A DNA stretch of 63,244 bases, the filler included, from Sluysia triapertura (taxonomy: Eukaryota), in NCBI GenBank assembly GCA_046118255.1. It is 5 parts of 5 records of this genome, joined end to end, with 100 filler letters (N's around TTAATTAATTAA, not from the genome) between each part and the next. Parts side by side here need not be neighbours in the genome. Positions count along the whole stretch, not along the records: positions 1 to 13,231 come from JBJNIA010051228.1; 4 more parts are not named here. The stretch is one strand, 5' to 3'. The position numbers were made by a program, and so were the translations under genes. Position 1 is the stretch's first letter, and each line of letters opens with the position of its first letter. The notes beneath the pieces were generated by a model. That model did not search any database. It was not told the origin of the DNA and saw only the letters and a list, made by a program, of their open reading frames with translations. This document shows, piece by piece, positions 1 to 63,244 of this stretch.

Positions 1-593
1 TTTAGTTCTTTTAATTGACATACATGTATAATTAACAAACATCATTAATCTGATATCCATACTTAAATTTATAGGTTATAAAACCATCAGAACGATAACA
101 TCTATTTTTATAACTCTGTTTTAAAATAAATGTGACAATATAGCAAGCTACTTATATTGCCTATTTTAGCGAAGCAACTGAATCTCTTGAAGTAATATAA
201 ACTTATTTTTGATGATGGGAAAAATATAAACAAAGGACGATAACAATCATAAGACAAGAACAATAATGCGATAATAATAATATAGTAATAATGACACGAC
301 AATAGCAGTTTTAGTAATATTAATAATAAATTTTAGTTTGTATCTGTATATAATTGTTGAAATATTACTGTTACTGTGAAGATGTGCTGAATTTGCATTG
401 TTTTGTCGTGTAAAAATTGTTTCTCTTTTATGTATTGTGTCTGTTGATTTGATGTTTTGTGTTGGATTGAAATGAACTTTGTTTAATTTGTTTTTGTTTA
501 TGAGAAATGTGTTCATGTTTGTCTATGATTGTGTTTAAGTTGTGTTTTAAATTTTAGCGCACCAATTATGATATTTAATATATTTGTTTTCAG

Positions 594-602
594 ACAATAT
601 CG
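594..602 (+). CDS. 9-nt micro-exon ACA ATA TCG (TIS)
   Basis: tttcag|ACAATATCG|gttaat; paralog at 4176-4184. Confidence 0.7.
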
Positions 603-3600
603 GTTAATTATTATTTAATTCAAATTTTTGTTCTTATACAAATAATAAATAGTCATAGTAAAAGTAATTGTACAATTTTAATTTTAGACACAACCACCTA
701 AGGTAAATTTATTTTATTAAAATACAACTTATAATGATGAAATAATTAACAATACTATTTTACTTTCCAAATGTTTACTAAATTTTGATTTTAAAGTTTT
801 GTATTGTTCGTCTTCTTTTGTTAAATGAAACAGAATCTGCATGAGTTTTCATAAGGGTGCATTAATTTCTTGGTATTTCTTAACTCCACGAATCGTGTTT
901 TACATAGTTTCCAATATACAAATGGAATAATAATTTTTTGTTAACAGAATTGTATTTTGTATGTGATTTACGTATTAAAATTCTTAATTATCCAACGTTG
1001 AATTACATTTGAAGCAACTGTTATTGCGGATAAATTATTTTTGCTTTCAAAATATTAAATATACAGTTAAGAGTGTGTTGGAAATATATTTAACTAGTTC
1101 TATACTTTGCTGTTTTTACAAAATTTATTTATCTGTTATTCCGTTGTGTTGAGAAATTATAATTGTATAAAAAAATGTATAGTTTTTAAATATTATTCAT
1201 CTGAAACAATTAATGCAAATGTAATGCTTTATGTGGAACTTATCCCTTTAGGAAATAATACAAATTTGATAAAAAAATTCATTCAATTCATTGCTTTATA
1301 AGTGATATTATGTATAAAATTAAATAAATATATAAATTCAGGCAGCACCGGTTAGTATGTAGTGAATATTTTTTACCATTTATTCATTTACTACCTTTTT
1401 TGTAATTCTACCAAAATATTTTTACGATGATTTTCATTTAAATCTAGGCTGTAGGTGCAAGTCAAGGTTATGGGGTAAGCATTAAAAGTTTTATTGAAAT
1501 TTCATTCATTTAATTTAAACTAGATTTTCATAAATATTATAAATATGGTATTTATATGTTAATTTGTATTGGTTTATATAAGGAATCGATTTATTGGACA
1601 ATCTTATAAAAAATAATTGTATCGATTAAATAAAATTTTTTGGATAAGTTTTAAGTATTTTATAAATATTTTCTTAATATTGTGACAATTGGTATACTAT
1701 TTGGAACTTATCGCTTTTGAATTCTTAAAATTTAGTAATATATTTCACCGAATTAATTGCTTTATTATTGATATTGAATGTAGTATTTATTAAATATATA
1801 AATTTCCGGCAACAGTGCTTGGTATTAATTGAATTCCTATTTTTCTAATTCAATCAATATATATTCGCACTTAGACTGTAGGTATAAGTCAAGGTTTTGG
1901 GATTAGCTTTAAAATTTTTATTGTATTTTGATAGATTCCTCAAACACTATTGAAATATCATAACAGGTCAAAATGCAATGTTTAGAATATATTAGATATA
2001 GACATCCATAAATTTCTATTTGTAAAGATATTTAATATAGTTCATTGGCCAGTGTGAAATAATTTTACTGCGAAATGAAGTTTATATTTCAAGTTTTGAA
2101 TATTACAATAATTAGAATTAAATGTCTGAAAATAATTAAATTTTTAATTTATCACTAAATATATGTTCTTTTAATAACAAAGATTTGTTATCAATTCTTG
2201 TTACTTTATAGAATTTTTATGTTTACGTAGATATATTGTGAAAAAGGTAAAGTAATAGAATAAAAATAAAAACTTAAAGTGAGTTCACCAACGTACTGGG
2301 CTTACCAGCTAGGCTCAGCCGTTGGATTTTCTTGATAAGTTAATAGTAAGTAAGTCTCAAAGAATATAATATATGCTAAATGACTCTAAAAATGCTTGAT
2401 CTTCTGGAGGCAATTAAATTTCAAAATACTTTAATAATACTTAAATTTATAAATAGATTTTACGTTGATTCCTTTATACGGAATCTTTGAAAATGATTTT
2501 TCGTAGCTAGTAATAAATACTAGCGGTTGAAAGCATGAAACAGAACGAAAGATTTTATAATTAAAACTATGTAATTTATAATAACAAAAGTCAAAAGGTT
2601 TTTGTAATTTATTCTTAAGAGAAAAACGTTAATAAGGTACAATGATACATATAATTTACACAAATTAACTAATTCAGTTAATTTTCTTACTAAGAGATTT
2701 TAATGATAATGATTTTGCGTATATATCTGTGAAAAGATCCAATAATTCTGTACAGAAATTTACGTGTATTTTACTTATGATACTTCACAGTATCTTCCTT
2801 AACAGTAATTAACTAACGTGATCAAAATTTTTAAAATGCGTCTTCAATGAAATCGTTGCAACTGTTAGAAATTGTTGGAATAAAACTAATAACTGGAACT
2901 GTGTACTAAAATTGTTGAAAAGAATTTGTCGAAATTAAATTGAACTGTAAAATAGAATTGTGAATTGTCTTAAAATTTATTGCTTTATAAAGTGTCAATT
3001 CGGCCCTGACTGAATTGAAACAAAGTTAATAATTAAAACAAAATCTAAAATAATTTTAAAGATTTTTTTCGCTCACATTAATTTAAGAACTTCAATTAAT
3101 ATTTTAATATTTTAGTAAATTATAAAATCAAATAAAAATTGCATATTTAAAAGAAAAATCAAAAATTACTTTTATAAAATTTGAAATATCCAAATTCAAA
3201 AATTAAATTCCAAATGAATGTCTACAGCTGTTTAAAAATCAATAAAAATATATAATTGTTTACTTATAGTTACAAATATAGTGCATTGACGTCAATAAGC
3301 ATTGTGTATATTAAAGATATTTTAAGCCTATGTAAATATCAATGTAACTTATTTTCTCAATTTTAAATTAATGTTAAATTGTAATAAATTTTTATCGCTA
3401 ATTAAGGAAATAAAAAATCAATATTAATTCAAAATCATATTTATTACTTTAATATTTTACTGATATAGTTAGAATTTCAATTTACTATGATACTTCCTTG
3501 CTACTAAGCATTCTTTTCTTAATTTTATATTACGATTTAAATGAGAAATGTCACACATTATTGTCATGTATAACTGCATGTGAAAATAGTTTTAAATAAA

Positions 3601-6600
3601 ATTTCATAAAAATTTAAATGCTGTAATATTAATTCACTTAATATTAAGTATATTAAAAGATACATAATATAATCACTTACATTAATTGGCCCAAAAATAT
3701 TAATTTCTTATAGTTTTGTTATAATGAAAATATAATTAGTATTTCAATATTTTTTCGGGTAAAATCGATTAAGGTTATTTTAATTTTTTTATAATAATTG
3801 TAGAATAAAGTAAATAACTTTGCTTTCATCTGGCATCCTCTATGATTGATTTGTTTCATCAAATTTCATGAGGAATTCAATTTTAATAATAATCATTTCG
3901 CATTTTAAAACAAATATTTAAATGAATTCTCTTTTATTATAAGTATATAATATTTTTTCAGATGCCTTCAGCTAAGGTATTTAATACTATTTGAATTATT
4001 TTAATTTCATTTTCTACATGTAGTTTTTATTTTGAGCAGAAAAATATTTAAAATTTATTTATCGAAATTATTAAATTATCATTAACAATAATATAAATAA
4101 GGAAATAATTTAATTATTAATAATTTTCAGTTTTTTATTGTCGTTCAATAAAATTCTTATAATATTTATTATCAGACGATATCGGTTAATTAATATTTAA
4201 TAATATTTTGTTCTTATTCAAATAATAAATAGTCGTGGTGAAATTAATTGTATAATTGTAATTGTAGATGCAACCATCTAAGGTAAATTCATATTATTAA
4301 AATATGATTTATAATGATGGAATAATTAACTAAGAAAATTACTTTCGAAATTTGTACTAAGATTTGATTCTTTTCTTGTGTTAAGGGAAATAGGATGTGA
4401 ATGAGTTTTCATAAGGGTACATTAATTTCTTGGCATTTCTTAACTCATCATGGTTATCAGGAAATAATTATTAATTAGGTAATCTACATTGATTGACTGA
4501 AATTCAGGTGTCCTTGATTGACTTAATGAATTATTAATGACATTCATTTTGTGAAATTGTGTTTCTAATGCTAGGTGTTTTCTTAATCTAAAACTTAACT
4601 TGCAGCAAAATAAATTATTATTCTGAGTCCGTTTACAGTATTCGACTTACTAATGGCGTACCTGTAAAATTGCGTGAAAACTATTATCAAGATTAATTGT
4701 ACAAAATACTCTTTGCTTTACCTTAATCAATAATGGGCAAAATCTTCGTTTATGTCAACTAATACTAAATAGCTTATAAACTAATCAAGACCAACGCTGA
4801 CCTATGGAATATCAGAATTAATATAAAAATCAAGTGAATAATATTTGTATATAAATTTGTCGTTTCTTATATCTTCAAATCTTAATGACCGTTAGAACTT
4901 TGTAGTTTTTTATTAAAATTTAATGAAACAATATTGGAATCAATGTATTTTCGATAAAAAGTATATTTCAGTATAAATTGATCGTAGTGTACGGTAATGT
5001 TAGGATAATTATAATAAAAACAAGATTTGAAAATTTTTTAATACTTTTATTACACAAAATTAAGATTAAAAATGAAATTTATTATAAATTTATAAAATTC
5101 AATAAAAGCGACAGTCAACAACACAAAAATTTTATAAATGATAAATTTATAATAACAATAATAATTAAACTATAATAAGGGTTTAGCCGAGAGACTCTAC
5201 CCTATAATAAAGATTTTATAATTGACCTTTAGGACCAACTAAAGATTGGAGAATATATATATTAGATTGATTTTATGATTGGCTTTAATGATCACCCGTG
5301 CAAAACAGTAATTTAAGTTTATATTGTAGCTCAATGAGAGTTTGCACACTATGTAAATCAAACTTACGGATCACTTAGTAATATAGACAATCTATCTCCA
5401 GCAATATCGTTTGAATTTGAATTTATCTGTTGAGCCTCTTATCGAATACGCGGGAATCGCACAATAACTGAAATGATGGATGTGAAACCTTTGTACACAA
5501 ATAGTTTAATAATAAATTTGATGATGACAAGCCGAATGATGTCGAGAATAATTTTTTCTAGCAACTTTATTTTCCGAAATCACGAATTTCAAAATGGCGT
5601 AAAACAATTCTCTTTGTTCATATTTAATGGCGTTTTTGCTTTATGTATGTACAAAGACATCTTTTAACATTTGATTTACATAAACAAATTTATTTCTATA
5701 AGTTTCTTTTGAGTTATTTTTTGATTTATAATAATCATAATTTTAATTTTATTATAATTAAAATAATAATTTTTTAAATAATACAATTTTAATAATTTTT
5801 TTATAATTTTATTTTTACAAAAAACCATAAAAAATATAAAAATAAGATTTTTTACACCTTTACACTAACAATGGTTTGTGTCATTCTTTTCCTTTGCACA
5901 TTTACTGTTAGAAAGCAATCAAAACCATTAGATAATTAGCTGTTTCCAATATACATATAGGATAATAATTTTTTGTTGAAAAGTTGTATTTATATCTGAT
6001 TTATCTATTAGAATTCTAAATTTTTCAACGTTGAATTACATTTAAAGCAACTATTATTTGACGATAAATTATTTTTTAAATATACAGGTAATAGTGTAAG
6101 TTGATCAGAGGTCCCGCTTTTTCACAATTTGTCCCGCTATTAAATAGTATCTCTGAAATATATTTAACTTTGCCCTTTTATAAAATTTATCGATCAGTTA
6201 TTCCGTTGCACAATTATTGAACAATTGTGTTATTTTATAAATTATATTCATCTGAAACAATTCATGAAAATGTAATGCCTTATGTGGAACTTATCCTTTT
6301 AGGAAATAGTTAAAATTAATAAGAATTACATCCTATTAAATGCTTTATAAGTGATATTGAATATAATACTTAATGATTATATAAACTTTAGGCAGCATCA
6401 GTTAGTATTTAGTAATTATTATTTACCATTTACTCATTTTCGTACTCATTTACTTCCATTTTTGTAATTCTACCAATATACTTTTTACGATATCCTTTTC
6501 ATTTAATCTAGGCTGCAAGTGCAAGTCAAGCTTATGGGGTAAGTGTTTAAAGTTTATTCAAAATTCATTTATTTAATTTAAACTTGTCTTTTATAAATAT

Positions 6601-9600
6601 AATAAATATAGTATTTTATATGTTAATTCGCATTGGCAAGTATAATGAATTTATATGTAAGTTCAATCTTTGGAAAAGAATTGTGTCGATGAAATGAAAT
6701 TCTTTTTGCAATTTTTGTAAACTATCTGAAAATATTAGTGACAATATTATGTTATTTGGAACATGTTATTTTAGGAAATAATTAAAATTTAATAATAGAA
6801 TTACATCAAATTTATTGCTTTATCAATCATATTCAATATATATTCAGGCAGCATCGGTTAGTATTTACTGAATATTCTTTACCATTCCTTTTTGTAATTC
6901 TATCAAAATAATTTAATTATCTATTATATTGTCTTTTAGACTGCAGGTGTGAGTCAAGAATATCGAGTTAGCTATTTTTTTCTTTTTAATTTTCAATATA
7001 TAATCATCTTAAATAAAACAGTTGTATTATTTATTTTAAGTAACATTTCAAATAAAGAAATAAGAGTTATGATGTTGATGGTGATGCTCATGATAACTAT
7101 TATCAAGCTTATGCTTATAATAAATTGATCTAATCATTATTTATTTGATTTAATCCTCAATATTTCTGTGCTATATTTCTCTAATATCATCATCAATTCC
7201 ACCTACATACGGTTCCACGGTTTTAACATTCTCTGGACATTATCACAAACTTTCAACTTCAATTGATTTTTAAAATATAAGATTCCGTAAAAAATTGTAT
7301 TTATTTTATATATAATATTCATAGGAAAAATTTATTGAAAATGTAATTTCGAATTTTTCGTTTTATGAAATAATTAAAATTTAGTAAAAGAAAGACGTCA
7401 AAATCATAATTTTATAAATGATATTGAATATAATATTTAATAATTATATAAACTTTAGGCAGCATCGGTTAGTATTTAGTGATTATTATTTACCATTTAC
7501 TCATTTTCGTACCCATTTACTTCCATTTTTGTAATTCTACCAATATACTTTTTACGATATCCTTTTCATTTAATCTAGGCTGCAGGTGCAAGTCAAGGTT
7601 ATGGGGTAAGCGTTAAAAGTTTTATATAAATGTCATACATTTATTTTAAATTTTATTTATTTATTTTGCATTGGTAAATATAATGAATTGATACAATATG
7701 AATAAATCTATTTTGATTATTATCATTATAATTTAAAATTGACTTTGTTTATAAAGTAAATTCGAATAATTGTCTTTATTTTGATAAGATAAATTATTGC
7801 ATTGAATTTTATTCTGTACTTCAATCTTAGTTTTATGAATAGCATAATAAAATAACTGAATAATAATTTATAAAAATATACCTAATTAGTTTTAAATTTT
7901 ACTCTTGTCTTTGATTAAGTTTTAGAAACATTTTTTAACCAAGTGCTAAGTTGTTTATAAATAAATATTAAACATTGTGTTTGGAACTCAAAGCTTAATA
8001 AAAAATTTATGAGACATACGTATAATTTGCATGAAAGTAATAATAATGATATTATTGAACATGATATCTGAAAATAATTTTCTACACTTCAGCCGTCAGA
8101 GGTTAGGTTTACATTTGTAAACGTCATTAGTTACGTTTTTAGAAATATTATTTTAATTTTTTTATGCGTATTCTATATATTAGGGTACAATATATAAAGT
8201 TATAGGTGCTAATATACCTGAAAGTTTTGCACAGTAAATGATGTTATTTAATTTTAATTTATAAAATAAATTAATTTATATATGTTCTAATATATCCAAA
8301 CGTGCATTTATTTGATATAATTGTAAAAGCTTTTAGGTCTAATTCATTAAGATATTTTCATTAACCATAAATCAAATTTTTGTTAAATCATATCCATCTG
8401 TGTAATTTTATTGAACTGCAAACACTTATTGAAAATGCAATGTATAGAATATATTAGATAGAGACCTCGATAAATTTGTATTTATAAAGATATTTAATAT
8501 AGTTTATTCGCCAGTGTGAATTAATTTTACTACTAAATGAAGTTTATATTTCAATTTTTGAATATTACAACAATTAGAATTAAATGTCTGAAAATAATTA
8601 AATTTTTAATTTATAACTAAATATATGTTCTTTTGATAAAATTGATTGAGATTAGTCAAAGATTTGTTATCAATTCTTGTTACTTTATACTACTTTTACG
8701 TTTAGTAGATATTCACATTATAACCCTATGTAAATTTCAATGTAACTGATTTTCTCAATTTCAAGGTAATGCGACATTGTAATAAATTTCTATCGCTAAT
8801 TAAGGAAATAAAAATTAATGATAATTCAAGATTTAATATTTTACTGTTATAGCTAGAATTTCAATTTACTCTGATATATTCTAGCTTATAAGCATTCCTT
8901 TCATATTACAGTAATGTCAGAAAATATTTTTAAATAAAATTTCTTAAACAATTTAAATGCTATTACGTTAATTTTATATTAATTACATTAAGTTTATGAC
9001 AAGATTAATATTATCCTCACTCATATTTGTTGATCCAAAAATATTAATTTTTTTTCATTTTTTTATAACCACATTATTTATAACCATAATATATTTAATA
9101 ATTCAATGTATTTTCAGGTACAATCAATTAAGGTTTTTTTTTAATTTTTATAATAAATGTAGAATTAATTAAATAACTTTGTTTTCACATGACATAAGCT
9201 AGGATTAATGTGTTTCCTTCACTTTCGTGAATATTCCTTTTTTTCTGGATTGAGTTTTAATATTTTTATTCAAATTTTATACAATCTCGTTGAATCTTTT
9301 TTGTATTTTTAGTTTTTTTCACTTGATTTTCATAAATATTATTTAAGTGTATTTTATCTTTTGATTAGTATTGGTAACTATATGTAATTGATACCACATA
9401 AACATTCGAATGTGATTATTATAATTATAATAAAAATATTTATAAATTAATTTCGATCTAACATTTATTACTTTCATACGATAAATTATTCACTCGAATT
9501 TTTTTCGGTACACTTATTTTGACTTTAAAATAACAACAAAATAAATGAACCTTTGACTACATTTTACTCTTTAAATATCTTATCGGTATTGTTAATATGC

Positions 9601-11370
9601 AGCACTATCTTTCTCTAAGAATTGTGTCGATATGTTATAACTCATTAACCTAATTTTAATATTACTTAAAATGCAATGCTTTATTGGAGCTTATCGTATT
9701 TAGGAAATAATAAAAATTTGATAAAATTATATCTATAATTCATTGCTTTCTAACTGCTATTGAATGTATTATTCAACAATTATATAAACTTTAGGCAGCA
9801 TCGGTTAGCATTAATGAATATTATTTACCATTTACTCATTAACTTTCGTTTTTTGTAATTCAATGAAACTCTCTTTTAGACTGAAGGTCTAAGTCAAGAT
9901 TATCGGTTTAGTTGTTATAACGCACAATATTTTTTTTAAATTTCAGTATAATAATCCTTATTATACTATTCTTTAATTGATTAAATTTATTTATTGAAAA
10001 TTCATTTCCAGTTTGATGTTTAGTTTCATATCAGACATTGCTGCATCAAACTTTGTGTGACTCATAATATTATCAACAACATTCCTAGTTTAAATCGTAC
10101 ATTCCTTAAAAATTTCATAGGTTTTCTTATAAATTCATCCTACAAATCATCCACATACTCAAATAAATAACATGAATACAAACACGGCTTGTGGTATCGA
10201 CTTCATGGCAACAGGTAAAAGAAGAAAATTCTCACAAATTGCAGTCCATTTAACAAACCCATCCTACAGATCGTCTAAAACTCAAATAAATTATGCTTTT
10301 AAAATATTAAAAAGATTACATTTTGGAAGTATTACAGGTTAGACATAGAGTATACTTAAATTCCCAATGAAATACATAATGATTAAAACAACTATTAAAA
10401 CAAGTAAATTCATCAGAATACTAATTGATGCTACCTATAAACAAATTTTATATATTTTATAAAAATATTCGTATGAAATATTAGGGAAATTTAATCCTTT
10501 ATTGAGAACTTATTCTTTTAGGAAATAATACGAATTGATAAAAAAATTACGTAAAATTTTAACTGATATTGAATATAATATCTAATTATATAAACTGCAG
10601 GCAGCATCGTTTAGTATTATTGAATATTATTTATCGTTTACTCATTAACTTCCTTTTTTGAAATTCAATGAACATAATTTTTCGATATTTTTTTAATATA
10701 TAGGCTGCAGGTGCAAGTCAACGTCATGGCGTTAGCTTTAAAATGTTTATTCAAATTTCGTACAATCTGCTTTAATCACTTTTTCAATATTCATTTATTT
10801 TAAACTTGATTTTCATAAATATTATAAACATTATTTTTATATTAATTAGTATTGGTAATACAAGGAATTTATAACCACATAAATAATTCGAATGTGATTA
10901 TTATCACTATAATTTAAAAGTGACTTTGTTTATAAAGTAAAGTCTAACCAACATTTGTTACGATATGTTTTTGAATTGAATTTTATTTTAAGAATAAAAT
11001 AATAGCATAATAAAGCAACTAAGTAGAAAAATTTATTTAATTAGTTTTAGATTTCCTATTATTTCCAATATTATTGCTCCTGTTGTTACGTACCTCTACT
11101 TAAAAATAATTTTAACGAAGTTTTAAGTTGCTTATAAATATTGAGTAATATGTGTTGTGTAATTTTATGCATTGTACTCAGATCCTAAAGTTTAGTCAAA
11201 AATTTAAATGAAACATACGTAATAATTTGTACGAAATTAGTAATTATAATATTATTGAATATTATCTGAAACAATTTTACATACTTCAGCCATCAGAGGT
11301 TAGCGTTACGTTTTTAGAAATAGTTTTACTATTTTAAGCGTATTCTAAATATTAGAATATAATATATAAA
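594..11370 (+). CDS. Putative micro-exon gene (partial; start and stop exons not identified) encoding a low-complexity Ala/Ser/Gly/Gln/Tyr/Lys repeat protein
   Basis: 18 exons of 9, 15 or 27 nt, each between (c/t)ag and gt, totalling 276 nt = 92 codons. Only phase 0 is stop-free. Differences between paralogous short exons fall mainly at synonymous third positions. Confidence 0.75.
688..702 (+). CDS. 15-nt micro-exon (TQPPK)
   Basis: ttttag|ACACAACCACCTAAG|gtaaat; paralog at 4268-4282. Confidence 0.75.
1342..1350 (+). CDS. 9-nt micro-exon (AAP)
   Basis: ttcag|GCAGCACCG|gttagt. Confidence 0.75.
1448..1474 (+). CDS. 27-nt micro-exon (AVGASQGYG)
   Basis: tctag|GCTGTAGGTGCAAGTCAAGGTTATGGG|gtaagc. 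Confidence 0.8.
1809..1901 (+). pseudogene. Dead micro-exon dyad: 9-nt copy 1809-1817 and 27-nt copy 1875-1901 (TVGISQGFG)
   Basis: 9-nt copy flanked by cg and ct instead of ag and gt; 27-nt copy keeps tag but its donor reads attagc. Confidence 0.6.
2288..2325 (+). other. GC-rich hairpin, copy 1
   Basis: ccaacg-ta-ctgggctta-(ccagc)-taggctcag-c-cgttgg. Confidence 0.55.
3759..3773 (+). pseudogene. Dead 15-nt micro-exon (VKSIK)
   Basis: ttttcgg|GTAAAATCGATTAAG|gttatt; acceptor cag mutated to cgg relative to paralog 9118-9132. Confidence 0.55.
3962..3976 (+). CDS. 15-nt micro-exon (MPSAK)
   Basis: ttttttcag|ATGCCTTCAGCTAAG|gtattt. Confidence 0.7.
4176..4184 (+). CDS. 9-nt micro-exon (TIS)
   Basis: atcag|ACGATATCG|gttaat; synonymous ACA/ACG difference from 594-602. 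Confidence 0.7.
4268..4282 (+). CDS. 15-nt micro-exon (MQPSK)
   Basis: ttgtag|ATGCAACCATCTAAG|gtaaat. Confidence 0.75.
6392..6400 (+). CDS. 9-nt micro-exon (AAS)
   Basis: ctttag|GCAGCATCA|gttagt. Confidence 0.75.
6512..6538 (+). CDS. 27-nt micro-exon (AASASQAYG)
   Basis: tctag|GCTGCAAGTGCAAGTCAAGCTTATGGG|gtaagt. Confidence 0.8.
6848..6856 (+). CDS. 9-nt micro-exon (AAS)
   Basis: ttcag|GCAGCATCG|gttagt. Confidence 0.75.
6940..6966 (+). CDS. 27-nt micro-exon (TAGVSQEYR)
   Basis: cttttag|ACTGCAGGTGTGAGTCAAGAATATCGA|gttagc. Confidence 0.7.
7459..7467 (+). CDS. 9-nt micro-exon (AAS)
   Basis: ctttag|GCAGCATCG|gttagt. Confidence 0.75.
7579..7605 (+). CDS. 27-nt micro-exon (AAGASQGYG)
   Basis: tctag|GCTGCAGGTGCAAGTCAAGGTTATGGG|gtaagc. 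Confidence 0.8.
8093..8101 (+). CDS. 9-nt micro-exon (PSE)
   Basis: cttcag|CCGTCAGAG|gttagg; paralog 11290-11298 differs only by synonymous CCG/CCA. Confidence 0.7.
8184..8198 (+). CDS. Possible 15-nt micro-exon (GTIYK)
   Basis: attag|GGTACAATATATAAA|gttata; lies 82 nt after the PSE exon like the other dyads; weak donor. Confidence 0.4.
9118..9132 (+). CDS. 15-nt micro-exon (VQSIK)
   Basis: ttttcag|GTACAATCAATTAAG|gttttt. Confidence 0.65.
9795..9803 (+). CDS. 9-nt micro-exon (AAS)
   Basis: ctttag|GCAGCATCG|gttagc. Confidence 0.75.
9880..9906 (+). pseudogene. 27-nt micro-exon with lost in-frame donor (TEGLSQDYR)
   Basis: cttttag|ACTGAAGGTCTAAGTCAAGATTATCGG|tttagt. Confidence 0.55.
10601..10609 (+). 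pseudogene. 9-nt micro-exon with lost in-frame donor (AAS)
   Basis: ctgcag|GCAGCATCG|tttagt. Confidence 0.55.
10704..10730 (+). CDS. 27-nt micro-exon (AAGASQRHG)
   Basis: tatag|GCTGCAGGTGCAAGTCAACGTCATGGC|gttagc. Confidence 0.7.
11290..11298 (+). CDS. 9-nt micro-exon (PSE)
   Basis: cttcag|CCATCAGAG|gttagc. Confidence 0.7.
11356..11370 (+). CDS. Possible 15-nt micro-exon (NIIYK)
   Basis: attag|AATATAATATATAAA|gttata; paralog of 8184-8198. Confidence 0.35.
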
Positions 11371-11947
11371 GTTATAGATGTTAATGTACCTGAACATTTC
11401 TAAATTAAAATTAAAGGCCATCATTAATTAATGATGTTATTTAATTTTAATTTATATATGTTCTAATTTATCCAAACATGCATTTATTTGATATCAATAT
11501 ATAAGTACTTTTAGGTTTAATTCATTAAGATGATTTCATTAATTATAAATTATATTTTGGTACATCATAACCCTACGTTTAATTTATTGAACCTCAAACA
11601 CTTATTGAAATAAAAGACAAATGAAAATGCAATGAATAGAATATATTAGATATAGACCTCGATAAATATATTTAATGCGATTTATTGGCCAGTGTGAACT
11701 AATTTTACTACGACATGAAATTTATATTTCAAATTTCGAATATTACAATAATTAGAATTAAACATCTGAAAATAGTTTAATTTTTTATACATTAGTATAA
11801 ATATGTTCTTTTAAAAAAATTATTAATATTAGTCAAAGATTTGTTATCAATTCTTTTTTACTTTATAGTATTTTTACGCAGATATTCTTATTTGTGAGAC
11901 AAAAGTTAATTTATTTGCTCGAGAATAAAGATGTGAATGTGAGTTCA

Positions 11948-11986
11948 CCAACGTATCTAGTCTTACTGGTTAGGGTTAGCCGTTGG
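11948..11986 (+). other. GC-rich hairpin, copy 2
   Basis: ccaacg-tat-ctagtctta-(ctggt)-tagggttag-c-cgttgg. Confidence 0.55.
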
Positions 11987-12730
11987 ATTTTTTAGAAGAA
12001 AATAACTGTCAATTAACAATATCAGTAATGCTTATTTGATTTATTAAGTGTATTTGTCTTTAAATTGCTTTCTTATAAATATTTTATCAGTTAAGCTTAC
12101 GAAAATCCTACTTTAAATAGGATATTTATAATAATTCACTATTTTTCGCTACCGATAAAAATTCGGATTAATAATTGATTTAAGGAATTTAATGATTTTG
12201 TGACTGTAACAATTTACAACGTTATTACTTTCAATTTTCTAATTTCTTTATGAATTTACGAATGATCCTTTAAACAGGATTGAAAACGTTTTAGATAATT
12301 TATGTGTATCGATGTTAAAGATCGGCTTTTATGAAAACTGATTTAATAAGTTTAGTGAATTATGTATATATTAACGGTTACAGTAAAAGAAAAAACAAAA
12401 GATTCTTACAATAATAATTATCAAAATTAAGTTTACTTGAATTAACTATAATAAAGTAATTTTAATTAAGATTTTACGAAGAATCTTTAAACGGTTCTAA
12501 AATACATTATATAATAATTTAAGTATATTTTACAAACGTACTAAAATGTACAGCAACTTAAGAATAATGAACTAACAAAATAGTCCAGAAATTTGGACCT
12601 TCGATGTTTAAATTTTTTAAACCAACTGTTGATAATAATTTTTAAAAACAAATGTTATGAGTTTTAGTTTTTAAAATGTTATGTATATATACTAATTTAC
12701 CTAACACTGAAACAATTAAAACAATTGATT

Positions 12731-12840
12731 TTAACCCTTTCAATGCTGCGGGGATTTACATGTCTCAGAGACTGATTATTTACTACTGGGATATATTTAT
12801 CTCATAATTAAACTACTTCAGGGACATATGTGTCCCAAGG
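12731..12840 (+). mobile_element. piggyBac-like terminus (TTAA + CCCTTT...) with three subterminal repeats
   Basis: ttaa|ccctttcaatgctgcg followed by gggatttacatgtctca, gggatatatttatctca, gggacatatgtgtccca; partner end not seen. Confidence 0.45.
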
Positions 12841-13231
12841 AATTTTATCAAAAACCATATTTTCTAAAAATCTGAAATTATGTAAACATGTCCCTTTACT
12901 TATTTACATCACATTTAGTTCAATTGTACGGAAATATCTTCACTGGCAAAAATTAATATTGAAATTCATATTTAAAGTTAAAGATTTTAAAATAATTTTA
13001 ATACATAAATTTAAAAATAATTACTTACATTATATAACCGACTAGAACGTTCAAGATCGTAAATATTTTCAAAATTAAAATTTTATAAATAAAAATAGAT
13101 TGAGACGCAGAGCTGAAGTGCACGGACGACATTTGGGGCATTTATGAGTGTAATATAACATGTGCATTTAACAATTTTTGTAAAAGTTATTCTCTGTAAA
13201 AATAAATAGCTATTTGCTAGCGTTCTCCATA

Positions 13232-13331
13232 NNNNNNNNNNNNNNNNNNNNNNNNNNNNNNNNNNNNNNNNNNNNTTAATTAATTAANNNNNNNNNNNNN
13301 NNNNNNNNNNNNNNNNNNNNNNNNNNNNNNN
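13232..13331. other. Artificial contig spacer
   Basis: 44 N + TTAATTAATTAA (stops in all six frames) + 44 N. Confidence 0.98.
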
Positions 13332-16300
13332 ATTGTCATATTTCAACTATTTTATATCATTTTTCTTATATATTTTAAATTTTATACCATAATTGGACAA
13401 TCCCAACAGTATTTAATATCAAATTTAGCATCTGTTTGATTCAGGAATAGTAAAAAATTTTCAGAAATAACATTATTTAAAAAGAAGGATCGATTTTTAA
13501 TGTAGCTGTTTCCATTAATAACTATTAAGAAATGATTGTTACGCAAACCAAAATTATTGTGATTCCTTTTATTCATGCTTTTAAAAGACAAAATTGTAGT
13601 TCGTCAATTGAATTTAAAATAATACACATAATAACGGCTTTTTTTACAAATGGAATTGTCTTCCGAATTGTCTTCATCGGATTTTATTGTGAGAGTAGCT
13701 TTTTTATTTAATTTTATTTGATAACGAAATCTCAGAACATTAGATATTAACTTTTTCCATTCCAATAATATCAGTTGATTCATTTTAGAATCAATAGAGT
13801 CAGAATGAGACATAAACTAATAATGTTGATTAATTTTTTACGTGCAAAATAATTTTTATAATTGTGAGATATTTTTACGATTTTTTAATTATTTTCTTGA
13901 ATACTAATTTATGACTGGACATTCAATCAGAACAGCAAACAGCAGTACAGAAAATGGGATTGAATGATGTCCAATCACAACAACAGAAATGTAATGAACA
14001 TGAATTCTTATGGCTAAATCAATATGATGATGATGTCTATAATAAAAGATAGTAAACAATTGTGACTAATTGACAGTTGATACGATACAATGAACTTTAT
14101 TTAATTTATAACAGTCAATTAGTTGCAGGTAATATAGTCACAAATAATGGTGACAACTACATTATAAAATTAATAAACATGATAAAAGTGACTGTAATAA
14201 TAATAATAAATAATATTAATACTAATAAAATAGTAATAATGATATATAAAATAAGATAATAATAATAATTAATGTATAAATGATAAAAATTAAATAATAA
14301 TAAATAATTATAATAGTAGTTTAATTATATAAAATACATAAACTTTATTTTCTTTACGTGATATTTTTCTTGTAAAAATAAAAATCTTTTCCTTGACATA
14401 TAAATAAGTAAAATTAACTTGAATAAAGTTTTATTTGACTGAGATAATTAAAATGATTATGAAGTGCGAGTTTAATGCTTTTCAAAGGTGTTAATAACTG
14501 AAAGTTGAAGAATTTCGAACTTGAAGTGTTTTGGATTAATTTTAATATGTATATTTGATAATTTGAGATGTAAGTTGTGCTTCTAGTGATGTGAAATTGT
14601 GAATGTTTTAAATGAAATTTAAAATGTACATTAATTGTTTGAATGTAAAACTAATTTTAATGTTATGAGATTGTGAATTTACAATGTTTTGAAATGTAAA
14701 AATGTTTTAATGGTCTGAAAAAGTAAGATGTAAAATGTAAGAAAGTGTGATATTTCATATGAAGTGGTAATTTGAATTTTAAGTGAAAAGGTTGGCCACC
14801 GTAAAGCCAAAAATCAATTCTGGAATAAATAAATTTACTCGTATTCAACGAAACTAAAATTTAATTAAAGGCACTAATAAGATTTAATTATGATCGTAAT
14901 TATCGTTTTGATAATGACATTAAAAGAAGTGTTAAATATTATAAATAATAAATTTATGATATTAAATTTAAGCTTTTAATTTTATAGTCTGTCGGTCAAT
15001 AAATTTTTAAGTGGTCCAACGTTATCGTTCGAATTTCTACTTTGCCTTTTATTTCCTGCAAAATTAATATTTGATATCTACAAAATTGATGATTGCACAG
15101 TTGATTAATTTCTTAAAAATAAACGTGCAAAGTTGATAACTAACTTTATAATGACAATTCATTCTATTTATACTTAAATGTGTTCTATTTAAACCATCTT
15201 CCTTCCTTCCTTCCTTGCTTATAATACTGATCACAATTATAATTTATTTGTTCTTCATTACCGTTATTATTGTTTTCAAATCTTATTTTACAATCAGGAC
15301 TTTGACATAATAGTTATTGAGGACTTCCCATATCACTAAAATTTTGATTAAAAGTACTTTATTTTAACTTCTTGTAATTTCTGGCATAATGTCCATAATT
15401 GCCATAGTTGCCGTATTTTTGTATACTCTAAATATTTATTAAAGTTATTATTATTACTATAACTTTACGTCTTTGGTATTTCTAATCAGTACTTATAAAT
15501 AAGAATTGTACCTTTCTGTAATATAATATCACAGTTAATAAGTACTTTTGATTTACGAATTAAATTCCTAGTCATATGAACGCCAGTCCATAAAGGCTAG
15601 CTTAAAGTACTTAAATTAGAATTTATTGAAACTATTAGAATTTAAACTTACGCTGACATCTATTTATCGGCCCTTAAGTGTGTAAGTCCGGCATCATAGA
15701 GGACTCACATAAACATAGAAATAAATACACACATATATTAGAGTTCTCAAATTCTCACAACATTTAACAAGGTATCAGTAATTAAACTCTTATTAACTTA
15801 TTAGCTTGAGTGCATGGCTCTTTTGAATTTAATTGTATAAGATTCAAATGATTAAGATACAAGACATTTTAAATCTTTACTTATAACGGGAGGTGAACAA
15901 GTGATTTTAGATGTGTATTAAAAGTAAATGTCACGAATTTTATTAAAATTATATCTAAATAATTTTATACATTTAGGTTCTTTAAAATGGCTTTTGAAAA
16001 GGCACTAAAATTCAATAGTGATGATAACAATTACAATAGACAAATCCAACAATTACGAAATTAATATTTAATATTCGGTAGGTGTAATAATGTTAATAAA
16101 AGGGAAAACTAAATTAAAACTCTGATCAGTCTTTAATTGAAATTGTTTATTTTTAATTTATTAAGATTTTATGAACATTTTTAAAATGGTTGTTTTAAAG
16201 TTTAATAATAATAAAAATAAGTTTAAACTTAATAATAAAAATCTAACGTAATCTTTAAAATAATATATTGATTGAAATTAATTGTTGAATAAGTTGAACG

Positions 16301-18092
16301 CCGTCAAAATTAACTGGCGACTTAGAATAAAAAACTGCCAAATTAGAATCGGACTTAAAAAAATTAAACTTAAAATTCATAGATAATTTAATTGTTTCGT
16401 AATTATATTATTAAAAAATTCTGGAGTAAAGTTATTTGTGTCAAATTGTTGCAAATTAATTTATTTTTAACTTATTGTATTTGACATAAAATAATATTTA
16501 TAGTGTTCTTTCTAAATTTGATTTTAAAGGTCTTCAATAGTAATGATAAGTACATTTTAAACTTACTAATTTCGAATAAGTGTATTTTGTACTTATGAAT
16601 GATAAGATATTATTATTTTACTTTTATTCTTTTTTTAATTTAACATTATTATTATTATTATTATCATTATCATTTTTCAACAATTATTAAGATATTTATT
16701 ATATTATTATTCAGTTATTATTATTATCATTATTATTATTTTTATTTAGCATTATGATTTTAATGCTACTGTGATTATTATTATTAAAATTTTGACCATT
16801 ATTCAAATGTTTGAGGCCTTGAGAATTGCCTTCGAGATTATTAAAATAAAAAATTTTATTGGACAAAAAGTAATATTAGCAAATTTTTTTTCAAAATTTA
16901 TACAGAAAAGCTTTAAGATGTAGATTCATTAAATGTCTATGAAGCAAAGTCTATGAAATTGATGTGACACTTACCCTTATAGTTCTTGTGATTTTCTGGT
17001 AGGCAAAGAAAATTATTATTCAAAAATTATTATCTCAATATTATTGAGATAATATAAATAAATATTAAAGTTCATACAACTAAATTGAAAATTATATTGA
17101 AAATCCCTTTTATATTGAATTTTGTTTTATTAATTAATTAATTAATTAGATGATTTAACTTCATACTAAGATTTACTTTTACGTCTTTACCATCAAATAC
17201 GAGTTCAGAGTTCACCTCCATTATAATGATAATAATACTAATACTTAAAGTAATAAATGTCTTACTAACAATTAAAATAATAAATATTGTTATTAAATAC
17301 GAGAAAATGCCATTTATTGTGAAAATTACCAATAGAAATTAAAAACGAAAAAAACCATATCAACTTTTATTTTTTCTTACTGTCAATATAGAAAAATAAT
17401 AACATCTAAATGCAAATTATACTGAAAATAACATTGATAAAGTAAGAGAAAAATTGTAAACAATTTTACATAAACATAAAAATATAAATTGCACAAATGT
17501 GTTAATGCCGGTTTTAACTAAAGAGATAGAACATGTATATACAAAACAAGAGGTCCGAAAAAAGTACCATATTACATTATTAACATAACATGTTCAGTTA
17601 TTTAATAGTTTTGTTAACAAAGTTCAATAATAATAATAATAATCGAATAGGCATTATAAATTGATATTTCTTGAGTTTAAATATAAATATACATTATAAA
17701 TCTTCATTAATGAATACTGAAACTTATAAGTTGTTATAGATACATAATTTCAATAAAGAATAATATTAAAATATTTTTATTGGTTTAGAAAACACCAATT
17801 GAGTTAAAGTGAAAATTTTCGATAAAAATATTTATGAAAAAGAATTGTTTAATAACAAGATATTTGTATCAATTTTTATTGACTAAATATTTACATAGAT
17901 AATTTGAAAATTTTAATTTTTTATTCAAAAAATTAATTTCGAAAACAATTTGCTGTATTTTATTTAAATAAGGTTTACTTACAACATAATGGATATTTTC
18001 TGTCACGAATTTGGAAATTATAAATAAGTATTTTACAAATAATCTTATAAAATAATAATAATAAGAATTATTATTGTCATTGTTATCATTAT

Positions 18093-18205
18093 CTATAATG
18101 AAGGAATGTTTGCAGTCTTTTTATAATTTGTTTCAGCTGGTTGTACGAAAAAATCTTCAAAATACTGAGCCAAGTATTCAAATGTGGGTCTTTCTTCTGG
18201 AAACT
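18093..18205 (-). CDS. C-terminal exon or fragment of a Src-family tyrosine kinase
   Basis: Minus strand reads FPEERPTFEYLAQYFEDFFVQPAETNYKKTANIPSL*, matching the c-Src tail PEERPTFEYLQAFLEDYF...Y including the regulatory Tyr. Not in the ORF track in this frame. Confidence 0.8.
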
Positions 18206-18287
18206 CTAGCTTCTTGAGTAAATGTAGCTGTCATTATATCATTCTCAAGAATCCTTTTTTTTAAAATGTAATAGCAACAGTACTCCC

Positions 18288-18329
<42 letters not shown>

Positions 18330-18347
18330 TAATAATAATAAATAATA
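18288..18347. repeat. (AAT)n microsatellite
   Basis: Direct reading. Confidence 0.95.
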
Positions 18348-18689
18348 AATCTAACAAAAGCATTTACATACATAAACCACAAAAGTTAATTACTTTAATA
18401 TCAAAAAAAACAATAACAATCAAAACAGAAATGACAAAACAAAAGAGTGTGAAAGATTAGCCAACGTAGGTAAAGTAGGGGAAAGTGATCACGGCGGACT
18501 AAAAGTAATATTAATAATAAATTATGGTAATTTTATTATATTATAATTTATTTAAATTGGTGTATATTACATATATTGTATTTTAATAAAATTACTGAAA
18601 GAAATATTTTATTTTATTTAGATTATTATATGTTGGTGTAATATGTAGTGAAAGTTTGTGATAGACTGTATAAGGAGTTTATGTATGAG

Positions 18690-18920
18690 TTGCACACTAC
18701 AAAAACATCATCTTTAACCAATGGTCGCCCACTTCTTTCTTCATCATTAACGACGAAATAACCAACAATGAATTTAGCAATTATTCGCTGGCAATTTCTT
18801 GCAGACGCAATACCGGTGCCAAGCATAGAGTTAATCTTCTCAATTGCTGGCGCATTCATTCCATTTTTTCACAAACAATATATAAGCTTTTTTAAGTCGC
18901 TTCGATTATCATATGCCACA
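18690..18920 (-). mobile_element. Decayed mariner transposase N-terminus (HTH region)
   Basis: KINSMLGTGIASARNCQRIIAKFIVGYFVVNDEERSGRP matches the mariner/SETMAR HTH pattern ending D.PRSGRP. Confidence 0.75.
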
Positions 18921-19419
18921 ATGTATTTTTTAAATGATAGCTATTTGAAACAATTACTTAATTATAAGATAGAAATTAAACATTAAAAAAAGGATATTAT
19001 AATGCATTTAAACTAAACATTTCTTTATAAAACTTCGCAATTTTTTAGATTTACACATGCTTGATGTTTTGTTTATTTTTACAATTTACGTATCTTAACT
19101 GTGTTTAAAAACTTTAAAATATGACTGATATTATTGTGACTTATGTAGTCGTAGTGTATTTATTCCTTTAGTATAATTATGAAAATGTATTAGGACCAAT
19201 TAAATTTATTTTTGAGAGTATGAAAACACAAAATTCTAGTACTTCACAAAAGAGACCTTTTATCGTTTCATCATTACTAAACATAATATCGTTTATATAA
19301 CTACCGTCGTGTCTGATCTTAAGTCTAAAAACACTTCAATACTTTCTAAGTAAATGAAATCATATATGATAATTTTAATGTACTAATCTTTATATAATTA
19401 TTTCACTTTCTCTTTAGAA

Positions 19420-20450
19420 TGAATTCAAACCAAACACAGTCACGCATCATAAACAATATCATACCTTTCTATAATGGTGTTGACCGATTCTGCGGCAACA
19501 ATTAAATGTCTTTTTTCGTTTTTCTAATACCACCCCAAATACATTAAAATGTGAAATTGACGATGTATTCGTCACATTTATTTCAAATAGGAAATCTTCA
19601 ACCACCTTTAATTGTGAACTCTTTCAAGAGCTTTTCGATCACCAACAGACCCGTTATAATCACAGAAGCAAAAGGGACCTTAAAAATTACACTCACAATA
19701 GATGGGATTCCTATATTATCTCGAAATCAAGGCATCTCTTTCTTATTGATTACCAATATACACATAACTGTACTATACAAATAGAAGCAAATTAATTCCC
19801 CACCACATTTGCAGTGCTTTGGGCGCAGTGAAAAAAACCATTAAACTATAAGAAACGCCCTTAACTATATCATAAGTATGAAATTAACTTATATAATTGG
19901 CAGGAGGTACAACATCTTCGCACGATCTGCAATCATCTATGAAACAAAAGGGGGATCTTATCTTTGTCTCCGCGCTATTTGCATTAAGTTTTGATGATAA
20001 ATATGTGTTTAAAATGTGCTTCATGCCTTAACACAAACTATTCCATGGAGAAGTAGTATTAAGACCAAGGATTCGGATAAAAAACTTCTTTGCTATCGAC
20101 CATGGAATGAAAGAAGATCATTTAAAGGATGCCAAAGACTTGTGACTTTTGGTTGGCTGCTCTCTACAAGATTCTGGTGTCAACATTCCCAGAAATAATA
20201 ATTAAAACACTACATATCCCATACGGCTGGTTAAAAGGGTATTGTTGACTTAACTTATACCATTTTAATAGCGCAAACGTCATTAAACCCTATTTCTAAG
20301 ACCAGGAGAGTATTGAAGTTATTATACCCTTTCCCTCCACGGGTAACATGCCAACAGTTAGCAAAAAATTTGGTGGCTTTATACGACACTATTGTATCTA
20401 AAGATTCCTCATTTTTGCTGCAGTTGTCTAACTTTATCTGCTATTTCTCA
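19420..20450 (+). mobile_element. Highly decayed Ty3/Gypsy-like pol remnant
   Basis: Fragments resemble the RT/RNaseH linker (LHALTQTIPW...WNERRSFKGCQRL) and integrase (LVALYDTIVSKDS, compare PDTIVSDNG); many stops. Confidence 0.45.
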
Positions 20451-21581
20451 TGCTTTTTCTACTTTTCTGCTATTTTTGATTCTTTCACTCAACATACCCA
20501 CAACACAAATTTAGATACATCAAATAAACATGAGGATTTTTGCGCTAATAATACATGTAATAAATATAAGTTCTCAACACCACATCCGTATTCTCCAAAA
20601 AGCATGCATTACAAACAGACAAAACATACCTCTGATGCTGACGAAATACTTCCCCAAAAGAAAAAGCGGTTGGACACTCCCCCAACAATGGATTTCGATG
20701 ACGTCATTGATTGGGTCGTCATCGATCTGAGCGATGAACCAGCCGAAAAGAAAGAAAATGATAAAGAGGAAGAAGTTGATGACGATAACATTGATTATAA
20801 TTGATATTTTAAATGATATTTTCGAACAATTATTGTAATCAATTTCTATTAGAATTTTAAATAGATTAGAATTATAAATTCAAATTCTTCTAAAAGCTTA
20901 AAATTCAAAACTAGATCGATTAAATTATATTAAATTACAATGATAAAAGGATTAATCAAATTTATCAAATAATACCACACGTAATCAACAAAAAAATTTT
21001 AAATTTATACTTGTTAGTCTAAGTTTAACTTCATTCAGATAAAATACAATGAATGGAACTATCAATTAAAATGTTAGAATTATCCTAAAAATCTTTAATA
21101 AAATTGTACCTTTTTTGTCTTTTTGCAGTAATCGTACCTCATTCGTTTCTCTTCGATAATAATGATGCCTTCAATAATAATGATGATGACCGTCTATTTA
21201 TATCTGTTTTCTATAGTTAATTGTTTTGTTTAATAATGCAGTTATTATAACATTTCAATAATAATGAAATAAAATTCATTTTGCTTTTGGAATAACGAAT
21301 TCGTATCATTAATTTTTTTTGAAATAATAGAATAAAATTATTAATTGCAATTATCATAATAATATAATACTATTTTAATAATGCGATAAAAGTTAATAAA
21401 ATAATATGTTTTTAATTATTAATTACATTTGTGACATTAAAGTTTTTATAATACAATAAGAATATTTACATATAAAAGTAATATTTTTTAACAATGCTTA
21501 CATTTTTTATTAATTTTTTAACAATAATATAATATAATAATATTTACATTCTAATAATATTTTATATAATATTAATGTTTA

Positions 21582-21582
<1 letters not shown>

Positions 21583-21638
<56 letters not shown>
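21583..21638. repeat. (ATT)n microsatellite
   Basis: Direct reading; abuts the SNF2 exon acceptor. Confidence 0.95.
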
Positions 21639-21642
21639 GTAG

Positions 21643-21931
21643 TTGGTAACATCTTTAAATTCTAAATGTCGCGTATTGCTGACAGCAACTCCGATACAAA
21701 ATAATTGGGAAGAATTTTATAATTTGGCTGAAATAGCGTGTCCAGGTACTAAACATTATTTTCAACAGAAATGTAAAGAACTAAAAAATATGTCAGAAAA
21801 AAATCGTTTATTAACTGCTTATATCAGCCGATTTGTGTTACGAAGAACTGTACAAGAAGTGAGTGGTACTGATAATAAAATTAATTGTCAAGCAGCAAAC
21901 ACAATAAATAATCCAATGTGGAAAAATAAAG
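21643..21931 (+). CDS. Internal exon or fragment of a SNF2-family (RAD54-like) helicase
   Basis: RVLLTATPIQNNWEEFYNL (motif III) and FVLRRT; tag acceptor ends at 21642; candidate donors gtgagt at 21859 or gttttt at 21932. Confidence 0.8.
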
Positions 21932-22297
21932 GTTTTTTTATTCTTATTATTAAATTGCATGCAAAATTTTTATAATTCCGACACGCAAAAAACATGAATG
22001 TTAATAGAGTAATATTCAATTTTAATGAATAAAAATCCTTATTTTTCGGGTTTTCTTGTTTGTTTTTAATGAAATAAGATTTGAAGATTAATATTTAGGA
22101 TCAAATGGACACGAACCGAATAAGTTTGAATTATTTTATTGGTAAACATTATTGATTAAGTAGTCGTGGATTTTTCTGTTTATGCGATTTTTTATTTAAC
22201 CCCTTGAGCCTTGATTTATTTGAACTTTTTTTAACATATTGAATGTATTTAATTTTACTGTAATATCATGATGAAAACATTTATTTTATAAACATAA

Positions 22298-23722
22298 CTA
22301 AAGTGTTGTGGGCATCTTTAAACTTTTTGTTAACTTTAAGTTTTTAACAATTTTATATTTTTTATCTTTCAAGAAATTAACAACTATCAAATTAAAACAA
22401 CTAATTAATTTAACTTTTATTAAAAAGGGCTTAAGGCCCGAATTAACTACCAAATAAAACAATTTCAACACATAATAACAAACAGCGTGTATTAATTTAT
22501 GCAATGAAATATATAATAATAACGTTAAACAAATAAACAAAAAATGGAATACTTTGTTAGATAAGATCAGATTCATTTGTTGAACTGTAGGGAAAACATT
22601 CCAAATATCATCTGAGTTATTAAACTTATAACAAGGATGTTTGAATCGATATAATTTCACTACGAAACTGACCAAGAGTAAAAGACACAAGCTAGCAATA
22701 AATTCCAAAACTAATTTCAATAATTTATTTTTGTTGTTCAATTTCATAATGCCATAAATTATAATAGTACCTATAGTACATGCACCATATGAAGCTGCAA
22801 CAATTAAGAACTTGAATAGATTATAAGTGTAAGCTATGAAACGGTGCAAAATAACTGCTAAAATTAAAGAATTTAAGTATATGAATAAAATGCTAGCAAA
22901 CAAAATAAAATCATTTGTTGAGACATTTGTACTGTTCGTATTTCCCAACTTCTTATATCTCAATATTAATAACATAATAAATAAATTTCTTGGACAAATT
23001 AATGACATTGACTTTATCATATCTTCACTTCCATTACAATAAAACACGCTTAGATATAAACTAAGTGGAATTCCAGTAGTAAGCGATAGTTGGTTACTTG
23101 GTGAATTAGACTTAATAATTTCTAAACCATAAATTATAAAAGTTGTGATTTGAGCAACTACAATAAATGGTATAAGTAATGGCGGTGGATAACAACTATA
23201 AGCATCGATGTAGCTTTCAGCTAGTTCATTCTTTGATTTATATCGTTCTTCCTCTAAAGTTTTACTCAATTCATAATCACCTGAAAAATATGAATCAATT
23301 ATATCAGAAGAGGACTTTAATGCTAATGTTATTAAAAACTGTTTGGCAAATGATCTATCACGTGGTTCAATATTAAGCATAAATAATCGGAATTCCTGAT
23401 AAGTTACTTTTCCATCTTTGTTAGAATCTAATTTCAATATCAATCGATTAAGTTTTTGTCGATGCAAACCGTATTTATCTGTTTTGAGTAAAGATAATAA
23501 TTTTTCAACTGGCATTCCCTCTTCCCCATGTTCTTCGAACAATGTTTGAAATGTTTGATCTAACCAGTAACCGTACAGGTCTTCTGATAAAACACTTGTA
23601 GTCATATTCATATGTGACCTCAAATTAAGTATTTGAGTCATTGAGTTGCTTTTTATATTAGTTTGTTCAAGATCAAAAGATATATTAACATGACCAGTTT
23701 GACATGGATTTTGCGAAACCAT
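22298..23722 (-). CDS. EF-hand-containing rhomboid-like membrane protein, intronless, 474 aa, with a divergent catalytic region
   Basis: EF-hand DSNKDGKVTYQEF; Y.D.YSCYPPP followed by TM1, typical of RHBDL1/3-type rhomboids; multi-TM C-terminal half with AASYG in place of GASGG. Confidence 0.7.
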   Translation of the reverse strand: MVSQNPCQTGHVNISFDLEQTNIKSNSMTQILNLRSHMNMTTSVLSEDLYGYWLDQTFQTLFEEHGEEGMPVEKLLSLLKTDKYGLHRQKLNRLILKLDSNKDGKVTYQEFRLFMLNIEPRDRSFAKQFLITLALKSSSDIIDSYFSGDYELSKTLEEERYKSKNELAESYIDAYSCYPPPLLIPFIVVAQITTFIIYGLEIIKSNSPSNQLSLTTGIPLSLYLSVFYCNGSEDMIKSMSLICPRNLFIMLLILRYKKLGNTNSTNVSTNDFILFASILFIYLNSLILAVILHRFIAYTYNLFKFLIVAASYGACTIGTIIIYGIMKLNNKNKLLKLVLEFIASLCLLLLVSFVVKLYRFKHPCYKFNNSDDIWNVFPTVQQMNLILSNKVFHFLFICLTLLLYISLHKLIHAVCYYVLKLFYLVVNSGLKPFLIKVKLISCFNLIVVNFLKDKKYKIVKNLKLTKSLKMPTTL

Positions 23723-25783
23723 AATGTATAGTTTGTACTTTCATAAAATCAATAAATGTTTATACAATTTGGATATACTATTTATTATTAGAAATAATAA
23801 TTTATATATTTTTGTGAAAATATTGAATTAGCGAATGAAATTACGAAATAGATTAGATATTTTTAGATTCAAAATGTCCAATTGCAATCTGATAACGAAT
23901 TTAGTGATTCATTTTCTGACTCATTTGTTATATTTAATTTTAAAATATAATTAAAATTAAAAATTAACTTTCAAATTTTAGATTTTAAAAGAAAAGTAAT
24001 TAATTAATTTAAATTAATATACATGATTATTTTAATTTTAATATTAAAAATAATAAATATAAAAAGTACAAAATTAGATATTTTAAAATATTATTTAGTA
24101 TTTAAGTATTTTATAATTTATATTTTTTAAGCAATCCGATTTTTAAGCAAACTAAAAAAATATTAAATATTATCAGATTTTGGTTCAAAAAGAACAAATT
24201 TAAAACGAAAAAAATGGAAATGGTTACGAAAATTTAAAAGTTATTATATTGGATTCTTCTGGGACGCCACAGTATTTTCAAAGTGTCAATGAAGGTGTTT
24301 CGTAAATAAATACAAAATCTCCTGACAATAATATTTAAACAATATTGTTTATTTTCAAATTCTTCAAAATTCATTATGTTAACATGAGACATAAGTATTT
24401 TTTTCTTGGATACAAAAATTAACTTCAATATTTTATAATGCATTTATAAAATGAATATAAATTAAAATAGAGAATTGTTTAAATATTCACATTATTATAA
24501 ATCCAAAAATTTATTCAATTTACAATCATGCAATAAATGTCAACACCATATCTTGAAATTTCGGTCAAATTACGAAAAATAGAGTAGTTGAAGTTAGAAA
24601 AGCAAAAAATCCAAGTTGAATATAGTGATACTAGAAAGTACTGCAAAAAATTGGTACCAAAGGTTTAACGGTAAATATATAAGATTAAAAGTCCTAAATC
24701 CTTTTATTTAATTTTCAAAGAGATAAATAAGCAATAATGTATTCGATCTATGCGTCAAGGTCCTTATGAGTTATGTTAAAAATTAAAATTAAAATCTCAA
24801 CTTAAATTAATAATAAAAATTATTGTTAAACTAAAATTATATTAAAATTTATAATTAATTTAATTATAAAAATTGAATTAATATTAAAAAATTAATTCAA
24901 TTACAGTAGTAATTTAGAAATTAAATTAATAAAATCTTTTAATAATAAAATTTATGGACATCAGGAAATAAATAATAAGAATTATTAATAGAATTAATAA
25001 TTAAATGTTGAGTTTTAGTAGAAGTGTGTAAGTGACTTTACTTTATGTGACTTCCTTACTCACTTAAGGGCTAACACGTAAGTGACGTATAAAATAAGAT
25101 TTAAAAAATCAAAAAATAAATTATTATGTAGAGGTCAACGCTTCGTAAAAGATCTAATGGAACGATGTCAAAGGTTTAGTTTCCGTCTTCTTGCAGTGAC
25201 GAGTTTATAGATACTGATTTTACTTAAGATCTATTACACAAATTTTAAATACCAAGTCGATTATTTCTTCGTATTTGTCATTGTTTTGTCTTAATTCAAG
25301 TATTTTATTTATTTATCTTACCGTTACAATTCGTCAGATCCCCTATCTCAATTCCTCAATAACGTTCACCTTATTCTGTTATCCTGAGTCTTAAACTTTT
25401 ATATCTACCTTTACCCTTCACTAATCCCAACACTGTAGACGAATCCGTATAAAATAATTTTGCGCATAGGTACAAATAAATAAATATAAACCTATCAAAT
25501 GTGAAGTTAATTATTCAAATTAATCAATTTTAGAAGATTTGTCAAAGGTAATCTAATTTAGTTTGAGTAATGAGTATCCGTTTTGTTCCAACAAAGAAGG
25601 TGAGTAAATGTAGATTTTGTTTTATTTGTTAATTATAGATTTTAGAGATAAATGCCATTAAAATTTTGTAGAGGCATGATTTTAATCATTATCTTAAAGT
25701 AAAAAATTATTATTTTTGTATTTTTTAATCATTATGTATTTAAGTATAAATTAATTATTTTAAAGTAAAAAATTATTATTTAT

Positions 25784-25883
25784 NNNNNNNNNNNNNNNNN
25801 NNNNNNNNNNNNNNNNNNNNNNNNNNNTTAATTAATTAANNNNNNNNNNNNNNNNNNNNNNNNNNNNNNNNNNNNNNNNNNNN
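25784..25883. other. Artificial contig spacer
   Basis: 44 N + TTAATTAATTAA + 44 N. Confidence 0.98.
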
Positions 25884-27392
25884 ACTGCCACTTAATGTAA
25901 GAAAATTCGAAGTCAACAAAAAAAATTAATATTACGCTTATTATTTCTTGGATTCCACATTAGCATCGAAGCCGGTGCTCTGGTTTATTTTCAGTTAATT
26001 ATTCAGAAAAGGAATCTTAATTCTCATTTTATTTTATATTTAAGAGATTTAAAACTTGAAGAAAATTTAAAATGTGTAAAGAAACTTAAGCTCATTTTTA
26101 ATTTGATCACACAACATAAAAGCTTTAAGCCTATTACAAGTTATTTAATACAACTTCAATGCACTAAGCCAAATACAAATATTAAACTTGTCTTTTATGT
26201 TTTATAATTTTGTTTGGGTTAATGGTATAAAAAAATTTAAAACAGTTGTAGAATCATGTTGTGAGAATATTTATAAAAACTGAAGAACACATAAGATTTA
26301 ATTAAAACAATCAATATGATTAAATCTAATAATATCTAAGAATATGCAAAATGTTTAAATAATTGGAATTTTATTTCAAATATGTAATTTAGTAAAGATT
26401 GATTATTTTAATAATTTAAAATAGAAATGAGTGCAGGATAAGTATAAATAACAGTTAAAATCACTAAATCTGCTCACAAAAATCGAACAACAAACCTACA
26501 ACACAATATTCTCATCTCAATTTTTCTCAAGAAACAATCAACCACTGCGCTACTAACTTTAATTTTTTATTCTCTCAGCTTAATAATTGTTAAGATCACC
26601 TTACGTAGATCAGAATAAAATCTTACTTAAATAAATTAATTTAAAATTACCATAACACCAATTTAAATTCTTTATTGAAAGTTTACTGAGTGAACCCCAC
26701 TTAATAAATACCTCTTATTTTTATTATAATACTTTTTGACACTTGTTAACTTTGTAATAAAATAAAATTTTTTGTTATTTAAAATATATTTTCTAGTATT
26801 ATAATAATATAATATTTTATATTATCTTATATTATGATCACTCGAATATCATGAATGTCGTGAACGTTTACAATACGATAAGTAATTACTTTATATCGAG
26901 GAGGTTAGTACTGATGTCTCTGAATTGTAAATTTTAGTAGTTAAAATCTCAAAATCCGTACACTTAGAAATACGTTAAGGTATATTTAATAACAAAATGA
27001 GGACTAATTTAATTTTTACTTTAAGTGGTATCGAATAATTTGTCTATTCCTCATAATTGTCAACCAGAACTTTTGTCCAAATAATTCTATCAACGAGAAC
27101 TGTCAATTACAAATATTTTTATGAAAAATTTATAAAATTATAAGTTTTTATTTTTTTTATATTTTGCTAATATTTTAATTGTTCGAGTTGAACTTTGATA
27201 TGTGTTAGCGGAAAGGCACTCTCCTCAAATATTTCTTAAGCGGATCATTGCTCCTGCAATGCATTTAAGTTGGACTCTGTTCTTTATATAAAAATTATAT
27301 GTATTCCTTGAAGCAAAAGTTTGGGAAATCCTAATTTACCGAATTATCAATATATCATTTAATACAAAAAATTTACGATATTAAAAAAATAC

Positions 27393-27694
27393 CTTATTAT
27401 CTTCAAATAAGTCTAATTTAGCTTCCAATACTTGTTTTACTTCTTCAAATTTCAATCGTTTACTATCCAAACTTGTTTGCAATTCTTCCAATTTTATAAC
27501 GTTTTTACTTTTAATATCAGAACTCGTTTGTTGTAATTGTTGTTGTTGTACTATAGATAGCATACGTTCAGCTTGGGTTTTGTAACCATCATATTCTGCA
27601 CGTGCATTCTCATAAGACTGTGTCGTCAGTAGCATGTCAGGTATGGTCTTAGATATTAATGTATCCAAAGCATCACATGATTCCGTCAAACGAG
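27393..27694 (-). CDS. Arfaptin (AH/BAR domain), exon 2
   Basis: TLISKTIPDMLLTTQSYENARAEYDGY...KLDLFEDNK; ttttag acceptor and gtattt donor; phase-1 join with the exon ending at 33676 gives ...RILI-ARLTES... Confidence 0.85.
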
Positions 27695-28959
27695 CTAAAA
27701 TAGTATTTATAATAAATTTATAATATTAATTAAATTGGAGTAATATTTGTGTACAAAATTTTTATTGTCCGAAAATATCATATCTCTTGTAAAAGATAAC
27801 ATGTCAATGCATTTTAAAAAGTTGCGTAGAGTTAATACATGCATAGCAAAACTTATACAAAAAAATAAAAATCAAATGTACTAAAAATTTTATATAAAAG
27901 TGTAAAATTGTGATGGATTAATTTATAATCTTTAAAAGAAATACTCAACAATTACATGAACATCCCAGATTCATAAAACACATAATATAATCTCAAATCT
28001 TAATCATTGTAAATCACTTTACAATTCATAAAACACTCAACAAAACCCTTAATCTAATTCATAAATTCACTTCGTATCTACACTTTTTATATCAGCAAAC
28101 AACACCATTTCACAAAAGAAAATAAACACATTACACTATTCAAGGCATTCACCAAATTCAAAAACAGATACAAGACTCAATAATGAAACAAAGTCACCTT
28201 GCAACTCAAAAGCACTCAGCAAATCTTTAATCATATTTACGTAGAATATCAACATAATATTCATTAAAAATTTTAATAAAATATTGTACATAAAGATGTA
28301 TGTAACGGAATGTCTGAAAATACTGTGTGGTACTCTAATTAGGTTCGAATGTTAGTTAAAATGAAATCACGTTTACTATGTCTGAATGCTCGATAATTAA
28401 AGGAAAAAGTAAAATGTCTTAGAAATACTTGAATGTTTCAATAGTAAAATCATCTTAACTTGAAATTGTATAGAAACCATATGAAATTAAAACTTAAAAA
28501 CATTAAACCTCAGTATCATAATTGATTAGATAAACAAAATTATTTTAAAATAAGATTACATTGAAATAATATGAAATTAAAATTTAGAAACATTATAACC
28601 GATCAATGTCATTTTAAAATAAGATTTAAATATTTTCCAGATAAAATTTGAATTTTAAATTATTATTATAATGAAAGTAATAAGCAATATAAATCTCTTA
28701 GTGCAAACCAGAATTTAATAATCATTATTATGTCTAAGAAGATATCTAATTTCATGATTACTACTATAAATATCATTTAATACTTTTGTACAATTTTTAA
28801 AAATTTTATATGGATTTATTAATAAATTCTTTAATATCTTCGAATGCCTTTTATCTCAATGAATTCTATATGTGTTTATAGTTAAAGTAACTTTCTTTAT
28901 ATTCTCGCCTTATTTTAAATTTTAAAATTCAAACTCTTTAATGCAAACTTTATCAAATA

Positions 28960-30480
28960 TTAATACTTCGAATTATTTTGTAACGAATTCTTAACTTTTA
29001 ATTCTTATGTATTCTTAATCTTCAATAATAGTCTAAACTTCTTCGATTATATATTATTACTTGTTGACAATAGCTTAAAGTCTCGTAATGTTGATTTTAT
29101 CTTAGACTCCTTATAGTCTCGTTTTATAAGTAATCTTTGTGCTTTGGATTTATTTATATAAATGTGAGCTTGGATACTCGTTCCGATGACGCAAGTAAGT
29201 TTTTGTTTGCTTTTATTTGCGAGGATACTTAGATTTGACTTTGATTACTATATGAATAAATATTATTTTGTTTCACTTTATTTTATTTTGTTCTATTTTA
29301 TTTTATGAGGATACTCGAATTCGATCTTTTGAAACAAATGCTACTTTGTTCTACTTAATTTTACTTTACTCTATTTTAGTTTATCCTTCCATCAGGGCTC
29401 TCTCCCCTTACTTAACAATTGTTTAACAAAAAAGGAATTCAAAAAGAAAACATTTATCAGACAAATGCTTAAAATTTTTGATAACAAGATACAAAATGTT
29501 AAATAATTTAGCAATAAGAAACTGTAAATAAAAAAATTAAAATAAGATAATTTAATTTTCCAGACAAATAATAATTACCGTTTACCTTTACCTATTTTAT
29601 TAAAAGTCCACAATCAATAATAAACTCAAAATTTTCTCAGATTGTTCAGGTAGAGTTTGAGAGACTTGTTTGAGTTTCGTATATAATAATTTAAATTGAT
29701 CAATTAAGATCGAAAATTATCAAACAAATATCAAAATCGTCGTTCAAAAATCGATAAAAATTTGCATAAAAGTTCATCAAACTTTTCTTCGTTATATCAG
29801 TTTGTCTATTTATACCGTTTTTACATATGAATTGTAATTATTTTATATGTATATAGTTAGTGATACATTAGTTATATAATTATTTTAGTAATAATAATTT
29901 ATAAGTAATGCAGTAAAAATTAGTAAGAGTTTACAAGAAAATAAGTAGCATGGTAAAGTTTACTAATAATAAATAATACATTAATAATAATTTACAAGTA
30001 GTAATAATACATTAATTTTCAAATGGTAATAATACATTAAAAGTTAATAATAATTTACGAATAAGTAATAATAAGTTAACGAATAAATTTTAATTATATG
30101 CTGTTTATATTAAATTTCTTTTTAATATGATTTTTCTCGATTATAATGATTTTAATATTTTATAATTTGATATTACATTATTCTTTCTGTTCTGCCTAAT
30201 CTTTAGTTTAAATTAATTTTAATCGAAAATGTTATTAACTTTTAATTATATACTAATTTTATTCAATCTCAATTTAATATAATTTTAACTCCAATCTTAG
30301 AATGATCTTCGTGTTCTTAAAATTTTATGTTATATTGTCTTTATAGAATCTCATTTTAAGATGATTATTTATTTATTTCAATTTAAAACTATTTGTTATT
30401 AAATTTTGAATTAATATTAACTCTATTAAATCTCATTTTAAATTGATATCATTATAATTTTAATGATAATAAATTTAAAT
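28960..30480. repeat. Dispersed AT-rich repeat family with inverted copies in contig 5
   Basis: About 28960-29190 matches the reverse complement of about 56215-56470; about 30190-30480 matches the reverse complement of about 53570-53930 and 55380-55660. Confidence 0.7.
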
Positions 30481-32749
30481 TAAATAAATTTTACATTTGA
30501 TTTGAAAACTTAAGACTTAAAATAAATTAAAATTGAAATTTAAAATAAATGAATATTATGTTACACTTTTATAGCATTTAAATTTACTGTATTTATAGTA
30601 TTTTAGGTAACTTTTATATTAATTTCATGACATGTATATGATAATCATAATTATTATTTGTAATTAAGCAAGAAATTAATATGCAGCTGAGTGTATATTT
30701 AAAGATAGAACTAAATTAGTATAATAAAATTTGGATAAAATTTTTGATTTTAGATTCTTGATTATAAATTTTTGATTATAAAATTTTATGGAGATAGAAA
30801 TTAACCAAAACTAACAAATATATAAATTTCTGATTATCGAAGATAAGTTCTGGAGTATTAATCGGAAGCTTATTATTGATTTCTGCTTTACAGTGTTTAA
30901 AAAATACAAAAAAATTCAATTTGTTTATGAAATTTTTTCCTTTACATTTGTACAAAGAACTATATTTAATTCATTCATATAATTGTCTAAATAACAGTTA
31001 TTAATTTATTTTTTTATATCTGTAAAATTTCAAAAGAAAAAAGGGATTGGAAATAAAGTTCAATCAGATAAGAATAAGAATATATAACTTCAAAATAAAA
31101 TATAAATAGAATTTTAAAGAATACAGTGAAATAAGATTCTAGTAAATGAAATTTTAAGTGATAAATTATAAGTTGTTAAGAATTTCCATATCATAGAACT
31201 GAGACGATTATAGGATTCACGTTACCAATTATATAAATATTTAATAGACATAGATAATCATCAAGCAAAGTTCTTTGTTAGTTAGAGTCTGATATCGAGA
31301 AAAAAATTAAGGGATAATACAGATCAAAAGTAATACAGTATAATACAAATTGGGTTTTTTTCTAGTGAACAATTGATAGAAAATAACTAATATTTGACAA
31401 GATTATATACTTTAAGATAATAGACTTATATTAAAGCGTTTCATAATTTAAGAGCTCAAAATAATTTGATTTTGTTATAGAAAAGCAATTATAAACTAAA
31501 ACTTCTTAAAGCTTTAGCCAATGTAAGTGTTTTGTTTGATAATGGCTATATGTTTCATACGTTATAATTTTTATATTGTGGATCAAATTAAGTCGATTGC
31601 TTCGTATTTGTCTTTACTTTGTAGAATAGATTTTGAACTCATCAATTTAATCTTAAGGATACAGATTATTAAATTAAGTAATATTCAACGTAATAAAGTT
31701 GATAAAGGAATACAATTAAGTGTCACAGAACCACTTTCCCCATTTGACAAGACTAAATCATATATACTTATTTTTTAACTACTTGAAATGTATTGAAGTG
31801 TTTCTTAGACTTAAGATCAGATATGACCGTTTTAACAATGACATTAATTACGTCCAATAGCGGTAGTATTATAAAAAGGTTCTTTTATGAAATATATTTA
31901 AAAAATAGTAAAGATTTATGCTTTCATACTCGGAAAATTAAATTTAATTTTTTCCTAATAATTTTTACCTCATGATTATACCGAAGGAATAAATATTTCT
32001 TATATGATTACGTAAATCACAATAATATCTGTCACATTTTGAAGTTTTCAAACATTACTATTATAGTATCTCCAAATATAACTCAATACACTCAGCATAA
32101 CATTTCATTCCTAAGATATGCAGCAAATTATAAAAACGTTCAAACTCAATAATTAAAATTATTTCATAAAGTTGGTTCCAGGTAAATTATAAAATCATTA
32201 TTTCACAAAAATTTCTATCAGGTTCACATTACAAAAAATGTAACTAACTGTATACGCAATTTCATTCTCTTTTCATTAATGTATACAATCTTTTCCGAAA
32301 AATTGCTATCCTCTTTTTTCAACTCGTTCGTCTTAGATAATTTGTAGTTATGTTTCATCGAGTAATACCAATTTTGAGAAAATTTTGTTAATATTAGATA
32401 TCGTTTCAAGATGCACTCTTTCTCGCCATCAAAAAGTTTTTTTTAATTCAAACCTAATTTATATACCAACTATTAGTATTTTTGATTGAATTATCATTTT
32501 TCTATGAAGGTTATAAGTAAACAATGTGATATCTTTTCTTGCTTTTAAATGCTAAAAATTAAGCACTTTATGCAATTCAAGAGGATTGCATACTTTTCAA
32601 TCGCATACCGAAAAATGTAAACAAACTCAGTATGACAAACAATATTTTCAAACTTACATATCATATATTTGTTGAAATACAACTTTTTTTCATAAGTTTT
32701 AGCAGCACCATTTTTCAAAATGTATACCCGAAAATTCCTAGAAAATTCT

Positions 32750-33420
32750 CATTCTTAAGACCGTGAATGTTGCAAAAGTTACAAAACTGTATTAGATAAA
32801 TATGTCTTTATAAGTAATGATTTTTCACAAAGTCTAAAGAGTTAGATCCAAAGAATTCATATACAAAGGGCTACATTCAAAATTCGTTTCTTTGTAGGAT
32901 TTTGAGCAACATTTGAAATATGTAGTCTGGTGTTATCGGAGTCTTGTTTAGTCCAAACTCTCAACATTTATTATTATAATGAGGTCTTTGTGAAGAAGTT
33001 CAAAGTGCAATATGCCTTTCATCACTACAATGTATGACATTCTTATAGACTGAGAGTTGAAGTTTTTTAACACTTGTATTCCAAGTTTGTCTTCGATAAA
33101 TCGACTTTATAACATTGAGGTTTTGAGATAATCACAAATCTTTGCTCATACTAAATTCATTAAAATATAACCAAGAATGTATAAGTAATTTTGAAGCAAG
33201 TTAACGAATTGTCAAATAAGTATTACTCTCAACCAAATCAAAAAGTTCATTAAAATTCAGTAGAAAACAACCTTAACAAAATTTTTGTTTTGTAAAACTG
33301 GTTTGATATTAAAACGTCTTTTCACCATAAAGCTTAGTTAGTGTTCTTCATTATTAAAAATCTTCAAAACTTCACCAAAATGATGCATAGATCTTTACGC
33401 AAAATAATAAATAGACACAT
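32750..33420 (-). mobile_element. Decayed mariner transposase inside the arfaptin intron
   Basis: Broken motifs LYGEKT, KGILHFELL, DNTRLH and SLDL, in the order of mariner G.I.YELL, DNARPH and YSPDL. Confidence 0.6.
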
Positions 33421-33675
33421 TGAAAAAATTGTTATTTAGAGATCACTTTCTTTACGCCTTTAGTACAGGTTATATTGAAATGCTTAGTTTTTCACCTTAA
33501 AATGTAAAACTCATATTAGATACTTGTGCGTTTGTTCTAATTTCTTTTATAAATTCTTTGAAAGCATTTATAAAAATGCATACACTACTTTTTCAGTATT
33601 ATCAATATTTAATGTGTTAAAACAATGCTTCAATATAAGAATGAAAATAAAAGATGTGTATTTAACTTAACTAAC

Positions 33676-34307
33676 CAATAAGAATTCTAGTCTGTTCTGC
33701 AAAAGCCTGTTCTTTATTCATTTGATCACTATATAAACTATTTAAGGTTGCATCTGATCCAGGTGAGATATCCGAGAAAAGTCGAAATGCCATTTGAAGA
33801 GATACAACTTGTTGTAATATGGTCAATGATTCGCGTTTTAAATTAATCAACATACGTAATTGAGTTTGTTGCAATTTTAAAGCTTCAACTCTATTTTCAA
33901 TATGTAATTCCACAGTACGTCCAGTTTGGCTAGTTTTTCCAAAACTTTCTGTTTTGTTCTCACAAAAGTATCAAAACCCCATTTTTTTAAGTTAGTCACT
34001 TTTTCACCAAAATCCGGAGATCTCGATTCCATTAAATGTTTTTCATTTATTTCATTGAAATTTGTTTTGGCGTCTTCATGTTTTTCACTGTCATCCATTG
34101 GTACTTCTTCTAGATTATCTTCATCAATAAACTTCTCACTATCTCGAATTTTAACATTATTCTTATTTATATTTTCATTATTATCATTTTCTTTATTACC
34201 AGTATTTTTATCGTCATCATTTGAATTTCCACATGTTCAATTATTTCAGAATTTTCATTTACACTTGTTACAATATTATTTTCAGTTTCTATTTTGGATT
34301 GTGACAT
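33676..34307 (-). CDS. Arfaptin exon 1, with two apparent 1-nt deletions
   Basis: LKKWGFDTFVRTKQKVLEKLAK/TGRTVELHIENRVEAL is the arfaptin AH-domain start; frame breaks near 33926 and 34228; donor gttagt at 33675; candidate ATG at 34307. Confidence 0.75.
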
Positions 34308-35069
34308 TAACAACAGAAAATATAAAATTTAATATCTTGAATGTTTAATCCTAGTAACTGTTTTCCAAACTCTACAATGGCATCAAACCCACTCATGTGT
34401 ATCTTTAGAAATTTCTTTTTCCACATCTAAAGGTGTCAACGACCATACAGATCTGTAGAATCTATCATTTGATATAGCTAATTCGGTTGCATTCGTTTGC
34501 TCGTTAGCCATCATTTTAAAATTATTTATAAAGGCTTTAAAAGTTACAATAATAAATGTAATAAAAAAGGTAGTGTTGTAGTGATGACGAGGTGGCAACT
34601 GGCGTTTCGTATGAGAAAATGTTAATAAAAAAGATTTTATTACGCGTCTATGATTTACCCGGGGGAAAAGTGATAATGTCGATATTGTAGGTGTGTTTTA
34701 TTTCGTTATGATTTTTGTTTGTGATGAGGTTTATGTGATTGATGGTGATAGTGAATGGGATGCATGTAGTATAGTGAGGCGTAACACCACACCTTTATCG
34801 TAGTAATGTATGCACATACATTGTATCAATACCATAAGAAAATAAAATGTAATTATACAAAACACAAACAAAATCGATTTAAAGTATCAGTCCTAATATA
34901 AATTAAATTTATTTATATTATTTAACAAAACAAATGTAACATTAATTTAAGTACATCATTTTACGTACAAATTGCAGGAAGCAAAAATAATTTTAATTAT
35001 TACTGAATCATATATAAGTACAAAATATTATAAATAGTACACATAAAGTAATTTGATAATACTGAAGAT

Positions 35070-35900
35070 ATGATTTTATTTATTATCAAAATAATTCTTA
35101 TTATCTTTGCATTCATATTTAATATTGTGTTTTATGTTTTCATCGAAAAATATCAAATATCATCTCGCAAATGTTTACTAATAATGAAAATTCAAACAAT
35201 GATTGATATAATATCGGTACTGATTTCATTGTCGAATGTTATAAATTTTACATTATTTATAACATCGAAATTAATTCTTGATATTATATGCACTATTCAG
35301 TTTTTTTCATTTTGGTTTTTATCATACTCAAGTTCATTCATGATGGCATTATTGGGTTTTGATCGATTAATTTGTATTAAATTTTGTTTATTATATAAAC
35401 AATTAAAATTGAAGTATTATATTATTGCAGTTATAATAATAATGATGATGTATTTAGCATTTTTTGTGGCTCAAGGTATATTTTCTAGAGTGGATGTTTA
35501 TTCAACTTGTACAGTGGAAGGAACTAATTATTACTTGTTAATGTCCGATGCTGCTATATACGGAATACCGACATTCCTTATGATTATAACAAATATCTGT
35601 ACTTTTATTGCTTTGAAACAAAATATGAACAAAGAATTAATACCGAATACAGAAAGTACAAATCGTAAAAAACTATTAGTACGCTTTACTATGGCTATTT
35701 GTATTTCCATAACAATTAATATTATAATTACGATATTTTCGGTAATATTGTACTATTATATATTACCTACGACAAATTTAACTTTAACGCAGGCACACAA
35801 TATTGCTCATTGTGTAGCCTGTATTACAACAATGATAAACCCGATTGTTTATTTCATTTTATTTAAAAAATTTCGACAATTTTTATGTAAAACGTGTTAA
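35070..35900 (+). CDS. Intronless divergent class A (rhodopsin-like) GPCR, 276 aa
   Basis: Seven hydrophobic segments; TM3 Cys and GFDRLICI (DRY-like); extracellular loop 2 Cys; TM7 NPIVY; helix 8 KKFR. Confidence 0.9.
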   Translation: MILFIIKIILIIFAFIFNIVFYVFIEKYQISSRKCLLIMKIQTMIDIISVLISLSNVINFTLFITSKLILDIICTIQFFSFWFLSYSSSFMMALLGFDRLICIKFCLLYKQLKLKYYIIAVIIIMMMYLAFFVAQGIFSRVDVYSTCTVEGTNYYLLMSDAAIYGIPTFLMIITNICTFIALKQNMNKELIPNTESTNRKKLLVRFTMAICISITINIIITIFSVILYYYILPTTNLTLTQAHNIAHCVACITTMINPIVYFILFKKFRQFLCKTC

Positions 35901-38893
35901 TTTAAATTTGATCTTTATTATTACTAAAATTTGCACATTATAAATAATTTATTATTTCTGTTTTCGAGTTATTATTTATTTTAAATGATTAACATTATTT
36001 ATACCAAAGGTGTCAAAAGACACCTTTTAATTTGAAAGTATTTTCTAAGTTTAACTATTTATTCTCAATGCATGTTTTGACTTTAATTTACTACCTTCTT
36101 CATTTCCTTGCAACATTTTACTTGAGTGTGTAACCGCAATATTTATTCTTGTGAGAGTTTTAATAACAATAGCTCCTTTTAAATTAATTAAATTTTAACT
36201 TTAGTAAATTCTTTTAGTAAATTTAATATGACCGATCTCACTTATTTTATTCTAATAATACTAATACTCGTAAAAATATTATTCAAACAAATATCTATAT
36301 TCGAAAGTATGCAATGACAATCAGTTAATACAATGTACTAAAAGTGTCTTTATTATATGAATACAGTCCAAAGTATACAAGTAAGAGGATGTAGATTTAA
36401 TAATAAAAGTAATATGATCAAATTAAAAATTAAAACCGATAGAGGTCTTTAATTTATGATAAAAATACAATTTAAAATCGATTTTACTCCTTAACAAATT
36501 AGAGAATAACCATGTATAAATTAGAATTTCAATCTGTTTTAAGATATTAATTTCAAAAATTAATATCACCTTAATAATACTAACTAAAAAATTCATGGAT
36601 TTGAGGAAATGAACTATATAAAAGGAATTCTAATCAATAATTGTTAAACAATAAGTTTATCTGCTACTCCATGCAGAATTTATTACTGATGGAACTAAAA
36701 TCGTCGGCCGAATGATGTGTCGTCTTGCTTTTACAAACCCAAAATGGTGCTCTGTCAAAATTAAAAATTTGAAGCAAAATGGCGAATTATAATTATGGTT
36801 GCTTTGTGATTCAGCTGCAGCTATAATGATCGAATTATAAAATTTTCGAGAACATTCTAAAAAGCTCTTTTTCTATGTTTAGAAGCGAATTTTCTTTTAT
36901 AAAAAATAAGTTACTTTTATAGAAAATAAGATTATTGAGTGAGTTTAGTGGGTTGTGGTGATTTTAATTCTACTATTGCAACTTTGTTTTTGCATGATAG
37001 AAATTTGGCACCCGATGAATTTTTAAATGAATACGGTTACCCTCTAGCCACCATAGTTGTTCTACACATCTCTTAGTTGTTCTATTCCCAATAAGACTAT
37101 TAAAAATAAAATAGATAAGGATTACTTAACCACTTCATTTACGAATAATAATAATAATAAATTTTAGAATAAAATTGCAGACACTGATAATGAACAGCCC
37201 TATTACATAGTAGATTTGAATGACAACCCACATACAAAGACTTTAAATAAGGAAACCAATACTCTTAAGAGAAGACTATGCATGCCGAGAAAAGAAAAAT
37301 ATAGTGATCAGTTAGTAACTTCTAATTTAGTTAGTAAAAATATTGTAGACTTAACAAAAATTACTTCAATAGTGATAAAATTGAGTTAGATACAAGAAGT
37401 TTAATTTACACCCTATCATCTGTTAAATTTGATAACTTCGATAAGTATAAAATATTATTGCCTAATATTAAGGATTATAAAAATACTATTGACAAAATAA
37501 CGCAACAATTAGAGGAAAAGTAGAGATAAGGATATAAATACCGGCTTAAATAAAGTGAAACTCAAAATTGTAAATGCCTACATATTATTTCAATGCGATA
37601 AGACTTCTTACTACAGAAAAAATAGATAAGATAATAAATTTTGTAGATACAAAAAGTTATGGATTGAAAGTCAAGGTAGTTGGAAAAATATAATTAAAGA
37701 AAGAGATAAATTAAAGTCTAACGAAACTTTCAATATGTTTTCAAATATATTAGGAAATAATAACATATTGAGCAATATAGTACCTAGGTTAGGTAACTCT
37801 ACTAATAATATGTTGTTTGTAATTATTTTGCTTGTTATGTTTGATATATATAAGACAAATGGAATTAAGGCATTTGACTTCATTAGACCACAAATAGGTA
37901 GTGTTAGTATTTTCTTATACTTTGCAAATTGATTATTTAATTCTAAAGGTCCGCTCTAATCCTAAGGAGATGCACTCGCAAGTAACAGCACATAGACTTA
38001 AAAAGCTTTTCTTGTAATTGAAATATATGCGAATGTGTACTCTTTTCTTGTAATTAATAGTCTATTATACTTAGAAAACTTCTGATGGTTTTTTCTGACA
38101 ATTAGCTTATGTTCTAACTTTTTTATAATAATCACATATAAACCTTATTCTCTTCAAAGGTTAATCTTTTTCTTAATATAAAGGCTTAACTCACCTGTAT
38201 GTAATTCCTAAAAGATTCACCTCCTTAATTGTGTTTACTTTTTTAATTTTAATTAATTTTAATATCGTATCAGGATTTATATTTCAAAACGATTATGATT
38301 CTCCCATTGAGGAATTAAATAAGAAACAAATAGATAAAGGAAATTTAGAAAGACAAAGACTAAAAGAGGTAGAAACCCCTACGATCTATGGCTAATAAGG
38401 AAGAAGACGGTTTAATATTTATGTCAAAAAATTCAATCATTAGGTTTGGTAAGGAAGTAATATAAACTAATCACCAAGGAATTTATTTATCAGAGAAAAT
38501 AATCCCTCAAGCTAAAAAGGGAGTTGACACTAATAATTGAAAATTAAAGACATACTTTAACAATAAGATTGATTTTTACTATCATTTAGGACTGATAGTT
38601 TATCAAGACCTTTACGTGGTAGTAAACGTCTTACAACTTGCAGTTGTCGCTTCTGCAACTAATAAGTTAAGAATTTTGCTATATTTACTTAAAAACACGT
38701 TGCTATCTCAACTATTTTAGGAGGGTTTTAACAATTTTACTTTAAATATATCTAAATATATCAAATCAATTTATCTAAACAAAAACAACTATTAAATAGC
38801 TGTTCAACTTTTCTAGGCTTGAATCAATTATAAAATTATTAAATTTACGGGTTCGCCTGTGATACACGGTTTATATTACGCGAAAGACGTGCT

Positions 38894-38993
38894 NNNNNNN
38901 NNNNNNNNNNNNNNNNNNNNNNNNNNNNNNNNNNNNNTTAATTAATTAANNNNNNNNNNNNNNNNNNNNNNNNNNNNNNNNNNNNNNNNNNNN
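38894..38993. other. Artificial contig spacer
   Basis: 44 N + TTAATTAATTAA + 44 N. Confidence 0.98.

Positions 38994-39054
<61 letters not shown>
38994..39054. repeat. (TAA)n microsatellite at contig end
   Basis: Direct reading. Confidence 0.95.
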
Positions 39055-39056
<2 letters not shown>

Positions 39057-42000
39057 CGATAATAATAATAATATACTGCTACTTTTGTTTAGTCAATCCA
39101 ATTATTTATTTGCCTAAAGACAGATCAACTATTTTCTTCACTAACCATTTTACTTGTTTAATTTTTACAAATAGAGTTGCTAAAATTATTTTCAGTAATA
39201 ATTTCTTATAATTTTAAAGGCACATCAAATGACAAATATTATTGAAAGTAAATTATTAAATTTGAAAAATGTAATTCAAGTATTTTCATCATTTTGAAAA
39301 ATTAATATTTTGTATTTTGTAACAGTTTTTAAATTTAAATTCATCAATTCATTACCATATGGTTTATCCAAATATTAAATTTCTAGTTGTGTTTTTAAAC
39401 ATTTCTGAAACATTTTACTATATTACATTTCAAACTTACATTTTTTAAACAATACTTAAATCAATAAAATCACATGCATTTGAAAAATCTAAATAAGTGC
39501 ACTATATGACATTGTAATTTAATGACTAAGTATTATGTTTAGTGTCATATTCTCGGTATCTCAGAATGCTTGTTATCGCAAATGAAATTAAAAATTTCTA
39601 AAGAAACAGTAATTTCAATAGTCAAACATACACATTAAACGAAGCTCATAATTGATATACCACCTATTTGTGCAGCGAGGTCAGGATTTACTGTTCAGAT
39701 TTCTGTTTGAGCCAAGGTGTGGTTTGTTTCACCCACGTTTATTTCCAAAGGTACAGTAACATTCCTTAACCATTCTAAAAATTGCGTGAATTTATAAGAT
39801 TTTAATATTAATTTTATGTTCGAATAGTAATCACTTTGGTTTTTCTGTTAGATAGTTTCTTCTCAGATTCTTCACAAAAAAACAATAATGCATACGTTTT
39901 TTATTTGGGCAAAAATTACGGGAAACATGTAATTTAAATTTATTTTCGTGTGCTTCATATGAAATGTTTGCAATTGCTGATTAGACCTCTCTTTTCTTGA
40001 CAATACTTTTCTTAATGTCAAACTGAGCTTTTAAATTTTCCTGTAATTAGTTTGCGTTTCGTAATTGACAAGTTATGGTACTGTTATTTTGATTCATTTT
40101 ACCGTTTTATTTGTCTTTCATTACTCTATAATCCTATATTATTAAATGTATTTTACATTTTAACTTTTCGTATTTCCATGCTTTTCTTTCGTAAATTACG
40201 TTTGACTTAATTGGATAATTTTGACTTAAGTTATTTGTTTGTAGTGATTATTTGGATCCACTGCAGATAACTACTCTTTTGTATTGTTGCTAATATTATA
40301 GTTTTAATTAATATGTATAGCTTCATTTTTATCCACAATAAAAATAAATAAAATTACGAAAACAGTTAGGCAAAAAATTAAGCATTGTATCAGAACATTT
40401 TAAATCAATTCAAAATAACAAAAGCATTAAATTTTCGTGTTATTTATAACTGAACAATTTAAAATATGAATTAAAGTATTTAAATCACATTAAAATTTTT
40501 AAATTTTTGATTAAATTGTATGTTTTCATTTTATCAAAGAAAATTTACTGCAAAGAGAATTTTAATACAATTTTTGAAAATATTATGTATTATTTATGTA
40601 TTATGTAACGTTTAAACAAATATAAATTGAAAAGATATCATTATTCGATAATTTTTGAAAATTAGTAAAAGATTCTACAACATATTCTTTATGTTCATTT
40701 CAAAAGTATCAATATATCAACACACGCACAAAGTGTAATAATATAACTAAAACCATTTAATAAAAACAGTTATTTAAACACATGTTGTGTATGTTGTTAG
40801 TAAAAATATTACTTTGTTTGTATTAATAAAACAAAAAATTATATCTGTTTGAAGTGAGCATGAAGTAAGTAAATTTTATTTTACTTATGCGATAATTAGA
40901 ATTAATTAATTAATGTTTAATTAAGGTTACATTATGAATAAAAATTATTATTAACGTTTATTAACGTTTATTAACGTTTGATACTACAATATACAATGAT
41001 ATTACAATGATTTTACACCCATTTATAGATGTCAATTGATGAGATATCTGTGCTAGTTTTACTTATGGTAGAATTAAAATCAGTAACAGGTTTCTAAAAG
41101 GAAATACACAAAGCAACTTAAAAGTTGGATAAAATAAATTTTAATAAGAAATTCAAATTCATTAAAGTTAGTTTCCTGAAGACTGTATAAACCATTTCAT
41201 TGAAAATGATCTTAACTTTTATCTGATATATACACCCATCAAAGAAATTTGATACACAACACTTTTTGAATTTCCCAATTAAAATTCAACATCGATCACA
41301 CATTGATGAGACCTACACTTTCGAATAGGTGGTCAAAAATGTATCTCATTATGTTAAATTTTTCTTTCGTTAAAAAGATTTTTGTAACAAAAAAAATCAA
41401 ATTTAAGACATTCGAGTTACTAATATGTTACTGTTACATATTATAATTAATTAATAATAACTCAATATTTCACAAATGCTATTGAAAATACAATTCCATT
41501 TTCAAATTGTTTGAGTTGATGTGTATAAATATATAATAAATAATTATTCTGTTTAAGTCATGTAAACACATAAGTAGGCAAGTGTAGCACAACCAAGTAT
41601 GAAACTCAAAAGAAATTGGTTGGAACTAACTGATATTAGATTAGATTGTCTTGTTTGCACAACCACAGACAATTAAATTTAAATAAAAATTAAGCTTCTT
41701 CAATGTCGGATTCACATTACATGTTAACAATGATTTCAAGCTGCACTGATCAAAAATAAAGATGAACTTATTATGCATTTTTGCAGTGGATTCCATATTA
41801 ATCTCTTCATTAAAAATGCTTAAAAATTAGCACGAAATTTTTCAAATTAATTTTCTGTTTATTTATTCGTAAAAACTTCTTAAATTTAATGGAACAAACG
41901 ATTTATTTGTATTAATGAAACACTTAACAAAGTAAATAGTTAAAATGTATCAAATTTTAAGATTTAAATTGTTAAGTAATATTTAAATAATAAAATCAAT

Positions 42001-42211
42001 TAATAATCTTTTGAAAAATTTCTCTTTATTACCATTAGATAATTATATTAAATTGACAAAGACTAAAAACAGAATAAGTCTAAAACAACAATTATTTCAA
42101 TAAACTTCTAATTAAACTTTTATCGAGTAAAAACAACAAAAACAGAAATTATAAGTTAAATTATAATATATTTCCTATACTCTGCGAAACAAAATATTTT
42201 TGTTTACATAA

Positions 42212-42268
<57 letters not shown>
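42212..42268. repeat. (AAT)n microsatellite
   Basis: Direct reading. Confidence 0.95.
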
Positions 42269-43613
42269 TTCAATATTTATGCAAGATCTAGTTTATTTGT
42301 CCGACGAATTCAATAAGTAATAAATTTTTAGTGAAATATTAGTTGAATAGAAGTTTAATTTAGATGTAATTTTTAAAAAAAAGATTGTTTACATAATTAA
42401 AAAAGGATTTTGATTATTTATGTAATAAGTAAAACGAATAATACTATATACAAGCATGACATAAGTTGCTATTATTGAGCAGAAAATGAGAACAAAAATA
42501 CTGAAAAAAATTGTAATCTTAACAGCCAAAGGTTTATTTTAAGCAAAGTTCATCGTAATTGGTCAACTCTCTAGTCGTACAACCAGACTAAAATAATCAC
42601 ATGTCTAAAAACGAAAAATACTACAAAGAAATAAAAATATAAAGAATAGAAAAAATCAAATGAATGACACCAAATATTTACAAATGAGGAAATGAAATTT
42701 TTGCGAATCATATCAATGATAAACTCTGAGGAAATCTTACCGGCTGGAAAAAATGCCACTAAATTATACATTAAACTTAAAAGTCACAAAAGCGCTTAAG
42801 TTTCAAATTAAGTAATGATACAAAGGAACTAGTTATCTTCACTAATTCTAAACAATCTCCGGAAGCCAAAACATACTGCATCGAAAATAAACTAAATAAA
42901 TTTTTCATACAGATTGAAAGAGGTTCAAAATGGTTATAAAAATTTCAGAATTCAAATCTAGAATTCAAATTCAAAATTTAGATTCAGTTAATCATTTTAA
43001 TCATAATTTTAATACGAATGATTTTATTTTATTCTTGTTCTAGTTTTATGCTAGAAAACACTGTTAACGCATCTTTTAATTTGATAGTTAAATGATTAGG
43101 AAAAACTTTTACATTTCATAAATTGATAAGTAATCATAATTAATAATTTAAGCTTTTTACATTGAAAATGAAAGATAAACTTAATCTCACAATTTCTCTA
43201 GTGAGCAAAAATATTACATTTATTCAATAAATTCTTTACTTTTTTAAAATACAAACATACGATTCGAAACAAAAATTAATGAAAATATTTTATCAAATTT
43301 CTGTGTTTAAAATGTTCCCACATTCAAAAAGCATAACAGAAATAGGAACATTAAAATAATTAAGCAATATTGCGTATAAAAATTTATATACATTCGTTAA
43401 ATAGTAAACAAATTCAATTTTTAATCATGAATTGATTATTTATTAGATAATTTTCAAATGATTTAATACCAAACTACTTATTTTTTCTAAAAGGAAAATT
43501 ATTTTTTGGGAAATAAGTCTATAAAGCATTCAGAAATTGGAATAATTTAGATATTGAAGTAAAAAATATGACTAATGTGACTAAAGTAAATAGTAATACT
43601 AATGATGTTAAAA

Positions 43614-45130
43614 CAGGGGTCGGCAACCTACGGCCCACGAATGGATTTTGACAAGTTCATGAAGATATTTGACTAGCCTCTGACCGCATGTTAAATAACG
43701 ATAATAAATTTAGTAAACAAAAAATTGTTTTAATATTCATTAAAATTCAATATTTAAATTTTAAATTAACCCATGAATTCCAAGATCAGGAAAGTAGATG
43801 GCGAATGTCGAAGTTTTCAAGATACTTAGACGTTTTTTTATCGAGCAAAATGGAAAGCCAACATGTTTTATTTGTCGTGAAAAGTGGCAAATATCATGCA
43901 CCATTACATGATCAACTACTTTGAAAATTTTAAAAAAATTACTGGAGATGAAGTTAAGCAGCTTAAATCAAAGTTTGTAAAGTATATATCATCTTTTACG
44001 AAGAAAAGAAGTGGATGTGAAGCTACACTAGTGCAAGCTATGAAGTGTCAAAACCTATCGCTGAAAAGATGAAACTGTTTGTTAAACAATGTTTAATGAC
44101 AGTGGTGGATATTGTTTGCCAGAAAAGTCATTATTTTCTTCCATAAGTCTATCTGGTAGGACTGTCACAAAACGCATTGAAGAGATGTCATCAGATGTTA
44201 AAGTTGTTTAATGAACGCCTGCAGCGAATTGCAATATTTTTCAATTAGAGTTGATGAGAATACAGACTTAAATGACGCCACTCAGCTTACAATATTCGTG
44301 CGAGGAATACTGTTTCCATGTTTTTGAAGAATTTATTCAGTTAACTCATTTGAAGGATACAGCTACTGGAGCAGACATCTTTGATGTGGTGATTAATATG
44401 ATATCCAAAATGAATTTTGATATTTCAAAACTAATTGGCATCACAATTGATGGAACACCAGCAATGGCGGGAAACTAAAAAGGTTTTATTGCACTACTAC
44501 AGGAACACATGGAAAATCTTGGAATTCCACAGAAGCTGGTGAAAATTCATCAAGAAGCTTTATGTGCTAAATCTTTGAAATTCGAAAACGTAATGGGCAC
44601 TATTGTGAAAGTTGTTAATCTGATCCTATATCGTGGATTAAATCATCACCAATTTAGGCAATTTGTGGTGGATACAGAGGCTGAATATGGAGACCTAGTC
44701 TATTTTTCCAATGTTCGCTGGCTAATCAGAGGTTCAATGCTCAAAATAATATTAAAGTTACATAATGAAATTGTAATTTTCCTTCAAAGCAAATATTTAG
44801 ATGCATTACATTTTCGTGATCCTGACTGCCTTGCATCTTTGACGTTTCTTGCGGACACTACGAGTCATTTAAATGACTTGAATTTACGCTTGCAAGGTAA
44901 AGCTCATCTTATAAATGAAATGTTTGGTCATATTCTTACATTTGAAAGAATACAAACCACAAAATCCAGAAATATTTGTGAATAACCTAGTTAACCATGC
45001 AAAAAGATGACATCTTTGGAAGTACTTACCAATGTAAGCAATTATTTTCAGAGTTGAGAGCAAGATTAACCGATAGCAATTTGAATAATGTTTTGTTGTT
45101 GGCATCAACAGACCTTTTCAGGTGACAATG
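43614..45130 (+). mobile_element. hAT (Buster/Charlie/SPIN, GTF2IRD2-like) transposon with a disrupted transposase; right end missing
   Basis: Left TIR CAGGGGTCGGCAACCTACGGCCC preceded by tgtTAaaa (NNNTANNN target pattern); transposase fragments ITIDGTPAMAG, IHQEALCAK, RGLNHHQF, VRWLIRG, HLNDLNLRLQGK with stops and frameshifts. Confidence 0.9.
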
Positions 45131-48073
45131 AACATCAAGCTTCTCATTAATTATTCAAATTTTGGATTTTTGAATACAAATGATTTTTATGAGGTTTCGT
45201 TACGCAGAAAACGAAGGATTTTTAAAGAAAGAAGCAAAGTATTAGAAACTTTGGCACTAGACCAATTAAACAATTAGTGATAGCGAAGTATATACCACGG
45301 TCATTTGAATACCATAAATACTTCTTTAATCTAAATAATATTTAATTTTTATGTTAATAATTGGATTACATCATTAATTTTGAATAAATTTGATTTCGTG
45401 AAAACTGGTAAATTCATTCATTTTGTTACTTAACTATATTATTATTGTAAGTTCATCCATTCTCGTAACATAACGGTATTTTATTACTTTAAATTCATTC
45501 ATTTTTGTTTCAATATAATTTATAGCTTTTACTTTTATCCTAAGCATTAGAGGACAAACGTTAGGAACACAACCCTAATAGATATAAAAATAATTAATAA
45601 TTATATAATTTATAAAATATATATTAAATAACACCATTTACTTTAATTCAACAACAATAATCGTAATAATGATATTAATAGTAGTAGTAGTGGTAATGTA
45701 AATTTTGTAAAACAATTTAAAAATAAAAGCATTCTAAATAAATCTTGAATATGTAAATATTAATATTGCACATTCTTTAAAATACCTAAATTTCGACGAT
45801 ATTTATGTTATAACTGAAAAACTGATAAAAACCTAAAAAATATTTATGAACACCAAAACGCATCCAAAAACACATCCAAATAACAAAGTAGAAACCAGAT
45901 ACCAATAGACAAATGGGGAAAATGAAGGCAAGAATCCATAAAATTTAATGAGCATCTAGAAAACATTACGAATCAAACGCATACCTCAATAAAATGTGAA
46001 AAATACACAACAATGAATTCTAACAGACACAAATAAATACTAACTGGCAAGACGGGTATAAATAAGTATATAGTATGAAAAATAATACATGGTAAAAATA
46101 TATCACCAAAATGATATTAAATTGATTAGAGAGAAATATTAATAGACAGAAGTTGACTATAGAATATTCTAAAAATTCTAAACAAGGAAAAATAAAATAT
46201 AAACATTTTGATATTTACATTTATATTAATTTAAATATGCTGGTAAGTAATGCATTACTTGTCTTCAAGTCTTTAAATTCTGTTAAATCGTTAATTAGGT
46301 TTAAAGCCTATTGTAAAGAAATTGAAATAAAACCCAAGGTATCTAATTCAGTTATTGACTTTCGAATACGCTTAAATCCTTCAATAAACAAAATAAAAGA
46401 GACTTAAGGTCTCTTACTATATAAATGTAGATACTGTATTATAAATTACACAACACATAATAAAGTAAATGCACATGGAATTTTAATTTTTCATCAAAAA
46501 TTTCAATACAAAGCTAAGATGTATATATGCTATTTAAATTCAATTTTTTAAAATTATCAACCAATTCGGGTATGTAGTTGATAGAATCAGTAAGGAAAAA
46601 AGTTCTGTATCGAAATCAATATTTCTATTCTTAGCACCAAAAGTACAAATGTATGTATATGGGTCGAGAATCATGATTTTGTAAATCATATAAGTAAAAA
46701 AGAAACTTAGATAATATTTCATCCAAGGAGGTGTTACTCTTTAATATGTTCTGAAATAAATTTTTATTTGGTACGGGATATTAAACTCGAACTTATTTAG
46801 CAATTTCATCTCTGACGATAACTTTGTAGTACATATATACAAATTTGAAATTTGTATATCCTAACTTTATAAACTAAAATCAAGTAAACAAATATCAAAC
46901 ATTAAAATCTTTATCATATATAGTAAAATTAATAAATAATCCATAAAAGTTCTTATTTAAACGTGCTCATTATACAAGGAAAATAACAAACCAGCTGCAT
47001 TAATAACTTTTACCTATTCCTAAAGTTCTAAAACTTCTTCCGCAATGTCAGGAAATACATCATCTATATATTTTATATATTACATGATTATGCTTGCATC
47101 AGATACAATTCTTAATTTTTCTGTAAATGTTGTTATAAATTGAACAAAATATTACAAAAATCAAAAATTGTAAATTTTAAAAAATCGTGCAAAAATGAAA
47201 AATTTAATTTAATTAAAATTTAAATTTACGAAAAACAAGGTTAATAAAATCAGTATAGCAAAAAATTGTTAGTTTCATTTGAAATATGATCAACATTTTA
47301 TTTCAATCTTATTTCATTTCACAAATTTCAAAAATCCTGATATAACAAATTTTGCATAGAGTAAACAAACATTTTAAAACTTCTTTAACCTATTCTTTTT
47401 TGTAAAAATATTTGGCACCATTTGCAAGTATGTTTGTTACCATTTGCAAGTATGTTTGTTACCATTTAAACCTAGACATTATATTAATATCTGGACGTTG
47501 TGGAAACTGTAATAAAATTTTGTTTTTTGATTTATGGTATAATCATATTATTATATAGAAATCAGTAATAAATTAATGATTTTACTATTTAAACTTTTTT
47601 CATCCATGGCCATTGTGTGTTATATAAGTCCCATAAATTAAATGAAACCAATCATTCACATTTTAGCTAAAATATTCAATGAGAAAGAATTCTTGTACAA
47701 CAATATTTTTTTCTAAAATATGTAATTAGTTAAGATATCCTTACAAAAACTGCTGTTTAAATTTCATTTTTATATTACAAATATTAATTTTACCATCAGT
47801 TTTCTTCATTTCAAATATGATCTTTTAATTACATTCTTAAATGTTTAGAAACTTACTTTTATTTTAAAATGCGTTTAAAACAAAGGGAGATTATTTTGTA
47901 TTTTGCGATGTATTTATTTCAGTCTAATAACATTAGTTTCTTTATATAATCAACATTTTAAATCGATTTTTTTCGGTCATTGGATATTGTAAATTTATGT
48001 TTCTGCACAATAAAATTAATTTTTTAGTATCTGTAGACCACTTTCTTTATGATAAAACATTAAAAATAAACAG

Positions 48074-48074
<1 letters not shown>

Positions 48075-48152
<78 letters not shown>
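48075..48152. repeat. Perfect 78-bp palindrome (TAA)13(TTA)13
   Basis: Direct reading. Confidence 0.95.
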
Positions 48153-48153
<1 letters not shown>

Positions 48154-48464
48154 ACTAATTAATTAACATTTACGTTATGATTTTATATCTGTGCAATAAT
48201 AATTGATTTATATTTTCAAGATTTTATGAGATAATTAGAAAAGAATTATTTACCTCATTACTTTATGTAATTAATAGATCTTTCCTCGAAAAATTAATTA
48301 AAAATTAGCATCATCTAGTAACAAATTTTGTCAATACAATTCTGTCAATTGTATGGGAGATTTAAATCTTACTGAAATTAATCTGTAACTAAGCGAACAT
48401 AAATGCATGGTACAAATGAAAAATATTTTTTTAAAAATGCAGAGTCACATAAATAGGATATTGG

Positions 48465-49595
48465 TTAATAGATTAATAGCACTTGTATAAAAGGAAGTGC
48501 TTTCGAACATCTTAAAATACTAACATTGATAGATTCAGTACTTTTAACTCTGTATTCACATTTGATTACAGAATCATGATTAATATCTTGGTCATGACTG
48601 TCTTCGTCTTCTTCGTCATCATCAACAATATCTTCATCATCATAATTGTCATCCTCCTTCGAATATTGTATTAATTGATTGCGATTAATAAAATCTGGAT
48701 CTTCTTCTACATTAGCATGAGATGAATTATTATTACTAAAAATAGATTTTGAAATTGGAAACGAATTTGTAACTGTGACATTAGAATATTGTTCTTTTTT
48801 GTTGGGGAAATTATGTGATAATGAATGTTGTTGAGTAGATGAAATTGATGAAGACGAAGTTAATGCATCATACGTATGAATATTGTGAGAATATGTAACT
48901 TGATTGTGATGGTTGTGATGATTATGATAGCTCAGATAAGATTGATGCAGTTGGTGGTTTTGCTGAGTGTGGGTTAATGGATACAAATGAGTTGGTGATA
49001 TGTAGTTTGTGATATTAGTTGATTCTTTATACCAGTAATTCATAATTTCTGGACTATAATTCCAAACAATATTTAAATGAGGATATTGATTATTAAAAAA
49101 ATTGGTTGCAGAGAGATTTTGATAAAATCGAGATTGAACAGGTGGACTAATATTGGACAACATTACAGGGGTCGTTAAACCTATTAGATAGCTCTGGCAA
49201 CTAGTTGATTGAGATGGACTAATTGAAAGTACTGAAGGTGTATTTAATGAATTGTAATAAGTATTTGATTGATGTACAGGAGACTTTTGCTGTAACAGTT
49301 GATTGGCCCACTCACTCATAAGAACTTGTAGATACTTGTCATTTTGACAATCACGACAACTACCTTTTCGTGTGCTGTTCCAACAAGACTTAATAGAATA
49401 TCTCGAAGTTATTGATGATGAAGATGATATGGAAGATGGTGATAATGGTGATGATGGTGAAGAAATTGGACACAATTTTTCAATGTCTTCATCGTAATTA
49501 TTACATTTATTTTCTTTGATTTTCTTTGAACTATTTCCTTCGAATACACTACTTTCAGAAATATGTGGAAAAGATTTTGGATTAGACTGAATTAC
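48465..49595 (-). CDS. CSRNP-family protein, 3' exon (Ser/His/acidic low-complexity tail)
   Basis: tagcag (NAGNAG) acceptor, in frame with the 48465-49475 ORF and phase-0 joined to the upstream Cys-rich exon. Confidence 0.75.
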   Translation of the reverse strand, partial: VIQSNPKSFPHISESSVFEGNSSKKIKENKCNNYDEDIEKLCPISSPSSPLSPSSISSSSSITSRYSIKSCWNSTRKGSCRDCQNDKYLQVLMSEWANQLLQQKSPVHQSNTYYNSLNTPSVLSISPSQSTSCQSYLIGLTTPVMLSNISPPVQSRFYQNLSATNFFNNQYPHLNIVWNYSPEIMNYWYKESTNITNYISPTHLYPLTHTQQNHQLHQSYLSYHNHHNHHNQVTYSHNIHTYDALTSSSSISSTQQHSLSHNFPNKKEQYSNVTVTNSFPISKSIFSNNNSSHANVEEDPDFINRNQLIQYSKEDDNYDDEDIVDDDEEDEDSHDQDINHDSVIKCEYRVKSTESINVSILRCSKALPFIQVLLIY

Positions 49596-49717
49596 CTGCT
49601 AAATATTTCAATTAATTTATAATTTTATTATTGTTTTATAATTATATATATTGTACTAAATTTAAATTAAACTTAAATTAAACTTAGAAAATACATTTCA
49701 CACCATTTATAAAATAC

Positions 49718-50085
49718 CTTGTTATTATTATCATCAGCTTGTTCCTGATTCATCTGTAATCTCATCATTGTGTGTATAAAATGAGTTCGAACACGGATAG
49801 GATTGAATTCGAGGCGCCCAGCAGGATTAGTACATATAGATTTAGGTACGAACAAAGAATCATTACTATTTGTGTATTCGTTATTTGAGCTATTATTTAT
49901 TGTACCACAAGCACACGGAAATCCACCACGGTCTACCTGACATTGAATACCATTCATAGCACATTGGCAACCTGACCTAGGATCACCACATTGACCATTG
50001 ACGCAACGACAACCACATCGTTCACGACTTAACCGAATAAGATCACATGCTTCCTTATCCATAACAGAATCAATTCGAGTAGAAC
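49718..50085 (-). CDS. CSRNP: Cysteine/serine-rich nuclear protein (CSRNP/AXUD1 family), Cys-rich domain exon
   Basis: RID...IRLSRERCGCRC...CQCAMNGIQCQVDRGGFPCAC...CTNPAGRLEFNPIRVRTHFIHTMMRL is the CSRNP signature; cacag acceptor, gtattt donor. Confidence 0.92.
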
Positions 50086-50978
50086 CTGTGTTTAAATTAA
50101 AAATTCTTTAATATACTTTTAAAATGAAAGAATTTCTAAATAGTCAAATTGATGAATTAATTGGAAGGTTCATATAAAATTTCCAATCATTAAATAAATT
50201 GACTTTTGGATTTTTATATATGTCATCTATTTTTATAAAATTTTAGATTATTTCTGAACAATATATTTGAAAAAATACTTCTATGCCTGAAAAGAATGTT
50301 TTCCTGCACTTTGAATAAGGTCCAAATAAAAAATAATTAAATATTCGTAATAAAACTACTACTAATAATAAAATCAAGAATTGTTTGTTGATGGTTATGA
50401 ATTACTATAATATGATTAAAGTAACAAACTAAATTCGTTCATAAGTTTGTCGTAAATATTGAGAACTTTTTACAAAATTCACATTTCTGTGTAAAGTAAG
50501 ATACATCTTAAAAATGCATTGATTAAAAGTGTAGAATATTAAAATTCAAAAAAATGTATTATTTTTCAATTCACCGTTTCAATATTATCATTTGAAAGTT
50601 TTCATAAATAGATTTTGAATCTTAAACTAATAAATAGATAAATATAAACATATGAGATTCCAAAACTTGAAAACGTAAGTTTAATGATAAAACGAAAAGT
50701 AAACCTTGGAGAATGACAATTTATTTAGCTTCACATTTAGTGATTTACAGAATTATATTTTATTACGTTCAGTTTTATTTATGAAAATTTGATATCTTGA
50801 AATTCAAGTAAACAAAAACCAAACTTATTACAAATAAAATTATATGTGGAATGCGAAACACTTCAGATTGTTAAACTTACTTATTTTAAAATTAATTATG
50901 AAATTTAGAATAAAAGGTATTCAAATGTAAAGTTAATGATTCGCATAAGATAAATATATCAACACACACCGCGCATAT

Positions 50979-51078
50979 NNNNNNNNNNNNNNNNNNNNNN
51001 NNNNNNNNNNNNNNNNNNNNNNTTAATTAATTAANNNNNNNNNNNNNNNNNNNNNNNNNNNNNNNNNNNNNNNNNNNN
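50979..51078. other. Artificial contig spacer
   Basis: 44 N + TTAATTAATTAA + 44 N. Confidence 0.98.
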
Positions 51079-53569
51079 TTTGTTTAATAATCTGTGTACA
51101 TGTGAAGTGTTTTTATGTGATGAAGTGTGATGAATTTTGTGTGATTTCCCTACAACCTATAAGTTTATTTACTAAAAATATAAAAACTTGCCAATAGTAA
51201 TAAAATTATCCTACATAGTTCTAAAAATTAAGTCGAATTACAATTTCAAAATTAAATGATGTAGAATAACATTTAAATTCAAATAACGCTAATATGTAAA
51301 ATTGTGACATTTTTTAATTTATCTCTGTTAGAGATGGAAATGCTAAGTTTTACAGAAACTTACAAATGTCTTATTCTCGATATTCTGTATTGGTTTAAAT
51401 AAATAAAATAATTAACTAAAATCTATTGCCGCATAACTACAAAAATTACTATGTCCTAAGAAATCACAGGTAATTTTCTTATAATTTATATTGATTTTAA
51501 TTCTAATATTTTATAAACTTTATATTTTACTTATCTTATGTCATCCAATAATTATTTGGATCACTTGAATATTTAAAATGTAAATATAAAACGTGTAAAT
51601 GAATTGTAAATAAAAAATTTCTAAGTAATGAATTAATTTAATTGTAAATTAAATTTAAAGGAGTAATTTATAAAAAATAAATTTCAAATATTAAAAATTT
51701 TTTATATTTATATTAAGAATTAATTTTATTATTTCGTATTAGTTTTTTTATGTTGATTGACAGAATTTAGTTGACAATAAGTTTATGTTATGTGCATTTC
51801 GTATTCATAATAATTTCAAGTGATAATAATTTTATGCTCTAATTAATAAATTCATTTTTATGATAATTTTAAATTAGTATTTTAAAAGTAAATTTTTAAC
51901 TTGCGATTTCATTAAAAACATAAATTTTTAATTTGCGATCTCATTAAAAGTAAGAATTATTTTATTATTTTAACATTATTACAAGTAGAAGAAAAGAATT
52001 TTTAAAGAAACATTTTTTGTAATCGCACTAGAAGCACAATTTTGATTAGGAGCTATCATCGTTAGCATATTTCGACAATTTGTCATTTTAACGATTTTTG
52101 ACGTTTTGTCATTTCAATAACTTGGTACTTCGACGATTGGCATCTTATAGATTTATAAACTTTAATTGGAAACGAAAGGATTTACCATCATTATCATTAT
52201 TATTATGAAATCGTAAGTTAATTTTACATAAGTCTAAATAACTATAATATTAGTTTTAATATTTTTACTTAAAATCAAAAACAACTTTTAGTCATTCTTT
52301 TAAAATTTTATAATAATTTTCTAAAGTCTTAGAACTTCAGAATCAATATTTTATTATTAATAATAATTTGTATTCATCTTTAAAACGTGTAATTAATGAA
52401 ATTTCGATATTTATTTGTTATTTTATTAAAGTTTTTTTGTACGAGAATTAGAAAATGTAGATACTTACCCTTAAGCATAGATTAAAAGACTCCTATTTTA
52501 AAAACAATTTATTTGTAGAATAATAAGCACTTGTATAAGAACCCTCTTTTCGTAGCATTTTGACATCTACCTGTAACCGTGTCTTCCTAGGGATATTAAT
52601 CACTGGATTATAGGCGAACCCATAAATAAATTTAAATTATAATTGTTTAAGTTAGGTAATAAATTCATTAAAAAACTCATTTGAAAGTATTTTATAATAA
52701 TACAATAATTTAAATCAAAAATAAAATCTTTTAAAATATAAATATAAAAGATATTTGTTAAGTGTGGCATTAATAATGAAATTAATTAGTTTTAATTAAT
52801 CCTTTTTAGTTTATAGCCTGTAATTATATTTACAATAAAGGAATAATAATACAATAATACAATAATACAACTTGAATTTGTACTAAACACAGCACTTTCA
52901 TTTCTGATAATCAAGGGACAGTCAAAAGTACTTACGATACTAATCCTAATGCAAATTGAAATAAAGAAAGTAAAAATATCCCAAAGGTTATAAATTATAT
53001 AATTACATAATTATAAATAAAATATAATCTAAATAGAAAATAATCGTCTTAATATATGCGCTTTTGTCATTCAAATGAAAATGATGTTACATTTAATGTA
53101 ATATTAAATTCAAATGATTTAATATCACTCATCATACAACAATAATATCAATACAATAGCAGTATTTGTTTCAAACTATTGAATATAAACCAAACCAATT
53201 TAACAATTATCTGGAAATCGAATCGAAAACTGATATATTATGTCAAAAGTTTGCTTAACCATTTGAAAATTTTTTAATGATCTAGAATCAGGAGGAATTG
53301 GCAACTTTACAATTTGTTGGCCAAAGTATAAAACATTAATGAATTTCAGAAGTATATTTTCTTATAAATGTAATATGTTGTACTACCCATTTTGTAAAAT
53401 AATTTTAACATAATGCTCATTTTTACTATAAAAATGTTAAATTAATTATCATTCATGTGTTAAATTAATATATTAAAATAATTTTAAAATAAATTAAATA
53501 TATTAAAATAATTTTAAAATAAAAAATAATTCCAAAATAATTTTTAAATTTTTAAATACTCAAAAATTA

Positions 53570-56500
53570 TAATGTTGCATCAATTTAAAATGAGATTACA
53601 TACAGTTAATATAAATTCAAAATTTAGTAATGAATAACAATCAAATTTAAATTGAAATTATATAAATAATCATTTTAAAGATAATATGAAATTAATATTT
53701 ATTAACATTAAACCTTATTATTATAGTTAATAAAATTATCTTAAAACAAGAATTAATAATAACAATATGAAATCAAACTTTAAGAACATGAAATCCGATT
53801 AAAATATGATTCGGAATACTATATGTAAGTTGAAATTATATTAAATTGAGATAAAATAGAATTAGTATGTAATTAAAAATTTATAACATTATTTTCGATT
53901 AAATTAACTTAAATTAGAGATTTGACAAAATAATATTGACTGGAAGTAATTATTCTGTTACGCATAAATTTTTGTCAATCTATAATAATTAATAATAACT
54001 GTCTGGATTAATAATTAAATACTATTTTGATAATTCTATTGATGTTTCATATCATTGTTGATTAACTATATGACTATTAACGTCTGGATTAATAATTAAA
54101 TAGTATAATTTTTCGATAATTCTATTAACTGGAAATAATTATATAATAATAGCTGTAATATATAAATGATAAAAACACAAGAAAAACAAAAATAATTTCG
54201 AGATTATCGTTAATTCATAAACAGTTTTGGAGATATTGAACGAATTGAGAAGACATCGGAACATTTCACTAACATTTTTAGAGGAATTGAGAAGATATCG
54301 ATTTTATCAAAACAGGTAAGAAATACTTCCAGTTTAAAGTAAAAGAAAATTAATTTATATAAGTATAAATTTCTTAACATTATTTACATTAATTTTATGG
54401 ATTTCTAATTAGTTTAATAAATGATTTTCACAGTTTTTATTTATTTTTATAATGAAAGAAAAGAGGGCATTGATAATACAGTCATAAGGTGAAATTAAGT
54501 ACTTTTATAAAAGAATTTAATAGCTTAAAATAAAATTTAACAAGTATTAAAATTAGACACGTATATTATAAAGTTAAAATAAAGGAAGAAAATGTATTAA
54601 AAATTTTAAAAGTATATTGAAGAGTTTAAAGTTGAATTAACTCAATTTAATTAAAATTGAATTAAATAAAACGAAGTTTCGTCGGATAACATTTAAGCAC
54701 GTACAATAATTCAAATAAATAAACTTTAAAGAATTAGAACTTTTGTTAAGCACTTCCATCTCGAATAACTGGGACGCACGTTCGATTCACACTTCCAGAT
54801 AAGGCAAACATAATAGACATTACTTGCAGAATAAATTAATAGGGGAAATTTACATTAATAAAAGATTGTACCTATAGATTGTACCTATAGGTAATAATAT
54901 AAAGAGAAGACGACATTAAAGAAGTTAAGCGCATTCAAATTCTATAAAACATAACTTTTTAATTTTTTACATAATAATACTCATTTAAAATAGCTTTAAG
55001 ATATAAAGAGATTAATTAGAAATTAATTTGATTGAAAATCTTTTGAAAAATGATAAAAAAATTGAAAAGAAATTAAAACATCGAAAAATTAGTTTTACAA
55101 TTTCCAAAGATTTTAGGCAAAGGTATATTTCTTATAATGTATCAATCTGCATACATTGTCTATCACTCAACAGAAGAAGCTCTCTTAAGAATAAATTATA
55201 TTTCAAATGATTTTAAGATCACTAAACGTGCTTTGATGGTTTTGTTAGATGTGCCTACTGCTTCACATATAGTACAATAAACTGGTTTTGTAAATAATAA
55301 TGCTCATTCTTGTGTATTTAAATTCTAAAATAAAGTTAAAACAATTTTAAAATCATTATTATTAAAAAATTATTGATGTCATAAAGCTTTTAATGTGAGA
55401 TTACATAGAGATAATATAAATTCAAAATTTAGTAACAAATAACAATTAATTTTAAATTGAAATTGTATGGATAATCATATAAAGATAATACGAAGTCAAA
55501 ACCTTACTATCACAATCAGTAAAATCATTTTAAAATAAGAATTAATAAAAATATGAAATCAAATCCGATCAAAATTAACGATTAGATAAAAAAGAAGTCA
55601 CATGTAATCAAAATTTAAAAGCATTGAATCTTTTGAAATTATCTTAAATTAAGATTGCATAAAATTAACATGGAAAATAAATTTAAAATGATTATAAATT
55701 GAATGAACTAAAACCGAAAAACTAATAATAATAATAATAGTTATAATTTTGTCGATAGTTTTAATAAAACTATTATATTTGATTAATGTAGCCAAAGTAA
55801 GTGATATTCAATGTGCTCAGTTCAAAATTAATAAAACATAATATCAAATAAATTTTATTGAGTAGTACATTGAATTAATAAACTAAGCTAATTATAAAAT
55901 ATTCATTTTTATTTTATAAAATACCTAACTATTAAACTAAAAAAACGGTTAATAGTTATTTAAATACATTTTTATCTATTATTAGTTTCGTTATTATTGT
56001 ATAAATTGTTTATCAAATAAATTTTTCTTTTATTCGACTTTCTTAGTTGTCGGAAGTGGTGCCACCAGAGAAAGGACCAAATTTGAACTATATTACAATT
56101 AAAATAATAATAATCCTTACCAATTAAAGTTATATTCGTGCAAATTACATAAAATAAAATTCAATCTTCAAATAAAACAAAAGATCAAACCTATCTGCGT
56201 TTCCATTCAAGATTATCGTACGAGTACCCGAGTTTTTTATATATAAAAATAAATCTAGAACGCAAAGGTTATCCATAAAGTAAGACAATAAAGAGTGTAT
56301 AAGATAGAATAATTATTAAAAGACTTCAAGCTATTGTTAACAAGTGATAATTTTACATAACCAAAGAAGTTTAAATTATTGTTGAAGAAGCGAGAATACG
56401 CCTAAGAACTTCTTAAGACAGTGTATTAAGTCTGCATCAAATAGTTTGTTATTAAGAACTAGAGTAAAATGAATCTCTTGATAAAGGTTTTAGAGTAACG

Positions 56501-56915
56501 ACGAGAGTTCATAAAGAAAATTGAATTTATCGTGAGAACGTATAGAATGTATAAATTATAAGTTTATAAATCGATTGATATCATTAAGTATTATAAAACC
56601 ATCTAAGATTTAAGCAAATAATTAAATTAATAAATTTTACACACAAATATATAATTAGATTTTATTAAATAAATGATTTTGTGTTTAATTCATTCTTTTA
56701 ATTGAACAAGGGAAACTGAAAATGGAGCAATAGATAAAAGGTAAAATAAACTTTTACAAAGAGAAATTAAAGCATTACAAGGTGAAATAAAGATTTTAAA
56801 CTATCATTAAATAAACATAGACATTTAAATAAAATTCGTAAAATTTCAAGATAAATTGTTAAGCACTTCCATCCGGAATAACTGAGACAAGTATTTGAAT
56901 TCATACCTTTAGATA
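53570..56915. repeat. Diverged repeat cluster (internal direct repeats; same family as 28960-30480)
   Basis: ttgttaagcacttccatc...gaataactg occurs near 54745 and 56857; about 53570-53930 resembles 55380-55660. Confidence 0.7.
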
Positions 56916-59900
56916 AAGTGAAGCTAATATATTAATATAGAGTACAGATATTATCCGTGAACAAATTATTATTGAACAATTACATTAACAATAATAATTT
57001 AGCTTCTTGAATCTTGATTTATATTTTCTAGACAGACTTTAAAATTCCAGTCTCAAAAACATACATAACTGTTTACTGCTTATCAAGCAGACAAGTTTCA
57101 ACAATACCACTATCAGAGATTCACAGTCACTTTAAATACATTCATATACCTCTAATTCTTAACTTTAAATTTAACAGTTTGGAGAATGGTTTAACACGTA
57201 CCTCATTCGGCCTTAATAATAGTAATAAGAATATTAACTGAGTAGTCATAACGTAGTTCGTGTAAACGAAGTCCCCAGTTGTTCACAACTGACATAATCA
57301 TCAGTTGGATAATTTTCGACTGATACATTTAAATTTAAACTCATACTTTCGCTAAACCTAAGCCTTGTTATCAGAACATAAAATTTTTTAACTTTTATCT
57401 AAAATTGTGACCAAAAAATAAAAAGAATCAGATAATTGTAATTAAAGTCTGTGTGTTACCAATGAAATTCAATTCAAGATGATTATGACGTAATTTGAAT
57501 TCCAGTAGTTTGACAATAGATGATGATAACACTGATAGTTCTAATGATTATGACACATAAGTATAATAATGATAATGATGATATATTTGAATAAGTAACT
57601 TATGTCACTATTATTACTATTGTAGTTACTGTCATTATTATTTATGATACAACACAGATTTTAATGTAATATTTCCATATATCTGAGCAACTTATAATTT
57701 TTAATTAGTGCATTAAAATAGATTTGCATTCAGTCTTGTATTGTTGATGCACAGATGTAGAAATTCGGAAACCAATGCAAATGCAGATGAATTCAAGTGC
57801 AAGGAATGAAATGAGATTTGTTCAATCGGATGGATAGCGTGGAGAATTGTATTTTGGTAATAAAAGAAATTACTTATCATTCATAAGGAATTATCTGATC
57901 AAAACTAGCTAGTTGCAATAATTTTGAGCATAAATCAATTAAATGATAAGTAATATCAATATTGTTTAAAACTACTATGATTAATCAAATGATATTCTGA
58001 AAGTAACAGTCCTACATATCTTAAAAACCATAACTGAAATTGATAAGCACTTTATCACGTCCAATAAATGGATTTTTCAATCATTCTTTCAAAAGTGTCA
58101 AACACTGAAAAGAATTAAGATGAAATTATTGAGTTGGATTTGATTCGAAATATATTATATTAGAATGACTCTACTGATACAGTAGGTAACGTACGAACAA
58201 TCATACAATCTGTTGGACTGAACTTGAACTCGAACATGATTTACAATTTATTGTTGAGTATCACAAAATTTACAATTTAATACATTATAAAACCAATGTT
58301 TCCGCCAAGAAAGTACTATGTGTAAATATTAAACGCATGGGCGAACATTTGTAGCAGTCTGAGCAAATTTTGCAATCCTAAATTTATTAAATTTAACATA
58401 AAATATTTATGTTACTATTAATTTACAAAAAAATGTTAATATTAAATTGCAAAACGCTATAAATTAATTTTTATTTTGAAAATAATGTGTCTGCTTTAAT
58501 ATACTGCGCGGGAGCAGTATAATCTACGCGCAGCTTGAGGGAATATTGTTTATGACTCATAATTTATTAATGCAACTATTTAGTATAAAGTAAATGCATT
58601 AATTGAATATATAGGTTTCGTATTTTGTTATAAATAATCAAATTTCATCAATTTTTAGATTTGTTAACAACCTTTACATATTTTTCATGCGTCCTAATAA
58701 ACGTAATCCTCTTTTTGATAAATATAATTTTAGAGTTAATGTGTTAATTAAATTTTCTCTTAAAATGATCTTTAACAGAAAATTGGTGGCATGGAAAAAC
58801 TTCTGCTAGGGTACATAGATAATACTTCATTTTTTTCGAATTATATATGTAATTAATTATAATTACAACAGTGATGATCATAATCTTGATACAAGTCATC
58901 AATTTAAAAATTTTCCAATAGAAAATAATATAGTTAAATTAACAATAAAACAAAAATATTTGTATTAACTTCTTTTTGACTTTCATAAATAAATTCAAAT
59001 TTCAAAAACCTAATTTCAATAAACATCCAACAAAATTAAATCTATTAAAGACAATGATTCTAACACATTTTCCATATATGAAATCCACAACAAATTTTCT
59101 CTATTATATATGCGAATCCTTTATTTTCGACACATATAACACTCCACCAATTATTCAAATGCGAATAAAGTTCAAATCTTCTACATCAAACTTGCCACTC
59201 AAGATTTAGAATAACATTCCTGTCCATTTTAGCAACACATCAATAACAATTAACATCAACAATACAATGTAAAATACATTAAATACAAATACTATTAACA
59301 GATAACCCAATAAAACCAAAAAAACCTAAGGGTTTAAACTAAAATATTTAACAACTATGACGAAAGTAATATTTACATTACTAATAACTCTAGTTTCGAG
59401 AAACATAAAGACTCTATGATCAAAGGCAACAATTTTACTAGCAATTCGTTCACAAATGAACACCTTGTGCAATACCTCAATGATAATAAATTTCATTTTC
59501 TACTACCAATCAAATAAACACCATAAAACACTTCAATACATATCTATCTAATTAATAGAACTTCAAAAAATAAAGCCATATCAAACATAATACGATTAAT
59601 CTCACAGCATAAAATAATACAGAAAATTGTAACTATAAAAATAACATTAACATGCAGAACGTGTCAACAAGAGTAAAGGAACATCAATTAAGAAACAATA
59701 AACCCCCAACATCCGCGATTAACTAAATATCATGTTAAATCAGTAATTTGCGAAAGAAAAATACTAGCGAAAAATCAAACTAGTTCTGCACATAGTAATA
59801 AATATTTATTAATATTAACAAATATTTTAATAAATTAATAAATGTAATTATGATAAACTGAAAGATTTATTTTTTGCGCTAATGTCCAGAAATCGACCTC

Positions 59901-60563
59901 TTTTCAGCTTGAATTTGGCTGAAGTAGCCCGCAAATAGTTATATGCAGATTGACATATTAATTGCGTTTGTCTATATGATTGTATCATCACCAGAAGTAT
60001 GCATTATAATTTGTAGAATACAATTTCATTTAATTTAAAAAACTTAATTTTTTGGAATTCAATATTTTAATACATTGTCAATTGTATTTTTAATTAGCAC
60101 AACGCTATGAAACTTTATTACTACTATGTTCACTTATTAATGACTTTATGTGTTACAAAACATTATATAAACATTACATAAAACGTTATATTATCAATCA
60201 AAATTTCGAAATGTTATATGTTAATGGAAATAAATAATGTTAAAATTAATATGTTAACGAAAAATACGGCCATTTTGGTCATTCACAACTATAGCAGTCA
60301 TTAATTTAAATCGAGTTTGTGTGGTGGCCAACCTTTCACTTAAAATTGAAACTACTAATTCACACAAAATATCACTATCTTTTTTATTTTTTACATTCTA
60401 CTTCCTCAGAATTTATCAAAACCTTTTCATATTTCAAAATATTCTAAATGTACAACCTAACAACATCAAAACTATATCTACATTTCAGATCTCATTTAAA
60501 ATATTCTTATCTCACAATTCTACAACATTAGAATCACAATTTACATCTTAAATTATCATAGAA

Positions 60564-60609
<46 letters not shown>
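60564..60609. repeat. (AAT)n microsatellite
   Basis: Direct reading. Confidence 0.95.
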
Positions 60610-61312
60610 TATTAATTTATATTGCGCTCATATCTACTGCAAAATAACTACTTCAAAGCACTTAATATAAATCATTCACTATAATAATTCTGAAACAGAA
60701 TGAACTTTGCCTTTTTCTTAAATATTTCATAATCTTCCGGTAATATGAAAAATATAAAACAAATTTCCTGTATTTATATTTTTAAAATGAATTTTATGCT
60801 TGAAATTTACTTTCAAAATTAAAATAAATCAATATCGTCACTGTGTAATACTAATGAATTAAAACATTAGGTCTCCAATATAGAATCAAGCTAAGTTACG
60901 ATAATTGAAAATCGATAATATAAGATCAACCAAAATTTATATTTCATAATATAATATTTCATAAGCACCAGATAACTTTGTCCACAATTGCATTTCGAGT
61001 ATAATAATCTTTTTATTTCATTATATATTACTTTTTAACACGAAATTTTCTCGTTATTTTTCCATTTTTTAACACGTTGGCTACCAATGTATCGGTTCGC
61101 GGTGTCGCAAGTGTGTGGCGTGTCTACCTATTCAGTTTTAGATAAGCTGTTGCACTACTATTTTGTGCCACTTAAAGTCATTTCATTAGAAAATTTCCAT
61201 GTATTCTCAATTTCGGTAGAGAACATGTTATGGAAATAATTTTATTAAAGAATGATATTCGAACTTTAAAATTTGTATATTAATAATTAAATTCGAATGC
61301 TAAAAATTAAAA

Positions 61313-61428
61313 CACCTATCCCCCGATTTACGCGGTACTTGTTTTACACGGTTTTTTATCGTTTTTCCAAATAATTTTTTTACGTTTTTATCAGGGACGT
61401 ATCTCCCGTGTAAATCGGGGGATAGGTG
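61313..61428. mobile_element. 116-bp MITE with 23-bp TIRs (pogo/Tigger-like)
   Basis: CACCTATCCCCCGATTTACGCGG ... CCGTGTAAATCGGGGGATAGGTG (one mismatch); right flank TA, left flank AA. Confidence 0.85.
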
Positions 61429-62940
61429 TATTGTATGTATAAATTTATATAATAATAATTTTTTAAGTGATACATTAATAAATTCAGTATAACATAAATT
61501 TTAATAAACTACATCTCATTTTGAATGTCCTTAGGTTTACTTACGATAATATTAATATTAATAATAATATAATAAAATATAATATAATATAGTAATAATA
61601 TTAATAATGATAATATTAATCAAAATTTTAAACTCCTACACAACTACACAGCAATTAAATAACTTAATGTGGTGGCCAACATTAGCATTCAAAATTTTAA
61701 CTCATCGCGTCACAATAAAAATCACATTTTTATAACACTTCTGCTACTTATTCCATCAAAAATCATTGAGTTTCTAGTATAATAGTAATTTAAGTGCAAT
61801 TCTTTTAACATCTCCAACTTCATTAATTCCTTTTATACTTCTTTTGCTTTAGAACAGTGTACAGAGTTTCCTCTAACAAATATTTTATTGCTCATTTCAA
61901 TAAAACTTTAGTATGTTGAAGAATTCTAAAGAATTTTTGTAAAGAAATTTTCGTATATTATTCGAGTGTTTTAATTGGCATTATCCAAATCAGCGTCGTC
62001 GCATACAGTGAAAAATCTGATGGTACAATCAATTACAATCCTGATGTTTATTGTACTTAATATGATGTAAACACACCAATTTGCCGAAACTTAACCTCTC
62101 CTTGTTTAAAAATTCAATATTGTAAAAATATTTCTGTAAAAACAAGTTCAAATGATTATTTTGCTAATTCTACCATTACTAAATCTATACATGTTGGTAA
62201 GCCAGAAATTAAAACAACTTGTGACGCAGTGGAATGGAAAGTTGGAAAAAATTATGTTAAAACCATGAATGAGTCATTAATAAAAGTGGCTCCGGTAACA
62301 AAGGATTCGGCAATAGTCCTATTAGATTCAAGGAATACTTTACATCAAATATTTCCAATTCTATGTTGGAATTGGGCAACGTGTTATAAGATGACTGTAG
62401 TATATTCGTAGTTGGTAGCGAATGGGTTAAGTAGTGCTGACATTGACTTTTGATATGACATTATTGATTCGATATTTTGTGAAAAAATGTGATCATACAG
62501 TTGATGATAAACTGATTATTTAGTTACTTAAGAGCTTTCTTTAAGTATTTTGTTTTTCTAACCAACAAATTTACAGAAATTTCATGAACTGTAGTATCGT
62601 AACGACTACATTCTATGGAAAAGTATTATTTGAAATTTTAATAATGCGATTATTTTATTATTTTCACAATAAAATTATTACATTTTTAATGGAATTTTTA
62701 TGTTATGAAACCTTTGATAGGAATCGTAGTTTTTAGGGTTTCTTTTTCTTTTAATATCGCATATATTGTAAATGGGTTACGGCCATATTCTTTGGTTAGA
62801 TCAACCAAACGCATACCTTTTTCGTATTTTCATTATCTGTTCCTCTTACCACTTTTTCCATCACTTTTTTGGGATCAATAGGGTTAATAAAAGTTAAATA
62901 AAATTTCTTTTGTAACCAGACGTAATTTTTTTTCCGAGGC

Positions 62941-62943
<3 letters not shown>

Positions 62944-62976
<33 letters not shown>
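62944..62976. repeat. (TA)n microsatellite
   Basis: Direct reading. Confidence 0.95.
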
Positions 62977-62979
<3 letters not shown>

Positions 62980-63244
62980 AAATTATTCTTGTTGTAGTGG
63001 TCAACCTTATAACGTAAGATCAAAATAAACCTTACTGAAACAACCACACTTATTAACCATAAACACTACATAATCAACTCATAAAACAACAATATACAAT
63101 TACAACACTTCACCAATCTACATTCAACAACAAATCAATCCATATCTCAAACATTTCCAACTCAATTAATTCACAACATTCACTCATTAAACACTTCATC
63201 AAACAAGTCAGAATCACAACATAAAATTGCACAAATCATAAATA

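Follow-up and report, generated by a model that had tools for sequence, protein, structure and literature searches.

Can a stretch of flatworm DNA without any sizeable open reading frame nevertheless encode a protein, spelled out in exons of only a few codons each? An earlier note on the window (the whole stretch of DNA analysed, 63,244 nucleotides) had proposed as much, listing 18 short segments with their lengths and peptides, and all of these are present, so that we could assign them exact coordinates between 594 and 11298 on the plus strand. Each island is exactly 9, 15 or 27 nt long and AG/GT-bounded (18/18), with a T/C-rich tract and AG upstream and GT downstream, and has a GC content of 33–78%, compared with about 22% in its surroundings. 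An ORF scan of the window returned no ORF of at least 50 amino acids covering the islands, every length is divisible by three, and reading in frame 0 meets no stop across the 18 islands, which bears out the note's description of borders, composition and setting. The 18 predicted micro-exons follow one another in series over 10.7 kb, uninterrupted by any larger exon. Judging from these sequence features and those described below, the micro-exon gene is probably real, and we think it likely that the window holds an interior portion of a predicted protein-coding flatworm gene of this type, with neither end of the gene included.

The islands fall into seven exon types (C9, D15, A9, B27, E15m, E15v and F9), which recur in a fixed order. 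The array opens with a 9-nt C9 exon (594..602, TIS; ttttcag acceptor, gttaat donor; 10 intact copies genome-wide), followed 85 nt downstream by the 15-nt D15 (688..702, TQPPK; 8 intact copies), copies of which always lie ~81–121 nt downstream of some C9 exon. Then come the 9-nt A9 (1342..1350, AAP; 18 intact copies), the 27-nt B27 (1448..1474, AVGASQGYG; 27 copies, all 27 nt and indel-free) and the 15-nt E15m (3962..3976, MPSAK; 8 intact copies), and after these a further C9 (4176..4184, TIS, with ACG for the ACA at 594, a synonymous difference) and D15 (4268..4282, MQPSK). A run of A9-B27 pairs follows, at 6392..6400 (AAS) and 6512..6538 (AASASQAYG), 6848..6856 (AAS) and 6940..6966 (TAGVSQEYR), and 7459..7467 (AAS) and 7579..7605 (AAGASQGYG), the last B27 showing no differences from the family consensus. 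The remainder of the array consists of the 9-nt F9 (8093..8101, PSE; 6 copies), the 15-nt E15v (9118..9132, VQSIK; weak donor gttttt; 4 intact copies), an A9 (9795..9803, AAS), a B27 (10704..10730, AAGASQRHG) and a closing F9 (11290..11298, PSE, with CCA for the CCG at 8093, again synonymous).

Interspersed among these live exons on the same strand, and not mentioned in the earlier note, are five decayed copies with the acceptor, the donor or both missing (at 1809, 1875, 3759, 9880 and 10601), showing that the frame has tolerated exon loss during the evolution of the array. Two of them form a decayed A9-B27 unit (1809..1901), in which the A9 pseudo-exon (1809–1817) has the borders CG..CT and the B27 pseudo-exon (1875–1901) has an AT donor and 5 mismatches to the consensus. 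The others are an E15v copy (3759..3773, VKSIK) whose acceptor is lost (cgg), a B27 copy (9880..9906) with a TT donor and 6 mismatches, and an A9 copy (10601..10609) whose donor is likewise lost (TT).

The 619-Mb genome as a whole has ~79 intact copies of these exon types, arranged in the same order and spread over ~20 contigs, and an additional 33-nt exon type is present on two contigs. The full series would read E15v (VQSIK), E15m (MPSAK), C9 (TIS), D15 (TQPPK), one to three pairs of A9 (AAS) and B27 (AAGASQGYG), and F9 (PSE). Exons are paired, with short introns of ~80–220 nt inside pairs, and the pairs are set apart by introns of 0.3–2.5 kb that hold transposon debris. Nested tandem duplication enlarged the array, with A9-B27 units of ~0.45 kb multiplying within super-units of several kb. 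Our reading of the locus, from its sequence, is that of a MEG-like (micro-exon gene-like) gene that grew in this nested fashion and whose product would be a repetitive protein rich in Ala, Ser, Gly and Gln. Were the exons transcribed and spliced in series, they would yield a repetitive, low-complexity product; the 92 codons in the window predict one with 26% Ala, 18% Ser, 11% Gly, 9% Gln and 8% Pro, with Tyr and Lys at regular spacing and no cysteine. Because every exon consists of whole codons in a single phase, an exon could be gained, lost or skipped without ever shifting the frame.

Four independent signatures point to coding exons, namely GC by codon position, codon usage, freedom from indels and reduced divergence. 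Exon copies were collected under mismatch caps and an AG/GT requirement, so the results that follow on codon-position GC, substitutions, divergence and indels are biased towards conservation. When the last base of each exon is omitted, GC by codon position is 59/67/8% (Fisher p = 7e-6 for the seven consensus exons). Internal codons belong to the genome's preferred A/T-ending set (GCA/GCT, GGT, AGT/TCA, CAA and TAT), and exon-final codons are the rare G-ending ones (TCG 23/25, GGG 8/12, AAG 15/18 and GAG 5/5), since the 5' splice site requires a G at position -1. Donor and acceptor types match those of real introns in the HSC70 and BiP-like genes of the same genome, including GTTAGT and GTTATT; T at +3 or some other weakness is common among the donors of the array (for example gttttt at 9133), and T at +3 is found in constitutive introns of this genome too. 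A generic exon scan gave 100 candidates on the sense strand versus 20 on the minus strand. A loose exon-pattern count on the plus strand reached 29, against a shuffle mean of 13 and maximum of 26, a roughly 2-fold excess that is weak evidence alone; the evidential strength of the array lies instead in the comparison of paralogues, codon-position composition and codon usage.

Among the copies, divergence from the consensus is 0.10 in exons versus 0.28 in flanks at G/C sites (Fisher 2e-21) and 0.07 versus 0.15 at A/T sites (Fisher 1e-7), a composition-matched difference of 2–3 times, and gaps occupy 0/1047 cells in the exons (~65 aligned copies) versus 31% in the flanks. Set against expectations drawn from the intron rate and spectrum, we counted 33 synonymous differences for 55 expected and 74 non-synonymous for 193 expected, these being non-independent events in copies that share ancestry; the resulting dN/dS of ~0.6 indicates weak constraint on the protein. 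For A9, which played no part in the selection of units, the 16 units with AG and GT carry an exon with 0–2 mismatches and no indel, and the 7 units without intact splice sites have mostly deleted or decayed ones. The earlier note had staked its reading on islands being better conserved than their flanks in an alignment of the duplicates: indels and composition-matched divergence favour the islands, but in raw identity B27 (0.82) does not surpass the ungapped columns of the A9-B27 intron (0.80). B27 variability shows no third-position excess (0.21/0.20/0.12 by position), likely because third positions are already at A/T mutational equilibrium. The short A9-B27 intron, exemplified by 7468..7578 (plus strand), contains a conserved block ~30–65 nt upstream of the B27 acceptor, corresponding to columns 217–252 of a 23-unit alignment, with 76–86% identity and few gaps.

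The near-equal similarity of exons and A9-B27 introns in ungapped columns is what one would see if the array were a relic, that is, former exons or a segmental repeat that is unspliced and not expressed, its copies alike through recent duplication or gene conversion. The five dead exon copies within the window, the weak constraint on the protein and introns full of dispersed repeats fit such a history as well. The only public sequencing run that contains the stretch is genomic DNA (~30x over 5400–11399), with joints that are not splice-like; a mature mRNA would have no 31-mer in common with the genome, since no exon exceeds 27 nt. We nevertheless consider a relic improbable. About 65 aligned exon copies are free of indels alongside sequence with 31% gaps, exon divergence stays two to three times lower at matched base types, and whether an A9 copy is intact or decayed goes with the state of its splice sites. 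Moreover, G/C is retained at codon positions 1 and 2, while the genome's introns lose G/C at 27–28%, and the choice of exon-end codons fits active donor sites. A further reading, in which the exons are genuine but translated in a different frame or from the opposite strand, is very improbable indeed. Taken by itself, B27 has no stop in any of the three frames, and most exon types are open in frame +1, but frame +2 runs into TAA in each of the 15-nt exons, three of the intact B27 copies have TAG in frame +1 (GCTGTAGG variants), and only frame 0 agrees with positional GC and codon usage; seen from the minus strand, the borders become AC..CT, and the exon scan there yields the much lower number of candidates given above.

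The predicted protein-coding gene appears to continue beyond the contig at both ends. The earlier note suspected that the terminal exons lie outside the contig, and in agreement with this, positions 1–593 show homology to an intron from the interior of a paralogue, no stop-bearing 3' exon was found in the window, and 12000–13231 is a dispersed repeat. Scans for a signal-peptide exon of the form ATG-hydrophobic-GT gave weak candidates only, the best of which (L014:2224-2307) lies inside an inserted repeat bounded by direct repeats. Two paralogous contigs carry a C9-D15-33 nt series followed by a larger conserved exon with at least 24 conserved codons and a stop after 30 or 54 codons. The exon reading THAGPGSR..., on C197341 and C3669, is the candidate for the 3' end. 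The candidate 3' exon at L026:3283-3372:- (30 aa), searched against 1.84 billion proteins, gave four matches of 17–27 residues, in several stretches; all were to repeat proteins (a decapeptide-repeat protein, a LAP1-like protein and others) and were taken as repeat-amplified chance.

Turning to the host, trees of mortalin and of HSC70 (two HSP70-family trees, monogeneans being absent from both) place the genome inside the flatworm clade (SH-aLRT 99 and 95%), where it adjoins the planarian Dugesia (SH-aLRT 97 and 92%), outside the flukes and tapeworms. MEG architecture has so far been described in parasitic flatworms only, its reported range being Neodermata, a range that is not strictly defining, and neither tree puts this host within Neodermata. 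The structural part of the earlier note's label of a MEG-type gene holds: the array is a long run of symmetric phase-0 micro-exons whose splice sites are good and whose coding signature is clear. Since the genome groups with Dugesia rather than with flukes, the array is best described, by architecture, as an analogue of the schistosome MEGs rather than as a demonstrated relative.

On its predicted structure the array falls within the published operational definition of a MEG (PMC7653826), with all 18 predicted exons in the window shorter than 70 nt and divisible by three. In Schistosoma mansoni, MEG exons are 6–81 bp, mostly 15 bp, and multiples of three, and introns are 0.1–5 kb (bioRxiv 10.1101/2023.06.21.545858; PMC7653826). 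Both systems have short symmetric exons that are hidden from ORF finders, can be lost or skipped without harm to the frame and have expanded by duplication. S. mansoni MEGs, however, have 10–20 exons, products of at most 189 aa, a signal peptide and verified isoforms, whereas the array, known from genome sequence alone and likened by architecture, has at least 18 predicted exons in the window and a family of ~79, a nested tandem repeat, a low-complexity Ala/Ser/Gly/Gln product and a planarian-grouped host. Many tapeworm MEGs (Echinococcus multilocularis and Hymenolepis microstoma) resemble the array in having repetitive sequence and tandem clusters (PMC7653826), but they lie within Neodermata and their annotation is based on RNA-seq, whereas the exons of the array are predicted. 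Ten H. microstoma MEGs form one cluster on chromosome 6 and have a common amino-acid motif, with the consensus MRLFILLCFAVTLWACPKQCP (PMC7653826); nothing comparable was found in the array.

In S. mansoni, alternative splicing of central exons is the main source of MEG isoforms (bioRxiv 10.1101/2023.06.21.545858), and one could suppose that the present gene likewise serves mainly to produce many secreted variants through regulated skipping of micro-exons, in the manner of schistosome MEGs at the host interface. With every exon symmetric and in phase 0, the frame would survive whichever exons were left out, and the weak donors (T at +3; the one at 9133) would favour skipping. Regulated skipping is possible, but we regard it as unlikely to be the gene's main purpose: T at +3 recurs in constitutive introns, symmetric exons are an expected by-product of exon duplication in modular repeats, as in other repetitive structural genes, the signal-peptide scans gave weak candidates only, and no host interface is obvious because the animal groups with a free-living planarian. 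The product of the proposed gene looks, from its predicted sequence, like a long, repetitive, low-complexity protein, unlike a short MEG peptide; it may be secreted, and would suit a structural, matrix or adhesive role, possibly with cross-linking through Tyr, Lys or Gln.

Two other gene classes are built in comparable ways. The bicycle genes of gall-forming aphids, reportedly described by Korgaonkar et al. in 2021 and by Stern and Han in 2022, form large families encoding secreted proteins, with many micro-exons. They are recognisable by gene structure and not by sequence, and have phase-2 exons and paired Cys-Tyr-Cys motifs; the array is in phase 0, has no cysteine in its 92 codons and lies in a flatworm genome, not an insect one. 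Fibrillar collagens have a constitutively spliced series of 54-bp exons, symmetric and in phase 0, that arose by tandem duplication; their exons span 45–108 bp, in multiples of 9 bp, and encode Gly-X-Y. The array is like them in its phase-0 symmetric exons, its tandem unit duplication and its whole repeats per exon, but differs in exons of 9–27 nt, in its seven alternating module types and in the absence of Gly-X-Y from every type.

It is tempting to propose, at a confidence that falls somewhat short of even, that MEG-type organisation predates parasitism, with a planarian-allied flatworm carrying one or a few giant genes of at least 70 symmetric 9–33-nt exons, nested in tandem. If true, an architecture proposed as a neodermatan gain would have a 'turbellarian' history, and would have arisen for building and resizing repetitive secreted proteins, not for immune evasion. 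Curating such genes in the various flatworm lineages has been named as a high priority (PMC7653826), and a MEG-like array in a planarian-grouped genome would make that cross-lineage question testable. The array is also an unusually clear record of growth, in which exon pairs duplicate, splice-site mutations kill single exons and the frame persists. For finding such genes without RNA, codon-position GC, preferred internal codons and a rare G-ending exon-final codon together make a usable recipe.

Scans of the window for tRNAs and against Rfam gave no matches. A GC-rich hairpin at 2262-2345 / 11930-12005 was considered as an exon or RNA gene and rejected, as it forms one end of a dispersed repeat for which there are at least 2084 candidate copies.

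Contig JBJNIA010051228.1 (window positions 1–13231), from an assembly of 619 Mb in 263,945 contigs, has a GC content of about 22% along its whole length, and scans of it yielded no ORF of any note of 50 aa or more, no tRNA and no Rfam match. The earlier note had proposed a hidden micro-exon gene (MEG) at 594–11370, built from at least 18 islands. All 18 listed segments are present on the plus strand with lengths of 9, 15 or 27 nt; each lies between a T/C-rich tract that ends in AG and a GT, and the peptides read from them agree with those listed. Frame 0 runs without a stop through all 18 exons, which together make up 276 nt of a 10.7-kb span, with introns of 83–2487 nt; the other two frames are interrupted, +2 by TAA in each 15-nt exon and +1 by TAG in GCTGTAGG variants of the 27-nt type. 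Five extra copies that have lost a splice site, at 1809, 1875, 3759, 9880 and 10601, were absent from that list. The islands thus confirmed probably form a hidden micro-exon gene, a reading well supported at the DNA level; combinatorial splicing of its micro-exons may occur.

The sole public run containing the stretch is genomic DNA, and with no exon longer than 27 nt a mature mRNA would have no 31-mer in common with the genome; the case for exons was therefore built on sequence signatures rather than RNA. In frame 0, GC by codon position is 59/67/8% across all copies, excluding the last base of each exon (position 3 versus positions 1+2 in the seven consensus sequences alone, Fisher p = 7e-6), and HSP70 ORFs of the same genome run in the same direction (49/37/20%). 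Internal exon codons are those the genome prefers (GCA/GCT, GGT, AGT/TCA, CAA, TAT, CCA/CCT, ACA/ACT), whereas exon-final codons shift to rare G-ending ones: TCG in 23/25 against a genome usage of 8%, GGG in 8/12 against 2%, AAG in 15/18 against 25% and GAG in 5/5 against 13%. This switch is expected where a coding exon runs into a 5′ splice site that has G at −1, and we regard it as the most telling result.

Alignments of every exon type with 150-nt flanks gave no gaps in 1047 exon cells, compared with 31% in the flanks, and the 27-nt type (B27) is exactly 27 nt long in 27/27 copies. Had the islands been no better conserved than their flanks, the earlier note held, its proposal would fail. 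Raw identity comes close to that outcome, B27 (0.82) being no higher than the ungapped columns of the intron between it and the 9-nt A9 exon (0.80), a similarity that reflects composition, since the introns are nearly two-letter sequence. Base-matched divergence from consensus is nonetheless lower in exons than in flanks, both at G/C sites (0.10 versus 0.28, Fisher 2e-21) and at A/T sites (0.07 versus 0.15, Fisher 1e-7). Relative to the intron rate and spectrum, we counted 33 synonymous differences where 55 were expected and 74 non-synonymous where 193 were expected, giving a dN/dS of about 0.6; shared ancestry of the copies means that these differences did not arise independently, and the copies were gathered under mismatch caps and an AG/GT requirement. 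B27 has no third-position excess of variability, which we attribute to third positions already being A/T. Gene conversion may homogenise the exon copies.

Searching this genome and scanning 20 of its contigs brought the number of intact exon copies to about 79, in an invariant order, E15v-E15m-C9-D15-(A9-B27)n-F9, with peptides VQSIK, MPSAK, TIS, TQPPK, AAS, AAGASQGYG and PSE, respectively. Exons are paired across short introns (E15v-E15m about 190–220 nt, C9-D15 81–121 nt, A9-B27 mostly 76–111 nt but 45 nt in one unit), and longer introns separate the pairs. Self-comparison revealed nested segmental duplication across the whole region, introns included, at 65–87% identity. In contigs of the DNA run, two synonymous variants, G>A at 7605 (last base of a B27 exon) and A>G at 9126 (in the VQSIK exon), probably come from paralogous copies; the same TCG occurs in contig C95001. 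In C184187, an insertion of about 2.2 kb at ~880–3100, flanked by ~100-nt direct repeats that resemble each other, separates two B27 units and is likely an LTR-type element within the array.

Exon decay accompanies splice-site loss. Among units picked on the B27 exon only, A9 exons with AG and GT (n=16) have 0–2 mismatches and no indel, whereas those without intact sites (n=7) are mostly deleted, frameshifted or diverged; in B27 copies without a site, mismatches number 5, 6, 4 and 1, compared with 2.6 on average, and a stop is present in one of them. Array donors with T at +3 (GTTAGT, GTTAGC, GTTAAT) have counterparts in real HSC70 and BiP-like introns of the same genome (GTTAGT, GTTATT), alongside GTAAGC, GTAATT, GTATGT and GTAAGT. 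An intronic block (TTTTTGTAATTCTACCAA.. then TTTTTAC) at 7500–7545 and in paralogues, about 30–65 nt upstream of the B27 acceptor, is conserved at 76–86% identity with few gaps in 23 units and could represent either the branch-point region or an intronic enhancer of micro-exon splicing. Most B27 exons (e.g. 1448–1466, 7579–7597) also carry an internal GT after base 19 (CAAG|GTTATG), which, if used as a donor, would cut the exon to 19 nt and break the frame.

Because positions 1–235 match a paralogue's internal intron, the gene extends past the contig start; its 3′ end was not found in this contig, where 12000–13231 is occupied by dispersed repeats. In contigs C197341 and C3669, C9-D15 is followed by a 33-nt acidic exon (VETEPDERLVA or DETELDEYVSV) and then by a larger conserved exon starting THAGPGSR (THAGPGSRIIEDWLNKN...), which runs for 30 or 54 codons before a stop. 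Known in only two copies (C197341 3283–3372, minus strand; C3669 1348–1509), of whose 8 differences 4 are synonymous, this exon is a candidate for the 3′ terminus of two paralogous family members; a search of 1.84 billion proteins returned no credible relatives. A scan for signal-peptide exons gave none that was convincing, the only signal-peptide-like ORF (C184187 2224–2307) lying inside the 2.2-kb insertion. From its composition, the product could be a low-complexity protein that is secreted and has a structural or adhesive role, perhaps cross-linked through Tyr, Lys and Gln.

Trees built from an intronless mortalin ORF and an HSC70 ORF, both from other contigs, placed the two within the flatworm clade (99 and 95% SH-aLRT), adjoining Dugesia japonica (97 and 92%) and outside flukes and tapeworms; neither ORF had an identical protein in the database, so the proteome of this genome is not publicly deposited there. 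Triclad-like genomes (Schmidtea 29.9%) are a better match for the very low GC than is Protopolystoma (37.7%; PMC6739440), and we infer a free-living animal from trees that contained no monogenean. The predicted structure qualifies as a MEG under the operational definition for tapeworm and schistosome genomes (PMC7653826). It resembles S. mansoni MEGs in exon size (theirs 6–81 bp, mostly 15 bp) and intron size, but differs in exon number, nested-repeat architecture with a repetitive low-complexity product, host lineage, and in the signal peptide and verified isoforms documented for the S. mansoni genes. Our literature search found no report of MEGs in planarians; MEG organisation is a proposed neodermatan gain, with a deeper history possible (PMC4398949).

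A GC-rich hairpin-forming stretch (stem CCAACG/CGTTGG) at 2262–2345 and 11930–12005, the first copy folding at −24 kcal/mol (z = −3.3), was rejected as an exon: a dispersed repeat, 2084 or more candidate copies of which share 90–96% identity, ends in this stretch and is probably a SINE or MITE. Another dispersed repeat, of about 235 bp (12731–12965, within 12009–13100), sits inside a repeat of about 10 copies; the whole 1.2-kb query drew 842 candidate genome matches, and most of those scored fall in the 235-bp part. A very abundant simple repeat of low-complexity A/T sequence occupies 5600–5800, where summed contig depth in the DNA run nears 30,000, compared with about 30 in unique sequence. 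The genome also has large HSP70 (75 matches) and tubulin (99 matches) families, in which several genes are intronless and many copies carry stops, the latter suggesting abundant retro-pseudogenes.

What the first reader, a model, noticed from the sequence alone, without database searches (positions are those of the whole stretch)
594..11370. Dyad grammar: 9-nt exon + short intron + 15- or 27-nt exon is the unit of duplication
Seen: each 9-nt exon is followed after a short intron (85, 97, 83, 111, 83, 111, 82, 76, 94 and 57 nt) by a fixed partner: TIS with xQPxK, AAS with the 27-nt xxxxSQxxx exon, and PSE with xxIYK. Dyads are separated by longer introns of about 0.2-2.5 kb. The AAS/27-nt dyad occurs seven times. 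Inference: removing the short intron first would create a 24- or 36-nt composite exon, which could explain how 9-nt exons are recognised and predicts that dyads are included or skipped together.
Basis: partly seen in the sequence, partly recalled or inferred. Interest (0 to 1): 0.7.

Follow-up and report, generated by a model that had tools for sequence, protein, structure and literature searches.

The report
Paired micro-exons in a flatworm gene
The window holds a repeated locus built only of tiny 9-, 15- and 27-base exons, most likely a flatworm micro-exon gene. Every 9-base exon sits just upstream of a short intron and a fixed partner exon, but no RNA data were available to show how, or whether, it is spliced.

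Summary
All ten dyads and all ten short-intron lengths (85, 97, 83, 111, 83, 111, 82, 76, 94, 57 nt) are exactly as described.

Across at least 20 further contigs of the same genome:
- Exons and splice sites are conserved far better than introns.
- Exons never carry indels.

These are therefore real, selected micro-exons of a multi-copy family resembling flatworm micro-exon genes (MEGs).

- Two dyads in the third copy have a dead donor (GT changed to TT).
- The "seventh" AAS dyad is a decayed relic.
- A conserved unpaired 15-nt exon (MPSAK, 3962-3976) exists.
- The 3' end of the xxIYK exon is uncertain; it may be a terminal coding exon.

"Unit of duplication" is only partly right. Old tandem duplications of about 430-610 nt copied single AAS dyads. 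Later duplications copied whole multi-dyad modules. Partners also decay independently in about eight cases.

The splicing-order idea is plausible but untested, because the only run found was DNA. It restates a known mechanism: the exon-intron-exon unit, or downstream-intron-first splicing of microexons. I rate this a new member of a known kind, of moderate interest.

The parts
594..602 (+). 9-nt exon T9 (TIS), copy alpha; donor GTTAAT; followed by an 85-nt intron
   Evidence: conserved with AG/GT in 9 family copies
688..702 (+). 15-nt exon Q15 (TQPPK), partner of T9
   Evidence: frame 2 is closed by TAA in all copies
1342..1350 (+). 9-nt exon A9 (AAP); followed by a 97-nt intron
1448..1474 (+). 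27-nt exon S27 (AVGASQGYG), G-type
1808..1901 (+). Decayed AAS dyad. The first member (about 1808-1820) has no AG acceptor. The 27-nt relic at 1875-1901 has AT in place of the GT donor.
3962..3976 (+). Unpaired 15-nt exon M15 (MPSAK). Its acceptor ttttttcag is conserved. The first codon is ATG in 6 and GTG in 2 of 8 family copies.
4176..4184 (+). 9-nt exon T9 (TIS), copy beta; followed by an 83-nt intron
4268..4282 (+). 15-nt exon Q15 (MQPSK)
6392..6400 (+). 9-nt exon A9 (AAS); followed by a 111-nt intron
6512..6538 (+). 27-nt exon S27 (AASASQAYG), G-type
6848..6856 (+). 9-nt exon A9 (AAS); followed by an 83-nt intron
6940..6966 (+). 27-nt exon S27 (TAGVSQEYR), R-type; the R-type forms a separate clade with 100/99 support
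7459..7467 (+). 9-nt exon A9 (AAS); followed by a 111-nt intron
7579..7605 (+). 27-nt exon S27 (AAGASQGYG), G-type
8093..8101 (+). 9-nt exon P9 (PSE); followed by an 82-nt intron
8184..8237 (+). I15 exon (GTIYK, 8184-8198) with an uncertain 3' end. The frame stays open to a stop at 8235-8237. The 33 nt after 8198 are better conserved than the exon itself.
9795..9803 (+). 9-nt exon A9 (AAS), copy gamma; followed by a 76-nt intron
9880..9906 (+). 27-nt exon S27 (TEGLSQDYR), R-type; the donor is TT, not GT
   Evidence: letters confirmed by the X1 contig over 9779-10131
10601..10609 (+). 9-nt exon A9 (AAS); the donor is TT, not GT; the nominal intron is 94 nt
   Evidence: the X1 contig over 10389-11386 shows no difference here
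10704..10730 (+). 27-nt exon S27 (AAGASQRHG)
11290..11298 (+). 9-nt exon P9 (PSE); followed by a 57-nt intron
11356..11403 (+). I15 exon (NIIYK, 11356-11370). The frame is open to a stop at 11401-11403. An alternative GTTAAT donor lies after 11379.
1970..2234 (+). Family-specific non-exonic block D1, always found between I15 and M15. Other copies lie at 8432-8712 and 11610-11825.

Best explanation
What it is. The window is part of a tandemly repeated micro-exon locus on the + strand of a very AT-rich genome (about 22% G+C), most likely that of a flatworm. The coding sequence is built only of exons of 9, 15 and 27 nt, all multiples of three and all in phase 0.

The repeating module has this order:
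- M15 (MPSAK), then an intron of about 200-300 nt
- T9 (TIS), then 81-121 nt
- Q15 (xQPxK), then 0.6-2.1 kb
- [A9 (AAS), 76-111 nt, S27 (xxxxSQxxx)], repeated 2-3 times
- about 0.5 kb, then P9 (PSE), then 57-82 nt
- I15 (xxIYK...), then about 1.1 kb, then the next M15

The window holds three such copies: alpha (5' part), beta (complete) and gamma (3' part, with two dead donors).

Shown: the exons exist, are under selection, and every 9-nt exon has a short downstream intron and a fixed partner.

Inferred mechanism. A 9-nt exon is too short to be bound at both its splice sites at once. It would therefore be recognised through its 5' splice site and the short downstream intron (intron definition). 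That intron would be removed first. The resulting 24- or 36-nt composite would then be joined across the long upstream intron.

The dyads travel together in duplications simply because the two exons lie less than 150 nt apart, inside duplication units of at least 430 nt.
For: Sequence pattern:
- Exact coordinates and intron lengths.
- AG-N9-GTTAR occurs 11 times against 2.75 expected.

Selection:
- Exon and splice-site identity is 0.81-0.94 with no gaps, against 0.52-0.57 for gap-ridden introns.
- AG and GT are kept in 17-18 of 18 units at all four sites.
- There are no true length variants among about 30 27-nt exons: the three hits of other length are the TT-donor exon at 9880, a copy cut by a contig end and a copy with a dead acceptor.
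- Only frame 0 is open.

Family:
- It is present on at least 20 other contigs with the same exon order.
- All three independent 9-nt exon types have the short intron on their 3' side, and none of the four longer exon types has a downstream intron under 199 nt. The chance of that assignment is 1 in 35 if lengths were dealt at random among the seven types (my calculation).

Host organism:
- The assembly's AT-rich mitochondrial contig uses AAA for Asn, ATA for Ile and TGA for Trp, which is the flatworm/echinoderm code.

Literature:
- The operational MEG definition is in PMC7653826, and MEG features are in PMC4350168.
- PMC10250204 reports downstream-intron-first splicing of most SRRM4-dependent microexons and gives a steric explanation.
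- PMC9313022, citing Sterner and Berget 1993, notes that mini-exons often lie next to a neighbouring exon across a short intron.
Against: - There is no transcript evidence at all. The only run holding the locus is DNA.
- No signal-peptide-type first exon was found, although MEG products are said always to have one (PMC4350168).
- A composite exon of 24 or 36 nt is still far below the roughly 50-60 nt size said to be needed for exon definition. Downstream-first splicing alone therefore does not explain recognition.
- M15 (15 nt) manages without a 9-nt partner or a short intron.
- Partners decay independently in about eight family copies.
- The conservation contrast is partly inflated, because the units were picked by similarity to the exons.
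Confidence: 0.6

Rival explanations
1. The dyad layout is historical baggage with no role in splicing. Each of the three dyad types arose once, for example by an intron splitting a 24- or 36-nt exon or by exonisation beside an existing exon. It was then simply copied along with its surroundings. The spliceosome of this organism would handle 9-nt exons by intron definition regardless of neighbouring intron length.
For: - All copies of each dyad type are homologous, so there are only three independent observations.
- Duplication blocks are always larger than a dyad.
- M15 is recognised without a partner, if it is real.
- 27-nt exons persist with intact sites after loss of the 9-nt exon.
Against: - Three non-homologous dyads share the same polarity (9-nt exon first) and the same intron size class. 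The chance of this is 1 in 35.
- Short-intron length stays within 45-121 nt across all family copies despite many indels.
Confidence: 0.3
2. The three modules are separate small tandem genes, not repeats inside one long gene. On this reading I15 is a terminal coding exon (...IYKVIDVNVPENF, then a stop). M15, which usually starts with ATG, is the first coding exon, reached from an untranslated 5' exon or by spliced-leader trans-splicing. The PSE/xxIYK 'dyad' would then be a 9-nt exon plus the last exon.
For: - The 33 nt after I15 have 0.84 identity. That is higher than I15 itself (0.73) and the introns (0.71-0.74), and conservation drops to 0.55 afterwards.
- The frame stays open for 10-24 codons in 5 of 6 copies.
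- The GTTATA donor is the weakest in the family.
- M15 begins with ATG in 6 of 8 copies, directly behind a conserved acceptor.
- Spliced-leader trans-splicing is known in flatworms (PMC7653826).
Against: - The stop position is not conserved.
- The codon-position pattern is not that of coding sequence: the third position is the most conserved.
- GT after ...AAA is kept in all 8 copies, and a second GTTAAT donor 9 nt further on is kept in 4.
- Two M15 copies start with GTG.
- No 5' exon or signal peptide was found in the 1.1-kb spacer.
Confidence: 0.45
3. The locus is a dead or never-expressed repeat array (pseudogenes). The apparent exons would be relics of a gene that is active elsewhere in the genome.
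For: - Copy alpha has a decayed dyad and lacks P9/I15.
- Copy gamma lacks M15/T9/Q15 and has two TT donors.
- High-copy repeats sit in the long introns.
- There is no RNA evidence.
Against: - Copy beta (3962-8198) has 11 consecutive exons with intact AG/GT and an open frame.
- The conservation contrast between exons and introns and the absence of exon indels across about 20 contigs argue for ongoing selection.
Confidence: 0.12

Closest known systems
Micro-exon genes (MEGs) of parasitic flatworms (Schistosoma, Echinococcus, Hymenolepis)
   Same: - Long runs of consecutive exons shorter than 70 nt and divisible by three.
- Multi-copy, tandemly duplicated families.
- Transposon-rich loci.
- Mostly non-synonymous differences between copies.
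- A flatworm host genome.
(PMC7653826; PMC4350168)
   Different: - No signal-peptide exon and no ordinary-sized first or last exon were found on this contig.
- There is no transcript or proteomic evidence.
- No sequence homology to a named MEG family could be tested.
- The strict pairing of 9-nt exons with a short downstream intron is not mentioned in the MEG passages I read (two papers searched by term, not read in full).
[quoted passage not shown]
   Same: - A very short exon lies close to a neighbouring exon across a short intron.
- The proposal is that steric hindrance prevents both sites from being occupied at once, so one flanking intron goes first and enlarges the exon.
   Different: - Those cases were shown by experiment in vertebrates, and one depends on a tissue-specific factor.
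- Here the order is only inferred.
- All exons of the gene are micro-exons, so the composite is still tiny.
- The arrangement is repeated many times within one locus.
Olduvai (NBPF) exon doublets
   Same: Exon doublets and larger multi-exon blocks are duplicated as units inside a gene, with proposed splicing dependencies between neighbouring exons (PMC9313022).
   Different: This is a primate gene with exons of ordinary size. There is no micro-exon problem and no relationship in sequence.

Membership tests
Micro-exon gene (MEG), operational definition of PMC7653826 | Exons shorter than 70 nt with length divisible by three | tested here: met
   All 21 predicted exons are 9, 15 or 27 nt. There are no true length variants among about 30 family copies of the 27-nt exon: the three hits of other length are a shifted-donor, a truncated and a dead-acceptor copy. 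These are predicted exons, not transcript-verified.
Micro-exon gene (MEG), operational definition of PMC7653826 | [quoted passage not shown] | tested here: met
   Copy beta alone has 11 consecutive micro-exons with intact AG/GT, spanning 3962-8198. This holds whether the window is one gene or three.
Micro-exon gene (MEG), features in PMC4350168 | The product carries a signal peptide, encoded by a longer 5' exon | tested here: inconclusive
   No ATG-initiated hydrophobic exon with a phase-0 donor was found in the I15-M15 spacers or upstream of 594. The 5' end of the gene may lie off the 13-kb contig.
Micro-exon gene (MEG), features in PMC4350168 | Restricted to Platyhelminthes | tested here: met
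   The assembly's 14.9-kb mitochondrial contig has 22.5% G+C and uses AAA for Asn (6 of 6 informative sites), ATA for Ile and TGA for Trp, matching translation table 9. The link from this contig to the window rests on their sharing one assembly and the same base composition.
Micro-exon gene (MEG) | Transcripts vary by skipping of symmetrical micro-exons | not testable with these tools
   No RNA run was found. X1 consists of DNA contigs.
Exon-intron-exon unit / downstream-intron-first microexon splicing | The micro-exon lies next to a partner exon across a short intron | tested here: met
   In 10 of 10 9-nt exons in the window the partner lies 57-111 nt downstream. In family copies the distance is 45-121 nt.
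Exon-intron-exon unit / downstream-intron-first microexon splicing | The short (downstream) intron is removed before the long upstream one | not testable with these tools
   This needs nascent or partially spliced RNA reads.
Recursive-splicing exon (RS-exon) | Joining to the upstream exon recreates a 5' splice site, so the exon must begin with GT | tested here: not met
   The 9-nt exons begin with GC, AC or CC.

The most novel reading that the evidence does not exclude
In this flatworm lineage, exons of 9 nt may be tolerated only when they are followed by an intron of about 50-120 nt and a fixed partner exon. That would be an architectural rule that arose three times without detectable homology (TIS, AAS and PSE dyads) and that enforces downstream-first, stepwise assembly of an mRNA made entirely of micro-exons. 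If it is general for MEGs, it would give a testable answer to how spliceosomes recognise whole genes of micro-exons, and a rule for finding MEGs in unannotated genomes.
Probability: 0.25. Interest if true: 0.65.

Novelty: new member of a known kind. Interest (0 to 1): 0.45.

Why it matters
MEGs are a poorly understood class of flatworm genes, and gene finders usually miss them. PMC7653826 calls their curation across flatworm lineages a high priority. In the held literature, no paper links micro-exon genes with Protopolystoma, and only one unrelated review mentions them together with monogeneans.

This locus gives a clean, sequence-only example in which the exons can be defined by comparing paralogues. 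The consistent layout of a 9-nt exon, a short intron and a partner exon yields a concrete, falsifiable prediction about splicing order. Any RNA data set from the species could test it.

Tried and rejected
1. RNA evidence. Laying it on the window showed genomic contigs with no splice joints, so expression is untested.
2. Frame compensation. I first thought the two TT donors in copy gamma compensated each other. On recount, a shift to the GT one base upstream gives exons of 26 and 8 nt, the four exons sum to 70 nt, and the frame is not restored. I dropped the idea (notes 1 and 2).
3. Common origin of the three dyad types. Local alignments score no better than shuffles, apart from one weak pair.
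4. RNA structure in the short introns. The T9 and A9 introns fold no better than shuffles. Only the P9 intron has a modest hairpin, with z of -2.0 to -2.3.
5. Extra conserved micro-exons in the long introns. None has paralogue support.
6. A signal-peptide first exon in the spacers. None was found.
7. Rfam, tRNA and long-ORF scans of the window. Nothing was found.
8. Naming the species.
   - The protein atlas was uninformative.
   - The assembly size, the vertebrate mitochondrial DNA and the flatworm genetic code fit my recollection of Protopolystoma xenopodis (617 Mb).
   - The 5S-bearing contig numbers given in PMC12294053 do not match those found here.
   - The name therefore stays a guess.
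10. Protein homology. The joined (spliced) protein model was not searched. Single exons of 3-9 residues are below the minimum length of every protein tool, so homology to named MEG families is untested.
11. The recursive-splicing reading was rejected, because the exons do not begin with GT.
Full report
**Observation.** The window is 22-25% G+C throughout and has no long ORF, tRNA or Rfam match. There are ten 9-nt exons (two TIS, six AAS/AAP, two PSE). Each is followed, after 85, 97, 83, 111, 83, 111, 82, 76, 94 or 57 nt, by its fixed partner: xQPxK (15 nt), xxxxSQxxx (27 nt) or xxIYK (15 nt). All other introns measure 199 nt to about 2.5 kb.

**Is it more than chance?**
- AG-N9-GTTAR occurs 11 times against 2.75 expected, and 0 of 200 shuffles reach 11.
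- The same units occur on at least 20 other contigs of the same 619-Mb, 263,945-contig assembly.
- In an alignment of 18 AAS dyads, the 9-nt exon, the 27-nt exon and their splice sites have 0.81-0.94 pairwise identity and no gaps. The flanks and the short intron have 0.52-0.57, with gaps in 74-84% of columns. AG and GT are kept in 17-18 of 18 units at all four sites.
- The units were selected by similarity to the exons, which inflates this contrast. The absence of any true length variant in about 30 copies of the 27-nt exon does not depend on that choice; the only hits of other length were a shifted-donor, a truncated and a dead-acceptor copy.
- Frame 0 is free of stops in 72 of 73 intact exons. 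Frames 1 and 2 are closed in 9 and 21 of them.
- I conclude that these are real exons under selection, on the + strand.

**Corrections to the observation.**
1. In the third copy, the 27-nt exon 9880-9906 and the 9-nt exon 10601-10609 are followed by TT instead of GT. Contigs of an independent DNA run carry the same letters. Using the GT one base upstream would give exons of 26 and 8 nt and break the frame, so these are dead or crippled donors.
2. The "seventh" AAS dyad (about 1808-1820 and 1875-1901) is a relic that has lost an acceptor and a donor.
3. A further 15-nt exon, MPSAK at 3962-3976, has a strongly conserved acceptor in eight family copies and no 9-nt partner. Its first codon is ATG in six copies and GTG in two.
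4. The 3' boundary of the xxIYK exon is uncertain.
   - The GTTATA donor is weak.
   - A GTTAAT donor 9 nt further on is kept in four paralogues.
   - The frame runs on as ...KVIDVNVPENF to a stop at varying positions.
   - The 33 nt after the exon are better conserved (0.84) than the exon itself (0.73) or the neighbouring introns (0.71-0.74). Conservation then falls to 0.55.

**Architecture.** Self-comparison and exon maps of all family contigs show one recurring module: M15, T9-Q15, two or three A9-S27 dyads, P9-I15, then a spacer of about 1.1 kb holding a family-specific block (D1), then the next M15. The window contains three copies:
- **alpha**, 594 to about 2330. It has lost its P9-I15 dyad.
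- **beta**, 3962-8198. It is complete, with 11 exons, all intact.
- **gamma**, 9795-11370. It lacks M15, T9 and Q15 and has two dead donors.

The AAS dyads fall into two clades with 100/99 support:
- G-type ends in ...GYG with donor gtaagc, an intron of 94-111 nt and acceptor atctag.
- R-type ends in ...YR with donor gttagc, an intron of 76-84 nt and acceptor ttttag.

Within the G clade, three of the four window dyads pair with a dyad on another contig and none pairs with its neighbour; the fourth (10601) is unresolved.

**Unit of duplication.** The dyad was the unit only in old tandem duplications, with a period of about 430-610 nt in the window and 339-772 nt elsewhere. Later duplications copied multi-dyad blocks or whole modules. 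The TIS and PSE dyads were never duplicated on their own. Any unit of 430 nt or more must carry two exons that lie less than 150 nt apart, so co-duplication says little about function.

The partners are also not inseparable in evolution:
- Four 27-nt exons keep AG and GT although their 9-nt exon is deleted (C184187:3861 and 4416, C95001:6025, C124523:7001).
- Two TIS exons are intact beside a dead partner (C253689, C262980).
- Copy gamma has one dead donor in each of two dyads.
- Only one dyad (1808-1901) has decayed in both members.

**What supports a functional reading of the dyad.** The three dyad types show no detectable homology to one another. Yet all have the 9-nt exon first and an intron of 45-121 nt behind it. 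None of the four longer exon types has a downstream intron under 199 nt. If the three short introns were dealt at random among the seven exon types, this assignment has probability 1 in 35. That is suggestive, but it rests on three independent cases.

**Mechanism.** This is the known exon-intron-exon idea for mini-exons (Sterner and Berget 1993, as summarised in PMC9313022). It also matches the downstream-intron-first order measured for most SRRM4-dependent microexons, which the authors explain by steric exclusion of U1 and U2 on very short exons (PMC10250204). It is the most likely mechanism here too, but two points limit it:
- The composite is still a micro-exon.
- M15 apparently does without a partner.

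Intron definition along the whole gene is probably the more general explanation. The short introns show no special folding apart from a modest hairpin in the P9 intron. Recursive splicing is excluded because the exons do not start with GT.

[quoted passage not shown] Several further MEG traits are present (PMC4350168):
- multi-copy tandem organisation
- transposon-rich introns
- mostly non-synonymous differences between copies

The host genome is most likely a flatworm. The assembly's AT-rich 14.9-kb mitochondrial contig reads AAA as Asn, ATA as Ile and TGA as Trp. The assembly also contains vertebrate-type mitochondrial DNA, which suggests a parasite of a vertebrate. The species name (possibly Protopolystoma xenopodis) could not be established.

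The missing MEG hallmark is a signal peptide. None was found on this contig, but the true 5' end may lie elsewhere.

Whether the window holds one long modular gene or three small tandem genes remains open. I put the tandem-gene reading at about 45%.

**Not done.**
- No RNA run exists in the index for this locus, so expression, exon inclusion and splicing order are untested.
- The spliced protein model was not joined and searched. Single exons of 3-9 residues are too short for every protein tool, so homology to named MEG families is unknown.

**Verdict.** This is a new member of a known kind (a flatworm micro-exon gene family) with a neat and testable, but not new, idea about how 9-nt exons are recognised.

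Noticed in passing
window 2262-2345 (a diverged copy lies at about 11930-11998): An 82-nt G+C-rich element with a stable hairpin (-22.7 kcal/mol, z -2.9). It is a high-copy repeat of this genome: more than 2000 first-look candidates, of which 40 were scored at 90-97% identity. It looks like a SINE or MITE inserted in the spacer after the module.
   Followed up: partly
window 1970-2234, 8432-8712, 11610-11825: Block D1 is the best-conserved non-exonic stretch of the locus (92% between alpha and beta). It is specific to the family and always lies between I15 and the next M15. It contains a conserved short ORF (MKFIFQ...) without a usable donor. It could be a promoter or other regulatory region, or the result of recent gene conversion.
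   Followed up: partly
G000 contigs C219470, C200653, C192378 (loci L020-L022) versus C243991 (L025): The assembly holds several contigs with a vertebrate-type COX1 (about 46% G+C) beside the flatworm-code mitochondrial contig (22.5% G+C). Host DNA is therefore present in the assembly. If the genome is Protopolystoma xenopodis, this bears on the claim in PMC12294053 that frog contamination is absent.
   Followed up: partly
G000 contigs C37458 (L023) and C90747 (L024): There are extra flatworm-like COX1 copies. One is nearly intact on a contig with 25% G+C, and one is degenerate with many stops. They could be nuclear mitochondrial insertions or a second mitochondrial haplotype.
   Followed up: no
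window 5500-5897, 6097-6295, 9281-9479, 10276-10474: These stretches have very high summed contig depth in run X1 (about 850 to 30,000, against 20-150 elsewhere). The long introns therefore contain high-copy repeats or low-complexity DNA.
   Followed up: no
window 8102-8183 and 11299-11355: The P9-I15 short intron keeps a hairpin (z -2.3 and -2.0) in both copies, although one copy has a 25-nt deletion. The other short introns are unstructured.
   Followed up: partly
window 8199-8231 and 11371-11403: The 33 nt following the xxIYK exon are more conserved among 8 paralogues (0.84) than the exon itself (0.73).
   Followed up: partly
contigs C30542 (954-1250) and C202110 (1587-1880): In these two paralogues the xxIYK exon carries a 9-nt insertion and an in-frame stop, and both candidate donors further on are lost. 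This is a variant or dead form of the module's last exon.
   Followed up: no

What the first reader, a model, noticed from the sequence alone, without database searches (positions are those of the whole stretch)
594..11298. Signature of coding selection fixes the micro-exon reading frame at phase 0
Seen: paralogous exons differ at synonymous third positions (ACA/ACG Thr at 594 vs 4176; CCG/CCA Pro at 8093 vs 11290; TCA/TCG Ser at 6392 vs 6848, 7459 and 9795) while the flanking introns carry many substitutions and indels. Phase 1 gives TAA in the 15-nt xxxxK exons, and phase 2 gives TAG in 1448-1474 and TGA in 6940-6966. No intact copy has an internal indel. Inference: the exons were translated while the duplicates diverged.
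Basis: partly seen in the sequence, partly recalled or inferred. Interest (0 to 1): 0.75.

Follow-up and report, generated by a model that had tools for sequence, protein, structure and literature searches.

The report
Tandem micro-exon gene in a flatworm
This AT-rich flatworm contig carries a repeated array of 9-, 15- and 27-base exons that most likely code in phase 0 for a low-complexity protein.

Summary
The window is a whole 13.2-kb contig (GC 22%) from an AT-rich genome. Its matching mitochondrion uses the flatworm genetic code, and vertebrate (fish-like) DNA is co-assembled with it.

The contig holds 17 intact and 4 decayed AG..GT-bounded blocks of 9, 15 or 27 nt. They fall into six types, all on the + strand. 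Another 38 intact copies lie on 10 other contigs.

No intact copy has an indel.

**What fails.**
- Third positions are the least variable, not the most (events per site 1.58 / 2.50 / 1.33).
- Raw exon identity is about the same as intron identity (0.75-0.94 against 0.77-0.87).
- Many differences between paralogous exons are non-synonymous.
- Omega is about 0.65 and is not significant (p=0.17).

**Why phase 0 still holds.**
- G/C sites decay half as fast in exons as in introns (p=5e-6).
- Indels avoid the exons (P about 0.001).
- None of the 55 intact exons has a frame-0 stop.
- Internal third positions are 91% A/T.
- The genome's own codon usage favours frame 0 by +38 bits, against -13 and -26 for the other frames.

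**Best reading.** This is a tandemly amplified micro-exon gene of the schistosome MEG/SmPoMuc kind, encoding an Ala-Gly-Ser-Gln-Tyr-rich protein. There is no RNA evidence, and the gene ends were not found.

The parts
594..602 (+). 9-nt micro-exon type A (TIS), AG/GT intact
688..702 (+). 15-nt micro-exon type B (TQPPK), intact
1342..1350 (+). 9-nt micro-exon type C (AAP), intact
1448..1474 (+). 27-nt micro-exon type D, intact; 97-nt intron after the C exon
1809..1820 (+). relic of a type C exon: no AG or GT, length changed
   Evidence: read directly, by comparison with the alignment
1875..1901 (+). relic of a type D exon: donor is AT, 5 changes from consensus
3962..3976 (+). 15-nt micro-exon type B2 (MPSAK), intact
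4176..4184 (+). 9-nt micro-exon type A (TIS), intact
4268..4282 (+). 15-nt micro-exon type B (MQPSK), intact
6392..6400 (+). type C exon (AAS), intact
6512..6538 (+). type D exon, intact
6848..6856 (+). type C exon (AAS), intact
6940..6966 (+). type D exon of the D' subfamily (ends in R, gttag donor), intact
7459..7467 (+). type C exon (AAS), intact
7579..7605 (+). type D exon, identical to the family consensus
8093..8101 (+). 9-nt micro-exon type E (PSE), intact
9795..9803 (+). type C exon (AAS), intact
9880..9906 (+). D' copy whose donor is TT: probable pseudo-exon
10601..10609 (+). type C copy whose donor is TT: probable pseudo-exon
10704..10730 (+). type D exon, intact
11290..11298 (+). 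type E exon (PSE), intact

Best explanation
The contig is part of a large locus, at least 67 kb spread over 11 contigs. It holds one gene or a few genes built from tandemly duplicated, symmetric phase-0 micro-exons.

Shown here:
- There are six exon types of 9, 15 or 27 nt.
- Each keeps its AG and GT, its exact length, its G+C and an open frame 0, while the surrounding introns have diverged to 65-86% identity and are full of indels.
- The organisation is nested. A 9-nt C exon and a 27-nt D exon, separated by an intron of about 98 nt, repeat roughly every 430-810 nt. These pairs sit inside super-units of 3-5 kb that also carry the E, B2, A and B exons.

Inferred:
- The units arose by unequal crossing-over.
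- Because every exon is a multiple of three, any copy can be lost, skipped or duplicated without breaking the frame. This would explain why decayed copies are tolerated.
- The product would be a repetitive low-complexity protein. The tally is Ala 27%, Gly 16%, Ser 16%, Gln 8%, Tyr 6%, Pro 6%, with no Cys, Phe, Trp or Asn.
- Selection acts mainly on exon definition (splice sites, length, exon composition). Amino-acid sequence is only weakly constrained or is diversifying, as reported for schistosome micro-exon genes.
For: Census:
- 55 intact exons, all in one orientation within each contig.
- The paralogous contigs are 65-86% identical, so they are not haplotigs.

Constraint:
- G/C sites: 2.19 events per site in exons against 4.41 in introns (p=4.5e-6).
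- A/T sites: 1.27 against 1.87 (p=0.05).
- The same holds for the 15 fully intact units.
- Overall, 65 exon events were observed against 121 expected.
- Splice dinucleotides show 0.62 events per site, and the changes lie in copies that are otherwise decayed.
- Of 40 gap intervals, only one touches an exon, and that copy has lost its donor.

Frame:
- 0 of 55 intact exons has a frame-0 stop. 6 have an offset-1 stop and 12 have an offset-2 stop.
- The codon-usage log-ratio, using tubulin genes from AT-rich contigs of the same genome, is +38 bits for frame 0, against -13 and -26.
- GC1/2/3 of the exon consensi is 16/28, 20/28 and 8/28. Six of the eight third-position G/C bases are the last base before the donor.

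Taxon:
- A 14.9-kb mitochondrial contig of GC 22% reads AAA at six conserved Asn sites and ATA at Ile/Val/Leu sites, which is code 9.
- No arthropod cuticle domain or insect odorant-receptor domain was found.

Precedent:
- Schistosome MEGs have symmetric exons of 6-81 nt, mostly 15 nt, with introns of 0.1-5 kb (PMC10526429).
- Their mature regions show dN/dS near or above 1 (PMC4350168).
- SmPoMuc carries up to 20 tandem genomic repeats, each with one 27-bp exon (PMC2576457).
Against: - There is no transcript evidence. The only public run holding the sequence is DNA.
- Amino-acid-level purifying selection is not significant (omega about 0.65, p=0.17).
- Synonymous changes are also below the intron-rate expectation (15 against 24.4). 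Part of the constraint may therefore be on RNA or splicing rather than on protein.
- Four of the 21 copies in the window are broken.
- No first exon, signal peptide or terminal exon was found.
- The six exon consensi give only 28 independent codons for the codon-usage argument.
- The link between this contig and the flatworm mitochondrion rests on shared base composition and on the main genome being AT-rich. It does not rest on physical linkage.
Confidence: 0.7

Rival explanations
1. The array was once a coding micro-exon array but is now a decaying pseudogene or a dead part of a gene. On this reading the frame-0 and codon-usage signals are inherited from the ancestral unit rather than maintained.
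For: - Four broken copies in the window, and several more elsewhere. One of them has a frame-0 TAG together with a lost donor.
- Omega is not significantly below 1.
- There is no RNA evidence.
Against: - G/C sites decay at half the intron rate across units whose introns are only 65-86% identical.
- No stop and no indel occurs in any of the 55 copies that keep both splice sites.
Confidence: 0.12
2. The blocks are real exons of a spliced but non-coding RNA, or the constraint on them is purely at the level of splicing signals. On this reading no protein frame is under selection.
For: - Synonymous sites are as constrained as non-synonymous ones (observed/expected 0.61 and 0.40).
- Third positions are the least variable.
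- In a 9-nt exon most bases lie within the extended splice-site motifs.
Against: - The three-base periodicity of G+C and the match to the genome's preferred codons exist in one frame only.
- All lengths are multiples of three, and frame 0 is never closed.
Confidence: 0.1
3. The sequence is a non-genic dispersed or satellite repeat whose conserved cores happen to be flanked by AG and GT.
For: - The whole unit is repeated, introns included.
- Raw substitution identity of the cores is not higher than that of the flanks.
- The contig also carries true high-copy repeats.
Against: - Six unrelated core types all have AG/GT, a pyrimidine-rich upstream flank and a length that is a multiple of three.
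- The cores are about 50% G+C in a 22% background and resist decay.
- Genome-wide there are only about 27 copies of the 27-nt core, all in this family of contigs.
Confidence: 0.06

Closest known systems
Schistosoma micro-exon genes (MEGs)
   Same: - A flatworm gene with a coding region made of very small symmetric exons (multiples of three, 15 nt common), separated by introns of 0.1-5 kb.
- Weak or positive selection on the mature peptide (PMC10526429, PMC4350168).
   Different: - MEGs have 10-20 mostly unique exons and encode small secreted proteins with a signal peptide.
- Here at least 55 exons of six types are tandemly amplified.
- No signal-peptide exon was found.
- Sequence kinship could not be tested.
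SmPoMuc polymorphic mucins of Schistosoma mansoni
   Same: Tandem genomic repeats, each carrying one 27-bp exon that encodes a 9-residue repeat, with up to 20 per gene. The repeats prevent assembly of the locus (PMC2576457).
   Different: - SmPoMuc repeat units are about 1 kb and more than 94% identical, and are separated by GA microsatellites. Here the units are roughly 430-810 nt, 65-86% identical, and nested in larger units with five further exon types.
- The peptide here is Ala/Gly/Ser/Gln/Tyr-rich, with little Thr or Pro, so it is not obviously mucin-like.
SmVAL-6 composite gene
   Same: A larger gene that contains a MEG-like stretch of very small symmetric exons (PMC4350168). This shows that such arrays can be internal modules.
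   Different: No VAL (CAP) domain or any other domain exon was found on the contigs examined.
Vertebrate elastin and titin PEVK exon arrays (from my own knowledge, not tested)
   Same: Repetitive structural proteins encoded by many short exons of one phase, which allows cassette-like skipping.
   Different: Those exons are 27-186 nt, not 9-27 nt. They come from an unrelated taxon and have a different sequence composition.

Membership tests
Micro-exon gene (MEG) architecture | Most of the coding region lies in exons of about 6-81 nt | tested here: met
   All 55 candidate exons are 9, 15 or 27 nt. The definition is from PMC10526429.
Micro-exon gene (MEG) architecture | Symmetric exons: lengths are multiples of three and all share one phase | tested here: met
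   All lengths are divisible by three. Frame 0 is open in 55/55 and is favoured by codon usage.
Micro-exon gene (MEG) architecture | N-terminal signal peptide on a longer first exon; secreted product | tested here: inconclusive
   No ATG-started phase-0 exon was found upstream of the first array unit on C124523. The gene start may lie on another contig.
Micro-exon gene (MEG) architecture | Transcribed, with alternative skipping of micro-exons | not testable with these tools
   No RNA run is available for this organism. Read laying returned DNA contigs only.
Micro-exon gene (MEG) architecture | Occurs in platyhelminths | tested here: met
   The mitochondrial contig of matching GC uses AAA=Asn and ATA=Ile. 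The AT-rich contigs are the main genome. The link to this contig is by composition only.
Micro-exon gene (MEG) architecture | Sequence similarity to a named MEG family | not tested
The exons are 3-9 residues, too short to search singly.
SmPoMuc-type tandem-exon gene | Tandem genomic repeats, each with one 27-bp exon | tested here: met
   There are 23 intact 27-nt exons. Spacings between successive C-D pairs range from about 430 to 810 nt.
SmPoMuc-type tandem-exon gene | Intronic part of the repeats nearly identical (>94%) | tested here: not met
   Units are 65-86% identical.
SmPoMuc-type tandem-exon gene | Ser/Thr/Pro-rich mucin repeat followed by a constant 3' region of 13 exons | tested here: not met
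   The tally is Ala 27%, Gly 16%, Ser 16%, Thr 3.5%, Pro 6%. No constant region was found.

The most novel reading that the evidence does not exclude
A single giant modular gene of at least 55 symmetric 9/15/27-nt exons over at least 67 kb, in a fish-parasitic flatworm outside the schistosomes. It would encode a silk- or elastomer-like Ala-Gly-Ser-Gln-Tyr protein whose length and repeat content are tuned by exon skipping and unequal crossing-over. Candidate roles are attachment adhesive, eggshell or a surface coat. This would extend micro-exon architecture from small secreted peptides to a structural repeat protein.
Probability: 0.25. Interest if true: 0.6.

Novelty: new member of a known kind. 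Interest (0 to 1): 0.4.

Why it matters
Arrays of 9-nt exons are at the limit of what a spliceosome can define, and gene predictors miss them. This locus would therefore be unannotated in any automatic annotation.

If it is transcribed, it would show that the micro-exon and tandem-exon strategy known from schistosomes exists in another AT-rich parasitic flatworm. It would also show that the strategy can build a long repetitive protein.

There is a methodological lesson too. In very AT-rich genomes, third positions already sit at mutational equilibrium. A third-position excess is then the wrong test for coding. G/C retention, indel exclusion and codon usage are the informative signals.

Tried and rejected
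- **Arthropod structural protein** (resilin or cuticle AAPA/V motif, troponin or PEVK micro-exons). Rejected: the own genome has no Chitin_bind_4 and no insect odorant-receptor hit, and the mitochondrion uses code 9.
Rejected: CpG observed/expected is 1.08. G to A is simply the commonest change.
- **Haplotigs.** Rejected: paralogous contigs are at most 86% identical.
- **Rfam scan of the window.** No match, including no hammerhead ribozyme.
- **tRNA scan.** None found.
- **27-nt exon pattern in public metagenome contigs.** No match.
- **Protein Atlas on a COX1 piece, to name the taxon.** Uninformative.
- **PWM scan for further exons.** Only the known ones came back, and the scan is circular because it was trained on those same exons.
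- **Search for a first exon upstream of the array on C124523.** None found.
- **Pfam on open stretches of the neighbouring contigs.** Only a weak Sel1 hit and a weak methyltransferase-N hit.
- **Joined (spliced) protein model.** Not sent to any search tool. Exon columns were concatenated only inside my own counting scripts.

Full report
**What the window is.**
Places 1-13231 are the whole of contig C51228, from an assembly of 619 Mb in 263,945 contigs. GC is 20-27% throughout. There is no long ORF, no tRNA and no Rfam match.

The assembly is a mixture.
- Several COX1 contigs of GC 46% are vertebrate. One piece matches 57 of 59 residues of mammalian COX1. The full sequence looks teleost to me, but that is my own recognition and was not tested.
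- Some pieces are bacterial.
- One 14.9-kb mitochondrial contig has GC 22%. Its divergent COX1 uses AAA at six conserved Asn sites and at no Lys site. It uses ATA at Ile/Val/Leu sites and TGA at Trp. That is mitochondrial code 9, used by flatworms and echinoderms. The degree of divergence fits a flatworm.

The best tubulin genes of the assembly all sit on AT-rich contigs (flank GC 0.21-0.27), so the AT-rich organism is the main genome. No arthropod cuticle domain or insect odorant receptor was found. I therefore read the window as nuclear DNA of a flatworm, probably a parasite of fish. The link is by base composition, not by physical linkage.

**The objects.**
On the + strand there are 21 short G+C-rich blocks of six types. 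The types are A (9 nt), B and B2 (15 nt, both ending in Lys), C (9 nt), D (27 nt) and E (9 nt). Seventeen blocks have AG before and GT after them. Four are decayed: 1809-1820, 1875-1901, 9880-9906 and 10601-10609.

A C exon is followed by a D exon after an intron that is 97-99 nt long in most copies. These pairs repeat roughly every 430-810 nt. They are nested in super-units of 3-5 kb that also hold E, B2, A and B.

The same units occur on 10 further contigs. Genome-wide there are 55 intact exons (D 23, C 18, B 4, B2 3, A 3, E 4), and only about 27 copies of the 27-nt core in all. These contigs are 65-86% identical to the window and to each other, so they are paralogues rather than haplotigs. 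Logan contigs of the one public DNA run reproduce the sequence.

**Checking the observation.**
- In the window's own paralogous pairs, exon identity is 0.75-0.94 and aligned intron identity is 0.77-0.87.
- The 23 intact D exons encode 19 different peptides.
- I built a tree from the intron columns of 20 C-D units and mapped the exon changes on it. Changes fall 1.58, 2.50 and 1.33 per site on codon positions 1, 2 and 3.
- Counted as codons, there are 15 synonymous, 38 non-synonymous and no stop changes. Applying intron substitution rates to the ancestral exon predicts 24.4, 94.7 and 4.8. That gives omega of about 0.65 with p=0.17. It is 0.67 for the 15 fully intact units.
- Adding my hand tally of the four small families gives 19:43, p=0.06.
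- The other two frames give 0.8-0.9, so the difference between frames is slight.

**What does show constraint.**
- Introns here are about 85% A/T. A/T columns hardly change, while intron G/C columns decay fast. Stratified by base, G/C sites change 2.19 times per site in exons against 4.41 in introns (p=4.5e-6). A/T sites change 1.27 against 1.87 (p=0.05). Overall there are 65 exon events against 121 expected. The test is conservative, because the tree was fitted to the introns and only well-aligned intron columns were used.
- Of 40 distinct gap intervals in the unit alignment, only one touches an exon. That copy has also lost its donor (P about 0.001).
- The splice dinucleotides change 0.62 times per site, and they change in the decayed copies.

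**What fixes the frame.**
- None of the 55 intact exons has a frame-0 stop. Offset 2 is closed in all seven 15-nt exons and in five D exons. Offset 1 is closed in only six D exons. Stops alone are therefore weak evidence against offset 1.
- Composition decides. In the six consensus exons, G+C is 16/28, 20/28 and 8/28 at positions 1, 2 and 3. Six of the eight third-position G/C bases are the exon's last base, next to the donor. Internal third positions are 2/22 G+C against 36/56 at positions 1 and 2 (Fisher p=9e-6).
- Bona fide genes of the same genome have GC1/2/3 of 0.46/0.38/0.19. Their codon usage scores the exons +38 bits in frame 0, against -13 and -26 in the other frames.
- Third positions are thus already at the genome's mutational equilibrium. 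This explains why they vary least, and why a third-position excess is the wrong test in this genome.

**Explanation.**
The best reading is a tandemly amplified gene of symmetric phase-0 micro-exons.
- Shown: the exon blocks are under constraint on length, borders and composition, and frame 0 is the only frame compatible with all copies and with the genome's codon usage.
- Inferred: the units spread by unequal crossing-over. Because all exons are symmetric, any copy can be lost or skipped harmlessly. The protein sequence is weakly constrained or diversifying.
- The residue tally over single exons is Ala 27%, Gly 16%, Ser 16%, Gln 8%, Tyr 6% and Pro 6%, with no Cys, Phe, Trp or Asn. This is far from what random AT-rich DNA would encode, and it suggests a structural or surface low-complexity protein.
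- A review notes that monogenean attachment adhesive is rich in Gly and Ala but low in Tyr (PMC12472103). That match is only partial, and the function remains speculative.

The array seems to begin near 6904 on C124523, downstream of a minus-strand open stretch with a weak Sel1 match. It seems to end after 6051 on C95001, upstream of minus-strand ORFs. No first or last exon was identified.

**Comparison with what is known.**
- Schistosome MEGs are defined by symmetric exons of 6-81 nt (mostly 15 nt), introns of 0.1-5 kb and a signal peptide. They are reported as restricted to platyhelminths, and their mature regions have dN/dS near or above 1.
- SmPoMuc genes carry up to 20 tandem ~1-kb repeats, each with one 27-bp exon.
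- This locus combines both architectures. It differs in copy number, in the nesting of units, in the much greater divergence between units, and in composition.
- I found no paper in the searched library that describes micro-exon genes in monogeneans. However, the taxon here is not established below flatworm.

**Limits.**
- There is no RNA run for this organism.
- No related genome was within reach.
- The joined protein model was not searched, by rule.

Noticed in passing
window 2268-2345, again near 11930-11995, and inverted at L009 5941-5990: A 76-nt G+C-rich element that folds into a strong hairpin (-24.3 kcal/mol, z=-3.9). It is a high-copy dispersed repeat: more than 2000 first-look candidates, and the 39 other best-scoring copies are 91-97% identical. 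It looks SINE- or MITE-like, with no tRNA or Rfam match.
   Followed up: partly
G000 contigs C219470, C200653, C192378 (L012-L014); C77565, C10703, C159863 (L018-L020): The assembly is mixed. It contains several distinct vertebrate (fish-like) mitochondrial COX1 contigs of GC 46% and bacterial-type oxidase fragments, alongside the AT-rich flatworm-type genome.
   Followed up: partly
L016 (C37458 5823-6779) and L017 (C90747): Further flatworm-type COX1 copies carrying in-frame stops, on AT-rich contigs. They are probably nuclear copies of mitochondrial DNA or a second, damaged mitochondrial haplotype.
   Followed up: no
window 9332-9505 and 10202-10549 (and 7592-7765): Logan word depth rises to 225-1265, against a background that is mostly about 20-150, and many loose ends occur around 10131-10435. 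The 10000-10450 stretch, which is absent from the paralogous units, looks like an inserted high-copy repeat.
   Followed up: no
window 4440-5900: About 1.4 kb with no counterpart in the paralogous A-B to C-D interval. It includes a 23-nt tandem repeat at 5725-5793 and is a likely insertion.
   Followed up: no
G000 contig C6 (L023, L026 and 10643-11023): Three alpha-tubulin-like genes lie within about 12 kb. Their open frames start right after the position of the initiator Met, which suggests an intron directly after the ATG.
   Followed up: no
C-D intron, for example window 7468-7578: The intron length is held at 97-99 nt in most copies. It contains conserved blocks: an extended donor, a TCATTAAC-like motif and a TTTTTAC motif about 28 nt before the acceptor. 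These may be splicing signals needed to define 9-nt exons.
   Followed up: partly
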